This document shows, piece by piece, positions 1 through 64,000 of a stretch of DNA of 64,000 nucleotides. The notes below the pieces were generated by a model, which worked only from the letters and a program-made list of their open reading frames with translations, ran no database searches and was not told the DNA's origin. The stretch is from contig CAVPMX010000003.1 of the NCBI GenBank assembly GCA_963706745.1, forward strand, positions 101,132 through 165,131, written 5' to 3'. The position numbers were made by a program, and so were the translations under genes. Position 1 is the first letter of the stretch; every line of letters starts with the position of its first letter. Source of the stretch: an uncultured Actinomycetes bacterium (GTDB lineage Bacteria > Actinomycetota > Acidimicrobiia > IMCC26256 > PALSA-610).

Positions 1-541
1 GGAGCCGATCCCGGCTGCCGCGACCGCGAGTATCGAGACGAGCTGGGCGGCCTGACCCACCACCTGGCTCACTGCGACGCTCCGGAGCCACATGCCGCGC
101 CTGGAAGAGGAGTATCAGGGCGTACCAGGCCGACATGAGCACGAGGACCGATCCAGCGAGCGCGGTTGCGCGAACGACCTCGGGGTCGAAGCCGCCGAGT
201 GTCACCACGGCCATCGCGACGGCCCAGCCGACCAGTCCGATCACGATCCGCAGAGCCGTGTAGGAGCCGACGACGCGGCCGGCTTCGTCGTCGTCCGCCC
301 CGGTCATCGCGGAGATGACGAGGCGGCTCATGCGGAGCTCGGAGAGGAACCCAACCAGGCCCAGCAGGCCGAAGACGGTCGTGAACGCCCCGAACTGAGG
401 TCCGCTCAGGCGGCGCGCGATGAGCGCGGTTCCCGCCCACCCGAGGGCGGCCACGAGGTAGCGCGCGAAGGCGAGGGTCCCCGCTCCACCGAGCAGCGAC
501 CCCGACGCCGACGGTGTCGCCCTCCGGTCGCCCTCCGTCAC
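1..541 (-). CDS. Oligosaccharide flippase (Wzx/MOP family), N-terminal part; runs off the window
   Basis: Not in the ORF track. Manual translation from GTG at 541 (GTGA overlap with the upstream stop) gives MTEGDRRATPSASGSLLGGAGTLAFARYLVAALGWAGTALIARRLSGPQFGAFTTVFGLLGLVGFLSELRM. The 'LIARxLxxxxFG' pattern is typical of Wzx N-termini. Confidence 0.75.
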   Translation of the reverse strand, partial: MTEGDRRATPSASGSLLGGAGTLAFARYLVAALGWAGTALIARRLSGPQFGAFTTVFGLLGLVGFLSELRMSRLVISAMTGADDDEAGRVVGSYTALRIVIGLVGWAVAMAVVTLGGFDPEVVRATALAGSVLVLMSAWYALILLFQARHVAPERRSEPGGGSGRPARLDTRGRGSRDRL

Positions 542-1668
542 GCGACCTGCCCGAGGAAGCCCGCGACGGCGTTCGCGAACCTGGATCGGAACTCCTCGGG
601 CGTGTACCTCTCGGCGTGGACCCTGATCGCGTCGGGATCGAACGCCGAGCCGTCGAACCGGCGCAGCAGCGCAGCGAGCTCGGCGATGTGGTCGCCGTCG
701 TGCTCCGCGTCGTAGAGGTGACCGGTGACGCCGTCGACGACGGTGTCGAGGGCCCCCCCGGCCGCGAGAGCGATGACCGGCGCCCCGCATGCCTGCGCCT
801 CGACGGGGATGATCCCGAAGTCCTCCTTGCCCGGATAGAGCAGCGCCCTGCACCGCCTGTAGAGGTCGCGAAGCGTGTCGTCGTCGACTCGACCGAGGAA
901 CTCTGTGCGGGGCCCGGCGACCGCCTCGCAGGCCCGGCGTGCCCGACCTTCACCTGCGACCACGAGGCGCACCCCGGCCTCGCGCGCTGCGGCCACGGCG
1001 ATCTCCGGCCGCTTGTACGGAACGAGCCGACCGGCGACGAGGAAGAAGTCCTCTCTGGCGGCGTCGGGGCCGGGCGAGTAGAGACCGGTGTCGACCGGAG
1101 GCCAGACGACGGTGGAGTCGCGTCCCCACCACCGACGGACCCTGTCGGAGACCTCGCTGGAGTTGGCGATGATCCCGTCGAGGCGGGCGGCGGCAGAGCG
1201 GTCGGCGCGACGCTGAGTTGCGGCGAAGACCGAGAGCGCAGCGCGCCCGGCCCGTCCACCGATCTCGTGAGTGCGAGCAGAGGGATCCCACATCCACCGC
1301 GCCGGCGTGTGCGTGTAGGAGACGACCAGGGTGCCCTTCGGTGGCCTCACTCGATTGGCGAAGGCGTGATGGCTGGTGATCACGAGGTCGAACTCACGCA
1401 GGTCGAGGTGGGACATCGCCCACGGCAGCAGCGGCAGCAGATGGGCGTAGGAGTCGCCCCCGCGGTAGAGGCGTTGCAGAGGGCTCGGTCTGATGTCGGC
1501 GTCGGCGAGAACGGGCGAGGAGACGGCCCGATCGTGCATCGCGGTGAATATGGGAGCGTCCGGGAAGATCGAGTGGATCTGGGCGACCGTCTTCTCGGAC
1601 CCGGCGAGCACCGTGAGCTTCTCGTGCACGATGGCGACGCGCAGTCCCCCGAAGGAGGGGGAGTCCAC
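538..1668 (-). CDS. Glycosyltransferase family 4 (WbaZ-like)
   Basis: RVAIVHEKLTVLAGSEK N-terminus, GRLVPYKR, and EDFGIIPVEAQACG (GT-B ExF-G/E motif). Start trimmed to GTG 1668. Confidence 0.9.
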   Translation of the reverse strand: MDSPSFGGLRVAIVHEKLTVLAGSEKTVAQIHSIFPDAPIFTAMHDRAVSSPVLADADIRPSPLQRLYRGGDSYAHLLPLLPWAMSHLDLREFDLVITSHHAFANRVRPPKGTLVVSYTHTPARWMWDPSARTHEIGGRAGRAALSVFAATQRRADRSAAARLDGIIANSSEVSDRVRRWWGRDSTVVWPPVDTGLYSPGPDAAREDFFLVAGRLVPYKRPEIAVAAAREAGVRLVVAGEGRARRACEAVAGPRTEFLGRVDDDTLRDLYRRCRALLYPGKEDFGIIPVEAQACGAPVIALAAGGALDTVVDGVTGHLYDAEHDGDHIAELAALLRRFDGSAFDPDAIRVHAERYTPEEFRSRFANAVAGFLGQVA

Positions 1669-1670
1669 CC

Positions 1671-3109
1671 TCAGCTCCGCTCGTAGCCGTAGGTGTCGCG
1701 TCGGTTCAGGCGAGTGCTGTTCACCACCGCGCCCACGAGTGTCGCCCCGGTTCTCTCCAGTGCCGCGACCATCGTCTTGGCGGGGCGTCTCCGGGTGCTG
1801 CGAGCGTCGAGGACGATGATGGCGGCGTCGCACTGGGCCGCGACCGCCAGAGCGTCGGCGTACGCGGCCCCGGGCGGCGTATCGATCACGACCAGGTCGG
1901 CGGCGTCGAGGTCGTCGAGCAGCCGGCGGAAGGATCCGCCGCCGAGCATGCCGACCGTGTCGCTCGTCGTCGCACCACTCGGGATCAGCCGCAGGCTCGG
2001 GATGTTGGGGACCGCGTGAAGTGACTCGGAGACGCTCCCACCCCGGAGCGCGTCGCTCAAGCCGGGCTCGCGGTCGCAGCGCAGTCGCGTGTGGAGCACC
2101 GGCCTGCGCAGGTCGGCATCGATGAGGACGACCCGGGCATCGACGCCGGCGGCGGCCTCGGCGAGGTGCATGGAGACGAACGACTTCCCGGAGCCCGGAT
2201 TGGGGCTGACGACGGCGATCGTGCGCGGCCTACCGGCGCCCTCCAGGAGCATGAGGTTCGTCCGCAGCGTGCGGAAGGCCTCGACGACGTCGGGGCCGAC
2301 GCCTCGGGGGACCATCGCGAGCACCGGGAGGCCCGTGAGCTCGGTCACCGCCGCCGCATCTGTCGTGCGAGCGAGGCGGTCGCTGAAGGCGCGGCCCACG
2401 ACGAGGCCCTCGGCCGTGACGATCAAGGCCACGAGGAAGAAGAGCACTGCGTCGCGCTCCGGGCGCGGAGACACCGGGGTGGTGCCGGCGAGCGCCTGAG
2501 TCACCACGGAGACCCGGAAGAAGCCCTGCGACTGGACGTCGATGAGGGCAGCGTTGTTCACCGCGAGCGCCTGGTCGTATGCGGCCCACTCGGAGCTTCC
2601 CTCCGCGACCTGTGACATCGCCTCCTCGAGCGCGGCGACTCGACGCTCGATCTGATCGGCCCGTTCGGCTCGCGCCGTCGCCTGGTCGTCGCTGACGACG
2701 TCGCGGAGCGCCCCGGCCACGCCGCGTGCGACGCTCTCGGCCTGCTCGGGCGATCCGTCCGACGCCCGCACGAGGATGAGCCCGGAGGTGTCGGTGGTGA
2801 CTATCGAATAGTGGCCGAGCGTCTCCTCGTCGGAGTACGGGAGCTGCTCCAGCTCGGCCGCCCGCCCGGCGACGGTGGTGGTCATGCCGATCTCCGCGAA
2901 GTACTCGGCACGGAAGGCGAGCTGGTCCTGAGTGATGTCGGCCTGCGGATCGAGGACGTCGTCGCCGGCGACGCTGAGCAGCGTCTCCGCCGTGAACACA
3001 GGATCCCTGCTGTCGCTCCACGCGTAGTGGCCACGCCCACGACGAGGGCTACCAGGAGGATCCGCCACCAGCTCGCGACGACGACTCTCAGGTGGTCGGA
3101 CAGGTCCAT
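1671..3109 (-). CDS. Polysaccharide co-polymerase / tyrosine autokinase (Wzc/CpsCD-like); frameshift ~3025
   Basis: The Wzz-type N-terminus MDLSDHLRVVVASWWRILLVALVVG is in one frame. The rest (PVSPRPERD, EAFRTLRTNL, Walker A SPNPGSGKS, LIDADLRRP, VIDTPP, C-terminal YGY) is in another. Confidence 0.9.
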
Positions 3110-3171
3110 GGTCGGCACAGTCTAAGCGGCGTGTCGGGCGCGCTTCGCGTACCGGGGTACCCTGCCGCCCG

Positions 3172-4602
3172 GTGTACGTACTGACCGCGCGACGGCAACG
3201 GCCTGCTCCCATGGTCGTGATCGTCGCTGTCGCGGTGGCGGCAGCGACGCTGGCGACGGGTCTTGCGGTGCTGACCGGATCGGCGGAGCGATTCGTCTCG
3301 GCGCTCGACGGCGTCGCATCCCGCCTCGTCGACGCCGGCCCGCTGCTGCTCCTGCTGGCGCTCGCCTGGCCGGTGGCACTCTGGATCGCGCTCCGCCCGC
3401 AGCGTGGGATGCTGGTGCTCGTCGCGTTCGTCCCGTTCGACGGGCTGCTCGACATCGTTCCGACGCCCCCGTTCGCCGAGGGTTGGAAGGAGGCGCTGCT
3501 CGTCTGGACACTCGTCTGGTCTGTGTTCGCAACGGTCGGCAAGGAGCGCGAGAAGTCGCGGCTACCGGAGTTCGTCGGTCCGCTTGCGATCTACGCAGGT
3601 GTCGGGTTGGCCTCGGCTGTCTTCGTGAGCGGCGCACAGGCACTCGTCGGCCTGAAGATCGGATACCTGTTCGCGGGTGCTCTCGTCGTCCTGTGGCTCC
3701 GGCCGTTCGACGCCCGGGACCGTGACCGAATGATCAGCATCATGATGGGCGTGGGAGTCGTCACGGCGCTGGGTGGCCTGGCGCAGCAGGCGCTGGGGCA
3801 CGAGGGCGTGAACGCTCTCGGCTACGAGTACAACAAGACCATCCGCTTCACCGGCGGGTACATGCGCTCGTTCTCCACTTTCGACCTGCCGTTCGCGTTC
3901 GGCTTCTTCCTGGCCACCGTCCTGCTCGTCGGCGTACCTGTCGCCATGTCGGAGCCGAGGCGCGCTCGGAGCGCGGTGTTCTTCGCTTCGGCACCGGTGA
4001 TGGTGCTCGCTCTCGCCTTCACGTTCGTGCGCGCGGCCTGGGTCGTCCTCGGGGTCGGTCTCCTGTACCACGCGATCCACAGGTACCGGTGGCTGCTCCT
4101 CGGCGTCCCGGTAGCCGCGTTGGGACTGGTGATGCTGCCGGGACAGCTCGCGGAGCCTGCGTTCCAGTCGGAGAGCCTCGGCGAACGGCAGACCGGGTGG
4201 GTCGAGAACCTCGGGCAGGTGACGGCGGAGCCGCTCGGCAACGGGATCGGAGCCACCGGCAGCGCCGCGGAGAAGACCCGCGAGGTGACGCAGCGCGACT
4301 TCGACGTGTACCAACCCGACAATCAGTACTTCAAGGCGGTGTACGAGCTGGGTGTGGTCGGGCTCTGGGCGTTCGCCCTCACTCTGGTGACGGCGTTCCT
4401 CTACTTGCGGCGCGTGGACCGTGACCTCACGGGCACCGACAGGGCACTCGCCGACGGCGTCGCGGCGAACCTGCTCGGGGTCGGCGTAGCGTGCTGGGTC
4501 GCGACGTACTTCGAGATATTCCCCATGGACTTCTACTTCTGGACGCTGCTGGGAGTCGTGACGACGTGCGCGCGCGCATCGTCCTCAACGCGCTCGCCCT
4601 GA
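3172..4602 (+). CDS. O-antigen ligase/polymerase (Wzy_C) family membrane protein
   Basis: Many TM segments, RSFSTF, TFVRAAW, PLGNGIG, and DNQYFKAVYELGVVGL (Wzy_C-like motifs). Confidence 0.85.
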   Translation: MYVLTARRQRPAPMVVIVAVAVAAATLATGLAVLTGSAERFVSALDGVASRLVDAGPLLLLLALAWPVALWIALRPQRGMLVLVAFVPFDGLLDIVPTPPFAEGWKEALLVWTLVWSVFATVGKEREKSRLPEFVGPLAIYAGVGLASAVFVSGAQALVGLKIGYLFAGALVVLWLRPFDARDRDRMISIMMGVGVVTALGGLAQQALGHEGVNALGYEYNKTIRFTGGYMRSFSTFDLPFAFGFFLATVLLVGVPVAMSEPRRARSAVFFASAPVMVLALAFTFVRAAWVVLGVGLLYHAIHRYRWLLLGVPVAALGLVMLPGQLAEPAFQSESLGERQTGWVENLGQVTAEPLGNGIGATGSAAEKTREVTQRDFDVYQPDNQYFKAVYELGVVGLWAFALTLVTAFLYLRRVDRDLTGTDRALADGVAANLLGVGVACWVATYFEIFPMDFYFWTLLGVVTTCARASSSTRSP

Positions 4603-5606
4603 GGCCGGGCGGCAGCGGTGTGCAGACGTACATCCGCCAGCTGCTCAGAGCCCTCCCCGGGTGCTTAGAAGGCGACCTTGCCGCGGTCGTGCAGTCCGAT
4701 GCGACGCGTGAGCTGCCGGCGGTCGTGACCCCGATGGAGAGACGACCGTGCGACGGCGTCAGACGGTCGCTCGAGGGACTCCGCTCCGTTGGAGCAGCCG
4801 ACCTCGTCCACGGCCTCGACGTCGACCTGCCCCTGAGATCGGCGGCCCCTACCGTCAGCACGGTGCACGACCTGTCGCTGCTCGACGCACCCTGGGCGTA
4901 CGGCAGGCTCCGCCGCGTCGCGAAGCTGACCACCACGCGACGCGCCGTACGGCGTGCCGACGCGCTCATCGCCGTCTCGGGCTTCACCGCAGACCGGATC
5001 CGGCACCACTTCCGGCGCGAGGCGGTCGTGGTCCACCTCGCGCCCGGCCCGGGATTCGCGCCCCCGATCCGGACGACGTCGTGAAGGTACGCGAGATGTA
5101 CGGACTGCCGCCCGAGTTCGTCCTGCACGTCGGGAACATCGAGCCCAGAAAGGACGTCCCGACGCTGGCGGCGGCGTGCCGCGAGGCCGGGGTGCCCCTC
5201 GTGCTCGCCGGCGGTTCGATCGCGACCGTCGAGGTCCCGGCGGGGGCGAGACCTCTCGGCTACGTCGACGCCGCCCGGCTCCCCGCGCTGTACGCGGCGG
5301 CGTCGGCCGTCGCCTACGTGTCGCGGTACGAGGGCTTCGGGCTACCGCCGCTGGAGGCCATGGCCTGCGGCGCCGCAGTGGTGGCGACCCGTGTGGGTGC
5401 GCTCCCCGACCTCGTCGACGGAGCGGTCGAGTGGGTGCCGGCTGGCGATCCGGGGGCCCAGGCCGCCGTCATCCGGTCTCTCGTGGTCGACGAGGAGCAC
5501 CGGAGCGCACTTGTCGACGGCCGGATTGGCGGCGGTGGCGCGGCTCTCCTGGGCGGAGACGGCGCGGCGCACCGCCGACGTCTACAGGTCACTCGGCGTG
5601 CGGTGA
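4566..5606 (+). CDS. Glycosyltransferase family 4; frameshifts ~5065 and ~5520
   Basis: GGSGVQTY, TVHDL, VGNIEPRK, YEGFGLPPLEAMACG and LSWAETARRT spread over three frames. Confidence 0.88.
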
Positions 5607-7114
5607 GCGACGCAGCGGTGGGTCCGGGACCGCTGAGAGCAGCGCCGACGAGGGCGGTCGTCGCCGTCGTCACCGGCGAGACGCTCCTCGCCCTGGTCCT
5701 CGGAGCGGCCTTCCTCGGAGAGCGGGGGTTCTGGCTCGACGAGGCGTTCACCTGGTCCACTGTCGACAGGCCGTTCACCGACCTGCTCCACCTGCTGGTG
5801 ACCCGTGAAGGGTTCCAGATCCTCCACTCGCTGCTGCTCTGGCCACTGAACCAGATCTCGAGCACCCCCGTGATGCTGCGCTCGCCCTCGGTGCTCGCAT
5901 TCGCTGCTGCGGTACCGGCGGTCTGGCTCGCGGGGCGCCGGCTGTTCGACGACCGCGCCGGGCTCTGTGCGGGGATGCTCCTCGCCGTCAACGGTCTCGC
6001 ACTCCAGTACGCGCAGGAGGCCCGTTCGTACGCGCTCGCGATGATGCTCTGCGCGTACGCGGCGGCGTGTCTGGCGGGCGAGGTGAACGGGCCCACGCGC
6101 GGCGGGCGTCGAGTGTGGATCGTCTTGTCGGCACTGGCCGTATACGCACACGGGTTCGCGGTGCTGGCGATCGGCGCGCAGGTGGTGTCGGTGATTCTCC
6201 TGCCGCCGGGCCGTGTCCGCCGTCGCCTCGTGTCGGGCGCCGCGCACATCGGCCTCCTCGCGGCACCTGCGGTCGTGCTCCCGTTGCTTCACGCCGGTCG
6301 GGCCGATGGCGGGGCTTGGAACGAGACGACGAGTCTCTCGACCCTGCGGGAGCTCGTCTGGCTCCTCGCGGGCCGCACCGTGACGGCGATCCCGGTGTAT
6401 GCGATCGGGGGAGGGGTCGCGCTGCTCGCCGCGCTGGGCGCCTGGAAGCGCCATGGACGGTCCGATGTGGTGTGGCGACACGGAATGCCGCTCATGTGGC
6501 TCGTGCCTCCGTTGGTGGTTCCGCTGGTCATCGCGATGCTTCGACCCGATCTGGCACTACCGATACGCGATGCCGAGCCTCGGCGCCCTCGTCGTGCTCG
6601 CCGGCTACGGCCTGACGCGGATCGAGGGGCGCAGGTGGTCGGCGGTGGTGCTCGCCGTCGCCTTCGTTCTCACGGCTCGGGGCGTACAGCCGGGCACGAC
6701 TACGAAGGCGTGCCGGGGACCGATGCCTGGACGCACTCCGAGGAGATGGTTGCGTGGATGTCTCCGGAGGTCGAGCACGGCGACGGGATCGTCTTCGTGA
6801 CCGACAGGGCCAGGTTCCCATTCGAGTTCTGGGCCCGTCACACCGACATCGTCGCCGAAGCGGTGCCCGTGTACCCGCCCCAGCCATGGGGCGAGTACCG
6901 GACCGGCGACCAGCCGCCCGACGCAGCGGTGCCGAGCGAGGGGGAGGCCGACGAGACCATCGCGGATGGGCCGGACCGCCTCTGGGTCGTCGCTGCGCAT
7001 CACGACCGCGACGTCGTAGACGCCTACGTGAACCGGCTGCTGGCCGCGTACGAGGTCCAGCGCCACGTCTGGTTCGCCGGCGAGGAGGAGATCAGGTTGC
7101 TCGTCCGTCGCTGA
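5603..7114 (+). CDS. GT-C fold membrane glycosyltransferase (PMT_2/ArnT-like, GT39/GT83); compensating frameshifts ~6545 and ~6690
   Basis: FWLDEAFT (DE motif after TM1), LRSPSVL, QYAQEARSYAL, many TMs, and a C-terminal extracytoplasmic domain. The segment IWHYRYAMPSL is in an alternate frame. Confidence 0.82.
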   Translation: MSDAAVGPGPLRAAPTRAVVAVVTGETLLALVLGAAFLGERGFWLDEAFTWSTVDRPFTDLLHLLVTREGFQILHSLLLWPLNQISSTPVMLRSPSVLAFAAAVPAVWLAGRRLFDDRAGLCAGMLLAVNGLALQYAQEARSYALAMMLCAYAAACLAGEVNGPTRGGRRVWIVLSALAVYAHGFAVLAIGAQVVSVILLPPGRVRRRLVSGAAHIGLLAAPAVVLPLLHAGRADGGAWNETTSLSTLRELVWLLAGRTVTAIPVYAIGGGVALLAALGAWKRHGRSDVVWRHGMPLMWLVPPLVVPLVIAMLRPDLALPIRDAEPRRPRRARRLRPDADRGAQVVGGGARRRLRSHGSGRTAGHDYEGVPGTDAWTHSEEMVAWMSPEVEHGDGIVFVTDRARFPFEFWARHTDIVAEAVPVYPPQPWGEYRTGDQPPDAAVPSEGEADETIADGPDRLWVVAAHHDRDVVDAYVNRLLAAYEVQRHVWFAGEEEIRLLVRR

Positions 7115-7156
7115 ACCGCCGTCGACAGGTCGGTGATCGTGAGGCGGTGCCGGCCT

Positions 7157-8268
7157 TCACCAGCCCGTCCGGCGGATCGCGTCGAGGCACCTCTCCGACG
7201 CGTCCCCGTCGCCGTACGGGCAGGGGATGGTCGCGAGATGCGCGTGCAGCCCGGCGATGTCGGCGAGCCACTCACGCGCCACGTCGCCGACACGCGGCCC
7301 CGGTGGGACGAGCACGCTGAAGGTCCCGAGCACCTCGGGGCGCTCGGTCGAGCGTCGTACGACGATCACCGGGCGCTTCAGCACGCTCGCCTCCTCCTGT
7401 ACGCCCCCGGAGTCGGAGACGAGCAGCGCGCACGCCGACGCGAGGCCCAGAAAGGTCGCGTACCCGGCGGGCGGTTCGACGATGAGGCCGTCGAGGAGAT
7501 CGGAGAGACCGGCGGCGCGGGCGCGCTCATCGGTGCGCGGGTGGACGGGGAACACGACGGGCAGCGCAAGAGAGCTCAGCTCGGCGAGGATCGCCGCAAG
7601 GGCCCGGGCGTCGTCGACGTTCTCGGGACGGTGGAATGTGGCGAGCACGTAGCCGTCTCGCTGCCAGGCCTCGGGATGCGAGCATCGCGTCCGTCTCGGT
7701 TGCCGAAGGACACAGCCACCCGACGGCGTCGACCACCGTGTTGCCCGTGACGACGACGCGTTCGGGGCCGTGGATGCCCTCGGCTGCGAGGTTCTCCATG
7801 CTGGTCGGGGTGGGCGCGCAGCAGAGGTCGGCGAGGTGGTCGACGAGGACGCGGTTGTGCTCCTCGGGCATCGCCCGGTCGTAGGAGCGCAGACCTGCCT
7901 CGACGTGCACGAGCGGCAGCCCCGCTGCGTTCGCGGCGAGCGCGCCCGCAAGGGCCGCGTTGGTGTCGCCCTGCACGATCACGCCGCGGAAGCGCCGGCG
8001 TGACAGCAGGTCGTCGATCCGCAACGTGGCGTCGGCGATCTGGCGTCCGCGTGACCCGCCGCCCACGTCGAGCTGGACGTCGGGCGCGGCGGAGCCCGAG
8101 CGTCTCTGTGAACTCGGCCGCCATCGTCGGTGAGAAGTGCTGCCCCGTGTGAACCAGGAATGCCTCGGATCCGAGGCCACGCACGATCCCGAGGAGCTTC
8201 ACGGCCTCGGGACGCGTCCCGAGCACCACGGCGAAGGGCGCGGACGCCTCCTGGAGCGATTCCTCCAC
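7157..8268 (-). CDS. wecB: UDP-N-acetylglucosamine 2-epimerase (non-hydrolysing); frameshifts ~8090 and ~7665
   Basis: VLGTRPEAVKL, HTGQHF, VQGDTNA, HVEAGLRS, MPEEHNR, TFHRPEN, SDSGGVQEEA, TERPE and PYGDG. Confidence 0.93.
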
Positions 8269-8560
8269 ACTTCCCCCATTCGGCGCCTGTGGCTGCGTCC
8301 CGAGACTAACGACGGCGCACGTCGATCGGCAGTACCGCAGACGCGGCGCGCACGGGAACTCCGAGCGGTCGGGTTCGGCGAGCGGCGAGGCTGCCGATAG
8401 GAGGTGGCCGGTGCCGAGACCGCTGGGCTGTCCACAACGCCCGAGAGGTACCCTCTCGCAACGATAGTCACTTGGGAGGCAGTTCGAAGTGAGGGCTCCT
8501 GTGAGGATGCGACCGCCCCTGGGGGAGCGTTGACCACGAGCGCGATCGGCCGCGGGCTCG

Positions 8561-9769
8561 ATGCGTCTGCCCTCCGACCAGGATGCCTCCGGGCGCTCGC
8601 TCGGCGACGAGGAGGTCGCCCTGCTCCGCGAGGTCATCGAGAGCGGGGTCCTGACGAGCACGAAGGGCGCGAAGGTCCGGGCGTTCGAGGCCGGGTTCGC
8701 GAAGAGCCTCGGCTCGGCCCGGGCCGTCGCGTGTGCCTCCGGGACCGCAGCGATCCACGCCGCGGTCGCCGCGATCGACCCGGAGCCCGGAGAAGAGGTC
8801 GTGACCACGTCGGTCACCGACATGGGGGCGATCACTCCCATCCTCTACCAGGGGGCGATACCGGTCTTCGCCGACGTGGATCCGGTCTCGTTGAACGTCA
8901 CGGCCTCGACCGTGGAGGCGGTGCTCTCCGAGCGGACCCGCGCGATCGTCGTGACCCACCTCTTCGGACACCCTTGCGATCTCGAAGGGATCGGCGAGCT
9001 GGCGCGTTCACGTGGCGTGCCGCTCATCGAGGACTGCGCTCAGGCGTACCTGGCCTCGAGCGGCGGGACGCCGGTAGGCACCGCGGGTGCGGTCGGCAGC
9101 TTCAGCCTCCAGCAGGGCAAGCACATCACCACCGGCGAGGGCGGGGTGGTCGTCACGTCGTCCGACGAGCTGGCCGACAGGATGCGTCGCTTCGTCAACA
9201 AGGCGTGGGACTACGACGCCCCGGCAACGGACCACGACTTCATAGCGTTGAACTACCGGTTGACGGAGCTCCAGGGGGCTGTGGCGCTGGCGCAGCTCGA
9301 CAAGCTCGCAGCCGGAGTCGCGACGCGCATCTCGAACGCCGGTCGCCTGAGCGCCGCGCTGTCGGGCATCCCGGGGATCTCCGTGCCCGTGCCGGCGGCC
9401 GGTGACGTCCACTCGTACTGGCGCTACGCCTTCCATGTCGACTCCTCTGCAATCCCCGGGGGGCCGGGCGCACTCGCCGCCGAGCTCCGCCTGCACGGCG
9501 TGGCGTCGGCTCCCCGATACATCCAGAAGCCGGCCTTCCGCTGCGGGCTGTTCGTCAACCAGCAGACGTTCGGGAAGAGCCGGTGGCCCTTCACGATCGC
9601 CCGGCCGGAGGCCGTCGACTACGACGCTTCGAGGTACCCGGGGACGTTCGCGGCCCTCGACAGCGTCCTGGTGCTCCCCTGGAACGAGCGGTACTCCGGG
9701 AGCGACGTCGACCGGCTGGGTGAGTCGATCGCAGCCGCCGTCACCGGGTTGACCGGGGCACCGGCATGA
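8561..9769 (+). CDS. DegT/DnrJ/EryC1/StrS PLP-dependent sugar aminotransferase
   Basis: SGTAAIH, IEDCAQA, FSLQQGKHITTGEGG and NYRLTELQGA. The true start may be TTG 8530 (after GGGGGAG) if there is a frameshift. Confidence 0.92.
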   Translation: MRLPSDQDASGRSLGDEEVALLREVIESGVLTSTKGAKVRAFEAGFAKSLGSARAVACASGTAAIHAAVAAIDPEPGEEVVTTSVTDMGAITPILYQGAIPVFADVDPVSLNVTASTVEAVLSERTRAIVVTHLFGHPCDLEGIGELARSRGVPLIEDCAQAYLASSGGTPVGTAGAVGSFSLQQGKHITTGEGGVVVTSSDELADRMRRFVNKAWDYDAPATDHDFIALNYRLTELQGAVALAQLDKLAAGVATRISNAGRLSAALSGIPGISVPVPAAGDVHSYWRYAFHVDSSAIPGGPGALAAELRLHGVASAPRYIQKPAFRCGLFVNQQTFGKSRWPFTIARPEAVDYDASRYPGTFAALDSVLVLPWNERYSGSDVDRLGESIAAAVTGLTGAPA

Positions 9770-10800
9770 GTGCGCCTCTCAGATTCGGGCTAGTGGGTGC
9801 CGGCGGAATAGGCGAGGCGTACACGGGTGTCTTCGCGGACCTCGACGAGGCGCGCCTCGACGGCGTCGCCGACACCGACGCCGACCGCGCCCAACGGGTA
9901 TCGGCGGCTCTCGGCTGCGTGTCGTTCCCCGACCACCGTTCGCTCGTCGACGCCGTTCCTCTCGACGCGGTGATCGTCTGCACGCCGCCGTCGACACACG
10001 TCGGAATTGCGCGCGATCTCGTGGATCGCGGCATCGCCGTGCTGGTCGAGAAGCCCTTCGCGATACGCCCCGACGACGCGAGAGGACTCATCGACCTTGC
10101 CGAGCGCGCGGGTGTTCAGGTGACGATGGCCTCGAAGTTCAGGTACGTCGACGACATCGTGCAGGCGCGGCGCCTGCTCGACGCCGGTCTCGTCGGTGAG
10201 CCGGTCCTATACGAGAACACGTTCGCGTCACGCGTCCCGATGGCCGGCCGTTGGAACTCGGTCCCGGAGGTGAGCGGTGGCGGCGTGCTGATCGACAACG
10301 GCACCCACTCGGTCGACGTGGCGCGCTACTTGTTCGGGCCGGTCGTCGAGGTCGGTGCGAGCGAGGGCAGGCGCGTCCAGGGCCTCGCCGTCGAGGACAC
10401 CGCACAGATGCTCCTGCGGCACGACGACGGCACCCTCGGCTCTGTTGCGCTCTCGTGGAGCACCGAGACGGCCGGCGACGTCTACATCGGCGTCTACGGC
10501 TCCGAAGGGGCGATCGAGATCGGGTGGAAGTGCTCACGTCGGCGGGAGGCCGCGAGCAACGAGTGGACGGCGTTCGGAAACGGCTACGACAAGGGCGCGG
10601 CACTTCGCGCTCAGGTCGTGAACTTCGCGCATGCGTTGCGGGGTCGAGAGCACCTCCTGATCACGCCGGCGGACGCAGTAGCCTCGGTCGACGTGATCGC
10701 TGCCGCGTACCGGTCCGTAGCCAATGGAGCTCGGGTCCCGGTGTGCACGGCGTCCGTGGTCTCGGCCGACGGGGCCTCTCAGGGCTCGCAAGTCGCGTAG
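9766..10800 (+). CDS. Gfo/Idh/MocA family oxidoreductase
   Basis: GLVGAGGIG, VLVEKP, and GGGVLIDNGTHSVD. Confidence 0.92.
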   Translation: MSAPLRFGLVGAGGIGEAYTGVFADLDEARLDGVADTDADRAQRVSAALGCVSFPDHRSLVDAVPLDAVIVCTPPSTHVGIARDLVDRGIAVLVEKPFAIRPDDARGLIDLAERAGVQVTMASKFRYVDDIVQARRLLDAGLVGEPVLYENTFASRVPMAGRWNSVPEVSGGGVLIDNGTHSVDVARYLFGPVVEVGASEGRRVQGLAVEDTAQMLLRHDDGTLGSVALSWSTETAGDVYIGVYGSEGAIEIGWKCSRRREAASNEWTAFGNGYDKGAALRAQVVNFAHALRGREHLLITPADAVASVDVIAAAYRSVANGARVPVCTASVVSADGASQGSQVA

Positions 10801-10809
10801 CGTCGGGCG

Positions 10810-11442
10810 ATGGATCCCCGCGTCCACCCGACGGCCGACGTCGAGACGGGTGTCGAGATCGGCGACGGCACGGCCGTATGGGCGCATGTCCACATCCGGT
10901 CGGGGGCCCGCGTCGGCAGGGACTGCATCGTCGGCGAGAAGACCTACCTGGGGCCGGGTGTCGTGCTGGGCGATCGCGTCAAGCTGAACGCGATGGTCTA
11001 CCTGCCGACCGGAGTCGTCGTGGGTGACGGGGTCATGATCGGGGCCGGATCGGTCTTCACCAACGACCGCTATCCCAGAGCGACCGATCCGACACTTCGA
11101 CGGCTGCGCCCTTCGGAGCCGGGCGAAGGCACCCTCGGCACCTCTCTCGAGGAGGGGGCGAGCATCGGGGCCGGCTGCACTGTCGGCAGTGGGCTGACCA
11201 TCGGCAGATGGGCGATGGTGGGCATGGGCTCGGTGGTGACGCGCTCCGTGCCGCCTTTCCACCTGGTGGTCGGCGGCCCGGCGCGCTCGGTCGGGGTCGT
11301 CTGCCGTTGTGGTGAACCAGTCCTGCGCGCCGCCCCCGAAGCGGTCGAGTGGGCCCGCGACGTCGAGGGCGTGTGTCGGCGCTGTGGCGCGCGGTACAGC
11401 ATCTCAGACGGAGCGGTCTCCGAGCTCGGCGCAGCCGGGTGA
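10810..11442 (+). CDS. Hexapeptide-repeat N-acetyltransferase (WbpD/WlbB-like) with C-terminal Cys cluster
   Basis: VHPTADV, hexapeptide repeats, VFTNDRYPRA, and CRCG...CRRCG. Confidence 0.9.
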   Translation: MDPRVHPTADVETGVEIGDGTAVWAHVHIRSGARVGRDCIVGEKTYLGPGVVLGDRVKLNAMVYLPTGVVVGDGVMIGAGSVFTNDRYPRATDPTLRRLRPSEPGEGTLGTSLEEGASIGAGCTVGSGLTIGRWAMVGMGSVVTRSVPPFHLVVGGPARSVGVVCRCGEPVLRAAPEAVEWARDVEGVCRRCGARYSISDGAVSELGAAG

Positions 11443-11449
11443 GGCCGTC

Positions 11450-12805
11450 TTGAGCGACGGGTCGCGACGCCGAGTCGCCGTCGTGGGGGGCGGTGTGCTC
11501 GGGCTCACGATGGCTCTGCGGCTCGTGGGCCCCGACACCGAGGTGACCGTCGTGGAGTCGGCAGCCGAGCTCGGCGGGCTCGCGTCCGCGTGGGAGCTCG
11601 ACGGACTGGTATGGGACCGGCACTACCACGTGACCCTCCTCTCCGACTCCCACACGCGCGGGTTGTTGCGCGAGCTCGGTCTGGAGCACGAGATGAGGTG
11701 GGTTCAGACGAGGACCGGCTACTACGCAGGCGGACGGCTCTATCCCTCGTCGAACACGATCGAGTACCTGAGGCTCCCGTTGCGGATGATCGACAAGCTG
11801 CGGATAGCCGCGACGATCGTCCTCGCGTCGCGACTCGAGAGATGGGAGCGTCTGGAGGAGACAGGGCTCGAGAGCTGGCTTCGGCGCTGGTCGGGCCGGC
11901 GCGCCCTCGAGGAGTTCTGGCGCCCGCAGCTCCGAGCGAAGCTCGGCGACTCGTACGAGGAGGCCTCGGCCGCGTTCCTATGGGCGACGGTGCAGCGCTT
12001 GTACGCGGCGCGACGCTCCGGGCTGAAGGAGGAGCTCTTCGGCTACGTGCCGGGCGGCTACGCGCGGATCCTCTCGCGCTTCGGCGATGTCCTGCGCGAT
12101 CGGGGTGTCGAGATCCGCACGGGCACACCGGTCGAGCGAGTCGAGTCCGCCGAAGGATGCGTGGTCGTGTCGTTCGGCGACGGCACCTACTCCGAGTTCG
12201 ACGACGTGGTCGTCACGGCCGCACCACCGGTCGCCGCACGGCTCTGCACAGGCCTGACGGAGCGCGAGCGCGCACGGCTCTCCGCCGTCCGCTACCACGG
12301 CATCGTCTGCGCGTCGGTCTTGCTGCGCACGCCGCTGGCCGGGCACTACCTGACGTACATCGCCGACGAGGTGCCGTTCACCACTGTCGTGGAGATGTCG
12401 GCGTTCGTCGACCCGGCGGACCTCGGCGGGCGCACCCTTGCGTACCTGCCGAAGTACGTGCCCTCGGACGACCCCCTGTTCGCGGCGTCCGACGCAGAGC
12501 TCGAGGCGGCCTTCGTGCCCGCGCTCCTGCGCCTCTATCCGCACTTGACTCCCGACGACGTCGCGCACTTCAAGGTCTCTCGCGTCCGCAACGTCTTCCC
12601 CTTCCCCCGGCTCGGCTACTCGAAGCGAGTCCCTCCGATGCGGACCTCCCAACCCGGCCTGCACCTCGTGAGCAGCGCCAACATCGTGAACGGGACTCTG
12701 AACGTGGACGAGACGGTCGCGCTGGCGGAGCGCGCGGTGCGCGAGATGACCACGGCCGGCGCCGACACGACAATGGTGGGTCCGGCGCAGCGGGAGCGGG
12801 TGTGA
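11450..12805 (+). CDS. NAD(P)/FAD-dependent oxidoreductase (amine oxidase/HemY-like)
   Basis: VAVVGGGVLGL, ELGGLA, WDRHYH and GYVPGGY. Start trimmed to TTG 11450. Confidence 0.88.
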   Translation: MSDGSRRRVAVVGGGVLGLTMALRLVGPDTEVTVVESAAELGGLASAWELDGLVWDRHYHVTLLSDSHTRGLLRELGLEHEMRWVQTRTGYYAGGRLYPSSNTIEYLRLPLRMIDKLRIAATIVLASRLERWERLEETGLESWLRRWSGRRALEEFWRPQLRAKLGDSYEEASAAFLWATVQRLYAARRSGLKEELFGYVPGGYARILSRFGDVLRDRGVEIRTGTPVERVESAEGCVVVSFGDGTYSEFDDVVVTAAPPVAARLCTGLTERERARLSAVRYHGIVCASVLLRTPLAGHYLTYIADEVPFTTVVEMSAFVDPADLGGRTLAYLPKYVPSDDPLFAASDAELEAAFVPALLRLYPHLTPDDVAHFKVSRVRNVFPFPRLGYSKRVPPMRTSQPGLHLVSSANIVNGTLNVDETVALAERAVREMTTAGADTTMVGPAQRERV

Positions 12806-12807
12806 GC

Positions 12808-13823
12808 ATGGCGGGTGAGCCCGGGCCGCTCGCGAGCCTCTCGCTGGATCTGGACAACGAATGGTCGTACTTGAAGACCCACGGCGATGCCGGCTGGCAG
12901 GAGCTGCCGTCGTATCTCGACATCGTGGTCCCGCGGGTGCTCGCCTTCCTCGCCGAGCGCGATCTGCGGATCACGTTCTTCGTCGTGGGGCAGGACGCAG
13001 CGCTGGACCGCAATCGGGAGGCCCTCGCGTCACTCGCCGCGGCCGGGCACGAGATCGGGAACCACTCCTTCCGGCACGAGCCCTGGATGCACCGCAACCC
13101 CTCCCGAGAGGTGGCCGACGAGATCGAGCGGGCCGAGGACGCGATTGAGAGTGCAACGGCCTATCGGACGGTGGGGTTCCGGGGTCCGGGGTACAGCCTC
13201 TCTCCCGCGATCCTCGAAGTCCTCGCGGACCGTGGCTACCGCTACGACGCGTCGACGCTCCCCACGGTGATCGGGCCCCTTGCCCGCGCCATCTACTTCC
13301 GCTCCGCGCACCTGACTGCCGAAGAGCGCGAACAGCGAGCCGATCTCTTCGGCTCCGCCTCGGAGTGCCTCCGCCCGATCCGGCCGTACCGATGGGAGAT
13401 GGGGGGCGGGGATTGGTCGAGGTCCCGGTGACGACGCTGCCGCTGCTGCGAGTTCCGGTGCACGTGAGCTACCTGCTGGCGCTCGGCAACCGGTCGCCCG
13501 CACTCGCGATCGCCTACCTGCGCGGAGCCCTGTCGATGTGCCGTGCCCTGCACGTGCAGCCGTCGATCCTGCTCCACCCCCTCGACTTCCTCGGCGGCGA
13601 CGACGTCGCGTCGCTAGCGTTCTTTCCTGGCATGGCGATGAGAGGCGGGGAGAAGGTGGCCATGGTGAGCCGGTTCGTCGACATCTTGTGCTCGCACTTC
13701 GACGTACGACCCGTTCTCGATCACGCTACGGCCGCAGCGAGTGCCGACTTGCGCGTCGTCGCGGCCGGCCGTCGTCGCCCCCGTCGCGCTCGATCGCGCG
13801 CCGCAAGATGGGGGCGACCGTGA
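12808..13823 (+). CDS. Polysaccharide deacetylase (NodB/CE4); frameshift ~13410
   Basis: SLDLDNEW, ITFFVVG, HEIGNHSFRH, GFRGPG, YDAS, then LVEVPVT and ILLHPLDF in the next frame. Confidence 0.88.
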
Positions 13824-14830
13824 GTGCCGACGACGTGATCCCGGTCGCCGGGAGCGCTAGCAGACCGTCGGTGTCGGTCATAGTCCCGGCGTTCAACGAG
13901 GCCGGGATGATCACCGCGACCCTCACTCGCCTGACCGAGTACATGCAAGGAATCGAGGACAAGTACTCGTGGGAGATCGTCGTGGTCGACGACGGCAGCG
14001 AGGATGCCACTCGTGCGCTTGCCGTCGAGTTCGCCTCGGCAGACGCTCGCGTGCGTGTCTTGCAGCACCGTCACAACTTCATGATCGGCCAGGCCCTGCG
14101 CACGGCGTTCAACGCATGCTCGAGCGACTACCTGGTCGTGATCGACTGCGACCTCTCGTACGCGCCGGAGCACATCGAACGATTGCTGGATGCGATAGTG
14201 GACTCCAAGGCGAAGGTGGTCATCGCGTCGCCGTACACGAAGGGCGGGTCGTGCACCGGAGTGCCGCTCCTGCGGTACGTGGCCAGCCGAGGCGCGAACG
14301 CGATCCTCTCCCTGGCGGCTAGTGGACGCATCAAGACCCTCACGGGCATGGTCCGCGCCTACGACAGGCGATTCGTGAATGCGTTGAACCTGAAGGCGAT
14401 GGGCGTCGAGGTCAACACCGAGATCATCTACAAGGCCCAGATCCTGCGGGCGCTGGTCGAGGAGATCCCCGCACACCTCGACTGGAGCGTGATCCACGGC
14501 GTGCCTCGCAGGTCCACGGTCCGCCTCGCCAGCGGAACGATCCGGTCCCTGCTCTCGGCCTTCATCTTCCGGCCGTTCATGTTCTTCATCGTCCCGGGCC
14601 TGGTCCTGGCGCTGGTGGGAGCGGGCTTGATCGCCGCGGCGTGGGCCGATGGCGCGTCCGGTGGCGACGATGCGCACGTGGCCGGGATCGTAGGGGTCCT
14701 GATGGGCGGACTGCTCTGCTCGATCGGGATCTCGGCCCTGCAGGCCAAGCGCTACTTCGAGGAGCTGTTCCATCTCGGGACGGCGATCCTGCGTGAGGTC
14801 CGCGAGCACCTGAGGCCGCCTCCGGGTTGA
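13820..14830 (+). CDS. Glycosyltransferase family 2 with two C-terminal TM helices (ArnC/GtrB/DPM-like)
   Basis: SVIVPAFNE, VVVDDGSED, IDCDLSY, and a C-terminal hydrophobic pair. Confidence 0.88.
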   Translation: MSADDVIPVAGSASRPSVSVIVPAFNEAGMITATLTRLTEYMQGIEDKYSWEIVVVDDGSEDATRALAVEFASADARVRVLQHRHNFMIGQALRTAFNACSSDYLVVIDCDLSYAPEHIERLLDAIVDSKAKVVIASPYTKGGSCTGVPLLRYVASRGANAILSLAASGRIKTLTGMVRAYDRRFVNALNLKAMGVEVNTEIIYKAQILRALVEEIPAHLDWSVIHGVPRRSTVRLASGTIRSLLSAFIFRPFMFFIVPGLVLALVGAGLIAAAWADGASGGDDAHVAGIVGVLMGGLLCSIGISALQAKRYFEELFHLGTAILREVREHLRPPPG

Positions 14831-14894
14831 CGACGGCGGTGATCGGGCAGCCCCTCACGGGGGAGCGATCGACCACGATCGGTACACTCGCCGC

Positions 14895-15344
14895 GTGCGC
14901 ATCGCGATCGGTGGCGACCACGCCGGATTCGAGCTGAAGCGGCATCTGGCCGGGTGGCTGGAGGAGCGCGGCCACCTGGTCGACGACCTGGGGACCCACT
15001 CGGGCGAGACGGTCGACTACCCGTCGTACTGTGCCGAGGTGGGGCGCTCTGTCGTCGCGGGGCGCGCCGATCTGGGAGTCGTCCTCGGCGGAAGCGGCCA
15101 GGGCGAGCAGATCGCGGCGAACAAGGTGCGCGGCGTGCGTGCCGCTCTCTGCAACGACCTGTACACGGCCCGGATGGCGCGGTCGCACAACGACGCGAAC
15201 GTGCTCTCCATGGGTGGGAGGATCGTCGCTGCGGGGTTGGCCGAGGAGATCCTCGCTCTCTTCCTCGACACCGCCTTCGAGGGGGGCCGCCACCAGCGAC
15301 GCCTCGACCAGATCACGCTCATCGAGAGTGAGGAGCAGCCATGA
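14895..15344 (+). CDS. rpiB: Ribose-5-phosphate isomerase B
   Basis: [40 protein letters not shown] and GGRHQRR. Confidence 0.97.
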
Positions 15345-16586
15345 CGAGCGCACTGGAGCTCGCCGACCCCGAGATCGCAGACGTGATCCGCCGCGAGGTC
15401 GAGCGTCAGAACACGACAGTTCAACTCATCGCTTCGGAGAACTTCACTTCACTCGCCGTCATCGAGGCGCAGGGATCGGTGCTGACGAACAAGTACGCGG
15501 AGGGCTACCCCTCGAAGCGGTACTACGGTGGGAACGCCGTCGTCGACGAGGCCGAGGAGCTGGCCCGACGCCGCGGCATGCGATCTCTTCGGCGCCGCTC
15601 ACGCGAACGTGCAACCTCACTCGGGCGCGAACGCCAACATGGCCGCGTACCTCGCGGTCCTCGACCCCGGTGACAAGGTCATGGGGATGCGCCTCGACCA
15701 GGGCGGGCACCTCACGCACGGGGCGCCGGTGAACTTCAGCGGCCGCCTGTACGACTTCGTCGCCTACGGAGTCGACCCCGACACCGAGACCCTCGACTAC
15801 GACGAGATCCGCGCGATCGCGCTGCGCGAGCGGCCACGCCTCGTCATAGCCGGCGCGACCGCATACTCGCGAATCATCGACTTCGAGGCGTTTCGGTCGA
15901 TCGCCGACGAGTGCGGCGCGCTGCTCATGGTCGACGCGGCGCACATCGCCGGGCTGATCGCCGGGGGGGCCCATCCGTCGCCCGTGCCCTTCGCCGACCT
16001 GGTGACGCTCACGACCCACAAGACGCTGCGTGGACCGCGGGCGGGTGCAATCCTCTGCCGCGAGGAGCTCGCGGCGGCGATCGACAAGGCGGTCTTCCCC
16101 GGACTGCAGGGTGGTCCGCTGATGCACGCGATCGCGGCGAAGGCCGTCGCGTTCCGTGAGGCGCAGCGCGAGTCGTTCCGGCAGTATGCGGCCGACATCG
16201 TGACCAACGCGCGTACCCTCGCTTCGGCTCTCGGCGCGGAGGGCCTTCGCATCGTGTCCGGTGGCACCGACAACCACCTCATGCTGGTCGACCTGCGCCC
16301 GTTCGGGGTCACCGGCAAGGTCGCCCAGGAGGCCCTCGACGCGTCGGGGGTCACCTGCAACAAGAACGCCATCCCGGGTGATCCCGAGAAGCCGTTCGTC
16401 ACCAGTGGCCTCCGCCTGGGCACTGCAGCCGTCACGACCGCCGGTATGGGCGCCGGCGAGATGGCAGAGATCGCCTCGATGATCGGTACGGTTCTCCGGG
16501 ACATCGACGATCGGGCAGTCTGGTCCGAGGTGCGCGAGCGCGCTGCCCGGCTCTGCTCGAAGTTCACGCCGTACCCGGATCTCTGA
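15341..16586 (+). CDS. glyA: Serine hydroxymethyltransferase; frameshift ~15573
   Basis: [40 protein letters not shown] and SGLRLGT. Confidence 0.97.
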
Positions 16587-16617
16587 GGCCGCCCGGCCGG
16601 ATTGCGAGGGCGAGAGG

Positions 16618-17841
16618 ATGAAGGGGTACGGCGTCATCGTCGGTGTGGCGGCGGTGACGACGCTCCTCCTCACGCCCTTGGTGCGACTTCTCGCGGTGCG
16701 CTTCGGTGCAGTGGTGAGCCCGTCGGACGCGCGTCATGTGCACACCAGACCGACTCCGACGCTCGGCGGCGCCGCGATGTTCGCAGGCTTCCTCGCAGCG
16801 ATGGCCGTCGCGTCGCGGATGGGCCAGTTCCGAGAGATGTTCGAGGACAACTCGGAGCCGCTGGGTGTCGTAGCGGCGGCAGGTGTGATGTTCCTGGTGG
16901 GTGCGCTCGATGACCTGATCGAGGTGTCGCCCCCGGCGAAGGTCGCGGGTCAGGTGCTCAGTGCAAGCCTTCTCGCGTACTTCGGCGTGACGATGTTCTT
17001 CTTCCGGGTTCCGTTCAGCCCGGATCTGGTGGTACTCGGCCCCGATCTGGCGCCCTTGGTGACGGTGCTCTGGGTAGTGCTGATGGCCCAGGCGGTGAAC
17101 CTCGTGGACGGCCTCGACGGGCTCGCAGCGGGGATCGTCGCGATTGCGGGCGGTGCTCTCTTCCTCTTCGCCGACCGTCTCTTCGACGCCGGCTTCCTCG
17201 AGGGCTCGAACGTGGCTCCGCTGGTGGCGGCGATAGCCGTGGGCGTCTGCGTCGGATTCCTGCCGTGGAACTTCAACCCGGCCCGCATATTCATGGGCGA
17301 CGCCGGAGCGCTCTTCCTGGGTCTGCTGGTGGCGGTTCCCACCATCACGATCGGCGGTCGTACCGACTTCAACTTCAGTGGGAACACGTACTTCTTCTTC
17401 GCCCCCCTCCTGATCCCGCTGATCATCCTCGGTGTGCCGATGATCGACATCGCCTTCTCGTTCGTGCGAAGGTTCGCGAGCCGCAACCCGTGGCACCGCG
17501 CCGACGCCGGGCATCTCCATCACAGGCTGGTGCGCCTGGGGCACGGGCCGCGCAGGGCCGTGCTGATCCTGTGGGCGTGGACCGCTCTGCTCTCCGGTGT
17601 CGCGCTCCTCCCGACCTACACGAACCGCGGCAATGCCATGGTGCCGTTCGCCCTCGGGGCCCTCGGTCTCGTGCTGGTCGTCGTCTTCCACCCCGGCAGG
17701 CGGTCGGCGCGCTCCAGGCACCCGTCGCGGGTCTTCGGAGCGCCCGACGGAGACGACGGCGCGGGTGGGGAGTCGGTGGAGAGCGGTGACCCCGGCCCCG
17801 TCGTGGACCTCGAGTCCCGCCGGCATCGGCGCAGGGCCTGA
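16618..17841 (+). CDS. wecA: Undecaprenyl/decaprenyl-phosphate GlcNAc-1-phosphate transferase (WecA/TagO, MraY family)
   Basis: PTLGG, GALDD, NLVDGLDGLA, NFNPARIFMGDAG and HLHHRL; conserved position between glyA and the atp operon. Confidence 0.92.
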   Translation: MKGYGVIVGVAAVTTLLLTPLVRLLAVRFGAVVSPSDARHVHTRPTPTLGGAAMFAGFLAAMAVASRMGQFREMFEDNSEPLGVVAAAGVMFLVGALDDLIEVSPPAKVAGQVLSASLLAYFGVTMFFFRVPFSPDLVVLGPDLAPLVTVLWVVLMAQAVNLVDGLDGLAAGIVAIAGGALFLFADRLFDAGFLEGSNVAPLVAAIAVGVCVGFLPWNFNPARIFMGDAGALFLGLLVAVPTITIGGRTDFNFSGNTYFFFAPLLIPLIILGVPMIDIAFSFVRRFASRNPWHRADAGHLHHRLVRLGHGPRRAVLILWAWTALLSGVALLPTYTNRGNAMVPFALGALGLVLVVVFHPGRRSARSRHPSRVFGAPDGDDGAGGESVESGDPGPVVDLESRRHRRRA

Positions 17842-17934
17842 CGGCCCAGGAGGGCCAGGACGCTGCGGTGGGCGGCCGGGCGAGGGCTCGATCGGTACCC
17901 GGAGGGCGAGGCGCGATCCGTGGCCGGCCCCGGT

Positions 17935-17964
17935 TTGACTCACCCGCGAGCGCGACCGTACATT
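17935..17964 (+). promoter_or_regulatory. Sigma-A-type promoter of the atp operon
   Basis: TTGACT (17935-17940), 18 bp spacer, TACATT (17959-17964); ~48 nt before the first atp gene. Confidence 0.75.
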
Positions 17965-17980
17965 GCGAAACGGTTCACAA
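17963..17980. promoter_or_regulatory. Rex operator (ROP)
   Basis: TTGCGAA-ACGG-TTCACAA is one mismatch from the Rex consensus TTGTGAA-N4-TTCACAA and overlaps the -10 box and predicted start site. Confidence 0.8.
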
Positions 17981-18011
17981 GCGCGCCGCAGTGGCGCGCG
18001 GGGGAGCGCTG

Positions 18012-18308
18012 ATGCTGACGAACGCGGGCTCGGATGCGGCGCGTGCCGAGGCGCGGCTCGACGAGCGCAGAGGCCTCTACCAGGGCTTCGGTAACGCGCT
18101 CGCTCTCGCCGTCGAGCTGGTCGCCGTCCCCGTCGTCTTCCTGCTCTCGGGGCTGTGGCTCGACGGACGCCTCGGCACCCGGCCCCTCTTCACGATCGTC
18201 CTGCTCGTCGTCGCCGTGGTCGGGATGGCGCTGCGGAGCTACTACGCCTACCAGGAGCGGATCCGCCTCGAAGAGGAGGGAAAGCCTTGGGCACGACCCC
18301 GTCCGTAG
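18012..18308 (+). CDS. AtpZ/AtpI family (ATPase gene 1) small membrane protein
   Basis: GLWLDGRLGTRPLFTI motif, two TMs, SD GGGGAG; first gene of the atp operon. Confidence 0.85.
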   Translation: MLTNAGSDAARAEARLDERRGLYQGFGNALALAVELVAVPVVFLLSGLWLDGRLGTRPLFTIVLLVVAVVGMALRSYYAYQERIRLEEEGKPWARPRP

Positions 18309-18736
18309 AGTCCGTGGAGTCCGTGGAGAGCGAGATCGCTCGCGATCTCGCACGCAGAGGACTTCTCGTGGCGCCGGTTCTCGTCCTGGCGGCGGCGCTT
18401 CTCCGTGGAGCCGGCGGCGCGACGGGCGCCGCCATCGCCATCGCGATCGTCATAGCGAATCTTGTCTTCGCGGCCGCTGCGCAGGGTTGGGCGGCGCGCA
18501 GATCGGTTGCCGTGCTCGGTGGGGTGGTCCTGGGCGGCTACGTGGTGCGACTCGCGGTCGTGACGGTTGCCCTGCTGCTCCTGCGTCACGCCGCGTGGCT
18601 CGATTTCAACGTCTTCGCGGTGATCCTCGCCGTGACGCATCTCGGCCTTCTGGCCTGGGAGGCGCGCTCGGTGAGCATGACCCTCGCTTACCCAGGCCTC
18701 GAGCCGGCAGGTCCGGCACACGGTGGAAAGGACTGA
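18287..18736 (+). CDS. atpI: ATP synthase protein I-like membrane protein (start uncertain, 18287-18323)
   Basis: About four TM helices, GYVVRL motif, directly before atpB. Confidence 0.75.
   Translation: MGTTPSVESVESVESEIARDLARRGLLVAPVLVLAAALLRGAGGATGAAIAIAIVIANLVFAAAAQGWAARRSVAVLGGVVLGGYVVRLAVVTVALLLLRHAAWLDFNVFAVILAVTHLGLLAWEARSVSMTLAYPGLEPAGPAHGGKD
18301..18327 (+). repeat. 9-bp tandem repeat x3 (GTCCGTRGA), encoding SVE x3
   Basis: GTCCGTAGA GTCCGTGGA GTCCGTGGA. Confidence 0.8.
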
Positions 18737-18741
18737 CCTAG

Positions 18742-19786
<1,045 letters not shown>

Positions 19787-19807
19787 TCGATCGGCAAAGG
19801 AGCAACC

Positions 19808-20475
19808 GTGCGTATCCGACACTGCCTCGCGGGCATCGGCGTGGCCGTGCTCTCGACGGTCGCCTTCACTGCCCCCGCCTTCGCGGCGGCGGACGAGGGC
19901 GCCGAACCGGATCTCACCGAGGTTCAGGAGCACTGCATCCACCTCCTCGAGGGTGGCGGCGATCCCGAGGACTGCCACGAGGCGCCCAGCCCGATCCTGC
20001 CCGCGACCAACGAGCTGATCTGGGGTAGTGCCGCATTCCTCGTCCTCTTCGGGTTCATGTGGAAGTTCGGGCTCCCTGCCGTGCGCACCATGATGAAGAC
20101 ACGCGAAGACGGAATCCGAAGTGACCTCGAGAGGGCCGAGAGCGCCAAGGGCGAGGCGGAGGATCTGCTCGTGGAGTACCGCGCTCAGCTCGCGGACGCT
20201 CGCGACGAGGCCGGCCGCATCATCGAGGAGGCGCGTGCCGCTGCCGACTCGATGCGCCGCGACCTGATCGCGCGGCGGAGAGCGAGGCCTCCGACCTGCG
20301 CGCCCGGGCCGCCGAGGACATCCGGCTCGCCGGGAGCCGTGCGATGGCCGACCTCCAGTCGCGGGTCGCCGACCTCTCGATAGAGCTGGCGGAGCGCATC
20401 GTGGAGCGCAGCCTCGACCGCGAGACACAGCTCGCGCTCGTGGAGAGCTACATCAACCAGGTCGGGAGCAAGTGA
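19808..20475 (+). CDS. atpF: F0F1 ATP synthase subunit b with long N-terminal extension; frameshift ~20276
   Basis: PILPATNELIWGSAAFLVL TM and a coiled coil. The C-terminus (…VADLSIELAERIVERSLD…YINQVGSK*) is in another frame. Confidence 0.93.
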
Positions 20476-21013
20476 GCACGCCGGGCGGGGTCGCCCACCG
20501 TGTCGATGCCTACGCCAGGGCGATCTTCGACATCGTCGAGGCGGAGAACCTCCTGGGCGAGGTCGAGGACGAGCTCTTCCGCTTCGCCAGAGTGTTCGAG
20601 GGGAACGACGAGCTGCGCACCGCGCTCTCCGACCCCGCGATCCCGGCCGAGCGGCGGCAGGCCGTCGTCGAGGAGCTTCTGGGGGGCAAGGCGCTGGCTG
20701 TCTCGAAGGCGATCGCGTCCTTCGTCGTCGGGATCGGCCGTGTCAACGACCTTCCCGCCGTCGTCAATCGCCTCGTCGAGATCGCTGCCGAGTCGCGCTC
20801 CGCGCCGTGGCCGAGGTCCGATCGGCGGTTCCGCTCGACGAGGACCAGCAGCGACGGCTCGCCGAGGCGCTCGGAGCGGCTACCGGCAAGCAGGTCGAGA
20901 TAGTGGTCGTGGTCGATCCCAAGGTCCTTGGAGGGATCGTCGCGCGCGTGGGTGACGTGGTCATCGACGGCAGTGTCCGGCACCGTCTGGAGCAGCTGAA
21001 GGAGCAGATCTGA
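20472..21013 (+). CDS. atpH: F0F1 ATP synthase subunit delta; frameshift ~20800
   Basis: [15 protein letters not shown] and [26 protein letters not shown]. Confidence 0.95.
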
Positions 21014-22616
21014 TGGCGGAACTCACCATCAACGCCGACGAGATCGCAGAGGCGCTGAAGCGGCACGTCGGCGGGTTCTCGCCCTCGCTGACAAAGGCGC
21101 AGGTAGGCCGTGTACTGGAGGTGGGCGACGGCATCGCGCGCGTCGCCGGCCTCCCGAATGCTGCTGTCAACGAGCTCCTCGAGTTCGAGGGCGGCGTCCT
21201 CGGGCTCGCTCTCAACCTCGACGAGGACTCGATCGGCGCGGTCATCCTGGGAGAGGCCAGCGACATCGAGGAGGGAATGGCGGTCACCGCCACCGACCGC
21301 ATCCTCTCGGTGCCGGTCGGCGACTCGCTGCTGGGGCGCGTGGTCGACGCCCTGGGCGTACCGATCGACGGCAAGGGCCCGGTGTCGCAGGCCACGATGC
21401 GACGCATGGAGATCCAGGCTCCCGGCATCACCGGCCGGAAGCCGGTTCACGAGGCTCTCCAGACGGGGATGAAGGCGATCGACGCGATGACCCCCATCGG
21501 CAGGGGTCAGCGTGAGCTCATCATCGGCGACCGCAAGACGGGCAAGACGACCGTCGCCATCGACACGATCCTGAACCAGAAGGGTCAGGGCGTGAAGTGC
21601 ATCTACGTCGCTGTCGGGCAGAAGGGCTCGACGGTCGCGCAGACCGTCGCCGTCCTCGAGCAGCACGGTGCGATGGAGTACACGGTCGTGGTGAACGCTC
21701 CTGCGGCGGCCGGCGCCGTCTTCAAGTACCTGGCGCCCTACGGGGGCTGCGCGATGGGTCAGCACTGGATGGAGAACGGCGAGCACGCGCTCGTCGTGTA
21801 CGACGACCTCTCGAAGCAGGCCGAGGCGTATCGCCAGCTCTCGCTGCTGCTGCGCCGGCCCCCGGGCAGGGAGGCCTACCCGGGTGACGTCTTCTACCTG
21901 CACTCGCGCCTCCTGGAGCGCGCGGCCAAGCTCAGCGACGACCTGGGCGCGGGCTCGCTGACTGCGCTGCCGGTCATCGAGACCAAGGCGGGCGACGTCT
22001 CGGCGTACATCCCGACGAACGTGATCTCGATCACCGACGGGCAGATCTACCTGCAGGACGACCTCTTCAAGGCGGGTGTCCGCCCGGCCGTCGACGTCGG
22101 CATCTCCGTCTCGCGTGTAGGGGGCGCGGCGCAGATCAAGGCCATGCGTTCGGTGTCGGGGACGCTGAAGCTCGACCTCGCACAGTTCCGCGAGCTCGAG
22201 GCCTTCGCCACGTTCGGCTCCGAGCTCGATGCGGTCTCGAAGGCCCAGCTCGAGCGCGGCGCTCGACTCGTCGAGCTGCTCAAGCAGAACCTCAACTCGC
22301 CGATGCCGGTGGAGGAGCAGGTGATCTCGATCTACGCCGGCACTTCCGGCGCCCTCGACGACCTGCCCGTCGACGAGGTGGGGCGCTTCGAGCGTGAGAT
22401 GCTCGAGTGGTTCCGTACCCGCCACGCCGACCTGCTCCTCGGAATCTCGCAGACCGGTCAGATGCCCGACGGCGAGGCCCTGAGCAGGGCACTGACCGAC
22501 TTCAAGGACCAGTTCACCGCAGCGATCCGGGCTTCGACCGGGAGCGCAGACGTGACCGCCACCGACGCCGAGCGCGCCGGCGAGCCCGAGTCGCCAGAGA
22601 CCCTGGAGACCGAGTA

Positions 22617-22617
<1 letters not shown>
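21013..22617 (+). CDS. atpA: F0F1 ATP synthase subunit alpha
   Basis: [36 protein letters not shown] and ISVSRVGG. Confidence 0.99.
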
Positions 22618-25379
<2,762 letters not shown>

Positions 25380-25440
25380 TCGTGGCCGCGGGTGCCGAGA
25401 GCGCCCGGGAGCCTCCATCCGGCTCGGATACGGTGCGATG

Positions 25441-26433
25441 ATGCGTCTCACGGCAGTCCCGATCGCTCTCGCCGCGCTCGTTCTGATGCAGTCGTCGGGC
25501 TGCTCGAGCGGCGACGGCGCGGCGACGAAGCCACCTGGCGATGCGCCGGAGGCGACGGTGCCCGGGCGCGAACCGGAGCCGCAGGCTCCCGCAGTACCTC
25601 GCACGCGCGATCTGTCCCCGTACGGCGGCCTCGGGACATGGGTCGACGCGTACGACTACGCCCCGGCCTTCACCGAGGACGGACGTGCCCCCGTGGTGCC
25701 GGGTTCGGTCGACGACATGGCTGCGGTCGGCGTGAAGACCCTCTACCTGCAGGCGTCGAAGGACGACGATCGATCGCCCGGGATGCTCGTCGACGAGGCG
25801 TTGGTGGAGCGCTTCCTGCTGAGGGCGCACGAGCGGGGCGTGCGCGTGGTTGCGTGGTTCCTGCCGAGGCTCGCCGACGTCGACGCAGACGTGGCCCGCC
25901 TGGAGCACCTCCTCGCCTACGAGGTCGGCGGTCATCGCTTCGACGGTGTCGCCGTCGACATCGAGTGGACGCAGAGCGTGCCCGACACCGCGACGCGCAA
26001 CGAACGCCTCTTGGAACTATCCGAGAGGGTCGGGGAGGCGGCGGCCGGCGACCCTCTCGGGGCGATCGTCTTCCCGCCCGTCGCGACCGAGGTGGTCAAC
26101 CCCGCGTTGTGGCCGGCGTTCCCCTACCGGAGCCTCTCGAGTCACTATCAGGTGTGGATGACGATGGGCTACTGGACCTTCCGCTCCGAGGAGTCCGGGT
26201 ACCGCAGCGCCAGGCGCTACACCGACGAGAACATCCGCCGCCTGCGGGCGAACCTCGGGGACAGCGAGGTCCCGGTGCACCCGATCGGAGGGATCGGAGA
26301 CCTCGCGACGCGCGCCGACTACGAGGGCTTCGTCACAGCGGCGCGTGAGAACGGCGCCCTGGGTTGGTCTGTGTACGACTTCCTGACGACGTCGAGCGCG
26401 GCCTGGCCCGCGCTGCGCCCACCCAGGGCCTAG
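25441..26433 (+). CDS. Exported/lipoprotein-like TIM-barrel protein with a GH18-like motif
   Basis: Signal-like [21 protein letters not shown], Pro-rich linker, [10 protein letters not shown] and GWSVYD. TACGGT -10 box 6 nt before ATG 25441. Confidence 0.65.
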
Positions 26434-26440
26434 AGCGCGA

Positions 26441-27434
26441 TCACGCGAAGCCGACCGACGGGATCTTCGCGATCTTTGACCAACGGTGGGTGGTCTCGAT
26501 GCTGCGTACGGTGCCGCTCAGCGACCGCATGACGAGCGAGACCGTGCTCGCTCCCTCGGAGGTGTAGCGGACGCCGCGCATCAGGTCGCCGTCGGTGATC
26601 CCGGTCGCGGCGAAGTAGGTGTCGTCGCCCGAGACCAGGTCGTCGGTGAGGAGGATGCGCTCCAGGTCGTAGCCGGCGTCCAGAGCGGCATCGCGCTCGA
26701 CGTCGTTGCGAGGCCAGAGCCTCGCCTGCATCGAGCCGCCCAGCGCCTTGAGCGCGGCAGGCCGCGATCACGCCTTCGGGCGTGCCGCCCACGCCGATGA
26801 GGATGTCGCAGCCGGAGCCCTCCCAGGCGACGGCAATCGCTCCCGCCACGTCACCGTCGGGGATGAGCCGTACGCGCGCGCCGGCCTCGCGGCACTCGGT
26901 GACGATTCCGGCATGCCGGTCCCGGTCGAGCACGACGGCAGTGACGTCGCGCACGTTCTTGCCGAGCGCCTTCGCGACGCCCTCCAAGTTCGCCTTCACC
27001 GGGGCGCGGAGGTCGATGGCGCCGGCTGCGACCGGCCCGACGGCGATCTTCTCCATGTACACGCATGGTCCGGGGTCGAACATCGTGCCGCGTTCCGATA
27101 CCGCGATCACGGCGATGGCGTTGCCCCGGCCTAGGGAGGTGAGGGTCGTTCCATCGATCGGGTCGACGGCGATGTCGACCTCCGGCGGGTTGCCGTCGCC
27201 GACCTGCTCGCCGTTGTAGAGCATCGGCGCCTCGTCCTTCTCACCCTCTCCGATCACGACGGTGCCGTTCATGCGGACGCTGTTCAGCACCGCCCGCATC
27301 GCGTCGACGGCGGCTCCGTCGGCAGCGTTCTTGTCACCTCGCCCGATCCAACGCCCCGCAGCGAGCGCGGCTGCCTCCGTGACGCGCACCAGCTCGAGCG
27401 CCAGGCTGCGGTCGGGGGATCTCGGCTGCTCCAT
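26441..27434 (-). CDS. glpX: Fructose-1,6-bisphosphatase class II; frameshift ~26760
   Basis: [42 protein letters not shown] and FAATGITDG. Confidence 0.96.
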
Positions 27435-27572
27435 GTCTGCTCCTCGAGGCTCTGCTGTCGGTCAGTTGGAGATCAGGTCCCGCGAATGTAGTTGCGGAGG
27501 CCGGCGGCGCGTCACTCGAGTGATCCGCGCGCTGAGTGGGAGAGGGGGATGCGCCCGTGGGATCATGACCGG

Positions 27573-29207
27573 ATGGGCACGTCCAAGGAGCGATGGCAAG
27601 AGGCCTTCGACAGGTCGCCTCCCCGGGATGCAGATTTCGAGACCATGTCGGGGATCCCTGTGGAGCCCGTCTACGGCCCGGCCGACGGGCTCTTCCCCGG
27701 GCAGCATCCGTACACACGTGGTCCCTATGCGTCCATGTATCGCTCGAAGCTGTGGACGATGCGCATGTTCGCGGGCTTCGGAACGGCGATCGACACGAAC
27801 CGGCGGTTCCGGGACCTGCTCGCCGCCGGAGGCGACGGCCTCTCCACTGCGTTCGACCTGCCGACTCTCATGGGGCGGGACTCCGACGACGCGCTCGCGC
27901 TCGGCGAGGTCGGACGCTGCGGTGTCGCGGTCGACACGCTCGCCGACGTCGAAGACCTGTACGCCGACATCGATCTCGGCGCGGTCACCACCTCGATGAC
28001 GATCAACAGCCCCGCCGCGATCCTGCTGGCCATGTACGTCGTCGCCGCGGAGAACAGCGGTGTGGAACGTGCGCTCCTCGGAGGCACTCTCCAGAACGAC
28101 ATCCTGAAGGAGTACCAGGCGCAGAAGGAGTTCATCTTCCCTCCGCGACCGTCGCTGCGACTGGTGCGCGACACGATCGCGTTCTGCGCGGCCGAGATGC
28201 CGCGGTGGCACCCGATCTCGGTGTCCGGCTACCACATCCGTGAGGCGGGGGCCACCGCCGCACAGGAGCTCGCGTTCACTCTGGCGAACGGCTTCGCATA
28301 CGTGGAGCTCGGCAGACAGGCCGGCCTCGACGTCGACGCGTTCGCCCCCAGGCTCTCGTTCTTCTTCAACGCCCACGTCGACTTCTTCGAGGAGATCGCC
28401 AAGTACCGTGCCGCGCGGCGCATCTGGGCCCGGTGGATGAGAGAGCGGTACGGGGCGTCGGCGGAGAGGTCGATGATCCTGCGGTTCCACACCCAGACCG
28501 CAGGCGTGTCGCTCACGGCGCAGCAGCCCGAGGTGAACCTTGTGAGAACAGCCATCGAGGCGCTTGCCGGGGTCCTCGGCGGCACCCAGAGCCTGCACAC
28601 GAACTCCTTCGACGAGACGTTCGCGCTCCCGACCGACAGGGCGGCCCGTCTCGCTCTCCGGACGCAGCAGGTGATCGCGAACGAGACGCGAGTCGCGAAC
28701 GTCGCCGACCCGCTGGGGGGCTCGTGGTACGTCGAGGAGCTCACCGACGAGATCGAGCGGCGGGCTGAGTCGATCTTCGCGCGCCTCGACGACCTCGGCG
28801 ACGGCTCGATGCTCGAAGGTTGTGTTCGGGGAGTCGAGGACGGCTGGTTCCAAGGGGCGATCGCCGACTCAGCGTACGACCTGGAGCGGAAGCTGAACTC
28901 GGGCAGGCATCTCGTCGTCGGGGTGAATGCGTGCCTGGAGGGGAACGACGAGCCGCCGCCGGAGACGCTGCGGATCGGCCCGGAGATCGAGGAGCAGCAA
29001 CTGGAGCGACTGGCGAAGGTCAGAGCGGATCGCGACGCTGCATCGGTCGAGCGGGTACTCGCGCGGGTGAGTGCGGATGCAGCCGACCCGAACGTCAACA
29101 TCATGCCGGCGCTCCTCGATGCGGCCGTGGCCTACGCGTCGGTCGGAGAGATCGTGGAAGCGCTCGCTTCGGTGTTCGGGCGGCACGTCGAGGAGCCGAG
29201 GATCTGA
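27573..29207 (+). CDS. icmA: Acyl-CoA mutase large (substrate-binding) subunit with isobutyryl-CoA mutase signature; no B12-binding domain
   Basis: PYTRGPY, WTMRMFAGFG, GLSTAFDLPT, QNDILKEYQAQKE and TQSLHTNSFDE; ends without a DxHxxG domain. Confidence 0.85.
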   Translation: MGTSKERWQEAFDRSPPRDADFETMSGIPVEPVYGPADGLFPGQHPYTRGPYASMYRSKLWTMRMFAGFGTAIDTNRRFRDLLAAGGDGLSTAFDLPTLMGRDSDDALALGEVGRCGVAVDTLADVEDLYADIDLGAVTTSMTINSPAAILLAMYVVAAENSGVERALLGGTLQNDILKEYQAQKEFIFPPRPSLRLVRDTIAFCAAEMPRWHPISVSGYHIREAGATAAQELAFTLANGFAYVELGRQAGLDVDAFAPRLSFFFNAHVDFFEEIAKYRAARRIWARWMRERYGASAERSMILRFHTQTAGVSLTAQQPEVNLVRTAIEALAGVLGGTQSLHTNSFDETFALPTDRAARLALRTQQVIANETRVANVADPLGGSWYVEELTDEIERRAESIFARLDDLGDGSMLEGCVRGVEDGWFQGAIADSAYDLERKLNSGRHLVVGVNACLEGNDEPPPETLRIGPEIEEQQLERLAKVRADRDAASVERVLARVSADAADPNVNIMPALLDAAVAYASVGEIVEALASVFGRHVEEPRI

Positions 29208-29218
29208 GCGCGCAGTCG

Positions 29219-29839
29219 ATGGACGCGTCGCTGCGAGCGGCGGCGCGGGCCGCGAAGGGGTTCATGCCCGACGACGAGGGCCTGGCGCTCTACGAGGCGG
29301 GCCTGGTCGGAGCGCGCAGCGGTCCGTTGCTCGAGATCGGTACCTACTGCGGCAAGTCGGCCGTCTTCCTGGGCGCCGCCGCGCGCGACGCCGGGACCGT
29401 CCTCTTCACGGTGGACCATCACCGGGGCTCCGAGGAGAACCAGGCCGGCTGGGACCATCACGATCCCGAGGTCGTCGACCCCTCGACCGGGCGGATGGAC
29501 ACTCTGCCGTTCTTCCGTCGCACGATCGAGTCGGCAGGCCTCGACGACGTCGTCGTGGCCGTGGTGGGGCACTCGGTAGCGGTCGCAGCGGTGTGGGCGA
29601 CGCCGCTCGGCCTCGTCTTCGTCGACGGAGGACACGCAGACGACGTGGCCATGGCCGACTACGTGAGCTGGGCGGGGTTCGTCGCTCCTGGCGGCGTGCT
29701 CGCCATTCACGACGTCTTCGAGGACCCTGCCGACGGCGGCCAGGCGCCGTACCGCGTGTGGGAGCGGGCCGTGGCAGATGGCTTCGACCCCGTGTCGCAG
29801 ACGGGGAGCCTGCGCGTCCTACGACGCGCCCCCCGCTGA
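29219..29839 (+). CDS. Class I SAM methyltransferase (Methyltransf_24), MeT1-like 1-O-methyltransferase
   Basis: GFMPDDEG, EIGTYCGKS, TVDHHRGSEE, VDGGH and HDVFEDPADGGQAP resemble mycobacterial MeT1 as recalled. Confidence 0.85.
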   Translation: MDASLRAAARAAKGFMPDDEGLALYEAGLVGARSGPLLEIGTYCGKSAVFLGAAARDAGTVLFTVDHHRGSEENQAGWDHHDPEVVDPSTGRMDTLPFFRRTIESAGLDDVVVAVVGHSVAVAAVWATPLGLVFVDGGHADDVAMADYVSWAGFVAPGGVLAIHDVFEDPADGGQAPYRVWERAVADGFDPVSQTGSLRVLRRAPR

Positions 29840-29847
29840 CGCCCCAA

Positions 29848-29898
29848 CCCTGTTTGGACGGATCTGGTCGCTATGGCTCCGCTGAGGTCCAGACAGGG
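29848..29898. repeat. Intergenic inverted repeat between convergent genes (terminator or REP-like)
   Basis: CCCTGTTTGGAC (29848-29859) and GTCCAGACAGGG (29887-29898): 11/12 match, the mismatch being G-U compatible. Confidence 0.55.
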
Positions 29899-29908
29899 GG
29901 ACAGGCGA

Positions 29909-31040
29909 TCAGGCGTCGTCGGCGATCGAGTGAGAGGCGCCGCGCTCCTCCTCGATGGCGGCGCCGGCCTCGATGAGCTCGTCGGCGGTGAGCCCGCGCG
30001 GTAGCCCTTCTCCGCGGAACAGTCCGGCGGTGGGACCGTCGCCGCCCAGCGCATTGGCCGCGAGCACGACAGCGGCGGAGTTCCACGTCGGCTGCTCCGA
30101 CGTGTAGTACTCGCCCCACCCGTCGAACCGCTCGTCGGGGAAGTTCATCCCGGTCCAGTACCCGCCGTCGTCGTGACGGAGGAACTGCACCCAGCCGAAG
30201 AGCTGCAGGGCCTCGTCGTGAGCGCCGATCGCGTCGAGGGCCATCACCAGCTCGCAGGTCTCCGCGGCGGTCACCCACGGCTGATCGGAGACGCAGCGCA
30301 CGCCCCGACCCGCTGCGACGAAGGTCTCCCAGCCACCGGCTACGCGGGCGTGTGCAGAGGGCCCACGCAGGGCACCGCCCAGGATCGGGTAGTACCAGTC
30401 CATCGCCCAGCGCTGCTTGTCGAGGAAGCGCTCGGGGCGGTGCGCTATGGCGATCGCCAGCGACCCGAGCGACAGCTCCCAGTCGGGACGCTCGTGGCCC
30501 AGGCGCTCCGCTGCCGCGATGGCGCACCGAAGGCTCGAGTAGATGCTCGAAGAGCCCGTGATGAGGGCGCCGCGGCCCTCGGAACGGGTCGGGTCGGCGT
30601 CCCACTCGATCTCGCCGGTCGGGTGCTGGTGGTCGAGCGCGAAGTCGATCGCCCGCTCCACGACCGTGAAGTACTCGTCGAGGAAGCCGGTGTCTCCGGT
30701 GGCAAGGTAGTGATGCCAGACGCCGTTCGCCACGTAGCACGTGACGTTCGTGTCGAGCGTCTGCTCCTTCACGTCGTCGAACTGGTAGTAGGCGTGCCAC
30801 GAGCCGTCCGGCCTCTGTCGTGATCGGAGCCACTCGTAGGCGCGCTCTGCATCGACGTGCCGGCCACCGACGTCGAGGGCCATCGCCGCCTCGACGAGGT
30901 TCCACGGGTCGGTGTGGCCGCCGGGTGTCCACGGGATGTTCCCGTTCGCCAGCTGGTGCGAGGCGATGGCGTCGACGGTCGCGGCGACCTGCTCGCGTGT
31001 GATGATCCCTTCGACGGACGGCAGCTCGAGCGCGCGGCAC
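29909..31040 (-). CDS. (alpha/alpha)6-barrel 'prenyltransferase'-annotated protein, MmpH-like hydrolase; extra base ~31028
   Basis: HTDPWNLVEAAMAL, QRPDGSW, MDWYYPIL and PWVTAAETCE. Removing one base at ~31028 gives start MPRAELPSVEG and also creates the stop codon of the upstream methyltransferase. Confidence 0.8.
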
Positions 31041-31783
31041 GTGACACCCTTCGATACTTGGCCATGGACGGCGAGACCCTCTCGGTGTAGACGACGAGGC
31101 TCTTGCCGAGGACGGGGTTGAGCGCCCTCTCGAGCCGGGCGCCCCACGGCGGGTTCTTCTCGATGAGCATCGACAAGAAGTCGTGGTACTTGCGCACAGG
31201 GAGGGCATCGGGGTTGTCGAGCCCGCAGACGTTCTTCAGCCACCAGTAGGGCGAGTGGAGCGCGTGCGCGTGGTGCGAGCCGCGCAGGAAGAGGCCTGCC
31301 GACTCGAGACTCTGCTCGAGCTCGTGCTGACGGTAGATGCGCACGTGGCCGCCGGGCGTGTCGTGGTATCGCCAGTTGAGGGCCCAGCTCACGCGCTCGG
31401 GCCAGCGCGTCGGCACGGTCACAGCCAGGCGTCCGCCCGGGCGTAGGACACGAACGAGCTCGTCGAATCGCGCGCTCGTCGTCCCAGATGTGCTCCAGCA
31501 CCTCCGAGCAGATGATGCGGTCGAACGCGCCGTCGGGGAAGGGCAGGTCGAGAGCGTCGCCGTTCACAGCACCCGCCCAGGACTCGATCGTCGTCTCGCC
31601 CGACTCGATCATCGCGGCCGCGACGCCCCCGACATCCTTGAGCTCGGCGGCCGAGTAGTCGAGTGCGGTGACGCGTGCGCCGCGCCGCATGGCCTCGAAG
31701 GCGTGGCGTCCGCCGCCGCAGCCGAGGTCGAGCAGACGCTCGCCGCGCGCCAGGCCGAGGCGGTCGAAGTCTACGGTCAGCAC
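31026..31783 (-). CDS. Class I SAM methyltransferase (Methyltransf_11), MeT3-like; frameshift ~31470
   Basis: MLTVDFDRL, LDLGCGGGRH, SEVLEHI, GGHVRIY, HALHSPYWWLK and GKSLVVY. Confidence 0.87.
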
Positions 31784-33100
31784 TGCTTGCCGACCGCCGC
31801 GTCGTGCCGTCGCTTCGCGTCGGCCTCGAGCTCCAGGTAGTAGTGCTCGGCGGTCCCCTGCGCAGTCCGTCGCCAGGTGAACCGGTCGAGGACGCGGCGC
31901 CGGCCGGCCTCGCCGACGCGGGCGCGCATCGCGGGGTCAGCGAGCGCGCGGAGGATCTGGGCGGCCAATGCCGATGGGTCTGCCGTCGGCACGAGGAACC
32001 CGCTCTCGCCGTGCTTGCCGATCACCTCGGGCAGCGCTCCGCCGGTGGTCGCCACCAGCGGCGTTCCACATGCCATCGCCTCGATCGCGGGGAGCGAGAA
32101 GCCCTCGTAGAGCGACGGCACCACGGCGAGCTCCGCCTCGGCGTAGAGCTCGACGATGCCGCTGGTCGCTCACGCCGCTGACGAACTCGACGGCGCCTGT
32201 CGAGGCCGAGGCGGTCGATGAGGGCGGGAGTGGCGCTCTTGTGTCGGGTGCGCCCGATTACGACGAGGTGTGCATCGGGGCGCTCGACGCGAATCTTCGC
32301 GAGAGCCTCGATCAGGTAGTTGAGGCCCTTGAGCGGGACGTCGGCACTCGCCGTGGTCATCAGGCGACCCGGGACCCGTTCGACGTCGGGAAGCGGGCGG
32401 AACTGCTCCTGGTCGACGCCGACGTGCACGATGTGCAGCGTCTCGGGGTCGACGCCCATCTGCGCGCTGATGTCGCGTCTTGGAGTTCTCGGAGACGGTC
32501 AGGTGGCGCGGCAGCTGGCGGGCGACGCTGCATCTGCATGTTGAGGAAGCCGTACCAGCGACGCAGGGTGAGCTTGCGGAACGGGTTCGTCGCGTGGCTC
32601 GAGCTCGAGGTCGCGGTCGACCGTGATCGGGTGGTGCAGCGTGTGCGATCATCGGCCAGCCGTCGTCGATCATGCCCAGCAGGCCGTTGCCGAGACACTG
32701 GTTGTCGTGCACGAGGTCGAAGTCGTTCGCTGCGCTGCTGCAGCATCCTGCGCGCACGGAGGAGAACGTGTAGGGGCTCGGGGAACCCGGCGGCGCACAT
32801 GATCCCGAACTCGTGGAGGTCGGCGGCCGAGCGGAACTCGTGCGGCCACGGGACGCGGAAGGGGTTCTCCCGGCGGTAGAGGTCGAGGCTGGCGACCTCG
32901 TTGAGCCGGACGGGGTCGTCCAGCTCGGGCCAGGGCTGGCCGGAGTAGACCTCGACGTGGTGACCGAGGGCCGCCAGCTCGCGGGTCAGATGGCGGGTGT
33001 AGACGCCCTGACCCCCGCAGTGGGGGTTGCCCCGGTAGACGAGATAGGCGACCCGCAGGGGGTCGCCGGGACGCGGAAGGGGGCGGCGGGAAGTGGGCAT
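31777..33100 (-). CDS. Glycosyltransferase family 4, ManT-like; several frameshifts 32160-32770
   Basis: YRGNPHCGGQGVY, FPEP, DLVHDNQCLG, WYGFL, TASADVPLKG and PSLYEGFSLPAIEAMACG. Confidence 0.87.
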
Positions 33101-33286
33101 GAACCGACAAGGATGCTGGGCGGAGGGCCCCCGAGGCAAGCGGGGCGGCTGTCCGCCTGGTCCGAGCCGCCCCGCTCCTCCCGTTTGGGCCGCCGTTTCC
33201 GGTTCCGCCCGCCCTGCACCGGACCCCGGGAGCGAAGATGGACCACAATGTCGGTGGTCGATCGACGCTCCCGGGGGCGTGACGCA

Positions 33287-35146
33287 ATGGCGCGTGTGAG
33301 TGCAGCGATGGTCGCCCGTTCGCGCGCGGTCACCGAGACGCGGTGGTCGCCCGCGGGGACGCGCCTGGCGTGGCTCGACTCGTTCGGCGGCCGCACCGAT
33401 GTGCTGGTGGCGCCGGCCGACGGATCGGGACCTGCGGTAGTGGCGACGGCCGACGTCGCGGTCACCGGCGCCGGGGCCTATGGCGGCGGCGTCTACGCCT
33501 GGGCCGGCGACGACTCCCTCGTGGTGGCCGCCGACGACGGGCGTCTCGTGCTGATCGACGCGGATGGTGGTCCGGTGAGAATGCTCTCTCGCGACGGCCG
33601 GGCATTCGCGCCGGCCATCTCGCCCGACGGCTCACGGGTGGCCTTCTGCCTCGAGCGTGACGACGCGTGCGACATAGCGGTCGTGCCGCTCGACGGATCG
33701 TCGTGGCCGGTACGGGTGTCGGAGGGCGCCGACTTCGCGTGGGACCCGGCGTGGGCGCCCGACGGCCTTGCGGTCGTGTGGCACGAGTGGGACCTCCCGG
33801 ACATGCCGTGGGACTCCTCGCGCATCGTCGCGCGCGACATGGCCGGGGCGCCCGTGGGTCGCGCACGCGTGGTCGCGGGAGGTGACGGCGTAGCGACGGG
33901 TCAACCGAGGTTCTCGCCCGCTGGTGACCTGCTCGCGTTCACGAGCGATGCGGACGGTTGGACGAACCTCTGGGTCTCGTCGCCCGACGGATCAGGAGCA
34001 CGCCCGGTGCTCGCAGAGGAGTGCGAGCACGCGGAGCCGTCGTGGGGGCCGGGTCAGCGGTCGTATGCGTGGTCGCCCGACGGGGACGAGATCGCGTGGT
34101 GCCGCAACGAGGCCGGGTTCGGCCGCCTCGTAGTCGGCCGTCCGGGGAAGCGCTCGGCGCGCGAGGTGTCGAAGGGGTGGCACAGGTTCCTCGACTGGGG
34201 ACCGAGGGGCATCGCGACGGTGCGGTCCGGGGCGCGCACTCCCAGCCAGGTCGTGGCACTAGCCGCAACGGGTTCCGGGAGGCGCAGCGTGGCCCGTGGA
34301 CCCGTCGGGGGATTCGAGGCCGCCGGACTCGTCGAGCCCGAGCCGGTCGCGTGGAAGTCGGGTGGAGCGACAGTGCACGGCCTGCTGTGGCGACCGACCT
34401 CCGGTGCGGCGTCGGGCGAGCACTCGGCGGGAAGTGTCTCGGTGGGCAGTTCGGAGAAGCCCCCGCTGTACGTGCACATCCACGGGGGCCCGACCGGACA
34501 GGCCGAGGCCGACTGGAACGCGCGCATCGCGTACTGGGTCGATCGTGGCTGGGCCGTGCTCGCGCCCAACCACCGCGGCTCGACCGGCCACGGACGCTCC
34601 TATGCGCAGGCGCTCGTAGGAGGCTGGGGTGAGATCGACGTACTCGATGTTGCTGCGGGTGTGCGGCACGCTGCGCGCCGGGGCTGGTGCGACTCGGAGC
34701 GCGTCGCCGTGGCCGGAGGGAGCGCGGGTGGCCTCACGGCCCTGATGCTCTGCGCGCTCCACGGCGACCTTGTACGCGCGGGCGTGAGCATCTTCGGAGT
34801 CACAGATCTCTGCGAGCTCGCGGCGACGACGCACAGGTTCGAGTCGCGTTACCTCGACCGGATCGTCGGCGTGCTCCCCGGCGACGCCGCCCGCTATCGC
34901 GCGAGGTCACCGGTGGCGCATGCCGCCCGGATGGCGGTGCCGGTCCTGGTGCACCAGGGGACCGACGACAAGGTGGTGCCGCGAGCGCAGGCCGATGCGA
35001 TGGTCGACGCGATGCGCGACGCCGGCGCTCAGGTCGAGTACCACCTCTACGAGGGCGAGGGGCACGGGTTCCGCAACCCGGTGAGCGTCAGCGCGGAGCT
35101 GGAGCGCACCGACGCCTTCCTCCGCAAGTGGGTGCTTCTCCGCTGA
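33287..35146 (+). CDS. S9 family prolyl oligopeptidase with beta-propeller (PD40 repeats)
   Basis: SPDG repeats, HGGPT, NHRGSTGHG, GGSAGG nucleophile, DKVV and EGHGF. Confidence 0.92.
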   Translation: MARVSAAMVARSRAVTETRWSPAGTRLAWLDSFGGRTDVLVAPADGSGPAVVATADVAVTGAGAYGGGVYAWAGDDSLVVAADDGRLVLIDADGGPVRMLSRDGRAFAPAISPDGSRVAFCLERDDACDIAVVPLDGSSWPVRVSEGADFAWDPAWAPDGLAVVWHEWDLPDMPWDSSRIVARDMAGAPVGRARVVAGGDGVATGQPRFSPAGDLLAFTSDADGWTNLWVSSPDGSGARPVLAEECEHAEPSWGPGQRSYAWSPDGDEIAWCRNEAGFGRLVVGRPGKRSAREVSKGWHRFLDWGPRGIATVRSGARTPSQVVALAATGSGRRSVARGPVGGFEAAGLVEPEPVAWKSGGATVHGLLWRPTSGAASGEHSAGSVSVGSSEKPPLYVHIHGGPTGQAEADWNARIAYWVDRGWAVLAPNHRGSTGHGRSYAQALVGGWGEIDVLDVAAGVRHAARRGWCDSERVAVAGGSAGGLTALMLCALHGDLVRAGVSIFGVTDLCELAATTHRFESRYLDRIVGVLPGDAARYRARSPVAHAARMAVPVLVHQGTDDKVVPRAQADAMVDAMRDAGAQVEYHLYEGEGHGFRNPVSVSAELERTDAFLRKWVLLR

Positions 35147-35259
35147 GCGGCGCCCTCAGAGCCTCCTCCCCGGTGCCCACGCTCGGCCCGCCGCGAAGTC
35201 GACGAGTGTTCATGCTCCCGATCCCGTGCGGGCACCGGCGCGGGTGAGAGAATCTGCGC

Positions 35260-35778
35260 GTGCGAGTCGAGCGGTTCTTCGCCTTCGTCGACCTGTCGGG
35301 GTTCACCTCGTTCACCGATGTCCACGGCGACGAGGAATCGGTTCAGGTGCTCACCCAGTTCCGGGGAGCGGTGAGGCGCGTCGCGACCGACTTCGGCGTC
35401 CGAATCGCCAAGTGGCTCGGTGACGGGTGCATGCTCGTGACCATCGACGGGGTGCAGCTCGTCGCCATGGTCCTCGAGCTCGAGCAGATCGTCAACGCCG
35501 ACAGATTGCCGTTGGCGATTCACGCCGGCATCGCCGGTGGCCCCGTGATGCTCCTGGAGGGCGACGACTACACGGGCGGACCGGTGAACCTGGCGTCGCG
35601 GCTCTGCGACGTCGCGGTTCCACACGAGATCCTCGTCACGCCGGCGGTCGCCGACCTAGCGCCCGAGGGCGTGGCTCGCGAGCAGATGGGGCCGCGCACG
35701 TTCCCCGGCATGGCGAAGCCGGTCGAGGTCGTCCGCCTGCGCTGCAGCCACGTCGACGTGTCGCCTGCTGCGGGCTAG
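35260..35778 (+). CDS. Stand-alone class III adenylate/guanylate cyclase
   Basis: FVDLSGFT, KWLGDG and DYTGGPVNLASRL. Confidence 0.9.
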   Translation: MRVERFFAFVDLSGFTSFTDVHGDEESVQVLTQFRGAVRRVATDFGVRIAKWLGDGCMLVTIDGVQLVAMVLELEQIVNADRLPLAIHAGIAGGPVMLLEGDDYTGGPVNLASRLCDVAVPHEILVTPAVADLAPEGVAREQMGPRTFPGMAKPVEVVRLRCSHVDVSPAAG

Positions 35779-35848
35779 CAGCGGGCCGGGTGGCGCACTC
35801 CGGCCGGAGCGACACGACCGGCCGGTGGGGTCGTATCATCGATCGCAC

Positions 35849-37108
35849 ATGAGTCGGTACGTCGTGCGCCCCGGGCAGCCGCTCGAAGGAGTCGTCAAGG
35901 TCTCCGGCGCGACCAAGAACGCGGGCCTCAAGCAGATGGCCGCAGCGCTCCTGGCCCCCGGGGAGACCGTGCTGAGGAATCTGCCACGGGTCGGCGACCT
36001 CGACGTGATGACGGACCTGCTCCGCTCCATCGGAGCGGATGTGCGCTGGTCCGGGCCCGAGGTGATGTGCGTCGATGCCTCGGGAGACCTGACGCCCGAG
36101 GCGCCCTACGACCTGGTCTCGCGCATGCGCGCCTCGATCAACGTGCTGGGGCCGTTGCTGGCGAGGTGCGGGGAGGCGCGAGTCGCGATGCCCGGCGGCG
36201 ACAACATCGGTGGGCGCAAGATCGACATGCACCTGAGCGGGCTCGAGGCGATGGGCGCGCGGATCGACGTCCGCCACGGGTTCATCGAGGCGCAGACCGA
36301 TGGCCTGTTCGGCGCCCGTCACGTGCTCGAGTTCCCCAGCGTCGGAGCCACGGAGAACCTGCTTACGGCGTCGGTGGTCGCGAAGGGATCGAGCGTCATC
36401 GAGAACGCAGCTCGGGAGCCGGAGATCACCGAGCTCGCGGCGTTCCTGAATCGCATGGGCGCACATGTCGTCGGGGCCGGATCGTCGACCATCGAGATCG
36501 AGGGAGTCGAAGAGCTCACACCCGCCGAGAGCGAGATCATCGGCGACCGAATCGAGGCGGGCACGCTGCTGATCGCGTGCGGGATCGCGGGAGGCGAGAT
36601 CGAGCTGGTAGGCACGCGCCTCGAGCATCTCGAGATGGTCGTGATCAAGCTCGGCGAGATGGGGATGCGGGTCTCGCCGACGCCCGACGGCCTGTGGGCG
36701 AGGGCTCCACGCCGTCTCCGCGCCGTCGACATCGCGACTCTCCCGCACCCCGGCTTCGCGACCGACTTCATGCCGCTGGTGACCGCTGCGCTCAGCGTCT
36801 CGGAGGGGGCTGCGATCGTCACGGAGAACGTCTACGACGGCCGTTTCCAGTTCGTCGACGAGCTGGCGCGCATGGGCGCCGACGTGAGAAACGAAGGTCG
36901 TCACGCCGTGGTCCGTGGTGTCGAGCGTCTCTCGGGTGCTCCCGTGAGGGCGTTCGACGTGCGCGCCGGAGCGGCTCTGGTCCTCGCCGGCCTCGCCGCC
37001 GAGGGCGAGACGGTCGTGTACGACGGGCACCACATCGATCGCGGATACCCGGATCTCGCGTCCACCCTCCGTGCCCTCGGGGCCGATGTGGAGCGCCTCG
37101 AGGCCTGA
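35849..37108 (+). CDS. murA: UDP-N-acetylglucosamine 1-carboxyvinyltransferase
   Basis: SGATKNA, MRASI, PGGDNIGGRKIDMH, SVGATEN, HPGFATD and DVRAGAAL. Confidence 0.97.
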   Translation: MSRYVVRPGQPLEGVVKVSGATKNAGLKQMAAALLAPGETVLRNLPRVGDLDVMTDLLRSIGADVRWSGPEVMCVDASGDLTPEAPYDLVSRMRASINVLGPLLARCGEARVAMPGGDNIGGRKIDMHLSGLEAMGARIDVRHGFIEAQTDGLFGARHVLEFPSVGATENLLTASVVAKGSSVIENAAREPEITELAAFLNRMGAHVVGAGSSTIEIEGVEELTPAESEIIGDRIEAGTLLIACGIAGGEIELVGTRLEHLEMVVIKLGEMGMRVSPTPDGLWARAPRRLRAVDIATLPHPGFATDFMPLVTAALSVSEGAAIVTENVYDGRFQFVDELARMGADVRNEGRHAVVRGVERLSGAPVRAFDVRAGAALVLAGLAAEGETVVYDGHHIDRGYPDLASTLRALGADVERLEA

Positions 37109-37211
37109 AGCGGCAGGGCGTCGACTCGGCGTCGGCGGCACCTGCGATACTGGACGAGTTCCCATTCCCGTCGGCGCCGCCCGAGCGGCCCGCAAGCACA
37201 GGAGCAAGACC

Positions 37212-37457
37212 ATGGCTCTCGACCTCGTCGGCATGGAGGAAGGCATCCTCGAGGCGATCGATGCGATCCGTCCCGCTCTGCAGTCCGATGGCGGCGACAT
37301 CGCCTACAGGAGCGTCGATCCCGACGGCGTGGTGCACGTGAGCCTCCTGGGTGCGTGCGGCTCCTGCCCCGTGTCGACGATGACCCTGAAGGCGGGCGTC
37401 GAGCGGATCATCATGGACCGTGTCCCCGGAGTGACCGAGGTCGTGGCCGACGACTAG
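37212..37457 (+). CDS. NifU/Nfu family Fe-S carrier
   Basis: IRPALQSDGGD and GACGSCP; SD AGGAG. Confidence 0.93.
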   Translation: MALDLVGMEEGILEAIDAIRPALQSDGGDIAYRSVDPDGVVHVSLLGACGSCPVSTMTLKAGVERIIMDRVPGVTEVVADD

Positions 37458-37498
37458 CGCGATCGGGTCGTGATCCGGCCGGTCACATCCCCGACACC

Positions 37499-38438
37499 AT
37501 GACACTGGACCCGGCGTCACTCGTCGCCCGCACCTTGACCGCCGACCGTCAGGCGATCGCGAAGCTGATCTCGCTGGTGGAGTCCGGAGGCGAGGCTGCG
37601 CGCGAGACGATTGCGCTACTCCATACCGAGACCGGACGCGCCTGGTCCGTCGGGATCACCGGAGCGCCCGGAGCGGGCAAGTCGACGCTGACCGACAAGA
37701 TGGTCACCCACATCCGCGCGGGTGACGAGCGCGTCGGCGTGCTCGCCGTCGATCCGACGAGTCCGTTCAGCGGTGGCGCGATCCTCGGGGATCGCGTGCG
37801 GATGCAGGGGCACGCGACGGACCCCGGGGTCTTCATCAGATCGATGGCCACCCGGGGGCACCTCGGTGGTCTGGCGCTCGCAGTCCCGCAGGCTGCGCGC
37901 GGTGCTCGACGCTGCCGGGATGCCATGGATCCTGATCGAGACGGTCGGCGTCGGCCAGGTCGAGGTCGAGATCGCGGCCCAGGCCGACACGACGGTCGTG
38001 GTCGTGAACCCGGGCTGGGGCGACTCCGTGCAGGCCGCGAAGGCAGGGCTGATGGAGATCGCCGACATCTTCGTCGTGAACAAGGCCGATCGCCCGGGAA
38101 GCGCGGAGACGGTGGGCGATCTCGAGGCGATGCTCAGCCTCGCCGGCTCCGGGCCGTGGAGGCCGCCCGTCGTGCTGACCATCGCGACCGAGGGGACGGG
38201 CGTCGGAGAGGTGTTGGAAGCAATCGCCCGTCATCGTGAGCACCTGGTGCGTACCGGTCTCCTCGCGGGGCGCCGCCTCGAGAGGCTGCGCGACGAGCTG
38301 CGCACGATCGTCTCCGAGCGCCTCACGGAGCGAGCCTCCGGGTTGTGCAGCGGCGAACGCTTCGAAGCGCTGCTTCGGAGAGTGGGTGACCGGGAGTGTG
38401 ATCCGTACTCGGCGGTCGACGCGCTGCTCGGCGAGTGA
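37499..38438 (+). CDS. meaB: Acyl-CoA mutase-associated GTPase; frameshift ~37900
   Basis: GITGAPGAGKS, VDPTSPFSGGAILGDRVRM, ETVGVGQ and VNKAD. Confidence 0.95.
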
Positions 38439-38490
38439 CGGATACCGGCGGGGTGCGATGTGGTCCGGAAGCCCGATAGCCTCGGCGCTC

Positions 38491-39270
38491 ATGGCCGACG
38501 AGCTCGTGATCACCGAGCGGGGCGGCGACGGCGTCGTAGTCCTGCGCCTGAACAGGCCCCCCATGAACCCGCTCTCCGAAGCGCTCCTGGAGGCGCTCGG
38601 GGCCGCCGCCACCGCTGTCGCCACCGACTCGGCCGTGCGGGCCGTAGTGGTGGCGGGTTCCGAGAAGGCGTTCGCGGCCGGCGCCGACATCAACGAGTTC
38701 GGAGATCAGGAGGCCGCGCGCAGGGTCGGGTCGGCATTCCGTGCCGCGTTCGACGCAGTGGCGAGCATCCCGTGTCCGGTGGTCGCGGCCATGCGGGGCT
38801 ACGCGCTCGGGGGAGGTCTGGAGCTCGCGTTGTCGTGCGATCTGCGGGTCGCGGCCGACACGGCGCGCGTCGGCCAGCCGGAGATCCTGCTCGGCATCAT
38901 CCCGGGCGCAGGCGGCACGCAGCGCCTCCCGAGGCTCGTCGGGTCCGCCCGAGCGAAGGAGCTCGTCTGGAGCGGCCGTCAGGTGCGCGCCGACGAGGCG
39001 CTCGCGATCGGGCTGGTCGATCGGGTCGTCCCCGCGGGCGAGGTGGAGGAGGTGGCGAGGCGACTGGCGGAGTCGTTCGCCGCCGGTCCCACGGCCGCGA
39101 TCTCGCTCGCCAAGCGCGCGATCGACGGCGGCCTCGACGGCCCCCTGTCGGCGGGACTCGACCTCGAGCACGAGTGCTTCGTCGACGTGTTCGCGACGCA
39201 CGACGCGCGGAGCGGCATTGCCAGCTTCCTGGAGCACGGCCCCGGCAAGGCCAGGTTCACCGGCCGCTGA
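38491..39270 (+). CDS. Enoyl-CoA hydratase/isomerase
   Basis: [22 protein letters not shown] and [17 protein letters not shown]. Confidence 0.95.
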
Positions 39271-39706
39271 TCCCCTGCTCGGCTAGGTGCTCGAGGCGCC
39301 GGAGGTTGCCCCGCCAGATCCGGCGGAGGACCGGCCCCGCGAGGAGCGCGCCTGCGGGCCCTCCCATCCACCACGGGAAGGTCAGCCGCTCCGACCAGGT
39401 GAAGAGGGTCCTGCCGCCTCGGCGAGCCCGGAGGGTGAACCGCCCGCGGCCGGTGACGACCCCTCGATGCTCGATCCCCATCGAGTGCCCCGGCTCCCAC
39501 TCGGTCACCCTCATCACGTCACGTGTGCGCAGCGGGCCGACGCGGGTCATGCACTCGAACTCGGTCCCGACCCCGTGGCGCCGGGACGACCGGAACGTGA
39601 TCGACTCCGCGTCCCGCATCCACTCGACGTGTCCGGAGATGTCTTCGAGCAGCGCCCACAGGTCACCCGGGCGGACGTCGATCGTCGTCCGCACCCGGAT
39701 GCGCAT
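39257..39706 (-). CDS. SRPBCC (polyketide cyclase/START-like) protein
   Basis: MRIRVRTTID…LW…WM, GVGTEF and VTEWEPG; TGATG junction with galT. Confidence 0.8.
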   Translation of the reverse strand: MRIRVRTTIDVRPGDLWALLEDISGHVEWMRDAESITFRSSRRHGVGTEFECMTRVGPLRTRDVMRVTEWEPGHSMGIEHRGVVTGRGRFTLRARRGGRTLFTWSERLTFPWWMGGPAGALLAGPVLRRIWRGNLRRLEHLAEQGISGR

Positions 39707-40668
39707 CAGGGCTGCCGACGGGCCGACGGCCTCACGGAGCGCTCCAGCGGCGACCTCGGGGGGAACGACGTTCACGAAGACCCCGGTCGAGTGCTCGAAT
39801 CCGGCGACTACCGACACGCGCGGTGTGATCCGCACGTACCAGTGGCCCCCTGGCGGCGCGCCTCGCGGCGCGGTGTGGAGCGTGAGGTTGTAGTCGATTC
39901 CGCCGAGCGCCGCGTCGACGAGCGCCAGAGCCTCGTGGGACGCGCGCGCGACCACGGCGACCTCGGCGTCCGGTGCCTCGTCGAAACGAGCGCGCGTGGA
40001 ACGGTGGGCCACCAGGATCTCGAACGGTGACGAGGACGCCGGAGGACACCACGCCACGGCAGGGCCGTCGACGACCGAGAGCTCGGAGGATCGGTGCGCT
40101 GCCAGCGCCTCGGCGACCAGGTCGCGACCGGCTGCGGTGAATCGGTCCTGCTCCGCCTTCACGGCCGGTGGAACGAAGTCGAGTCCGACTATCTGCGCGT
40201 GGGGGTGATCGATGGAGGATCCTGCCGCCCGTCCCTGGTTCACGAACGCCTGAGCGTGATGCAGGCCGGAGTCGAGAAGGTGGCCGACACGGTCGCGGAG
40301 CACCGTGAAGGCCTCGACGGCCTGCTACCTCGCTCAGGATGCCGAGGTGCCGATCGTGCTCCGGCGAGAGGACCACCACCTCGTGTGCGCCCGTGACCGA
40401 TCGCGCGGTCGCGTCGTCGGGTACTCCGACGATCGGGTACAGATTGGGGACGACTCGCACTGCCCAACCCGGAGTGTTCGGTCCGCCTGCTCCGGTCCGG
40501 GCGACCTCCGGCGGTGTCATCGACTCGTTGCCTGGGCAGAAGGGGCAGGAATGGGGATCCGCGGATGGCGCGCGTCGCAGCGATCCGGAAGGTGTCGGGC
40601 CGCGCCGCCCTCTCCGGGGCGACTATCACCAGTCGCCCGCTGATCGGGTCGGTACGCAGCTCGGTCAC
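39706..40668 (-). CDS. galT: Galactose-1-phosphate uridylyltransferase (HIT family); frameshifts ~40555, ~40325, probably ~39720
   Basis: ELRTDPISG…APERAARP, CPFCPGNE, VVPNLYP, GAHEVVV, GSSIDHPHAQ and AGFEHSTG. Confidence 0.88.
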
Positions 40669-40751
40669 GATCGCGACGCTAGTCGCCGCCGTGGTCACGT
40701 CGGCCGGTGTCGGTGCTCGCGTCGACGGGTGGCGGCGCGTACCCTGAGCCG

Positions 40752-42111
40752 ATGGCAGTGCGTCTGGCGATCATCGGGGGAGGACCCGCAGGGAACACCG
40801 CGGCGACGGTCGCTGCTTCGCTCGGCGCCGAGGTCACTCTCGTGGAGAGCGACGTGATCGGTGGCGCGGCCCACCTTCGTGACTGCATCCCCTCGAAGGC
40901 GATGATCGCGACCGGCGGCGAGCTCTCCGAGCTGACCAGGGCCCGTTCCATGGGGCTTCACGCAGAAGGGCGCCTCGACGTCACCGCGCTTCGCGAGCGG
41001 GTCGCAGGCATCGAGGTACGACTTCAGGAGTCGGTCACGAACCTGCTCGAGTCGCAGGGTGTGCGGATCATCATGGGGCGCGGCCGCCTGACGGGGTCAC
41101 ACGGCGTCGCCGTCGACACGGCGGAGGGCACCGAGGAGATCGAGGCCGACGCGATCGTCCTCTCCACCGGGTCACGCCCACGCGTCCCCGACTGGGTGGC
41201 GGTCGACGGTGAGCGGGTGCTCACGACCCGGCAGGCCTACCCGCCTCCCGAGATCCCCGACCACCTGCGTCGTCATCGGGTCGGGCGTGACCGGCGTCGA
41301 GTTCACCCACATGTTCAGCGCGCTCGGATCCTCGGTGAGCCTCGTGGTGTCACGGCAGCAGGTGCTGCCGTACAAGGATGCCGAGGTCGCCGCCGTCCTC
41401 GAGGCCGAGTTCCTCTCTCGCGGGGTCCGCCTCCTGAAAGGGGCCCGTGCGCAGTCGATCGCGCGAGAGGGCGACCGGGTGGTCGTCATCTGCGACGACG
41501 GACGGGTCGCCGAGGGCTCGCACGCCCTGCTCTGCATCGGGTCGGTGCCGAACAGCGAGGGGCTCGGTCTCGAAGAGGCCGGGGTGAGGTCCGACGAACG
41601 CGGCTGTGTCCCCGGCGACCGGCACTGCCAGACGAACGTGCCCCACATCTACTCGGCAGGTGATCTCTCGGGTCGCCTCCCGCTCTCGTCGGTGGCTGCC
41701 ATGCAGGGGCGGAAGATCGCGGAGCACGTCATGGGCCTGACGGCCCGCTCGCACCGGCACCTCGACTACGACAAGGCCGCGTCGGCGATATTCACGGAGC
41801 CGGAGATCGCCGACGTCGGGCTCGTGGAGGCCGAGGCGTTCGCCGTGGGACGCAAGCTGCGGGTCACGAAGGTCCCCTTCTCGGCCAATCCGAAGTCGCT
41901 GATCAACGGCGACGCGCGGGGCTTCGTGAAGATCCTCTCCGACCCCGCCACGGGCGTTGTGCTCGGGGGATCGATAGTGGGCCGGAACGCGGCCGAGCTG
42001 ATCAGCGTCCTGGCCGTAGCCGTGACGAACGGCCTCAAGACCGTCGACATCGTCGACTCACTGCTCGTGCACCCGGCGCTGGCCGAGTCGCTCGCAGAGG
42101 CCGCCGACTGA
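40752..42111 (+). CDS. lpdA: Flavoprotein disulfide reductase, LpdA-type NAD(P)H:quinone reductase; frameshift ~41265
   Basis: IIGGGPAG, GGAAHLRDCIPSK (single Cys), GSGVTGVEF, SVAAMQGR, IFTEPEIA and HPALAE. Confidence 0.85.
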
Positions 42112-42141
42112 CGAGCGGCGGCGGCCTGCGCGGATGCCGTG

Positions 42142-43910
42142 CTACTCGAGCACCACCAGGGCGTCGCCGGTGCCGACCGAGTCGCCGACGGAGACCCTGA
42201 TCTCGCGGACAGTGCCGGAGATCTCGGCGTTGATGTGGTTCTCCATCTTCATCGCCTCGAGGACCAACAGCGCCTGGCCGATCTCCACCTGTGCGTCGAC
42301 CTCTACGAGCACCTTGACGATCGTGCCCTGCATCGGCGCGGTGACGGTGCCGCTCCCCGCGCCGCCGGCCGACGAGGCCCTCGCCACCTTCGGACGGGCT
42401 CGGGCTCCCGAGCGCTGTGCCGATGATGCGTGCGAGGTCGATTCGGGGAGCCACACCTTGACGGTGAAGCGCTTGCCGTCGACCTCGACCGGCACGCTGC
42501 GCTCGATCAGCGGGGGCTCGCCGTCGTCTGCGGGGGCCTCGGCAACCGGAGCGGCCGGAGGGAAGAGCGCGTGGTCGACCTCGTCCTCGACCCACTTGGT
42601 CGAGTGGCGTGCGGCGGCGAAGTCGGCGTGGCGGAGCAGGGCGATGTGTGCTCCCGTGGTCGTCGCCACGCCCTCGATCTCGAGCTCCCCGAGCGCGCGG
42701 ACCATCCGGGCGATCGCCCGGTCGCGGTCGGGTGCCCATACGACCAGCTTCCCGATGAGGTTGTCGTAGAACTGAGAGACGGTGTCGCCCTCCGCGTAGC
42801 CGCCGTCCCAGCGGACCCCGGGACCGCCGGGGATCCGCATGCGGTCGATGCGACCGGGGGAGGGCATGAACTGCCTGGCCGGGTCCTCTGCGTTGATCCG
42901 GCACTCGATGGCGTGCCCGCGCATCGAGATCTCGTCCTGTGCGACCGAGAGCGGGAGGCCGGACGCGACCCGGATCTGCTCGGCGACGAGGTCGCTGGCG
43001 GTGACCTCCTCGGTGACGCAGTGCTCGACCTGCAGCCGGGTGTTCATCTCGAGGAAGTAGAAGGCGCCGTCCTGGTAGAGCATCTCGACCGTCCCGGCGC
43101 CCACGTAGCCGCAGGCCCTGGCCACCTTCACCGCCGCCTCGCCCATCGCGGCGCGCGTGTCGTCGGGGATCCCGGGAGCGGGTGCCTCCTCGATCAGCTT
43201 CTGGTGCCGCCGTTGCGTCGAGCAGTCGCGATCGCCGAAGTAGACGGCGCCGCCGTGCGTGTCGCAGAAGACCTGTATCTCGACGTGCCTCGGACGGGTT
43301 AGGTACCGCTCCAGGTACGCCTCGGGGCGCCCGAAGTAGGCCTGCGCCTCACGTGTGGCGGAGTCGAACGCGGATTGGGCATCCTCGGGCTGGTGCACGA
43401 CCTTCATGCCCCTGCCGCCCCCGCCGTAGGCGGCCTTGATGGCGATCGGGTAGCCGTGCTCCTCGCCGAAGGCGAGGATCTCCCTGACGTCGCGGATCGG
43501 GGACGGTCGTGCCGGGCACCGACTCGACGTCGGCTCGCTCCGCCGCCAGGCGGGAGGAGATCTTGTCGCCCATCACCTCGATCGCCTCGGGCGGCGGCCC
43601 GATCCAGGTTGCCCCGGCGTCGCCTACGGCCCTGGCGAAGTCGGCGTTCTCGCTGAAGAACCCGTACCCGGGGTGCACCCCGTCGGCGCCGGAACGCGTC
43701 GATCGCGTCGAGGATCGCGGGCACGTTCAGGTAGCTCTCGGCGGCGGTCTGGCCGCCTATCGAGAAGGCCTCGTCGGCGTAGCGCACGTGAACGGCGTCA
43801 CGATCGAGGTCGGAGTAGACGGCGACGGTGGAGATCCCGAGCTCGCGGCAGGTGCGCATGACGCGCAGGGTGATCTCGCCTCGGTTCGCGATGAGGATCT
43901 TCGACAGCAC
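42142..43910 (-). CDS. Acyl-CoA carboxylase alpha subunit (biotin carboxylase + BCCP, AccA/BccA); frameshifts ~43690 and ~43500
   Basis: [38 protein letters not shown] and EAMKM. Confidence 0.95.
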
Positions 43911-43955
43911 GGACAGCCCCCGATCGGGTCGGACAAGGCCCGTATCCTACGGGCG

Positions 43956-44823
43956 ATGCCCGATCCGACTGCCATTCCTCCCGCCGACGCCCGCAACCCG
44001 GCCGCGACTCCCGACCCCGCCGCACCAGGGCATGCCGCGTCGCCGGCCGGTACCTGGTCGGACCGTGGGCTGACCCCCCGTCTCCGCGGAACGCGCTTCG
44101 GCGAGGTGAGGTGGTTCGCCGAGATCGACTCGACGAACCGGTACCTACTGGACGAGGCAGCCGCGGACGCCCCGGAGGGGCTCGTCGCTGTGGCCGACGT
44201 TCAGACCGCCGGTCGCGGGCGGCTGGGCCGCCGCTGGGAGGCGCCCCCGGGGGCCTCGCTGCTCGTCTCGGTCCTGCTGCGCCCCGCGCTGTCCCCCGAG
44301 CGACTGCACCTCGTCACGATCGCAGCCGGTGTCGCCGCGGCCAGGGCCGTCCTCGAGCTGGCCGGGATCCGTGCCGGCCTGAAGTGGCCGAACGACCTCG
44401 TCGTCGGCGGGCGGAAGCTCGCCGGGCTGCTGGCGGAGGCCTCGGGCGGGCCGGCACTCGTAGTCGGAATGGGCCTCAATGTGCAGTTGGGAGTCGTTCC
44501 CGCCGGAGCTCGCCGAGATCGCGACCGCCTGCAACGTCGAGTCGGATGCGGAGCCGGCGCCCCAGGAGCTGCTCGTCTCGTGGCTGCGCGAGCTCGACGC
44601 GCTGCTGGACGGGCTCGCGGTCGACGGTGGTGCCGGACTCCTGGCCGAGTATCTCGATCGCTCCGCGACCGTGGGCATGCGCGTGAGAGTCGATCTCCAC
44701 GACCGGTCGTTCGAGTGCGACGCAACGGGCATCGACGACGACGGTCACCTGGTGGTGACCCGCGACGACGGCACGGCCGAGATCGTCACGGCGGGCGACG
44801 TCGTCAACCTCAGGGCCCGCTGA
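43956..44823 (+). CDS. birA: Biotin--[acetyl-CoA-carboxylase] ligase; frameshift ~44490
   Basis: DSTN, QTAGRGRLGRRW, KWPND, RKLAGLLAE and AGDVV. Confidence 0.95.
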
Positions 44824-44926
44824 GCACGCAGCGTGGGGCTCCTGCCGGACTCACGGCCGCGCGGAGGACCCTGACTATCTTTTGCGGAGCCACTCGGTCC
44901 AGCCGTCTACCGGAAACGAAGCTCGC

Positions 44927-46798
44927 TTGAACAAGTCCCGGCACGTCCGCTCGCTCGACGGACTGAGAGCGGTCGCTGTCGTCATGGTGATCCTGTTCCA
45001 CCTCGACGTGCCGGGGTTCGGCTTCGGTTTCATGGGTGTCGACGTCTTCTTCGTCCTGTCGGGCTTCCTGATCACCTCGCTTCTCGTCGGCGAGGACGAT
45101 CGGACCGGGCGCATCTCACTGGCGAACTTCTGGAGCCGGCGGATTCGGCGCCTGATGCCGGCACTCGCGGTGCTACTGGTAGTCACGTCGTTCGTGACGG
45201 CCGGCACGGCCACACGCTCGGAGAAGGAGTCGCTGCGCGGCGATCTCCTGTCGACGACGTTCTACGTGGCGAACTGGCACTTCGTCGATGAGAGCGACTA
45301 CTTCAACGACGAGGGAACCGAGTCGGCGCTCGAGCACACCTGGTCGCTCGCGATAGAGGAGCAGTTCTACTTCTTCTGGCCGGTCACGGTCGTGGGGCTC
45401 CTGCTCCTCGGTAGGCGACGGCCCCGTGTGCCGCTCGTCGCGACCGTGGGTCTTGCGGCCGCATCCGCCCTCCTGCTCGCTGCGCACTGGGCGCCCGACG
45501 CCGTCGAGCGCGCGTACATGGGTACCGACTCCCGCGTCTTCGAGCCACTCATCGGCGCCGTGGCGGCACTGCTTCTCCGGCATGCGGCCTTCAGGAACCT
45601 CGTGCTCCAGCGGGGGGCTGTGATCGAGAAGGTCGGCGCAGGCGCCATGGCCCTGGCGGCGTTCGCCGTGGCCTCGAACCCGAGGAACTACTACACCTAC
45701 GGAGCGCTGCTCGTCTCGGTCGCGACGGCGATGCTCGTGACCGTGCTGTGGTCGCGCAGCGGAGGTGCCCTGACGCGTCTCCTGGAGCCGCGACCGGTCG
45801 TCTGGATCGGTGCCCTCTCCTACGGCATCTACCTGTGGCACTGGCCGTTCATCGTCTGGCTCGACGTCGGCTCCGCCTCGGGAGCGGCGATCCTGCCCAG
45901 AGCGTCCGCGCTCGGTCTCACGCTCGCCGTCTCGGCCGCCTCGTACTACCTCGTGGAACAGCCGATAAGGAGGTCGCGCGCCAACATGTTGCTCACTCCT
46001 CGAAGGGTGGTTGCGGCGGTCCCGGTGATCCTCGCAGGCCTCGCCGTCATCGCCGTGGTGGCGACCCGCAATCCCGCTCCCGACGCGGACACCCCGGTGA
46101 TCCTCGTCGCCGGCGACTCGGTGGCGCTGCACCTCGTCCCGTATCTGGAGCGCGAGGCGGAGGACCGCGGATGGGTCGTCGTCTCGGCCGCCAGGGGCGG
46201 CTGCGGGGTCAGTGGCGACCACATCGTCCACGACGACGGCAAGACGCTGGCGAGCGGCGACAAGTGCCCGGACGAGATCAAGGCGAAGCAGGACGAGATG
46301 GTCGACGAGTTCGACCCCACAGTGGTGATTCGCTGGGACCGCTTCTCCCTGGCCGACTGGATCGCGCCGGACGGGCACCAGGTGCGTGCGGGGACGCCCG
46401 AGTTCTGGTCTCTGAGACGCGAGTCGCTGGCGAACGAGGTGGAGCGACTGGGACGAGGCGGAGCGATGGTTGCGCTCGTGGGGACGGAGCCGCTGGGCGT
46501 AGGGATAGAGACTTCGTGCGCTCCGGATGAGTGCAACGACTGGCTGAGTCGCCTGCTCGAGGACTACGGCGATCTCACCACGCCATGGAACGAGGTCCTG
46601 GCCGAGTACGCCGCGTCGCACACCGAAGAGGCGACGTTCGTCTCGATCACCGACACCGTCTGCCGTGTCGACGTCTCGCCCTGCGACGACCGCATCGACG
46701 GGGAGCCGGCGCGGCCCGACGGCAGGCACTACGAGGGCGATGGCGCCGAGCTCGCCGCCGAGGCGCTGCTCGACGAGCTGGAGCCGTTGATGCCGTAG
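44927..46798 (+). CDS. Acyltransferase_3 + SGNH domain O-acyltransferase (OatA/OafA-like)
   Basis: LDGLRAVAV, GVDVFFVLSGF, HTWSLAIEEQFY, SYGIYLWHWP, then SGNH-like GDSV…DGRH. Confidence 0.92.
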   Translation: MNKSRHVRSLDGLRAVAVVMVILFHLDVPGFGFGFMGVDVFFVLSGFLITSLLVGEDDRTGRISLANFWSRRIRRLMPALAVLLVVTSFVTAGTATRSEKESLRGDLLSTTFYVANWHFVDESDYFNDEGTESALEHTWSLAIEEQFYFFWPVTVVGLLLLGRRRPRVPLVATVGLAAASALLLAAHWAPDAVERAYMGTDSRVFEPLIGAVAALLLRHAAFRNLVLQRGAVIEKVGAGAMALAAFAVASNPRNYYTYGALLVSVATAMLVTVLWSRSGGALTRLLEPRPVVWIGALSYGIYLWHWPFIVWLDVGSASGAAILPRASALGLTLAVSAASYYLVEQPIRRSRANMLLTPRRVVAAVPVILAGLAVIAVVATRNPAPDADTPVILVAGDSVALHLVPYLEREAEDRGWVVVSAARGGCGVSGDHIVHDDGKTLASGDKCPDEIKAKQDEMVDEFDPTVVIRWDRFSLADWIAPDGHQVRAGTPEFWSLRRESLANEVERLGRGGAMVALVGTEPLGVGIETSCAPDECNDWLSRLLEDYGDLTTPWNEVLAEYAASHTEEATFVSITDTVCRVDVSPCDDRIDGEPARPDGRHYEGDGAELAAEALLDELEPLMP

Positions 46799-46858
46799 CC
46801 CTCGCGGATCGCCGCGGTCGCGGCGTTCGGAGTCGCCGGCGGAGTCGCGCGGATCTGC

Positions 46859-47696
46859 TCAGGGGTCGAGGTCGCGCTCGACGAGGGCGCGCAGGTCTGC
46901 CGCCGCACGTGCCGAGACGGGTCCCGGAGCGGCCGGGAGCTCCACCCCGTTCACTCGTGCGATCGGGTGCACCTCGCGAGTGGTGGAGGAGAGGAAGGCC
47001 TCGTCGCAGGAGAGGAGGTCGTCGGGCGAGAGGTCGGTCTCCTCGACCGGCACACCCGAGTCGGCGCAGACCTCGAGGATGAGGGCCCGTGTGACACCTA
47101 GGAGACACCCCGCCGAAGCAGGTGGGGTGCTCAGCACCCCGCCCCTCGCCAGGAAGAGGTTGGAGCCCGTGGCCTCGCAGAGGTCTGCCTCGCGTGTTGG
47201 GGAAGACCGCCTCGCCCGCGCCGCGCTCCTCGGCGTACGCGAGGGCTCGCACGTTCTCCGCGTACGAGATCGTCTTCAGCCCGGCGACCGCTCCGCCCTC
47301 GTTGCGGCTCCACGGGACGATGACGACGTCGACGTAGTCGGACCAGGGCTCGAACGGGGAGGCCACCACCAGCACGGTCGGGCGTGCGCCGGCACGGCTC
47401 GTGCCCGGTGGGCCCTCGCCACCGGTGACGGTGATCCGCAGGCGCGCCTCGGTGAGGTGATTCGCGGCGACGACGGCGTCCGCTGCCCGGCGCAGAACCG
47501 CCGCCTCGGGCAGGTCGAGCCCCAGCCCGGCGGCCGAGGTCGCGAGTCGTGCGAGGTGACGGCTCCAGGCGAACGGGATGCCGCGGTAGACGCGAAGCGT
47601 CTCGAAGACGCCGTCGCCGACGAGGAGCCCGCGGTCGAGCGGGGAGATCCTCGCCTCGGCCGAGTCGACGAGGTCGCCGTTCAGCCAGATGATCAC
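46859..47696 (-). CDS. Aminotransferase class IV (4-amino-4-deoxychorismate lyase/IlvE-like); frameshift ~47190
   Basis: WLNG, DRGLLVGDGVFET, LKTISY, LLGVTR and EAFLSST; coupled to pabB. Confidence 0.9.
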
Positions 47697-48981
47697 GACC
47701 CCACCCCCGAGCTCCGGTCGGACGCCACTCTCGCGCCGCTCGCCGCTCGGCTGCCGCGGGAGGCTGCGTCGAGAATCCGCCTCGCCTTCAGCTCCGTCTC
47801 GCGCCACTCGTCGAGGGGGTCGGAGTCGGCGACGATCCCGCCACCGACGCCGAGGTGGGTCGCATCGCGCGTGATCGTGAAGGTGCGGATGGCCACGGCC
47901 AGGTCGCAACGGCCATGGTCGGAGTCGATCCAGCCGACCGCACCGCAGTACGCACCGCGTCGCAAGGGCTCGAGGTCCTCGATCGCCTGCAGGACGCGTG
48001 GCTTCGGGGCGCCCGTGACCGAGGCGGGCGGGAAGGTGGCGCGGACCAGTTCGGCGAGGCCGACGTCGTCGCGTAGTCGGCCGCGCACGGTGCTGACCAG
48101 GTGGAAGAGCCCGGGGTGTGCCTCCACTTCGCAGAGAGCGTCGGCCCGGACCGACCCGTACTCGCAGACGCGACCGAGGTCGTTGCGCGCTAGGTCGACG
48201 ATCATCACGTTCTCGGCGCGGTCCTTCGCGCTGGCAGCGAGCAGGTCGGCGTCGGAGGCCGTGCCCTTGATCGGTCTCGTCTCGACGCTCGCGACCGTCG
48301 GTCGCCAGGTACCGCTCCGGCGACGCCGAGACGATCGAGAGGTCGAGTCGGCGCCACGGCACCGAACGAGATGAGCGAGGAGTGCGGCGCGGGATTGTGG
48401 CGCCAGAGCGCGGTGAAGAGAGCGACCGGGTCTGCGGGAACGGCGACCGTGAGCCGACGCGTGAGGTTGACCTGATAGCACTCGCCGGCCGCGAGCAGGT
48501 CGAGGATCTCCCGCACGCGACGCGACCATCCGTCCTCGTCGAGGCTGCTCGTCCAACCAGAGAGACCGGGGAGCGCGGCGGCGCCGCTTGTCGCGTCGCC
48601 GCGCGAGCCAGAGGGCGCGCTCGAGGGGCTCGCGTCCGGGTCCGTCGCCCTCGATCGTCGGCGTGCGCGATCCGGGGTCCGAGCACCAGCCGGCAGGGGA
48701 ACCGTGCGAACCCCAGGTCGGGGAGGCGCAGGTCGTCCTCGGCCGACGGGGCGATCCGTTCGACCGAGCGACCGAGGTCGTAGGCGAGGAACCCCGCCCA
48801 GAAGCCGCCGTCCCGCTCGATGCAGTCGAGCGCGACGAGGGCGTCGGGCCCCGACGCGACCCGGATCTCCGAGGGCGCACAGCAGAGGATCGTGCGGTCG
48901 CCGTCCGCGCAGCGCGGCGATCCCGGCCGCGGCGGGGAGATGGGCCAGGATGCTGCAGGGGTCGACCGGTCGATTGACCAC
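47693..48981 (-). CDS. pabB: Aminodeoxychorismate synthase component I (chorismate-binding); multiple frameshifts
   Basis: GECYQVNL, SPERYL, RPIKGT, KDRAENVMIVDLARNDLG, FPPASVTGAPK, VAIRT and GGGIVADS. Confidence 0.88.
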
Positions 48982-49015
48982 GCTCGGAGGCTAACAACCC
49001 GGCCAGAATGGGGAG

Positions 49016-50160
49016 ATGGACTTCGACCTGAATCCCGAGCAGCAGCAGTTCCGCGGTGTCGTGCGCGAGTTCGCCGAGGCCGAGATCGCCCCGTACTGCT
49101 CGGAGTGGGACCGGACCTCGGCCTTCCCCCTCGACGCCGTCGCGAAGATGGCGGAGCTCGGGCTCTTCGGCCTGGTCTTCCCCGAGGAGTACGGAGGGGC
49201 AGGAGCCGGCTACCTCACGTACTGCCTCGCGCTCGAGGAGCTCGCGCGCGTCGACGTCTCCACCGCGATGACGCTGGAGGCCGGCGTCAGCCTCGGTGCG
49301 ATGCCGTTCCTGCTGGCGGGTACGGAGGAGCAGAAGCAGGAGTACCTCGTGCCCATGGTCGAGGGCCGGGCACTCGGTGCCTTCGGGCTCACGGAGTCGA
49401 CGTCGGGATCCGACGCCGGGAACGTGGGGACACGTGCCGAGCTCGACGCGGGGGAGTGGGTGATCGACGGGCAGAAGACCTTCATCACGAACTCGGGAAC
49501 GGCGATCACCAAGTGCGTGACGATCACGGCGCGCACCGGCCCGGGCGAGATCTCGAACGTCGTGGTCGACGCAGGGACGACCGGCTTCGAGGTGCTCCCT
49601 GCGTATCGCAAGATGGGCTGGCGCGCGAGCGATACCCACGAGCTCGTCTTCGACGGTTGCAGGGTCCCCGAGTCGAACCTCCTGGGCGAGAGGGGCGACG
49701 GGTTCAAGCTCTTCATGCGCATCCTCGACTCGGGCGCGTCGCCATCGCAGCCGTATCCGTAGGGCTCGCCCAGGCATGCCTCGACGCGGCCCTCGAGCAC
49801 GCGAAGGCGCGCGAAGCCTTCGGGGGCCCGATCGGTCGATACCAGGCCGTCGCCTTCAAGTGCGCCGACATGGCGCTCGCGATCGAGAACGCGAGGAGCC
49901 TCGTCTGGAAAGCAGCGTGGATGCACGAGCGGGGTGAGCCGATCCGGCAGATCGGCGCGATGGCGAAGCTCTACGCCAGCGAGGCAGCCGTCACCGCGAC
50001 GTGCGAGGCGCTGCAGATCCTCGGGGGGTACGGGTACATGGACGAGTCGCCGGTGAGCCGCTACTACCGCGACGCGAAGATCCTCGAGATCGGGGAGGGG
50101 ACGAGTGAGATCCAGCGCCTGGTCATCGCCCGCGGACTGGGCCTGCCGGTCGACACGTGA
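49016..50160 (+). CDS. Acyl-CoA dehydrogenase; frameshift ~49735
   Basis: FGLTESTSGSDA, KTFITN, KMGWRASDT, REAFG, GGYGY and EIGEGTSEIQR. Confidence 0.95.
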
Positions 50161-50415
50161 GTGGGGGGCGTGAGGCGCGGATGCCTCGAGCCGACTGGGC
50201 GAGCAATCGCCGACTGATGTCCACGGTGGATCGGCCTGATGTGGCGTTGGAGGGGCGGGGCTGAGACGGTCACCTTGCACGAGAGCGGTCAGCCGGTGGT
50301 CGCAGGGCTCCGGGCCGCGATCGTGACGGCGGTACCCGTCTCGAACGGCGCGGGCGGGCCGGGGCGCCTCGCCTGAGAGGCCGTCCGGGCAGCGTCCGCG
50401 AGCCGGGAGATGAGG

Positions 50416-50429
50416 GTGACCTACGTCAC
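50416..50429. promoter_or_regulatory. Candidate CRP/GlxR-family binding site
   Basis: GTGA-CCTACG-TCAC matches the GTGA-N6-TCAC core. Confidence 0.4.
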
Positions 50430-50539
50430 GCCACGGGCCGTCCGGGTTTACGGCCGCCCCCAGAACGGCATTCCGGCATGAATCCGACGCTCCCAGCGCG
50501 CACCGGACGAGCAAGTGCTCACGTTGAGTGAGATCCTGT

Positions 50540-50565
50540 TCAGGTCTCGGAAGCTCCGGGCCGAT
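50540..50565 (+). promoter_or_regulatory. Candidate sigma-28 (FliA/WhiG-type) promoter
   Basis: TCAG (50540-50543), 16 bp spacer, GCCGAT (50560-50565); predicted start ~50573, just before the structured leader. Confidence 0.55.
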
Positions 50566-50592
50566 CAACCCAGTGACCCGAGATGGGTCACA

Positions 50593-50664
50593 GGACGAGC
50601 GTAGATCCGCGGGCCCCTATCTGGTCGCCTGGGCCGCGGGGAGCTAGTGGCGAACCCACCGTCC
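50593..50664 (+). ncRNA. c-di-GMP-II-like riboswitch aptamer
   Basis: P1 GGACG/CGTCC; AGC/GCT; P3 CCGCGgGCCC/GGGCCGCGG; pseudoknot TCGCC (50625-50629)/GGCGA (50649-50653); conserved GGAGCTAGT; ~30 nt before the subtilase ATG. Confidence 0.75.
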
Positions 50665-50693
50665 ACCGAGCGTACGCCAGCCGGAGGTGGGGG

Positions 50694-52438
50694 ATGACCA
50701 GGTCGGAACGTACTCCGAAGAGCAGAGCAAGAGGCCCGAGGCTGCGCGCCAGAACCGCCTGCGTTCTGGTGCTCGTTCTCCTCGCCGGGGCGATGCTGGG
50801 GATCTCGGCAGCCGGCGCGAGGGTGCCGACCGACGAGGTCCTGATCCAGGTCGAGCCGGGGATGGAGTCCGTCGTCGCCGCAGAGGTGCGCGCCCTGGGA
50901 GGCAGACCCGACGAGCCGCTCGAGATCCTCAACGGGTTCGTCGCGGAGGTCCCGATCGCCGCGCTGGGAGGCATCCGCTCGATACCCGGAGTCACCTCCG
51001 TGACCGAGGGCTTCGACATCGCCTTCGACCCGGCCTTCTACGACCCCGAGAAGGTCTCGAGCTCGATGTACCAGGTCGCGCTGGAACGTCGGGGCAGACC
51101 GTCTCTGGAAGGCGGGATACACCGGCGCCGGGATCGACGTGGCTGTCATCGACACCGGCGTCGCGCCCCTTCCCGAGTTCGAAGGCCGCCTCGTCACCGG
51201 CCCGGACCTCTCCTTCGGATCGGGTGACGCCCCGCCGGGCCACGACCAGTTCGGGCACGGAACCCACCTCGCAGGGATCATCGCCGGCCGGGACCCCGCC
51301 GTGGCGCTGAATCCCGGCTCGCTGAAGAACGACGCAAAGCGGCGCTTCGTCGGCGTCGCTCCCGGAGCAAGGATCGTGAACCTCAAGGTCGCGGCGCCCG
51401 ACGGTGCCGTCGACGTCTCGCAGGTGATCGCAGCGATCGACTGGGTGGTCCAGAACCGCACTGCCAACGGCCTGAACATCCGCGTGCTCAACCTCGCCTA
51501 CGGCACCGACGGCCTCCAGGACTACCGGATCGACCCGCTCACCTTCGCGGTGGAGAACGCCTGGATGCACGGAATCGTCGTGGTCGTGGCAGCAGGCAAC
51601 GACGGATATGGCTCGCCACGCCTGAACAACCCTGCATACGACCCCTACGTGATCGCGGTCGGCGCCGCGGACACGAACCGCACCACCAAGCACGACGACG
51701 ACTTCGTCGCCGACTTCTCCAGCCGCGGCGACCGCAAGCGGCAACCCGACGTCGACGCTCCGGGACGCTCCATCGTGGGCCTGCGCGCTCCCGGATCTCT
51801 GGTCGACGAGGCCTTCCCGGCCGCCCGGGTCGGGACGACCCAGCTACGGGGCAGCGGCACCTCGCAGGCGACCGCCGTCACCGCAGGCGCGGCGGCCCTG
51901 CTGCTCCAGCGGTACCCGCACCTCACGCCGGACATGGTCAAGGCCGTCCTCGCCCAGACCGCCAGGGAGATCGCGCCGGGCATCGCGCCGGGCATCGCGA
52001 AGCGGCACGGCGACGACGATGACGACGATGACGACGATCGACGATGACGATGGCGATGACGCACTGAGCATCGACCTCGCCAAGGCGCACGAAGCCGTCA
52101 AGGACCTTCGCGAAGGTGAGCTCAGGTACGTACAGCGCTACACGCGGGCCACCGGCCTGGGCTCGCTGGAGGCAGCACGGGGCAGCGAGCACGTCGTGGC
52201 CGACGACGCCGTCCTGAGCGGGGAGGTCGACGTCACCGGTGCACCCTGGGACGGTCGGAGTTGGAGGGACGATGCCTGGAACGGCCGGAGCTGGCGGAGC
52301 GACGGCTGGCTGGGCCGCAGCTGGCGGAGCGACGGCTGGCTGGGCCGGAGCTGGCGGAGCGACGCCTGGCTGGGTCGCAGCTGGCGCGGCGGCGCCTGGC
52401 TCGCAGCGGAGTTCGTACCCACGGACCCGCTCTGGTAG
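50694..52438 (+). CDS. Secreted S8 subtilase with propeptide, poly-Asp tract and C-terminal Trp pentapeptide repeats; frameshifts ~51085 and ~52039
   Basis: SD GGAGG and a signal peptide. Catalytic VIDTG, HGTHLAG, AAGN and GTSQA are all present. Confidence 0.9.
52012..52060 (+). repeat. GAC/GAT microsatellite encoding poly-Asp
   Basis: Run of GAY codons interrupted by one extra C (~52039) and one GGC codon. Confidence 0.85.
52247..52402 (+). repeat. 30-bp tandem repeat x5 encoding (WxGRS-WRxDx)
   Basis: WDGRSWRDDA WNGRSWRSDG WLGRSWRSDG WLGRSWRSDA WLGRSWRGGA WL. Confidence 0.95.
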
Positions 52439-52498
52439 GAGGCAATAGGGCACGATCACCGAGATCGTGGGGTCCCGGACAACGGGAGCCCAGGAAGT

Positions 52499-52529
52499 GG
52501 CCGGCGCGCGGAGGGTCCGCGCGCCGGCC
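52499..52529 (+). terminator. Strong hairpin terminator after the subtilase
   Basis: Perfect 14-bp stem GGCCGGCGCGCGGA-GGG-TCCGCGCGCCGGCC followed by TTGTG. Confidence 0.75.
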
Positions 52530-52683
52530 TTGTGCATCTCCGCTCCGGCACTCGCGCTGCGGTCGCGGCGGAGCCGATCGGTGGCGTGCCGCTGCAACCC
52601 GGCTGAGCGTCGCGAGATCTTCACCCTTCCCCCACACCTCCGGCGACCGGCGTGACCGGTCGCGTCGGTAGACTTCGCCTGCC

Positions 52684-54156
52684 GTGTCGTCAGCCCCCCG
52701 CTCTCATTGGCGCGCCTTCTTCGGGCGCTTCGCCCTCGCTCTCGCCGTGGTCTCGAGCCTGACCGCCGGCGGGATCGGTGGCGCCTACTGGGTCGCCAAC
52801 GACAAGGTCGACGACATCGAGGACGCCGAGATCGCGGACGGTGTCCTCGACCCGATCGTCGACAAGGGCGCCCCGGCGAACTTCTTGATCATCGGGTCGG
52901 ACACCCGCGCCTTCGTGGAGAGTGCGAAGGATGCCGAGTCGTTCGGCGACGCGGCCACGCAGTCGGGGCAGCGGTCCGACACGATCATGATCGCCCACGT
53001 CGATCCGGACACGGCTACCGGCCTCCTCGTCTCGTTCCCGCGCGACCTCTGGGTCGACATCCCGGGGATCGGCGAGTCGAAGATCAACGCCGCCTTCAAC
53101 GCTGGACCGACGAAGGTCATCGAGACGATCCAGACCAACTTCGGCATACCGATCCACCACTACCTGGAGGTCGACTTCGCCGGATTCAAGGGGATCGTCG
53201 ATGCGATCGGGAGCGTCCCGATCTTCTTCCCCACTCCGGCACGCGACGCGAAGACCGGCCTCGACGTGAAGCTGGGCGGCTGCATGCACCTAAGCGGCGA
53301 TCAGGCCCTCGCCTATGTGAGGTCGCGGTACTACGAGTGGTACGACGTCGAGCAGGCGGAGTGGCGGTCGGACCCCACGTCGGACTTCGGACGCATCCGG
53401 CGGCAGCAGTACTTCATGCGCAGCATCGCGAAGGCCGCGATCGACAAGGGCGGCCGCAACCCCGTCAAGGCCTACAGGCTCCTCGACGAGGTCGTGCGGC
53501 ATCTCGTGAAGGACCCCGGCCTGGGCCTCTCGGATCTCCAGGCGCTGGCGAACACGTTCAGCAACGTCGATCCCGCGGTCGTCGAGATGACCACCGTCCC
53601 CACGGTGCGGGCGTTCCACGGCGGCGCCGACGCGCAGGACCTCGTCGAGGAGGAGGCTCAGGTGCTCTTCGAGCGGCTCCGGTCGTTCGGCCCCGCGGAC
53701 GAGGAGCCCGAAGACGTGCCGCCGCCGGCGGATCTGGAGCCCTCCGAGGTGAGCGTCCGGGTGGAGAACGGGTCGGGTGCACCCGGAGTGGCCGGCGACA
53801 CGCTCGACGCCCTCGTCGCCGAGGGGTTCTCCGGCGTGGGTCCCCCGGCCGACGCCGACCGCCTCGATTACGACGTCACCGAGATCAGGTACGCGCCCGG
53901 CGCGGAGGGCCCGGCACGCCTCGTGAAGGCCTACCTCGCCGGGGCCGGGAAGCTCGTGGCTCTCGACGCCGCCGAGGGCGCCGACGTGACCCTCGTCGTA
54001 GGGAGCGACTTCGAGGGCGTGTGGGCACCGGGTACCGCACCGACTACGACCGTGGCCGCCACGTCGACCACGACGCTGCCCCCGAACCCGGGCACCCTCC
54101 CCGGTGTGACGACCCCGTACGATCCGTCGAGCGGCCTCCCGCCGGTCGGTTGCTGA
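52684..54156 (+). CDS. LCP (LytR-CpsA-Psr) phosphotransferase with LytR_C domain
   Basis: NFLIIGSDTR, RSDTIM, SFPRDLWV, KINAAF, ALAYVRSR, DFGRIRRQQ and VRVENGSG. Confidence 0.95.
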   Translation: MSSAPRSHWRAFFGRFALALAVVSSLTAGGIGGAYWVANDKVDDIEDAEIADGVLDPIVDKGAPANFLIIGSDTRAFVESAKDAESFGDAATQSGQRSDTIMIAHVDPDTATGLLVSFPRDLWVDIPGIGESKINAAFNAGPTKVIETIQTNFGIPIHHYLEVDFAGFKGIVDAIGSVPIFFPTPARDAKTGLDVKLGGCMHLSGDQALAYVRSRYYEWYDVEQAEWRSDPTSDFGRIRRQQYFMRSIAKAAIDKGGRNPVKAYRLLDEVVRHLVKDPGLGLSDLQALANTFSNVDPAVVEMTTVPTVRAFHGGADAQDLVEEEAQVLFERLRSFGPADEEPEDVPPPADLEPSEVSVRVENGSGAPGVAGDTLDALVAEGFSGVGPPADADRLDYDVTEIRYAPGAEGPARLVKAYLAGAGKLVALDAAEGADVTLVVGSDFEGVWAPGTAPTTTVAATSTTTLPPNPGTLPGVTTPYDPSSGLPPVGC

Positions 54157-54330
54157 TGCCCGCGCCGCGGCCTCGTGCAAGGCGCTCGGGGCGGTTGCGC
54201 CGGGGGCGCACGCACGACCGACCGGGCGCGCGGCACGTCGTTGCCCACCGGCCGTGAGCCCTAAGATCACCGGTCGTGCCCAATGTAGGAAACCCGAGCG
54301 GAGCGGCCGAGACCTGCCGATGAGTCTCTC

Positions 54331-55628
54331 GTGAGGATCGCCGTCATCGGGGCCGGATACGTCGGCCTGACCTCCGCTGCCTGCCTGGCGCACCTGGGAC
54401 ACGACGTCGTCTGCGCCGACATCGACCGTGAGCGCGTTCGCCCGACTCGCGAAGGGCGAGGTGCCGATCCTGGAAGAGGGGCTGCCCGCGCCTCGTGGCC
54501 GAGGGATTGGCGGCACGCCGGCTGGAGTTCGTGGTCGGTGCCGAGAACGCCGTTCGCGAGGCCGAGGTCGTACTCCTCTGCGTCCCGACTCCACAGGGCG
54601 ACGACGGATCCGCCGACCTCTCGTACGTCGAAGACGTCTCCCGGGAGATCGCCCCGGCGCTGCGATCCGGAGCCGTGGTCGTGAACAAGTCGACGATGCC
54701 GGTCGGGTCGACCCGACTCGTACAGCGGATCCTCGCCGAGGCGGGTGCCGGGCTCGACAGGGTCACGGTCGCGTCGAACCCCGAGTTCCTTCGCGAGGGT
54801 GCGGCGGTCCGCGACTTCCTGAACCCGGATCGGATCGTCGTCGGCTGCGACGACCCGGCGGCGGCCGTGCGGGTCTCCGACCTGTACCGCAGCGTCCGGG
54901 CCCCCGTGCTGGTGACCGACCCGGCGTCGGCCGAGATGATCAAGTACGCGTCGAATGCGTTCCTGGCTACGAAGATCTCGTTCATCAACGCGATCGCCAA
55001 CCTCTGCGAGGAGGTCGATGCCGACGTGCGCGAGGTCGCGCTTGGGCATGGGCTACGACAGCCGCATCGGGTTCGAGTTCCTGCATCCCGGTCCCGGGCT
55101 ACGGCGGATCGTGCTTCCCCAAGGACACGGCCGCTCTGCTCCACATGGCCCGACAAGCGGGCTACGACTTCGACCTGCTCGACGGTGTCCGGCGTGTGAA
55201 CGTCGAGCAGCACGAGCGCATCGTCGAGAAGACGCGGGCGGCGGTGAGCGGCACGCTCGAAGGGGCCACGGTCGCCGTGTGGGGGCTCACCTTCAAGGCC
55301 GACACCGACGACCTGCGCGACTCGCCGTCGCTCTACATCGCGCGGCGCCTGCTCGAGGAGGGCGCCTCGGTGCAGGCCTACGACCCTGCGGCCGGCGAGC
55401 GCGCGGCGCGCTGTGCTCGCCGGGCTCGACGTCCGCACGGACGCATACGAGACCTGCGCACAGGCCGACGTGCTGGCGGTGCTCACGGAGTGGGACGAGT
55501 TCCGGTGGCTCGACTTCGACCGAGTCAAGGCGGCGATGCGCCGGCCGGCGATCGTCGACGGACGCAACCTGCTCGACCCGGTCGCCCTTCGACGGCGAGG
55601 CTTCACCTACGCGGGTGTCGGTCGCTGA
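54331..55628 (+). CDS. ugd: UDP-glucose 6-dehydrogenase; several frameshifts
   Basis: [65 protein letters not shown] and DGRN. Confidence 0.92.
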
Positions 55629-56578
55629 TGGCGCGGGTCGTCGTAACGGGTGGAGCCGGATTCGTCGGCTCGCACGTCTGCGACGTCCTCCTGTCGAGAG
55701 GCGACGAGGTCGTCTGCGTCGACAACTTCAGCACCGGGATGCGCGAGAACGACCGCGCCGCACGCCCACGATCCGGCCTATGAGCTCGTGGTCTCCGACG
55801 TGAGCCGTGAGCTGCCCGTGTCGGGGCGCGTCGACGCGGTGATGCACCTCGCCAGCCCGGCGAGCCCTCCCGACTACCTCCGGATGCCCCTCGAGTCGCT
55901 CGACGTCGGGTCGCTCGGTACGCGGCTCGCCCTGGATCTCGCGCTCGCGCAACGGTGCGAGGTTCGTCCTGGCGTCCACGAGCGAGGTCTACGGGGACCC
56001 ACTGGTGCACCCTCAGAGCGAGTCCTACTGGGGCAACGTGAACCCCGTCGGCCCTCGTGCGGTGTACGACGAGGCGAAGCGCTTCGCCGAGACGCTGACC
56101 ATGACCTACTTCCGCCTGCACGCCCTCTCGGCCGGGATCGCGCGGATCTTCAACACCTACGGCCCCAGGCTGAGACCGGGCGACGGCCGGGTCGTGTCCA
56201 ACTTCTTGGTGCAGGCGATGGAGAACCGGCCCCTCACCGTCTACGGCGACGGCAGCCAGACAAGGTCTTTCTGCTTCGTCGACGACGAGGCGCGCGGATT
56301 GGTGTCGCTACTCGACTCGGATCTCGTGGGCCCCGTGAACATCGGCAACCCCGACGAGTTCACCGTGCTCGAGCTGTCGAAGATCGTCGTCGAGCTGACG
56401 GGTTCCCACTCCGAGGTCGTGTTCGAGGACCTGCCGATCGACGACCCCGACGCGTCGCTGCCCCGACATCGCCCGTGCGCGAGAGATGCTCGGTTGGGAG
56501 CCTCGCGTCGACCTGCGCGAAGGCTTGGCACGCACACACGCCTGGTACCTGGAGGAGCGCGCCCGTGGTGGAGCCTGA
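55628..56578 (+). CDS. UDP-glucuronate decarboxylase (UXS-like SDR); frameshifts ~55750, ~55955, ~56450
   Basis: [61 protein letters not shown] and NIGNP. Confidence 0.88.
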
Positions 56579-57296
56579 TCCTGTCGCCGAGGCTCCCAGG
56601 TACCGGAAGCTGTCCGTGGTGGTGCCCGTCTACGACGAGCGGAACACCATCGCCGAGGTCCTACGCCGCATGCGCGCGGTGCGACCTTCCGGGCGGCCTC
56701 GACCTCGAGATCGTGATCGTCGACGACGGCAGCACCGACGGCACGAGTGAGGTTCTGTCGCAGCTCGGCGACAGCACGGTGCGCGTCGTGCACCACGGCG
56801 AGAACCGGGGCAAGGGTGCCGCCGTGAGGACGGGCTTCGCGAGCGTGACCGGGCGATCTGGTCCTGATACAGGACGCCGACCTCGAGTACGACCCGGAGG
56901 ACTGGCCGCGCCTCATCAACCCGATGCTCAGTGGCAAGGCGGAGGTCGTCTACGGATCACGCTTCACGGGCGAGCGACGCAACATGCTCTTCTTCCACTG
57001 GGTCGGCAATCGCTTCCTGTCGCTCGTGACGAACGTCCTCTACAACACGACGCTCTCCGACATGGAGACCTGCTACAAGCTCTTCGACCGGCGCGTCGTC
57101 GACAGCGTTGACCCTGAAGGCCGATCGCTTCGACATCGAACCCGAGATGACGGCGAAGGTCCTGCGCCGTGGAATCCGCATCTACGAGGTGCCGATCTCC
57201 TACGCCGGACGGGAGTTCGAGGAGGGCAAGAAGATCACCTGGCGCGACGGCTTCTCTGCGCTGTGGACTCTGGTCAAGTATCGATTCGTCGACTAG
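56568..57296 (+). CDS. Glycosyltransferase family 2 (polyprenol-phosphate glycosyltransferase, DPM1-like); frameshifts
   Basis: [41 protein letters not shown] and [10 protein letters not shown]. Confidence 0.88.
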
Positions 57297-58269
57297 ATGG
57301 GAGCGTCGGAGAGCACGGCAGCCGGCGACGGTGAGACGCCCCCCGCAGACGACGATTCGCAGCGGTCGACGCGATGGGCGGCCGTCGTCGTCAACTACAA
57401 CGCCGGAGCGCTGGTCGTCGCTGCGGTCCGATCGCTCCTGCTCGACGTCGGGGGCGGAGGGCCGCCGGAGGTGGTGGTGGTCGACAACGCCTCGACCGAC
57501 GGCTCGGTCGAGGCGTTGCTCTCGTCGAATCTCGATGTGCGCGTCGTCCGCTCTGCGGGCAACGTCGGCTATGCGCGCGGGGCGAACCTCGGGATCGCGG
57601 CGTGCCGCGCTCCCGTCGTCGCCGTGGTCAATGCCGACGCGGAGATCGAGCGCGGAGCGGCGGCCGCGTGCTCTGCGCCGCTTCGACCTGGAGCCCGAGG
57701 TCGGCGCCGTCGGGCCGCGGATCACGAACACCGACGGGACCGACTACCCGTCGGCGCGGTCGCTGCCCTCGATCGTCGACGCGGCCGGGCACGGGGCTCT
57801 CGGGCTCTTCTGGCCGTCGAATCCCTTCACCCGGCGGTACCGGCATCTCGACGCCGACCCGTCCCTCACGCGCGACGTCGACTGGGTCTCCGGAGCGGCC
57901 GTATGGCTGCGCCGCGCCGCCCTCGACGACGTGGGGGGCTGGGACGAGCGGTACTTCATGTACATGGAGGACGTCGATCTCTGTTGGCGGCTCCGGCGTC
58001 GCGGCTGGCGAGTCGTCTACGAGCCGGCCGCTCGGGTCACCCACGTCCAGGGGGTCAGCGCGTCCAGGCGTCCGTACCGGATGATCCTCGAGCACCACCG
58101 CTCGGCGTGGCGGTTCACGCTGCGCCGTTACACGGGTCTCAGGAGGGTCATGCTCCCGGCGGCCGGCATCTACCTGGCGGTGAGGTGCGGCGCCGCGTGG
58201 GTCGAGCACGCCGTGCGGGCAGGCGCAGAGCGTCGTCGCACGCGCGGTAGCCTCCTGGGCGATGGGTAA
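57297..58269 (+). CDS. Glycosyltransferase family 2, WbbL-like; frameshift ~57670
   Basis: VVVNYN, VDNASTDGS, NVGYARGAN, DWVSGA, GGWDERYFMYMEDVDLC and HHRSA; shortly upstream of manB. Confidence 0.85.
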
Positions 58270-59148
58270 GGCATCGAGGGCGAAGCGGCGCGCCGAGGCG
58301 CGCATGCCACAGCCGCGCAACCGGTCACAGCAGTGGTGGTACGTCGCCACGGCGCTCGTGGTGGTGATCGGGATCTTCCTCATCGTTCTGACGAAGACCG
58401 ACGGCGGAGGCTCGGGCAGCGCCGCGACCGACAGGCCGAGAGCCGACTTCGACCACTGGCATGCCGCCATCGGTGTCAATGTCTGCGGCGAGTGGCTCCC
58501 GCACCCAGACGCCTTCGACACGCGCGCCGGGCACCGACGTCGCCGGCCGGCATCAACACCCACGGCGACGGCCTGATCCACATCCAACCCGCGGCCGCCG
58601 ACGAGAGCGGCGAGAAGGCCACGCTCGGCCTCTTCATGGAGTTCGGTGGGTGGGACGTTGCTGCCGACTCGTTCAGCGTCTGGGGCGACGTGACCAAGGT
58701 TACGGGCGACGAGTGCGGTGGCGAGGAGGCAGAGGTCCGCTGGTCCGTCGACGGCGACGAGCAGGGCGGAGACCCGTCGGAGCACCGTCTGGGCGATCTC
58801 GAGGTGATCGCGATCGCGCTGCTCCCCGACGGCGAGGAGATCGGCGAGCCCCCTTCGGCGAACGGCGTCTTCACCCCCGACGACGTGTCGCAGGTGTCGG
58901 AGTCCACGGCCGACGGTGCGACGACGCTTCCGGGTGCGACCCCTGCTCCCGGTGCCACCACCGCTCCCGGAGAGACGACCGCTCCGCCGGCGACCACCGC
59001 CCCCGGTGAGACGACTGCACCGCCGGCGACCACCGCCCCGGTCGAGACGACGCTGCCCGTTGCCACCACCGAGCCGCCCGGCGCGACGACTCCGCCGACG
59101 ACCGAGGTGTCGGCGCCGGAACCACCGACCGCTCCGACGGTGCCGTGA
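58262..59148 (+). CDS. Membrane-anchored hypothetical protein with His motifs and Thr/Pro-rich tail; frameshift ~58530
   Basis: Basic N-terminus and TM, DHWHAA, HTHGDGLIHIQP-like motif (NTHGDGLIHIQP), and TTAP repeats. Confidence 0.75.
58918..59100 (+). repeat. 18-bp-period repeats encoding xTTAP(G/P)
   Basis: ATTAPG ETTAPP ATTAPG ETTAPP ATTAPV ETTLPV. Confidence 0.85.
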
Positions 59149-60269
59149 AGGCCGTCGTCCTCGTCGGTGGTGAGGGCACGCGGCTGAGGCCGCTCACACT
59201 CACGACGCCCAAGCCTCTGCTGCCCATCGCCAATCAGAGGTTCCTCGAACGCCAGCTCTCGTGGCTCGCATCGCACGGGATCGACGAGGTGGTCCTCTCC
59301 CTCGGCTACCTACCCGACGTCTTCGTCGAGCACTTCCGCGGCGGTTCGTACCACGGGATCCGGATCCGATACGCGGTCGAGGACCAACCACTTGGGACCG
59401 CGGGCGGCATCAGGTTCGCGGCCGAGGGCATCACCGAGCGCTTCGTGGTGTGCAACGGCGACGTCCTGACCTCGCTCGACCTCACTTCGATGATCGAGTT
59501 CCACCGCGACCGAGGGGCCGCAGCGACGATCTGCCTGTCGCGCGTCGACGACCCGTCGGCGTTCGGTGTGGTCCCGACTCGAGCCGACGGCGAGGTCATC
59601 GGGTTCATCGAGAAGCCGCCTCCCGGTGCGGCCCCGACCGATTGGATCAACGCCGGCACCTATGTCCTCGAGCCCTCGATCCTCGATCGGATACCCCCGA
59701 GGCTCAAGGTCTCGATCGAACGGGAGACCTTTCCCCGCATGGTGGAGACGCGGGGCCAGCTCTTCGCATACGCGACCGACGCCTACTGGCTCGACATCGG
59801 GACGTCGGAGAACTACCTCCAGGCGCACGCAGACGCGCTCGCAGGTCGACTCGGCGTGCCGCCGGCACCGGGTGCGTCGGAGGTATCTCCCGGTGTCTGG
59901 GTCGAGGGCGATGGCTCGATCGACGCGACTGCGCGCGTAGCGCCGACGGCACTGATCGGAGCCGGAGCATCAGTCGGGCGGGGGTCGGTGCTCGCAGGCG
60001 CCGTCCTGGGGCCGCGCGTCGCCGTCGCAGACGGTGCGCGCATAGAGCGGTCGGTCGTCCTGGAGGGCGCGCTGATAGGTGCCGCGTCGGTGGTGTCCGA
60101 CTCGATCATCGGTCCGGGAGCGAGGATCGGGCCGAATGCCGTGCTGAGCGATCAGACGATCGTCGGAGCGTCCGCCGACGTACCGCCGCACAGCCGGATC
60201 TCCGGCGGCAGGGTGCAGCCTGGTCCCCGTGAGGACCGGCACCGGCCCATCGAGGTGGGGAACTCCTGA
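59145..60269 (+). CDS. manB: Mannose-1-phosphate guanylyltransferase (NDP-sugar synthase)
   Basis: LVGGEGTRLRPLT, PKPLL, PLGTAGG, NGDVL, FIEKP, INAGTY, SIERETFP, WLDIGT, and a hexapeptide tail. Confidence 0.9.
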   Translation: MKAVVLVGGEGTRLRPLTLTTPKPLLPIANQRFLERQLSWLASHGIDEVVLSLGYLPDVFVEHFRGGSYHGIRIRYAVEDQPLGTAGGIRFAAEGITERFVVCNGDVLTSLDLTSMIEFHRDRGAAATICLSRVDDPSAFGVVPTRADGEVIGFIEKPPPGAAPTDWINAGTYVLEPSILDRIPPRLKVSIERETFPRMVETRGQLFAYATDAYWLDIGTSENYLQAHADALAGRLGVPPAPGASEVSPGVWVEGDGSIDATARVAPTALIGAGASVGRGSVLAGAVLGPRVAVADGARIERSVVLEGALIGAASVVSDSIIGPGARIGPNAVLSDQTIVGASADVPPHSRISGGRVQPGPREDRHRPIEVGNS

Positions 60270-61228
60270 TGGCCGCGAAGGCACTGGTGACCGGCGGGGC
60301 CGGATTCATAGGCTCCACTCTCGTCGACCGACTCCTCGCAGAGGGATGGCGCGTCGACGTCGTCGACGACCTGTCGAGCGGGAGCCTCGCCAACCTCAGC
60401 GACGCTCGCAACCAGCCCGGACGTCGGTTCTCGTTTCATCGCATGGACATCCGATCACCAGGAATCGTCGATCTCATAGCGCATCGGCGTCCGGATGTCG
60501 TGTACCACCTCGCTGCCCAGGCCGACGTGCGCGTCTCTGTGGCGCGCCCCACCTTCGATGCCGAGGTCAACGTCATCGGGTCGCTGAACGTCTTCGAGGG
60601 CTGCGTCGCCGCGGGGGTGGGGAAGGTTGCCTTCGCCTCGTCCGGGGGGACCATCTACGGCACACCGGAGGAGATCCCCACCAGGGAAGGGCATCCGCAA
60701 CGTCCGGAGTCGCCGTACGGTGTGGCAAAGAAGGCCGTGGGCGACTATCTCCACTACTACCGCGAGGTTCGCGGGCTCGAGTACAGCGCACTGGCCCTCG
60801 CGAACGTCTACGGGCCCCGCCAGGACCCGAACGGCGAGGCGGGGGTCGTCTCGATCTTCGCGGCTCAGCTCATCGCGCGTGAGCGTCCGGTCATCTTCGG
60901 CGACGGCAAGCAGACGCGCGACTTCGTCTTCGTGGACGACGTGGTCGATGCGTTCGTGCGTGCGGCGGAGAAGGGTGGAGGCCTGCTCATGAACGTGGGC
61001 ACGGGAGTCGAGACGAGCGTGCAGACGCTCTTCGACGTGATGGCACGCCTGACAGGATTCAAGGAGCCCGCCCGCTACGAGCCGCCAAGGGTGGGCGAGC
61101 TGGCCCGATCGGCGATCGACCCGGGTCGCGCCGGCATTCACCTCGGATGGAAGCCGTGGACCTCCATCGACGAGGGCCTCGCCCGCACGGTCGAGCACTT
61201 CAAGGCGGCGCGGGCCTCTACCCGCTGA
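60269..61228 (+). CDS. NAD-dependent epimerase (UDP-glucose 4-epimerase-like)
   Basis: TGGAGFIGS, HLAAQADV, SSGGTIYG, YGVAK, NVYGPRQ and TRDFVFV. Confidence 0.92.
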   Translation: MAAKALVTGGAGFIGSTLVDRLLAEGWRVDVVDDLSSGSLANLSDARNQPGRRFSFHRMDIRSPGIVDLIAHRRPDVVYHLAAQADVRVSVARPTFDAEVNVIGSLNVFEGCVAAGVGKVAFASSGGTIYGTPEEIPTREGHPQRPESPYGVAKKAVGDYLHYYREVRGLEYSALALANVYGPRQDPNGEAGVVSIFAAQLIARERPVIFGDGKQTRDFVFVDDVVDAFVRAAEKGGGLLMNVGTGVETSVQTLFDVMARLTGFKEPARYEPPRVGELARSAIDPGRAGIHLGWKPWTSIDEGLARTVEHFKAARASTR

Positions 61229-61256
61229 GCTCCACTGCCCGGGCAGGTCGCAGCTG

Positions 61257-61868
61257 TCACATGACGACGCGCATCGCGTCGAGGTTCAACGGAGGCCGCT
61301 CGTTCGGGGGACGTGACTCGTCGGGGTGGCCCACGATGACCATCGCCTGCGGGTACCAGTTGTCCGCCAGCGCCAGGGCCTCGCGCGCGGCGTTCGAGGC
61401 GAAGGCCGGCGCCGCGACCCAGCAGGCGCCCAGCCCGGCGTCCGCGGCAGCCAGAAGGAGGTTCTCGACGGCGGCGCCGAGCGACAAGACGGCGAGCGTC
61501 CACTCTGCCTCCATGCGCTCCGTGTCGGGGTAGCGGTGAAGGCCTTCTCCCGTGAGGCAGGCGAGCAGCACGACAGGGGCTCCGACTATGCGAGAGCGCG
61601 ATGCCCCGACGAGCGCGTCGATGCGGTCGGCCTCGACCCCGTCGGCCTCGAGGTCCCGCCTCCACAGCACACCCATGGACCCGGCGAGGGCCACCCTCGC
61701 GGCATCCGATCGGATCACCACGAAGCGCCAAGGTCGCGTGTGATGGGGGGCGGGGGCGAGGCATGCAGACTCGATCAGGGCGTCGACGACTCTCGGGTCG
61801 ACGGGCGCTTGCGAGAAGGACCGGATCGACCGGCGCGCGGAGACGAACGGGGCGACGCCGTCGCTCAC
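61257..61868 (-). CDS. Nitroreductase-family protein (FbiB C-terminal domain-like)
   Basis: RRSIRSF, APAPHHTRPWRF and GAAVENLLLAA…GLGACW; own GTG at 61868. Confidence 0.85.
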   Translation of the reverse strand: MSDGVAPFVSARRSIRSFSQAPVDPRVVDALIESACLAPAPHHTRPWRFVVIRSDAARVALAGSMGVLWRRDLEADGVEADRIDALVGASRSRIVGAPVVLLACLTGEGLHRYPDTERMEAEWTLAVLSLGAAVENLLLAAADAGLGACWVAAPAFASNAAREALALADNWYPQAMVIVGHPDESRPPNERPPLNLDAMRVVM

Positions 61869-62582
61869 CGGAACAGATCCTCGGATGCGGGCCGTACCAG
61901 CTCGCGCGGCGGAGCCTTCCCGGAACCACGCGGGATCGAGTCCTCGCACTATCGCCGCCGGGATCCCTGCCGCCTTGCCCATGACGAGCTCGGCGGCGGA
62001 CGCGATCTCGTCCGCGAGCGCGACCTCGGTCACCTGGAGGACGCGTCCGAGTGCGTCGGTCGACTCGCGCAGGTCGACGATCGCCGCGATGCCGCACACC
62101 CCGATGGCCACGTCGGTCAGCCCGTTCCGCCACGGCCTACCGAAGGTGTCGGAGACGATCACCGCCACGTCGACACCATGGCGGGCGCGGAGCGCGTCGC
62201 GGATGTGCCTTGCCGATCGATCGGGCTCCACCGGGAGGAGGGCGGCCATGCCGTCCTCGACGTTGGAGAGGTCGACACCGGAGTTGGCGCAGACGAAGCC
62301 GTGGCTGGTCTCGCTGATGATCAACTCGCCGCGCCTGCGCAGGATGCGGACCGACTCAGACTCGACCAGGCGGAGCCGGGCGTCGCGATCCGAGTGGTCC
62401 AGGGGGACCAGGCGGCCTTCCGCCTTGGAGACGATCTTCTGGGTCACGACGAGGCAGTCGCCGTCGGTCAGTGGAGTTCCTGCGCCGTCGGCGGCCGTTG
62501 CGAGGTGGGTCGCGATCTCGTCGCCGGGGCGGATCTCTCCGACCCCGGTGACCGGGAGAACAGAGAGTCCTGCGGAGGGCAC
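61865..62582 (-). CDS. cofE: Coenzyme F420-0:L-glutamate ligase; frameshift ~61905
   Basis: GEIRPGD, TQKIVSKAEGR, CANSGVDLSN, SDTFGRPWR and ADEIASAAELVMGK. The conserved end ELVRPASEDLFR* is in a shifted frame. Confidence 0.93.
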
Positions 62583-62591
62583 GGCGCAGCC

Positions 62592-63530
62592 CTACGCGAC
62601 GGCTTCGAGCGCGTTGCGAGCCAGGCCCGCCGCGACTTCCGGGCTGCGCATGAGTGTGTCGGCGACGACCGCGCGCACTCCCGCGGCCTCGACCTCGGGC
62701 GCGAGGGCCGCGTCGACGGCGTCGATGACCATCGTTCCGCAGATCTCGGCGTACGTGCGCGCGACGCCCGCGCAGGTCACCTCGATGTCGAGCGCGCGCA
62801 TGAGTCGGTCGGCGGGTCCCCTGACGGGTGCGCCTCCGACGATCGGGCTCACACCGACGACTCGACGTCGCCGAGAGGCAAGCACCTCGCGTATGCCTTC
62901 GACGGCGAGTATCGGGCCTATCGAGATGACCGGGTTCGACGGGCAGATCAGGATCGTCTCCGCCGACTCGAGTGCCTCCAGGACACCGGGGGCCGCACGG
63001 GCCGCCTCGGCTCCGTCGAATCTGACGTTCAGAACCGTCGGCTCGCAGCGGTCGCGCACGAACCACTCCTGCATCCGCAGCTCGACGGCGCCCGTCCCGG
63101 GACCCTCGACCTCGATCCGGGTCCTGACGGGATCGTCGGTCATCGGGAGCAGCCTCGACCGGACCTCCCACGCCGCTGCGATCTCGGCTGTGACCGTCGA
63201 GATGGTCGCGCCCTCCCGCAACCGGCTGGTGCGGTAGAGGTGTGTCGCGAGGTCGCGGTCGCCCAGCTTGAACCATGTCTCTGCGCCGTAGCGCTCCAGC
63301 GAGTCGAGAACCCTGTACGACTCGCCTTCGAGGCCCCATCCCCGTGCCGGGTCGGCGGCGCCGGCGAGCGTGTAGACGACGGAGTCGATGTCGGGTGACA
63401 CGTGGAGCCCGTGGAAGGTGTCGTCGTCGGCGGTGTTGACGATCGCGGTCACGTCGTCTGGAGCCACTACGCGCACGAGGCCCCTCAGGAACCTCGCCGC
63501 ACCTACTCCGCCTGCCAGAGCCACCAGCAC
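62592..63530 (-). CDS. cofD: 2-phospho-L-lactate transferase (FbiA)
   Basis: LAGGVGAARF, NTADD, SPDIDSV, WFKLGDRDLATH and PSNPVISIGPIL. Confidence 0.96.
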   Translation of the reverse strand: MLVALAGGVGAARFLRGLVRVVAPDDVTAIVNTADDDTFHGLHVSPDIDSVVYTLAGAADPARGWGLEGESYRVLDSLERYGAETWFKLGDRDLATHLYRTSRLREGATISTVTAEIAAAWEVRSRLLPMTDDPVRTRIEVEGPGTGAVELRMQEWFVRDRCEPTVLNVRFDGAEAARAAPGVLEALESAETILICPSNPVISIGPILAVEGIREVLASRRRRVVGVSPIVGGAPVRGPADRLMRALDIEVTCAGVARTYAEICGTMVIDAVDAALAPEVEAAGVRAVVADTLMRSPEVAAGLARNALEAVA

Positions 63531-63582
63531 GGCCCCGAGCGTACCGGCGTCGCGAGCTGCGCCGGCAACGAGGTGTGCGCGA

Positions 63583-63611
63583 CGAGGCCCCCTCGCGGGG
63601 AGGGGGCCTCG
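63583..63611 (-). terminator. Hairpin between the last hypothetical gene and cofD
   Basis: Perfect 12-bp stem CGAGGCCCCCTC-GCGGG-GAGGGGGCCTCG, ~20 nt after the stop at 63631. Confidence 0.6.
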
Positions 63612-63630
63612 GACCTGCTGCGGGGTCGGG

Positions 63631-64000
63631 TCAGACGCCGGAGGCGACCGGTGCGCGCAACCTGCTGCGCAGCGGCTCGACCGCCTTGGCCACCGGCTCC
63701 GGGAGTCGCTCCACGAACGGCTCGACGCGCCTTCCGAGCTCGTCTCCGAAGAGCTGGACACGGTCGACGGCCGCCCGGGTCTGCTCTTCGACGGCCCCGC
63801 GCATCTCGCGTGCCCGGGTGTCTACGGTGTCGCGGACGTCCTTGGTGCGCTCGCCGATAAGGGCGCGCACCTCGTCGGGGTCCGGAAGCTCGCGGATGCG
63901 GCTCTCGAATCGGTCGCGTACGGCCTGCGTGCGCTCGTCGAGCCTCGAGGGAACGTCCTCGACGAGACGGCTCCGCACCTCGCGTGCGCGACCGCCGACG
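63631..64000 (-). CDS. Hypothetical charged helical protein, C-terminal part (start outside window)
   Basis: Open to the window edge; amphipathic E/R/D-rich helices broken by Pro; followed by a hairpin. Confidence 0.6.
   Translation of the reverse strand, partial: VGGRAREVRSRLVEDVPSRLDERTQAVRDRFESRIRELPDPDEVRALIGERTKDVRDTVDTRAREMRGAVEEQTRAAVDRVQLFGDELGRRVEPFVERLPEPVAKAVEPLRSRLRAPVASGV

Follow-up and report, generated by a model that had tools for sequence, protein, structure and literature searches.

A subtilase with a tryptophan-pentapeptide tail, encoded behind a class II riboswitch, is a candidate arm of a peptide-to-c-di-GMP circuit in an uncultured Acidimicrobiia bacterium

The subtilase unit carried by a 64,000-nucleotide stretch of DNA from an uncultured Acidimicrobiia bacterium (the whole stretch analysed, hereafter the window) is more readily understood as an arm of a candidate circuit leading from a peptide to c-di-GMP than as a matrix protease working by itself. 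We propose that the protease is a self-processing precursor of a peptide signal that is read by a MASE9-like membrane sensor, a reading to which we give even chances. The repeats of its tail are likely a released peptide signal, since relatives usually pair the protease gene with one kind of membrane sensor. An earlier note on this DNA had listed a CRP-like site, a sigma-28-like promoter, a 5' hairpin, a riboswitch, a subtilase and three 3' hairpins; all are present in that order (Table 1) and lie, as it had also held, in a conserved housekeeping region, into which they form an insertion.

Table 1. Features of the protease unit (positions are those of the window; a point marks features listed without strand).
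Feature	Position	Strand	Details
Inserted block	50162..52610	.	Between acyl-CoA dehydrogenase gene and LCP gene
GTGA-N6-TCAC palindrome, CRP-like	50416-50429	.	Conserved island in the paralogue leader
Possible BldD box	50519..50531	.	One mismatch to nTnACnC(A/T)GnGTnAn
Sigma-28/WhiG-type promoter (predicted)	50540..50567	+	TCAG 50540-50543, N16, GCCGATCA 50560-50567
5' hairpin	50573-50591	+	Abuts the aptamer, at the predicted transcript start
c-di-GMP-II-type aptamer	50588-50669	+	Best Rfam match RF03170 c-di-GMP-II-GCG, 53.1 bits against a cut-off of 47.9
Expression platform	50655..50691	+	Anti-SD CCCACCGUCC 50655-50664, including the 3' strand of P1; SD GGAGGUGGG 50683-50691
Protease N-terminus	50694..51085	+	Signal-peptide-like segment and propeptide
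S8 catalytic domain	51088..52040	+	Asp 51151, His 51256, oxyanion Asn 51598, Ser 51862
C-terminal part	52042..52438	+	Conserved GSLEAARG segment, then Trp pentapeptide repeats ~52247-52400
Three 3' hairpins	52451-52469, 52470-52491, 52499-52529	+	Second z -3.4, third z -5.1

The protease begins with an Arg-rich start, a hydrophobic stretch and AGA (judged by eye), in an N-terminus that is 62% identical to that of an intact paralogue. The catalytic domain, 82% identical to the paralogue, matches PF00082 (E 1e-42, 146.6 bits against a cut-off of 21.8), and its motifs VIDTG, HGTH, AAGN and GTSQA hold the complete triad and the oxyanion Asn. The tail is built of a five-residue unit with Trp at every fifth residue, GRSWR alternating with xDxWL/N in the window. 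Of the acidic and Trp/Arg repeat tails described in the earlier note, the Trp repeats stand; the acidic run is an internal Asp-rich linker (~52005-52064, ~130 residues before the end) that is absent from the paralogue and, occurring in the window copy only, was ruled out as a family feature, and Arg was likewise rejected as the defining repeat residue, not being conserved across the family. Behind the gene, the second and third 3' hairpins beat all 200 shuffles, and the third, with 14 perfect pairs and no U-run, is likely the terminator; a scan for U-tailed terminators missed these hairpins.

The paralogue lies on contig C4 of the same genome, where an intact 572-residue protease gene stands behind a second aptamer; the two copies are 74% identical at the DNA level and share the leader. 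The GTGA-N6-TCAC palindrome, the promoter, the hairpin, the aptamer and the SD are conserved islands in the leader alignment and the spacers have diverged, so that the paralogue settles which motifs matter. The second gene on C4 encodes a MASE9-like membrane domain fused to GAF-GGDEF-EAL (with the motifs GGDEF, EVL and DDFGTG), and the same membrane domain, there joined to a histidine kinase, lies behind a third Trp-tail protease, whose units are ATRW; both copies of this sensor domain in the genome thus lie behind a Trp-tail protease. No sensor gene follows the window copy. Judged from these alignments, the window unit, which had been called self-contained, is a duplicate of the C4 operon that has lost its sensor gene.

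Three observations bear on the predicted promoter, whose transcription start would lie near 50573. First, 21 of 34 related riboswitches have a sigma-28-type site equally far from the aptamer, compared with a genome rate of 0.002 per 31-nt window, with a search pattern that was tuned on those same leaders. Second, the window -35 is one base off the strict published WhiG query (T(A/C)AA-N16-GCCGA or CTCA-N16-17-GCCGA, with an exact -35), which the paralogue -35 passes; the TCAGG form of the -35 is common in relatives at the same distance. Third, the motif has 31 sites in the genome, many of them probably due to chance, and among these are sites before all three loci of Trp-tail proteases, before two genes for type IV pilin-like proteins and before three GGDEF genes. 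The motif is weak before distant homologues (10/69 against 4/69 on the reverse strand, with estimated starts), and a sigma-70 promoter scan found none. As for the sigma factors, a TIGR02479 sigma scores over the cut-off on contig C2, and a frameshifted WhiG2-type sigma on contig C4 has the K/G/R and sigma4 c-di-GMP contact residues, which are named in bioRxiv 10.64898/2026.01.14.699351. According to that preprint, RsiG holds WhiG2 off at high c-di-GMP. Two RsiG are also encoded, and the second sigma-28 of the genome, WhiG1-like and without c-di-GMP contacts, could read the protease promoter instead.

Upstream of the promoter, the GTGA-N6-TCAC palindrome has a chance of 0.007 (strict) to 0.03 (loose) per 260 nt in this genome, where one CRP-family protein scores over the cut-off. 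Similar sites occur upstream of 13/34 related riboswitches, ~100 nt nearer the promoter than in the window. When the site was compared with a CRP regulon site (TGTGA-N6-TCACA at an activating distance), its core was found to be conserved, yet it lies ~150 nt upstream of the start. The possible BldD box, which the earlier note did not list, has a chance of 0.012 per 260 nt and is poorly kept in the paralogue (consensus from PMC7374567); the genome encodes a BldD with the RxD-X8-RxxD motif. Between promoter and aptamer, the 5' hairpin (z -4.5) is more stable than all of 200 shuffles, and 17 of 36 leaders have in the same place, at p<=0.05, a hairpin of at least five pairs whose stem is unrelated in sequence.

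The aptamer is the sole Rfam match in the window. Its helices and pseudoknot covary over 30 aptamers that were themselves selected by the covariance model (95.7% of cells paired; 17 of 23 pairs changed on both sides). In 22/34 leaders the free fold has the SD region paired to the 3' strand of P1, and the unpaired probability of the SD in the window leader rises from 0.10 to 0.68 when P1 is forced. When P1 is forced, the SD becomes accessible in 15 of the 34 leaders, is closed off in two and stays as it was in 17, including the paralogue. As the 3' strand of P1 is the anti-SD and forcing P1 frees the SD, folding predictions indicate that the riboswitch is likely a translational ON switch, opposite in sign to WhiG2. 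A transcription-terminator platform was ruled out, there being no U-run between the aptamer and the start.

RF03170 matches occur in 78 of 101 genomes, and those listed lie directly upstream of at least 18 of the 68 protease matches in 100 related genomes (a count read by eye, nine aptamer matches being outside the listing). An HMM built on the aptamers detected no class II aptamer in 73 distant loci, nor in 11 ASRW-type loci. The Rfam search of 15 of the 78 GTDB loci gave one match, to the class I GGC variant, which occupies the position of the riboswitch at an Anaerolineaceae (Chloroflexota) orthologue. This riboswitch wiring is limited to a lineage. Of the co-occurrence that had been proposed as a check on the unit, the promoter and the riboswitch are borne out in relatives, and the nearby c-di-GMP enzymes also in distant loci (a GGDEF/EAL gene in 53 of 71); the riboswitch is not found in the distant and ASRW-type loci.

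The ligand of the riboswitch is no more than somewhat more probably c-di-GMP than not, as two of the three contact bases are non-canonical. The canonical class II structure contacts its ligand through A69, A70 and G73 (PMC13715770; PMC7288161), whereas both the window and the paralogue have A-C-A at the corresponding places, the numbering being mapped by position. The tally among 34 relatives is ACG in 22, AAG in eight, AAC in three and ACA in one. No ligand reported for a GCG-type class II riboswitch was found in the literature searched. The paper that defined the GCG variant reportedly left its ligand open. A possible alternative, which we hold tentatively and which concerns the riboswitch alone, independently of the other rival explanations, is that the aptamer has come to sense a different nucleotide signal, for instance pGpG or a cyclic dinucleotide of mixed bases, so that both gates would open as c-di-GMP is broken down. 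It would account for the A70 to C and G73 to A changes at contact positions in both paralogues and for A70C in 23/34 relatives, and a class II variant that binds cGAMPs is known (PMC13715770). It is opposed by the c-di-GMP-rich gene context, by the eight of 34 relatives that keep A-A-G before the same kinds of gene, and by the class I aptamer of the Chloroflexota orthologue, which occupies the same place.

The pairing of tail and sensor extends over the whole family. Homologous loci are mostly from Actinomycetota, many of them from Acidimicrobiia, a phylum with which the BldD, RsiG and WhiG genes of the host genome also agree. Of 78 GTDB homologues, 76 have Trp repeats. The sensor domain stands directly behind the protease in 40 of the 71 GTDB loci with enough downstream DNA (40/56 without Dactylosporangium), in 18 of 28 related loci and in 11/11 ASRW-type loci (the regions of both sets were chosen from protease matches in relatives, a coverage filter having removed 4 of 37). 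Approached from the other partner, a phylum-wide sample has the sensor domain in 94 of 301 genomes, with a Trp tail directly upstream in 18 of the best 30 sensor loci, and cultured Blastococcus and Geodermatophilus strains carry the pair. The output of the sensor is GGDEF-EAL at some loci and a histidine kinase at others, and it is therefore the sensor domain that is the constant partner of the protease. There are exceptions on both sides: at 15 Dactylosporangium loci the tail occurs without such a sensor, and around 25 strong sensor loci no protease was found in the DNA examined. These counts include loci of the unpublished genomes G051 (L103, L147 and one of the 18 riboswitch-protease pairs) and G101 (L239), which change each count by one when dropped; no conclusion rests on them.

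The tail has the general form (G-x-x-W-x)n, uniform within a gene and variable between loci, with units such as GMSW, GTSW, GRTW, ASRW, GSRW, GHYW and GHKW; in most tails (GSSWS-type) a dedicated motif for cleavage is not obvious. It is predicted to be disordered (AlphaFold pLDDT <50 for residues 474-532 of the paralogue model, built with 73 aligned sequences), in a monomer model that would not reveal a beta-solenoid ordered on assembly. Tail charge is associated with acidic sensor residues in the raw counts (23/34 against 3/79), and a tree-aware analysis gave no support for covariation (5-6 independent pairs, p 0.5-1).

The sensor domain itself is modelled with a pLDDT of 91. Its best 15 structural matches are ECF S-components or their kin (Z 8.8-11.7, the next row being at 7.2, all below 13, the tool's own bar for helical bundles), the top one having Z 11.7 and rmsd 3.7 over 166 aligned residues, and the model has short loops. 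The S-component fold binds small ligands from outside. The Pfam family PF20972 (MASE9) matches 17 of 78 family members at E<=0.01 (best E 3e-6) and not the C4 protein, and MASE9 occurs in 13-24% of the members of the Atlas neighbours of the sensor. Profile similarity thus suggests that the sensor is a distant MASE9 relative. The accessible part of the MASE9 paper (Galperin and Chou, bioRxiv 10.1101/2021.11.05.467447) mentions no ligand, protease or peptidase.

A further line of evidence comes from the sensor loci that have no protease. In a screen that covered sensor loci, 11 of these 25 have a divergent ORF of 32-76 codons with an SD, a hydrophobic N-terminus and a C-terminal pentapeptide; the other 14 have neither protease nor mini-ORF nearby. 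The mini-ORFs end in GIRWS, GGLWR, LIHWR, AITWR, GSRMH, GGKMH and similar pentapeptides, whose fourth residue is Trp, Met or His (Met or His instead of Trp in six of the 11). Seven match the sigma-28 promoter pattern, and five stand behind an aptamer of the class II type. Their sensors form one clade (SH-aLRT 98 in a quick IQ-TREE tree of 147 rows), which includes a protease-linked member with a GSRW unit. We read the mini-ORFs as minimal precursors that may have replaced the protease-fused one; we infer the direction of the change, which the tree, being unrooted, does not give. The case is that of a single clade and one event, and it is over 4-5 residues that the pentapeptides resemble the tail.

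The mini-ORFs also bear on the foremost rival of the precursor reading, namely that the sensor, or else a third protein at the surface, is the target of the protease (compare LapG in the LapD system) and that the tail is an attached docking or tethering segment. The catalytic residues are invariant or nearly so in 73 homologues, as such a role would have it, interfacial Trp repeats could tether the protein to the membrane, and gene pairing alone cannot separate a ligand from a docking arm. Yet the mini-ORF clade, which lacks the catalytic domain, keeps a signal-like segment and the pentapeptide under the same promoter and riboswitch, and the sensor has short loops and a small-ligand fold; we consider docking unlikely.

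Clearly less probable is a view along the lines of the earlier note, in which a protease of the surface, of the matrix or of dispersal would attach to the envelope or polymerise through its tail and would merely share its regulation with c-di-GMP enzymes. It draws on the sigma-28-type motifs before pilin-like genes, on the other riboswitches of this class, which head large secreted proteins in relatives, and on the sensor-less Dactylosporangium homologues, which have an added carbohydrate-binding-like segment (judged by eye). However, the sensor domain follows the protease with either kind of output, c-di-GMP enzyme or histidine kinase, and no fold is predicted for the tail. The description as a surface or matrix protein finds no support, since the tail is predicted to be disordered and a membrane sensor is the consistent partner.

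The unit is real and selected. A genome of the same genus (G001) has the empty site: its alignment with the window covers 44001-50161 and resumes at 52611, with 46 nt between, the acyl-CoA dehydrogenase gene adjoining the LCP upstream region almost directly. The protease lies within 1.5 kb of the LCP orthologue in none of 29 loci, and no plasmid match was obtained at E 1e-60. The host genome (3.45 Mb) is 79.65% complete, and flagellin and FlhA were not found in it. Its assembly is rich in indels, with four frame switches in 1.3 kb of the UDP-glucose dehydrogenase gene, one in the acyl-CoA dehydrogenase gene, none in the LCP gene, and a broken whiG; the two frame breaks of the protease gene, near 51085 and 52040 (three frames in all), match this load. 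That the window copy is a decaying pseudogene beside a C4 operon that works alone is the least probable reading, for against its two frame breaks, expanded Asp run and missing sensor gene stand the similar rate of breaks in neighbouring housekeeping genes and whiG, the excess of synonymous (83) over non-synonymous (43) codon differences from the paralogue in the catalytic core, and the leader elements kept among diverged spacers.

Returning to the precursor reading, we propose the following pathway, for which the anatomy and the gene pairing are shown, whereas export, self-cleavage, binding and the direction of the c-di-GMP effect are inferred. The sigma-28 promoter would fire as c-di-GMP falls (if it is read by WhiG2-RsiG, high c-di-GMP would keep it silent), and the riboswitch would permit translation while its ligand persists, by freeing the ribosome site on binding. 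The protease would then be exported, shed its propeptide and cut its own Trp tail into short peptides, which would bind the S-component-like domain of the C4 GAF-GGDEF-EAL protein, thereby shifting the balance between cyclase and phosphodiesterase. The window copy, which shares the GRSWR unit with the paralogue, would add signal in trans. If the ligand is c-di-GMP, the two gates would form a band-pass filter giving a pulse of signal as c-di-GMP falls. The proposal in its entirety is held with some reserve: an undescribed actinobacterial form of peptide signalling, with a subtilase serving as its own pheromone polyprotein of Trp pentapeptides and an ECF-S-fold receptor fused to c-di-GMP enzymes or kinases, and, in this Acidimicrobiales-type lineage, with control by a WhiG promoter and a variant class II riboswitch acting as a band-pass or with a changed ligand, the window unit being a booster copy in trans. 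For the suggestion that c-di-GMP may act at two levels, the genome supplies components of control at the promoter (the WhiG2-type sigma, the two RsiG and the BldD); it is tempered by the opposed gates, the non-canonical pocket, the second sigma-28 without contacts and the failure to find the class II riboswitch at the 73 distant and 11 ASRW-type loci.

Exported precursors that carry short C-terminal or tandem peptides and are processed by subtilisin-family proteases are well known from the Phr/CSF pentapeptides of Bacillus and from yeast alpha-factor with Kex2. Here, in contrast, protease and repeats are one chain, and the proposed receptor is an S-component-fold domain on GGDEF-EAL or a kinase, whereas the receptors of those peptides are Rap, after Opp import, and a GPCR. 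The propeptide and S8 fold are shared with the pro-subtilisin Tk-SP (PDB 3AFG; 29% identity, E 1.5e-24 in a model comparison), whose folded C-terminal domain is replaced by the disordered Trp-repeat tail. Like MASE9 (PF20972), the sensor is a multi-pass membrane domain with several outputs, from which it differs as a distant relative whose C4 member lacks a PF20972 match. The riboswitch shares P1-P3, the pseudoknot and the 5' UTR position with the c-di-GMP-II class (RF01786; PDB 3Q3Z) and its GCG variant RF03170, and differs by a pocket that is neither the canonical A69-A70-G73 nor the G-C-G of the Rfam consensus, and by the extra 5' hairpin. The promoter form, the pilin and DGC/PDE co-targets, and the WhiG2-type sigma with two RsiG resemble the WhiG-RsiG-(c-di-GMP) switch and the regulon that it governs in Rubrobacter (PMC8325347; bioRxiv 10.64898/2026.01.14.699351); the accessible texts and supplements on that regulon, the latter perhaps lacking gene-level annotation, give no protease, peptide or riboswitch target.

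Each part is thus of a known kind and the combination was not found in print: in agreement with the earlier note, neither a Trp-tailed subtilase with a MASE9-type sensor nor a class II riboswitch at a WhiG promoter is reported in the literature searched, most subscription journals being outside its scope. The window itself contributes the wiring of regulation, a duplicate that would act in trans and the mini-precursor clade under the same control. To our knowledge, few of the direct inputs to bacterial cyclases and phosphodiesterases are peptides, and no ligand is known for MASE9-type sensors. The unit points to a candidate ligand of five residues, its candidate receptor and an RNA to probe, and offers a model of how a riboswitch and a WhiG promoter might together act as a timed gate.

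At four loci (L032, L037, L045 and L168), four or five S8 subtilases ending in Trp pentapeptide repeats stand in tandem, followed by a single gene for the sensor (MASE9-like membrane domain), and the repeat units differ between adjacent protease copies. The Dactylosporangium homologues (L061-L087) carry a segment, judged ricin-B-like by eye, inserted ahead of a short GHYW tail; at 14 of the 15 loci, a GGDEF or EAL gene devoid of the sensor domain lies upstream on the opposite strand. At L200, L204, L208 and L210, where a short divergent ORF ending in a pentapeptide (mini-precursor) accompanies a protease-less sensor gene, the latter has a separate sigma-28-type promoter on the strand opposite the mini-precursor. 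The leader found in the window (CRP-like site, sigma-28 promoter and aptamer) also precedes, at L092, L097 and L114, the gene for a conserved, unclassified secreted protein 234 residues long.

Coordinates of further features in the source genome (G000), the same-genus genome (G001) and G036
Feature	Location	Remarks
c-di-GMP-II-like aptamer upstream of a moaA-like gene, G000	L002:1501-1584 (G000:C7:191147)	45.9 bits, just under the cut-off
c-di-GMP-II-like aptamer upstream of a moaA-like gene, other genomes	L294 (G001); L109 (G036)	
WhiG1-like sigma-28 locus	L005:7308-10618 (G000:C2)	neighbours csrA-, fliW- and flgN-like (names assigned by eye)
Acyltransferase-3/SGNH fusion gene	window 44882-46798	lower GC (0.66-0.69)

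Despite the neighbours of the WhiG1-like sigma-28 gene, neither flagellin nor FlhA was found in the incomplete source genome. The acyltransferase-3/SGNH fusion gene is possibly another insertion in the window, yet the G001 alignment spans it.

Regarding other aptamer subtypes, one with a G-A-G pocket heads long secreted proteins (L090, L091, L094, L100, L101, L105 and L110), several of these loci having sigma-70-like promoters with BldD-box-like spacers. Another c-di-GMP-II-like subtype directly precedes a moaA-like gene, identified by eye, in three genomes, and two genomes from a different family have a related one ahead of a histidine-phosphatase-like gene (L093 and L102). A moaA-like gene is an odd target for the c-di-GMP-II class, and its aptamer subtype is a candidate for recognizing a different ligand.

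Follow-up and report, generated by a model that had tools for sequence, protein, structure and literature searches.

The aptamer and the gene behind it

The forward strand of the window (the whole stretch of 64,000 nucleotides that was analysed) carries a c-di-GMP-II-clan aptamer at 50593..50664, followed by an S8 subtilase gene at 50694..52438. When the whole window was scanned with Rfam, the single match above cut-off was to c-di-GMP-II-GCG (RF03170), which covers 50588-50669 with 53.1 bits against a cut-off of 47.9 (E 8.8e-7 for the whole window). Scored on the same interval, c-di-GMP-II-GAG (RF03169) also passes (46.3 bits, cut-off 40) and the canonical c-di-GMP-II family (RF01786) fails (44 bits, gathering cut-off 53.5). 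With scores above the gathering thresholds of two member families and the layout of clan CL00127 (P1, P2, kink-turn-type loop, P3 and pseudoknot, with covariation), the segment is a genuine aptamer of this clan. The original prediction, which had placed a class-II c-di-GMP-type aptamer ahead of a subtilase and had named the Rfam c-di-GMP-II and variant models as the check, was thereby confirmed for the aptamer, as it was for the gene (PF00082, E 5e-41, Pfam).

All the class-II pairings that had been drawn are found in their places in the sequence. P1 is formed by GGACG (50593-50597) and CGTCC (50660-50664), and P2 by AGC (50598-50600) and GCT (50643-50645). The 5' strand of P1 runs directly into that of P2 (50593..50600), the unpaired A13 of the crystallised aptamer being absent or the single A being either 13 or 14. 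In the Rfam alignment the segment 50601..50645 holds the kink-turn-type loop (GTA-GA 50601-50605 / GGA 50640-50642), P3 (50607-50616 / 50630-50639), a loop with GG-TCGCC and the 3' strand of P2. Pseudoknot P4 pairs TCGCC (50625-50629) with GGCGA (50649-50653) and spans 50623..50657 when its extension is counted, GG (50623-50624) with CC (50656-50657), which the prediction had not contained. The predicted ligand junction, ACCCAC (50654..50659), corresponds to A69 C70 C71 C72 A73 C74 in the numbering of the crystal structure 3Q3Z, mapped onto the RF01786 consensus. The junctions had been described as shorter than usual or different; the 5' side is indeed shorter by one nucleotide, while the 3' side has the normal six nucleotides, three of which differ from the crystallised aptamer. 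The folding energy of the aptamer was unremarkable against shuffles (z 0.30-0.41), so that the case for it rests on the covariance model and on covariation.

The subtilase belongs to family S8 by its domain score and by the motifs DTG, HGT and GTS of the D/H/S triad; its N-terminus is hydrophobic and its product is likely to be secreted. In the assembly its frame is broken near 51081-51084 and within 51973-52066, as judged by tblastn against the intact paralog on contig C4 of the same genome. This paralog is 82% identical to it and has a GGDEF gene downstream. The subtilase led by an ACCCGG aptamer in L018 is 61% identical to that of the window, closer than all the compared ACCCAC-led subtilases except the paralog. 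The subtilase tree was mostly open, with rows L014 and L029 badly trimmed, and no order of events was drawn from it. Close to the C-terminus (52240-52400) the motif W-x-GRSWR(S/N/G)D is repeated about five times; the paralog has such repeats too, and for this part of the protein no Pfam match was reported. Many other genes between 42000 and 60000 are split into overlapping frames, among them an acyl-CoA dehydrogenase (49016-50160), a carboxylase (43349-43910) and sugar-nucleotide genes (54331-57334), which suggests that the assembly is rich in indels here.

A recurrent variant pocket

The ligand contacts in 3Q3Z are A13, A14, U37, G39, U60, A61, C68, A69, A70, C71, C72, G73 and A74, as given in the accessible part of PMC7288161. 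A69 recognises the upper base, A70 lies intercalated between the bases and G73 recognises the lower guanine, and the floor of the pocket is a non-canonical pair topping P1 (PMC13715770). Position numbers from the accessible part of PMC7288161 and from PMC13715770 were mapped onto the RF01786 consensus. Five of the 13 contacts in that list differ in the window copy (13, 68, 70, 73 and 74): there is no nucleotide 13 between P1 and P2, position 68 is an A, and A69 C70 A73 C74 stand where the crystallised aptamer has A69 A70 G73 A74. The pocket matches none of the aligned consensus lines.

With the canonical class (RF01786; 3Q3Z is from Clostridium acetobutylicum) the window copy shares the P1-P2-kink turn-P3-pseudoknot scaffold and retains A14-U60, A61, A69, C71 and C72, whereas it scores below the cut-off of that class and has the five changed contacts. 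Ligand binding is established for the canonical class, whereas the window copy is a predicted binder, known from its sequence. It is more like RF03170, a family which we take to originate from Weinberg et al. 2017 PNAS, with the same GGUCGCC/GGCGA pseudoknot and its U-A closing pair, C70, the kink-turn loop and the helix layout. The names GCG and GAG presumably spell positions 69, 70 and 73. On this understanding, and with the consensus GCCCG, the RF03170 pocket is G69, C70, G73, whereas the window copy has A69, C70, A73; its consensus has GCCCGa at the junction and, ahead of P2, an unpaired purine (A13) that faces position 74, whereas the window copy reads ACCCAC, lacks this nucleotide and has C at 74. 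RF03169, going by its name, would differ at all three positions (G69-A70-G73). The scaffold is also that of the cGAMP-binding construct c-di-GMP-II-Bh / BhP1-5delC, whose pocket can hold 3',3'- and 2',3'-cGAMP (PMC13715770). This construct is engineered and keeps the three pocket adenines, G68 (equivalent to G73) and an A-G floor pair, all of which are changed or missing in the window copy.

Deviations of this kind might have been assembly errors, or the decay of a dead riboswitch before a broken gene. Such an origin is not without its attractions, since the assembly is indel-rich here, with two frame breaks in the subtilase itself, and since relatives read GGACG-AA-GC, from which the loss of one A would imitate the 5' change. 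It is nonetheless hardly credible given how the form recurs. The genome itself has four clan copies, and the copy before the intact paralogous subtilase (L003, on another contig) also lacks nucleotide 13, by a different sequence, GGACG-GAC. A copy from a separate genome (L063) has a P1/P2/junction core identical to that of the window. A search of the GTDB species genomes with an exact pattern that stopped at A73 gave 41 matches at 40 loci, 24 of the loci in Saccharibacteria, 11 in Actinomycetota, 3 in Bacillota and 2 in others; position 74 had been left free in the pattern and was C in 38 of the 41 matches. Four of these loci (L043, L059, L062 and L071) were left out as unparsed. A looser pattern ending in ACCCAC gave at least 120 loci in metagenomes, from which 81 distinct aptamers with at least three P1 pairs were retained, and 0 matches in viral contigs. 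In the order to which the window's genome belongs, the ACCCAC pattern was present in 10 of 264 genomes.

The missing nucleotide goes with this junction. P1 abutting P2 directly pairs better in 75 of 114 distinct ACCCAC aptamers, against 36 that pair better with nucleotide 13 and three ties, whereas among the relatives' 82 copies with G73 the corresponding counts are two, 71 and nine. G73 is retained in 82 of the 88 parsed copies from 60 relatives (104 loci, less 14 unparsed and two duplicates). The register without nucleotide 13 is not confined to ACCCAC, being found also in some Saccharibacteria copies with the canonical pocket (L291 and L303). Since the linked pocket changes recur in Actinomycetota, Saccharibacteria and Bacillota, the variant is judged to be real, as the original prediction had allowed. 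The other branch of that prediction, an indel error as the cause of the deviations, is ruled out because the same architecture is found in the paralog on another contig and, independently, in dozens of other genomes and metagenome contigs.

In an alignment of the 75 distinct aptamers that lack nucleotide 13, 94.8% of the cells pair, against 35-40% in slid controls, and two-sided changes occur at 15 of the 21 pairs, although the sequences had been selected for at least three P1 pairs in this register and the covariation of P1 (its top pair being CG29/GC27/AU17) is therefore partly circular. Helices 2-3 are 92-93% paired. Pseudoknot P4 is paired in 100% of the sequences, with compensatory changes at two pairs (UA53/CG20/GC2 and GC60/AU15). 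Judged from these sequence comparisons, the A73-C74 pocket is a rare but recurrent sub-type that extends across several phyla. The Rfam clan cut-offs are passed by only 6 of 20 ACCCAC loci; in Saccharibacteria they are passed by none of 10 ACCCAC copies versus 7 of 10 copies with other pockets.

As far as the searchable literature goes, the ACCCAC form is a new structural sub-variant within a clan already known, and no ligand seems to have been assigned there to the variant class II aptamers. RF03170 and RF03169 appear as list entries only in the accessible parts of PMC9943018 and PMC12452182, with neither a ligand nor an A73/C74 form; the founding papers (Weinberg 2017 PNAS, Smith 2011, Bose 2016) or their supplements may contain ACCCAC-type sequences or data on G73A. 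The literature covered also included the accessible parts of PMC7266159, PMC5473149, PMC5737381, PMC5888326 and PMC11665869.

Control of translation

The Shine-Dalgarno sequence GGAGG (50683-50687) begins 18 nt past P1 and is followed by the start codon ATG (50694-50696). Neither an intrinsic terminator nor a sigma-70-type promoter was found in 50150-50750. In the free MFE fold the junction and the 3' strand of P1 pair over the Shine-Dalgarno sequence, and the start codon is covered by pairing with the pseudoknot loop; the predicted alternative helix (50655..50691) joins CCCACC-GUCC to GGAGGUGGG. To open the ribosome site was computed to take 11.8 kcal/mol when the RNA is free and 8.1 when the aptamer is held, a comparison without a matched control, and a drop was likewise obtained in 10 of 10 ACCCAC subtilase leaders, again without such a control.

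From these models the aptamer probably acts as a translational ON switch. Without ligand, the junction and the P1 3' strand would pair with the Shine-Dalgarno region; with ligand bound, P1 and the pseudoknot would be locked, the Shine-Dalgarno sequence released and the subtilase translated. The translational control proposed earlier is plausible, and a helix over GGAGG can be drawn, but this helix is not above shuffles in the window copy (p 0.19-0.26), and the blocking duplex beats them (p<=0.05) in only 9 of 71 leaders, which speaks against the switch.

Gene context and the ligand

It is known that c-di-GMP controls surface and biofilm genes. Among 37 scanned proteins encoded downstream of the aptamers, seven were GGDEF proteins and seven were pieces of S8 subtilases. 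Further downstream genes are of this surface and biofilm kind, with products that include glycosyltransferases, a polysaccharide exporter, a protein with a SipW-type signal peptide and a multiheme cytochrome. Many others encode unannotated secreted proteins. S8 subtilases stand behind ACCCAC copies and also behind eight copies of relatives with other pockets; GGDEF genes of Saccharibacteria follow eight ACCCAC copies and three canonical A69-A70-G73 copies; and the moaA locus has mostly ACCCGA but ACCCAC copies too (L341, L246). Because ACCCAC and G73 pockets alternate in this way at homologous genes, a new ligand is argued against, and the specificity variant that had been suggested finds no support. 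A switch of specificity would be expected to bring genes of its own; none were seen, and the simplest account is therefore a compensated pocket with the same ligand, most likely c-di-GMP. On this gene context, we consider it fairly likely that the ligand is unchanged.

Clusters of a neighbouring LCP protein place the host of the window in Actinomycetota, and named records with similar subtilases make Acidimicrobiia probable. The genome of the window has 17 GGDEF matches, with GHxxGD in 14 of the 16 examined, and one DAC; no SMODS match was found in this assembly, which is about 80% complete. The readable GGDEF proteins mostly have Asp at the guanine-binding position PleD-D344, with Asn as the exception, and none has Ser, the residue that marks the cGAMP-making Hypr type in the accessible part of PMC7288161. 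The exceptions (L010, L019 and L288, all encoded behind clan aptamers) read GHxxGN. The ACCCAC copies of Bacillota (L056, L072, L065) stand before DUF5317 genes, with a short ORF between, or before a Spo0E-like gene, and L072 has two aptamers in tandem. The fourth clan copy of the window's genome (L328, G000:C5:150893-150971) has a UCACG/CGUGA pseudoknot and the junction ACCCGA, and precedes an ORF of 271 aa with a hydrophobic N-terminus.

A model built from the ACCCAC sub-type matched 34 of 151 Saccharibacteria-order genomes (G061-G214), with one to nine class-II-type aptamers each. GGDEF was found in 88 of the 151, mostly as a single gene, and DAC in none. Aptamer and GGDEF occur together in 18 genomes, in 11 of which an aptamer lies less than 1 kb upstream of the GGDEF gene on the same strand, two of these 11 being seed genomes; in the 16 other aptamer-bearing genomes, which are incomplete, GGDEF was not seen. 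At the level of genomes no link between aptamer and GGDEF was found in this order (18 of 34 aptamer-bearing genomes versus 70 of 117 others, p 0.55). Five genomes were looked at closely, three of them picked for adjacency: each has one GGDEF with an aptamer upstream and neither EAL nor DAC, and SMODS is present in one and was found in none of the other four. The GGDEF tree had no starred branches and no order of events was drawn. These gene contents suggest that the Saccharibacteria epibionts may possess a minimal c-di-GMP circuit of cyclase plus riboswitch; in a limited literature search no paper reporting class-II riboswitches in Saccharibacteria was found.

Taken together, we judge it rather likely that the locus holds an aptamer of the class II c-di-GMP fold with a recurrent rebuilt junction (A73, C74, C70 and usually no nucleotide 13), still binding c-di-GMP and predicted to turn on translation of the subtilase; fold and recurrence are observed, the ligand is taken from gene context and the switch is modelled. 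Speculatively, in the absence of A13 the pocket may sit one layer lower, onto P1, with A73 perhaps assuming a stacking role and C74 perhaps recognising the lower guanine. Against c-di-GMP, the changed bases are direct ligand contacts (by the list in the accessible part of PMC7288161), the scaffold is promiscuous in that a construct which keeps G73 binds 3',3'-cGAMP at 11 nM (PMC13715770), and the genome-level link to GGDEF is missing in Saccharibacteria. The same contacts would fit a pocket of shifted specificity, either for a cyclic dinucleotide that contains adenine (c-di-AMP, 3',3'-cGAMP or 2',3'-cGAMP) or for some other nucleotide signal, with A73 reading adenine where G73 reads guanine. 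This is a reading that we consider unlikely, although A73 and C74 are tightly linked whereas relatives keep G73, and the window's genome has its one DAC. G103 of GEMM-II is presumably the equivalent of G73. An engineered 2',3'-cGAMP sensor is named 'G103A GEMM-II' in the table of a review accessible in part (PMC11352751). Such a shift is opposed by the interchange of pockets before subtilases, GGDEFs and moaA with no distinct gene set, by the lack of any Hypr-type Ser GGDEF among those read, by the absence of SMODS matches in the window's incomplete genome and in four of the five Saccharibacteria examined, and by the lack of DAC among the 151 genomes.

That the A73-C74 form, mostly without nucleotide 13, would constitute a separate riboswitch class for such an adenine-containing dinucleotide or other nucleotide signal is decidedly doubtful. 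In Saccharibacteria it could then respond to a signal taken from the host actinobacterium and control the one diguanylate cyclase of the epibiont, an idea framed by the absence of DAC matches and by the many carriers without a visible GGDEF. More improbable still is one orphan ligand, other than c-di-GMP, for the whole lineage with the U-A pseudoknot (the GCG/GAG clan copies, the sub-variant included). In the literature that could be searched, neither RF03170 nor RF03169 was found with an assigned ligand, and the many unannotated secreted proteins would agree with such a ligand; yet the same lineage holds fully canonical A69-A70-G73 copies that pass RF01786, and GGDEF genes are led by canonical-pocket copies as well as by ACCCAC ones.

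Natural matched pairs, in which one kind of gene is led by two pockets (subtilases L001 and L018; Saccharibacteria GGDEFs L312 and L291), bear on the need for G73, A70 and A13 in the recognition of c-di-GMP. Should c-di-GMP binding persist, the rules for the pocket drawn from the crystal structure are too narrow and many calls of 'variant' aptamers are compensated forms; if it does not bind the ACCCAC pocket, this is a new class. Either way most ACCCAC copies are missed by the Rfam cut-offs, and it is these copies that point to the minimal circuit of Saccharibacteria.

A separate sub-type of the clan has a 2-nt spacer after A61, the loop GG-UCGCU-G and mostly the junction ACCCGA. Its copies are L002 (G000:C7:191147-191230) in the window's genome and L020, L031, L078 and L092-L148 in relatives. 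The gene moaA lies directly behind it in 21 of 25 distinct copies, versus 0 of 66 other copies, and the Rfam Moco riboswitch was not found in the window's genome. By this gene context the sub-type is a candidate for a ligand related to the molybdenum cofactor or to GTP. Being orthologous, the moaA loci count as a single event, and moaA is not near two copies that belong to a different order. In L032, L093, L096, L107 and L141 the moaA-type aptamer points away from moaA, whose start lies on the opposite strand at a distance of 240-505 nt; candidate explanations for these five are antisense placement or the inversion of an element whose P1 stem is long.
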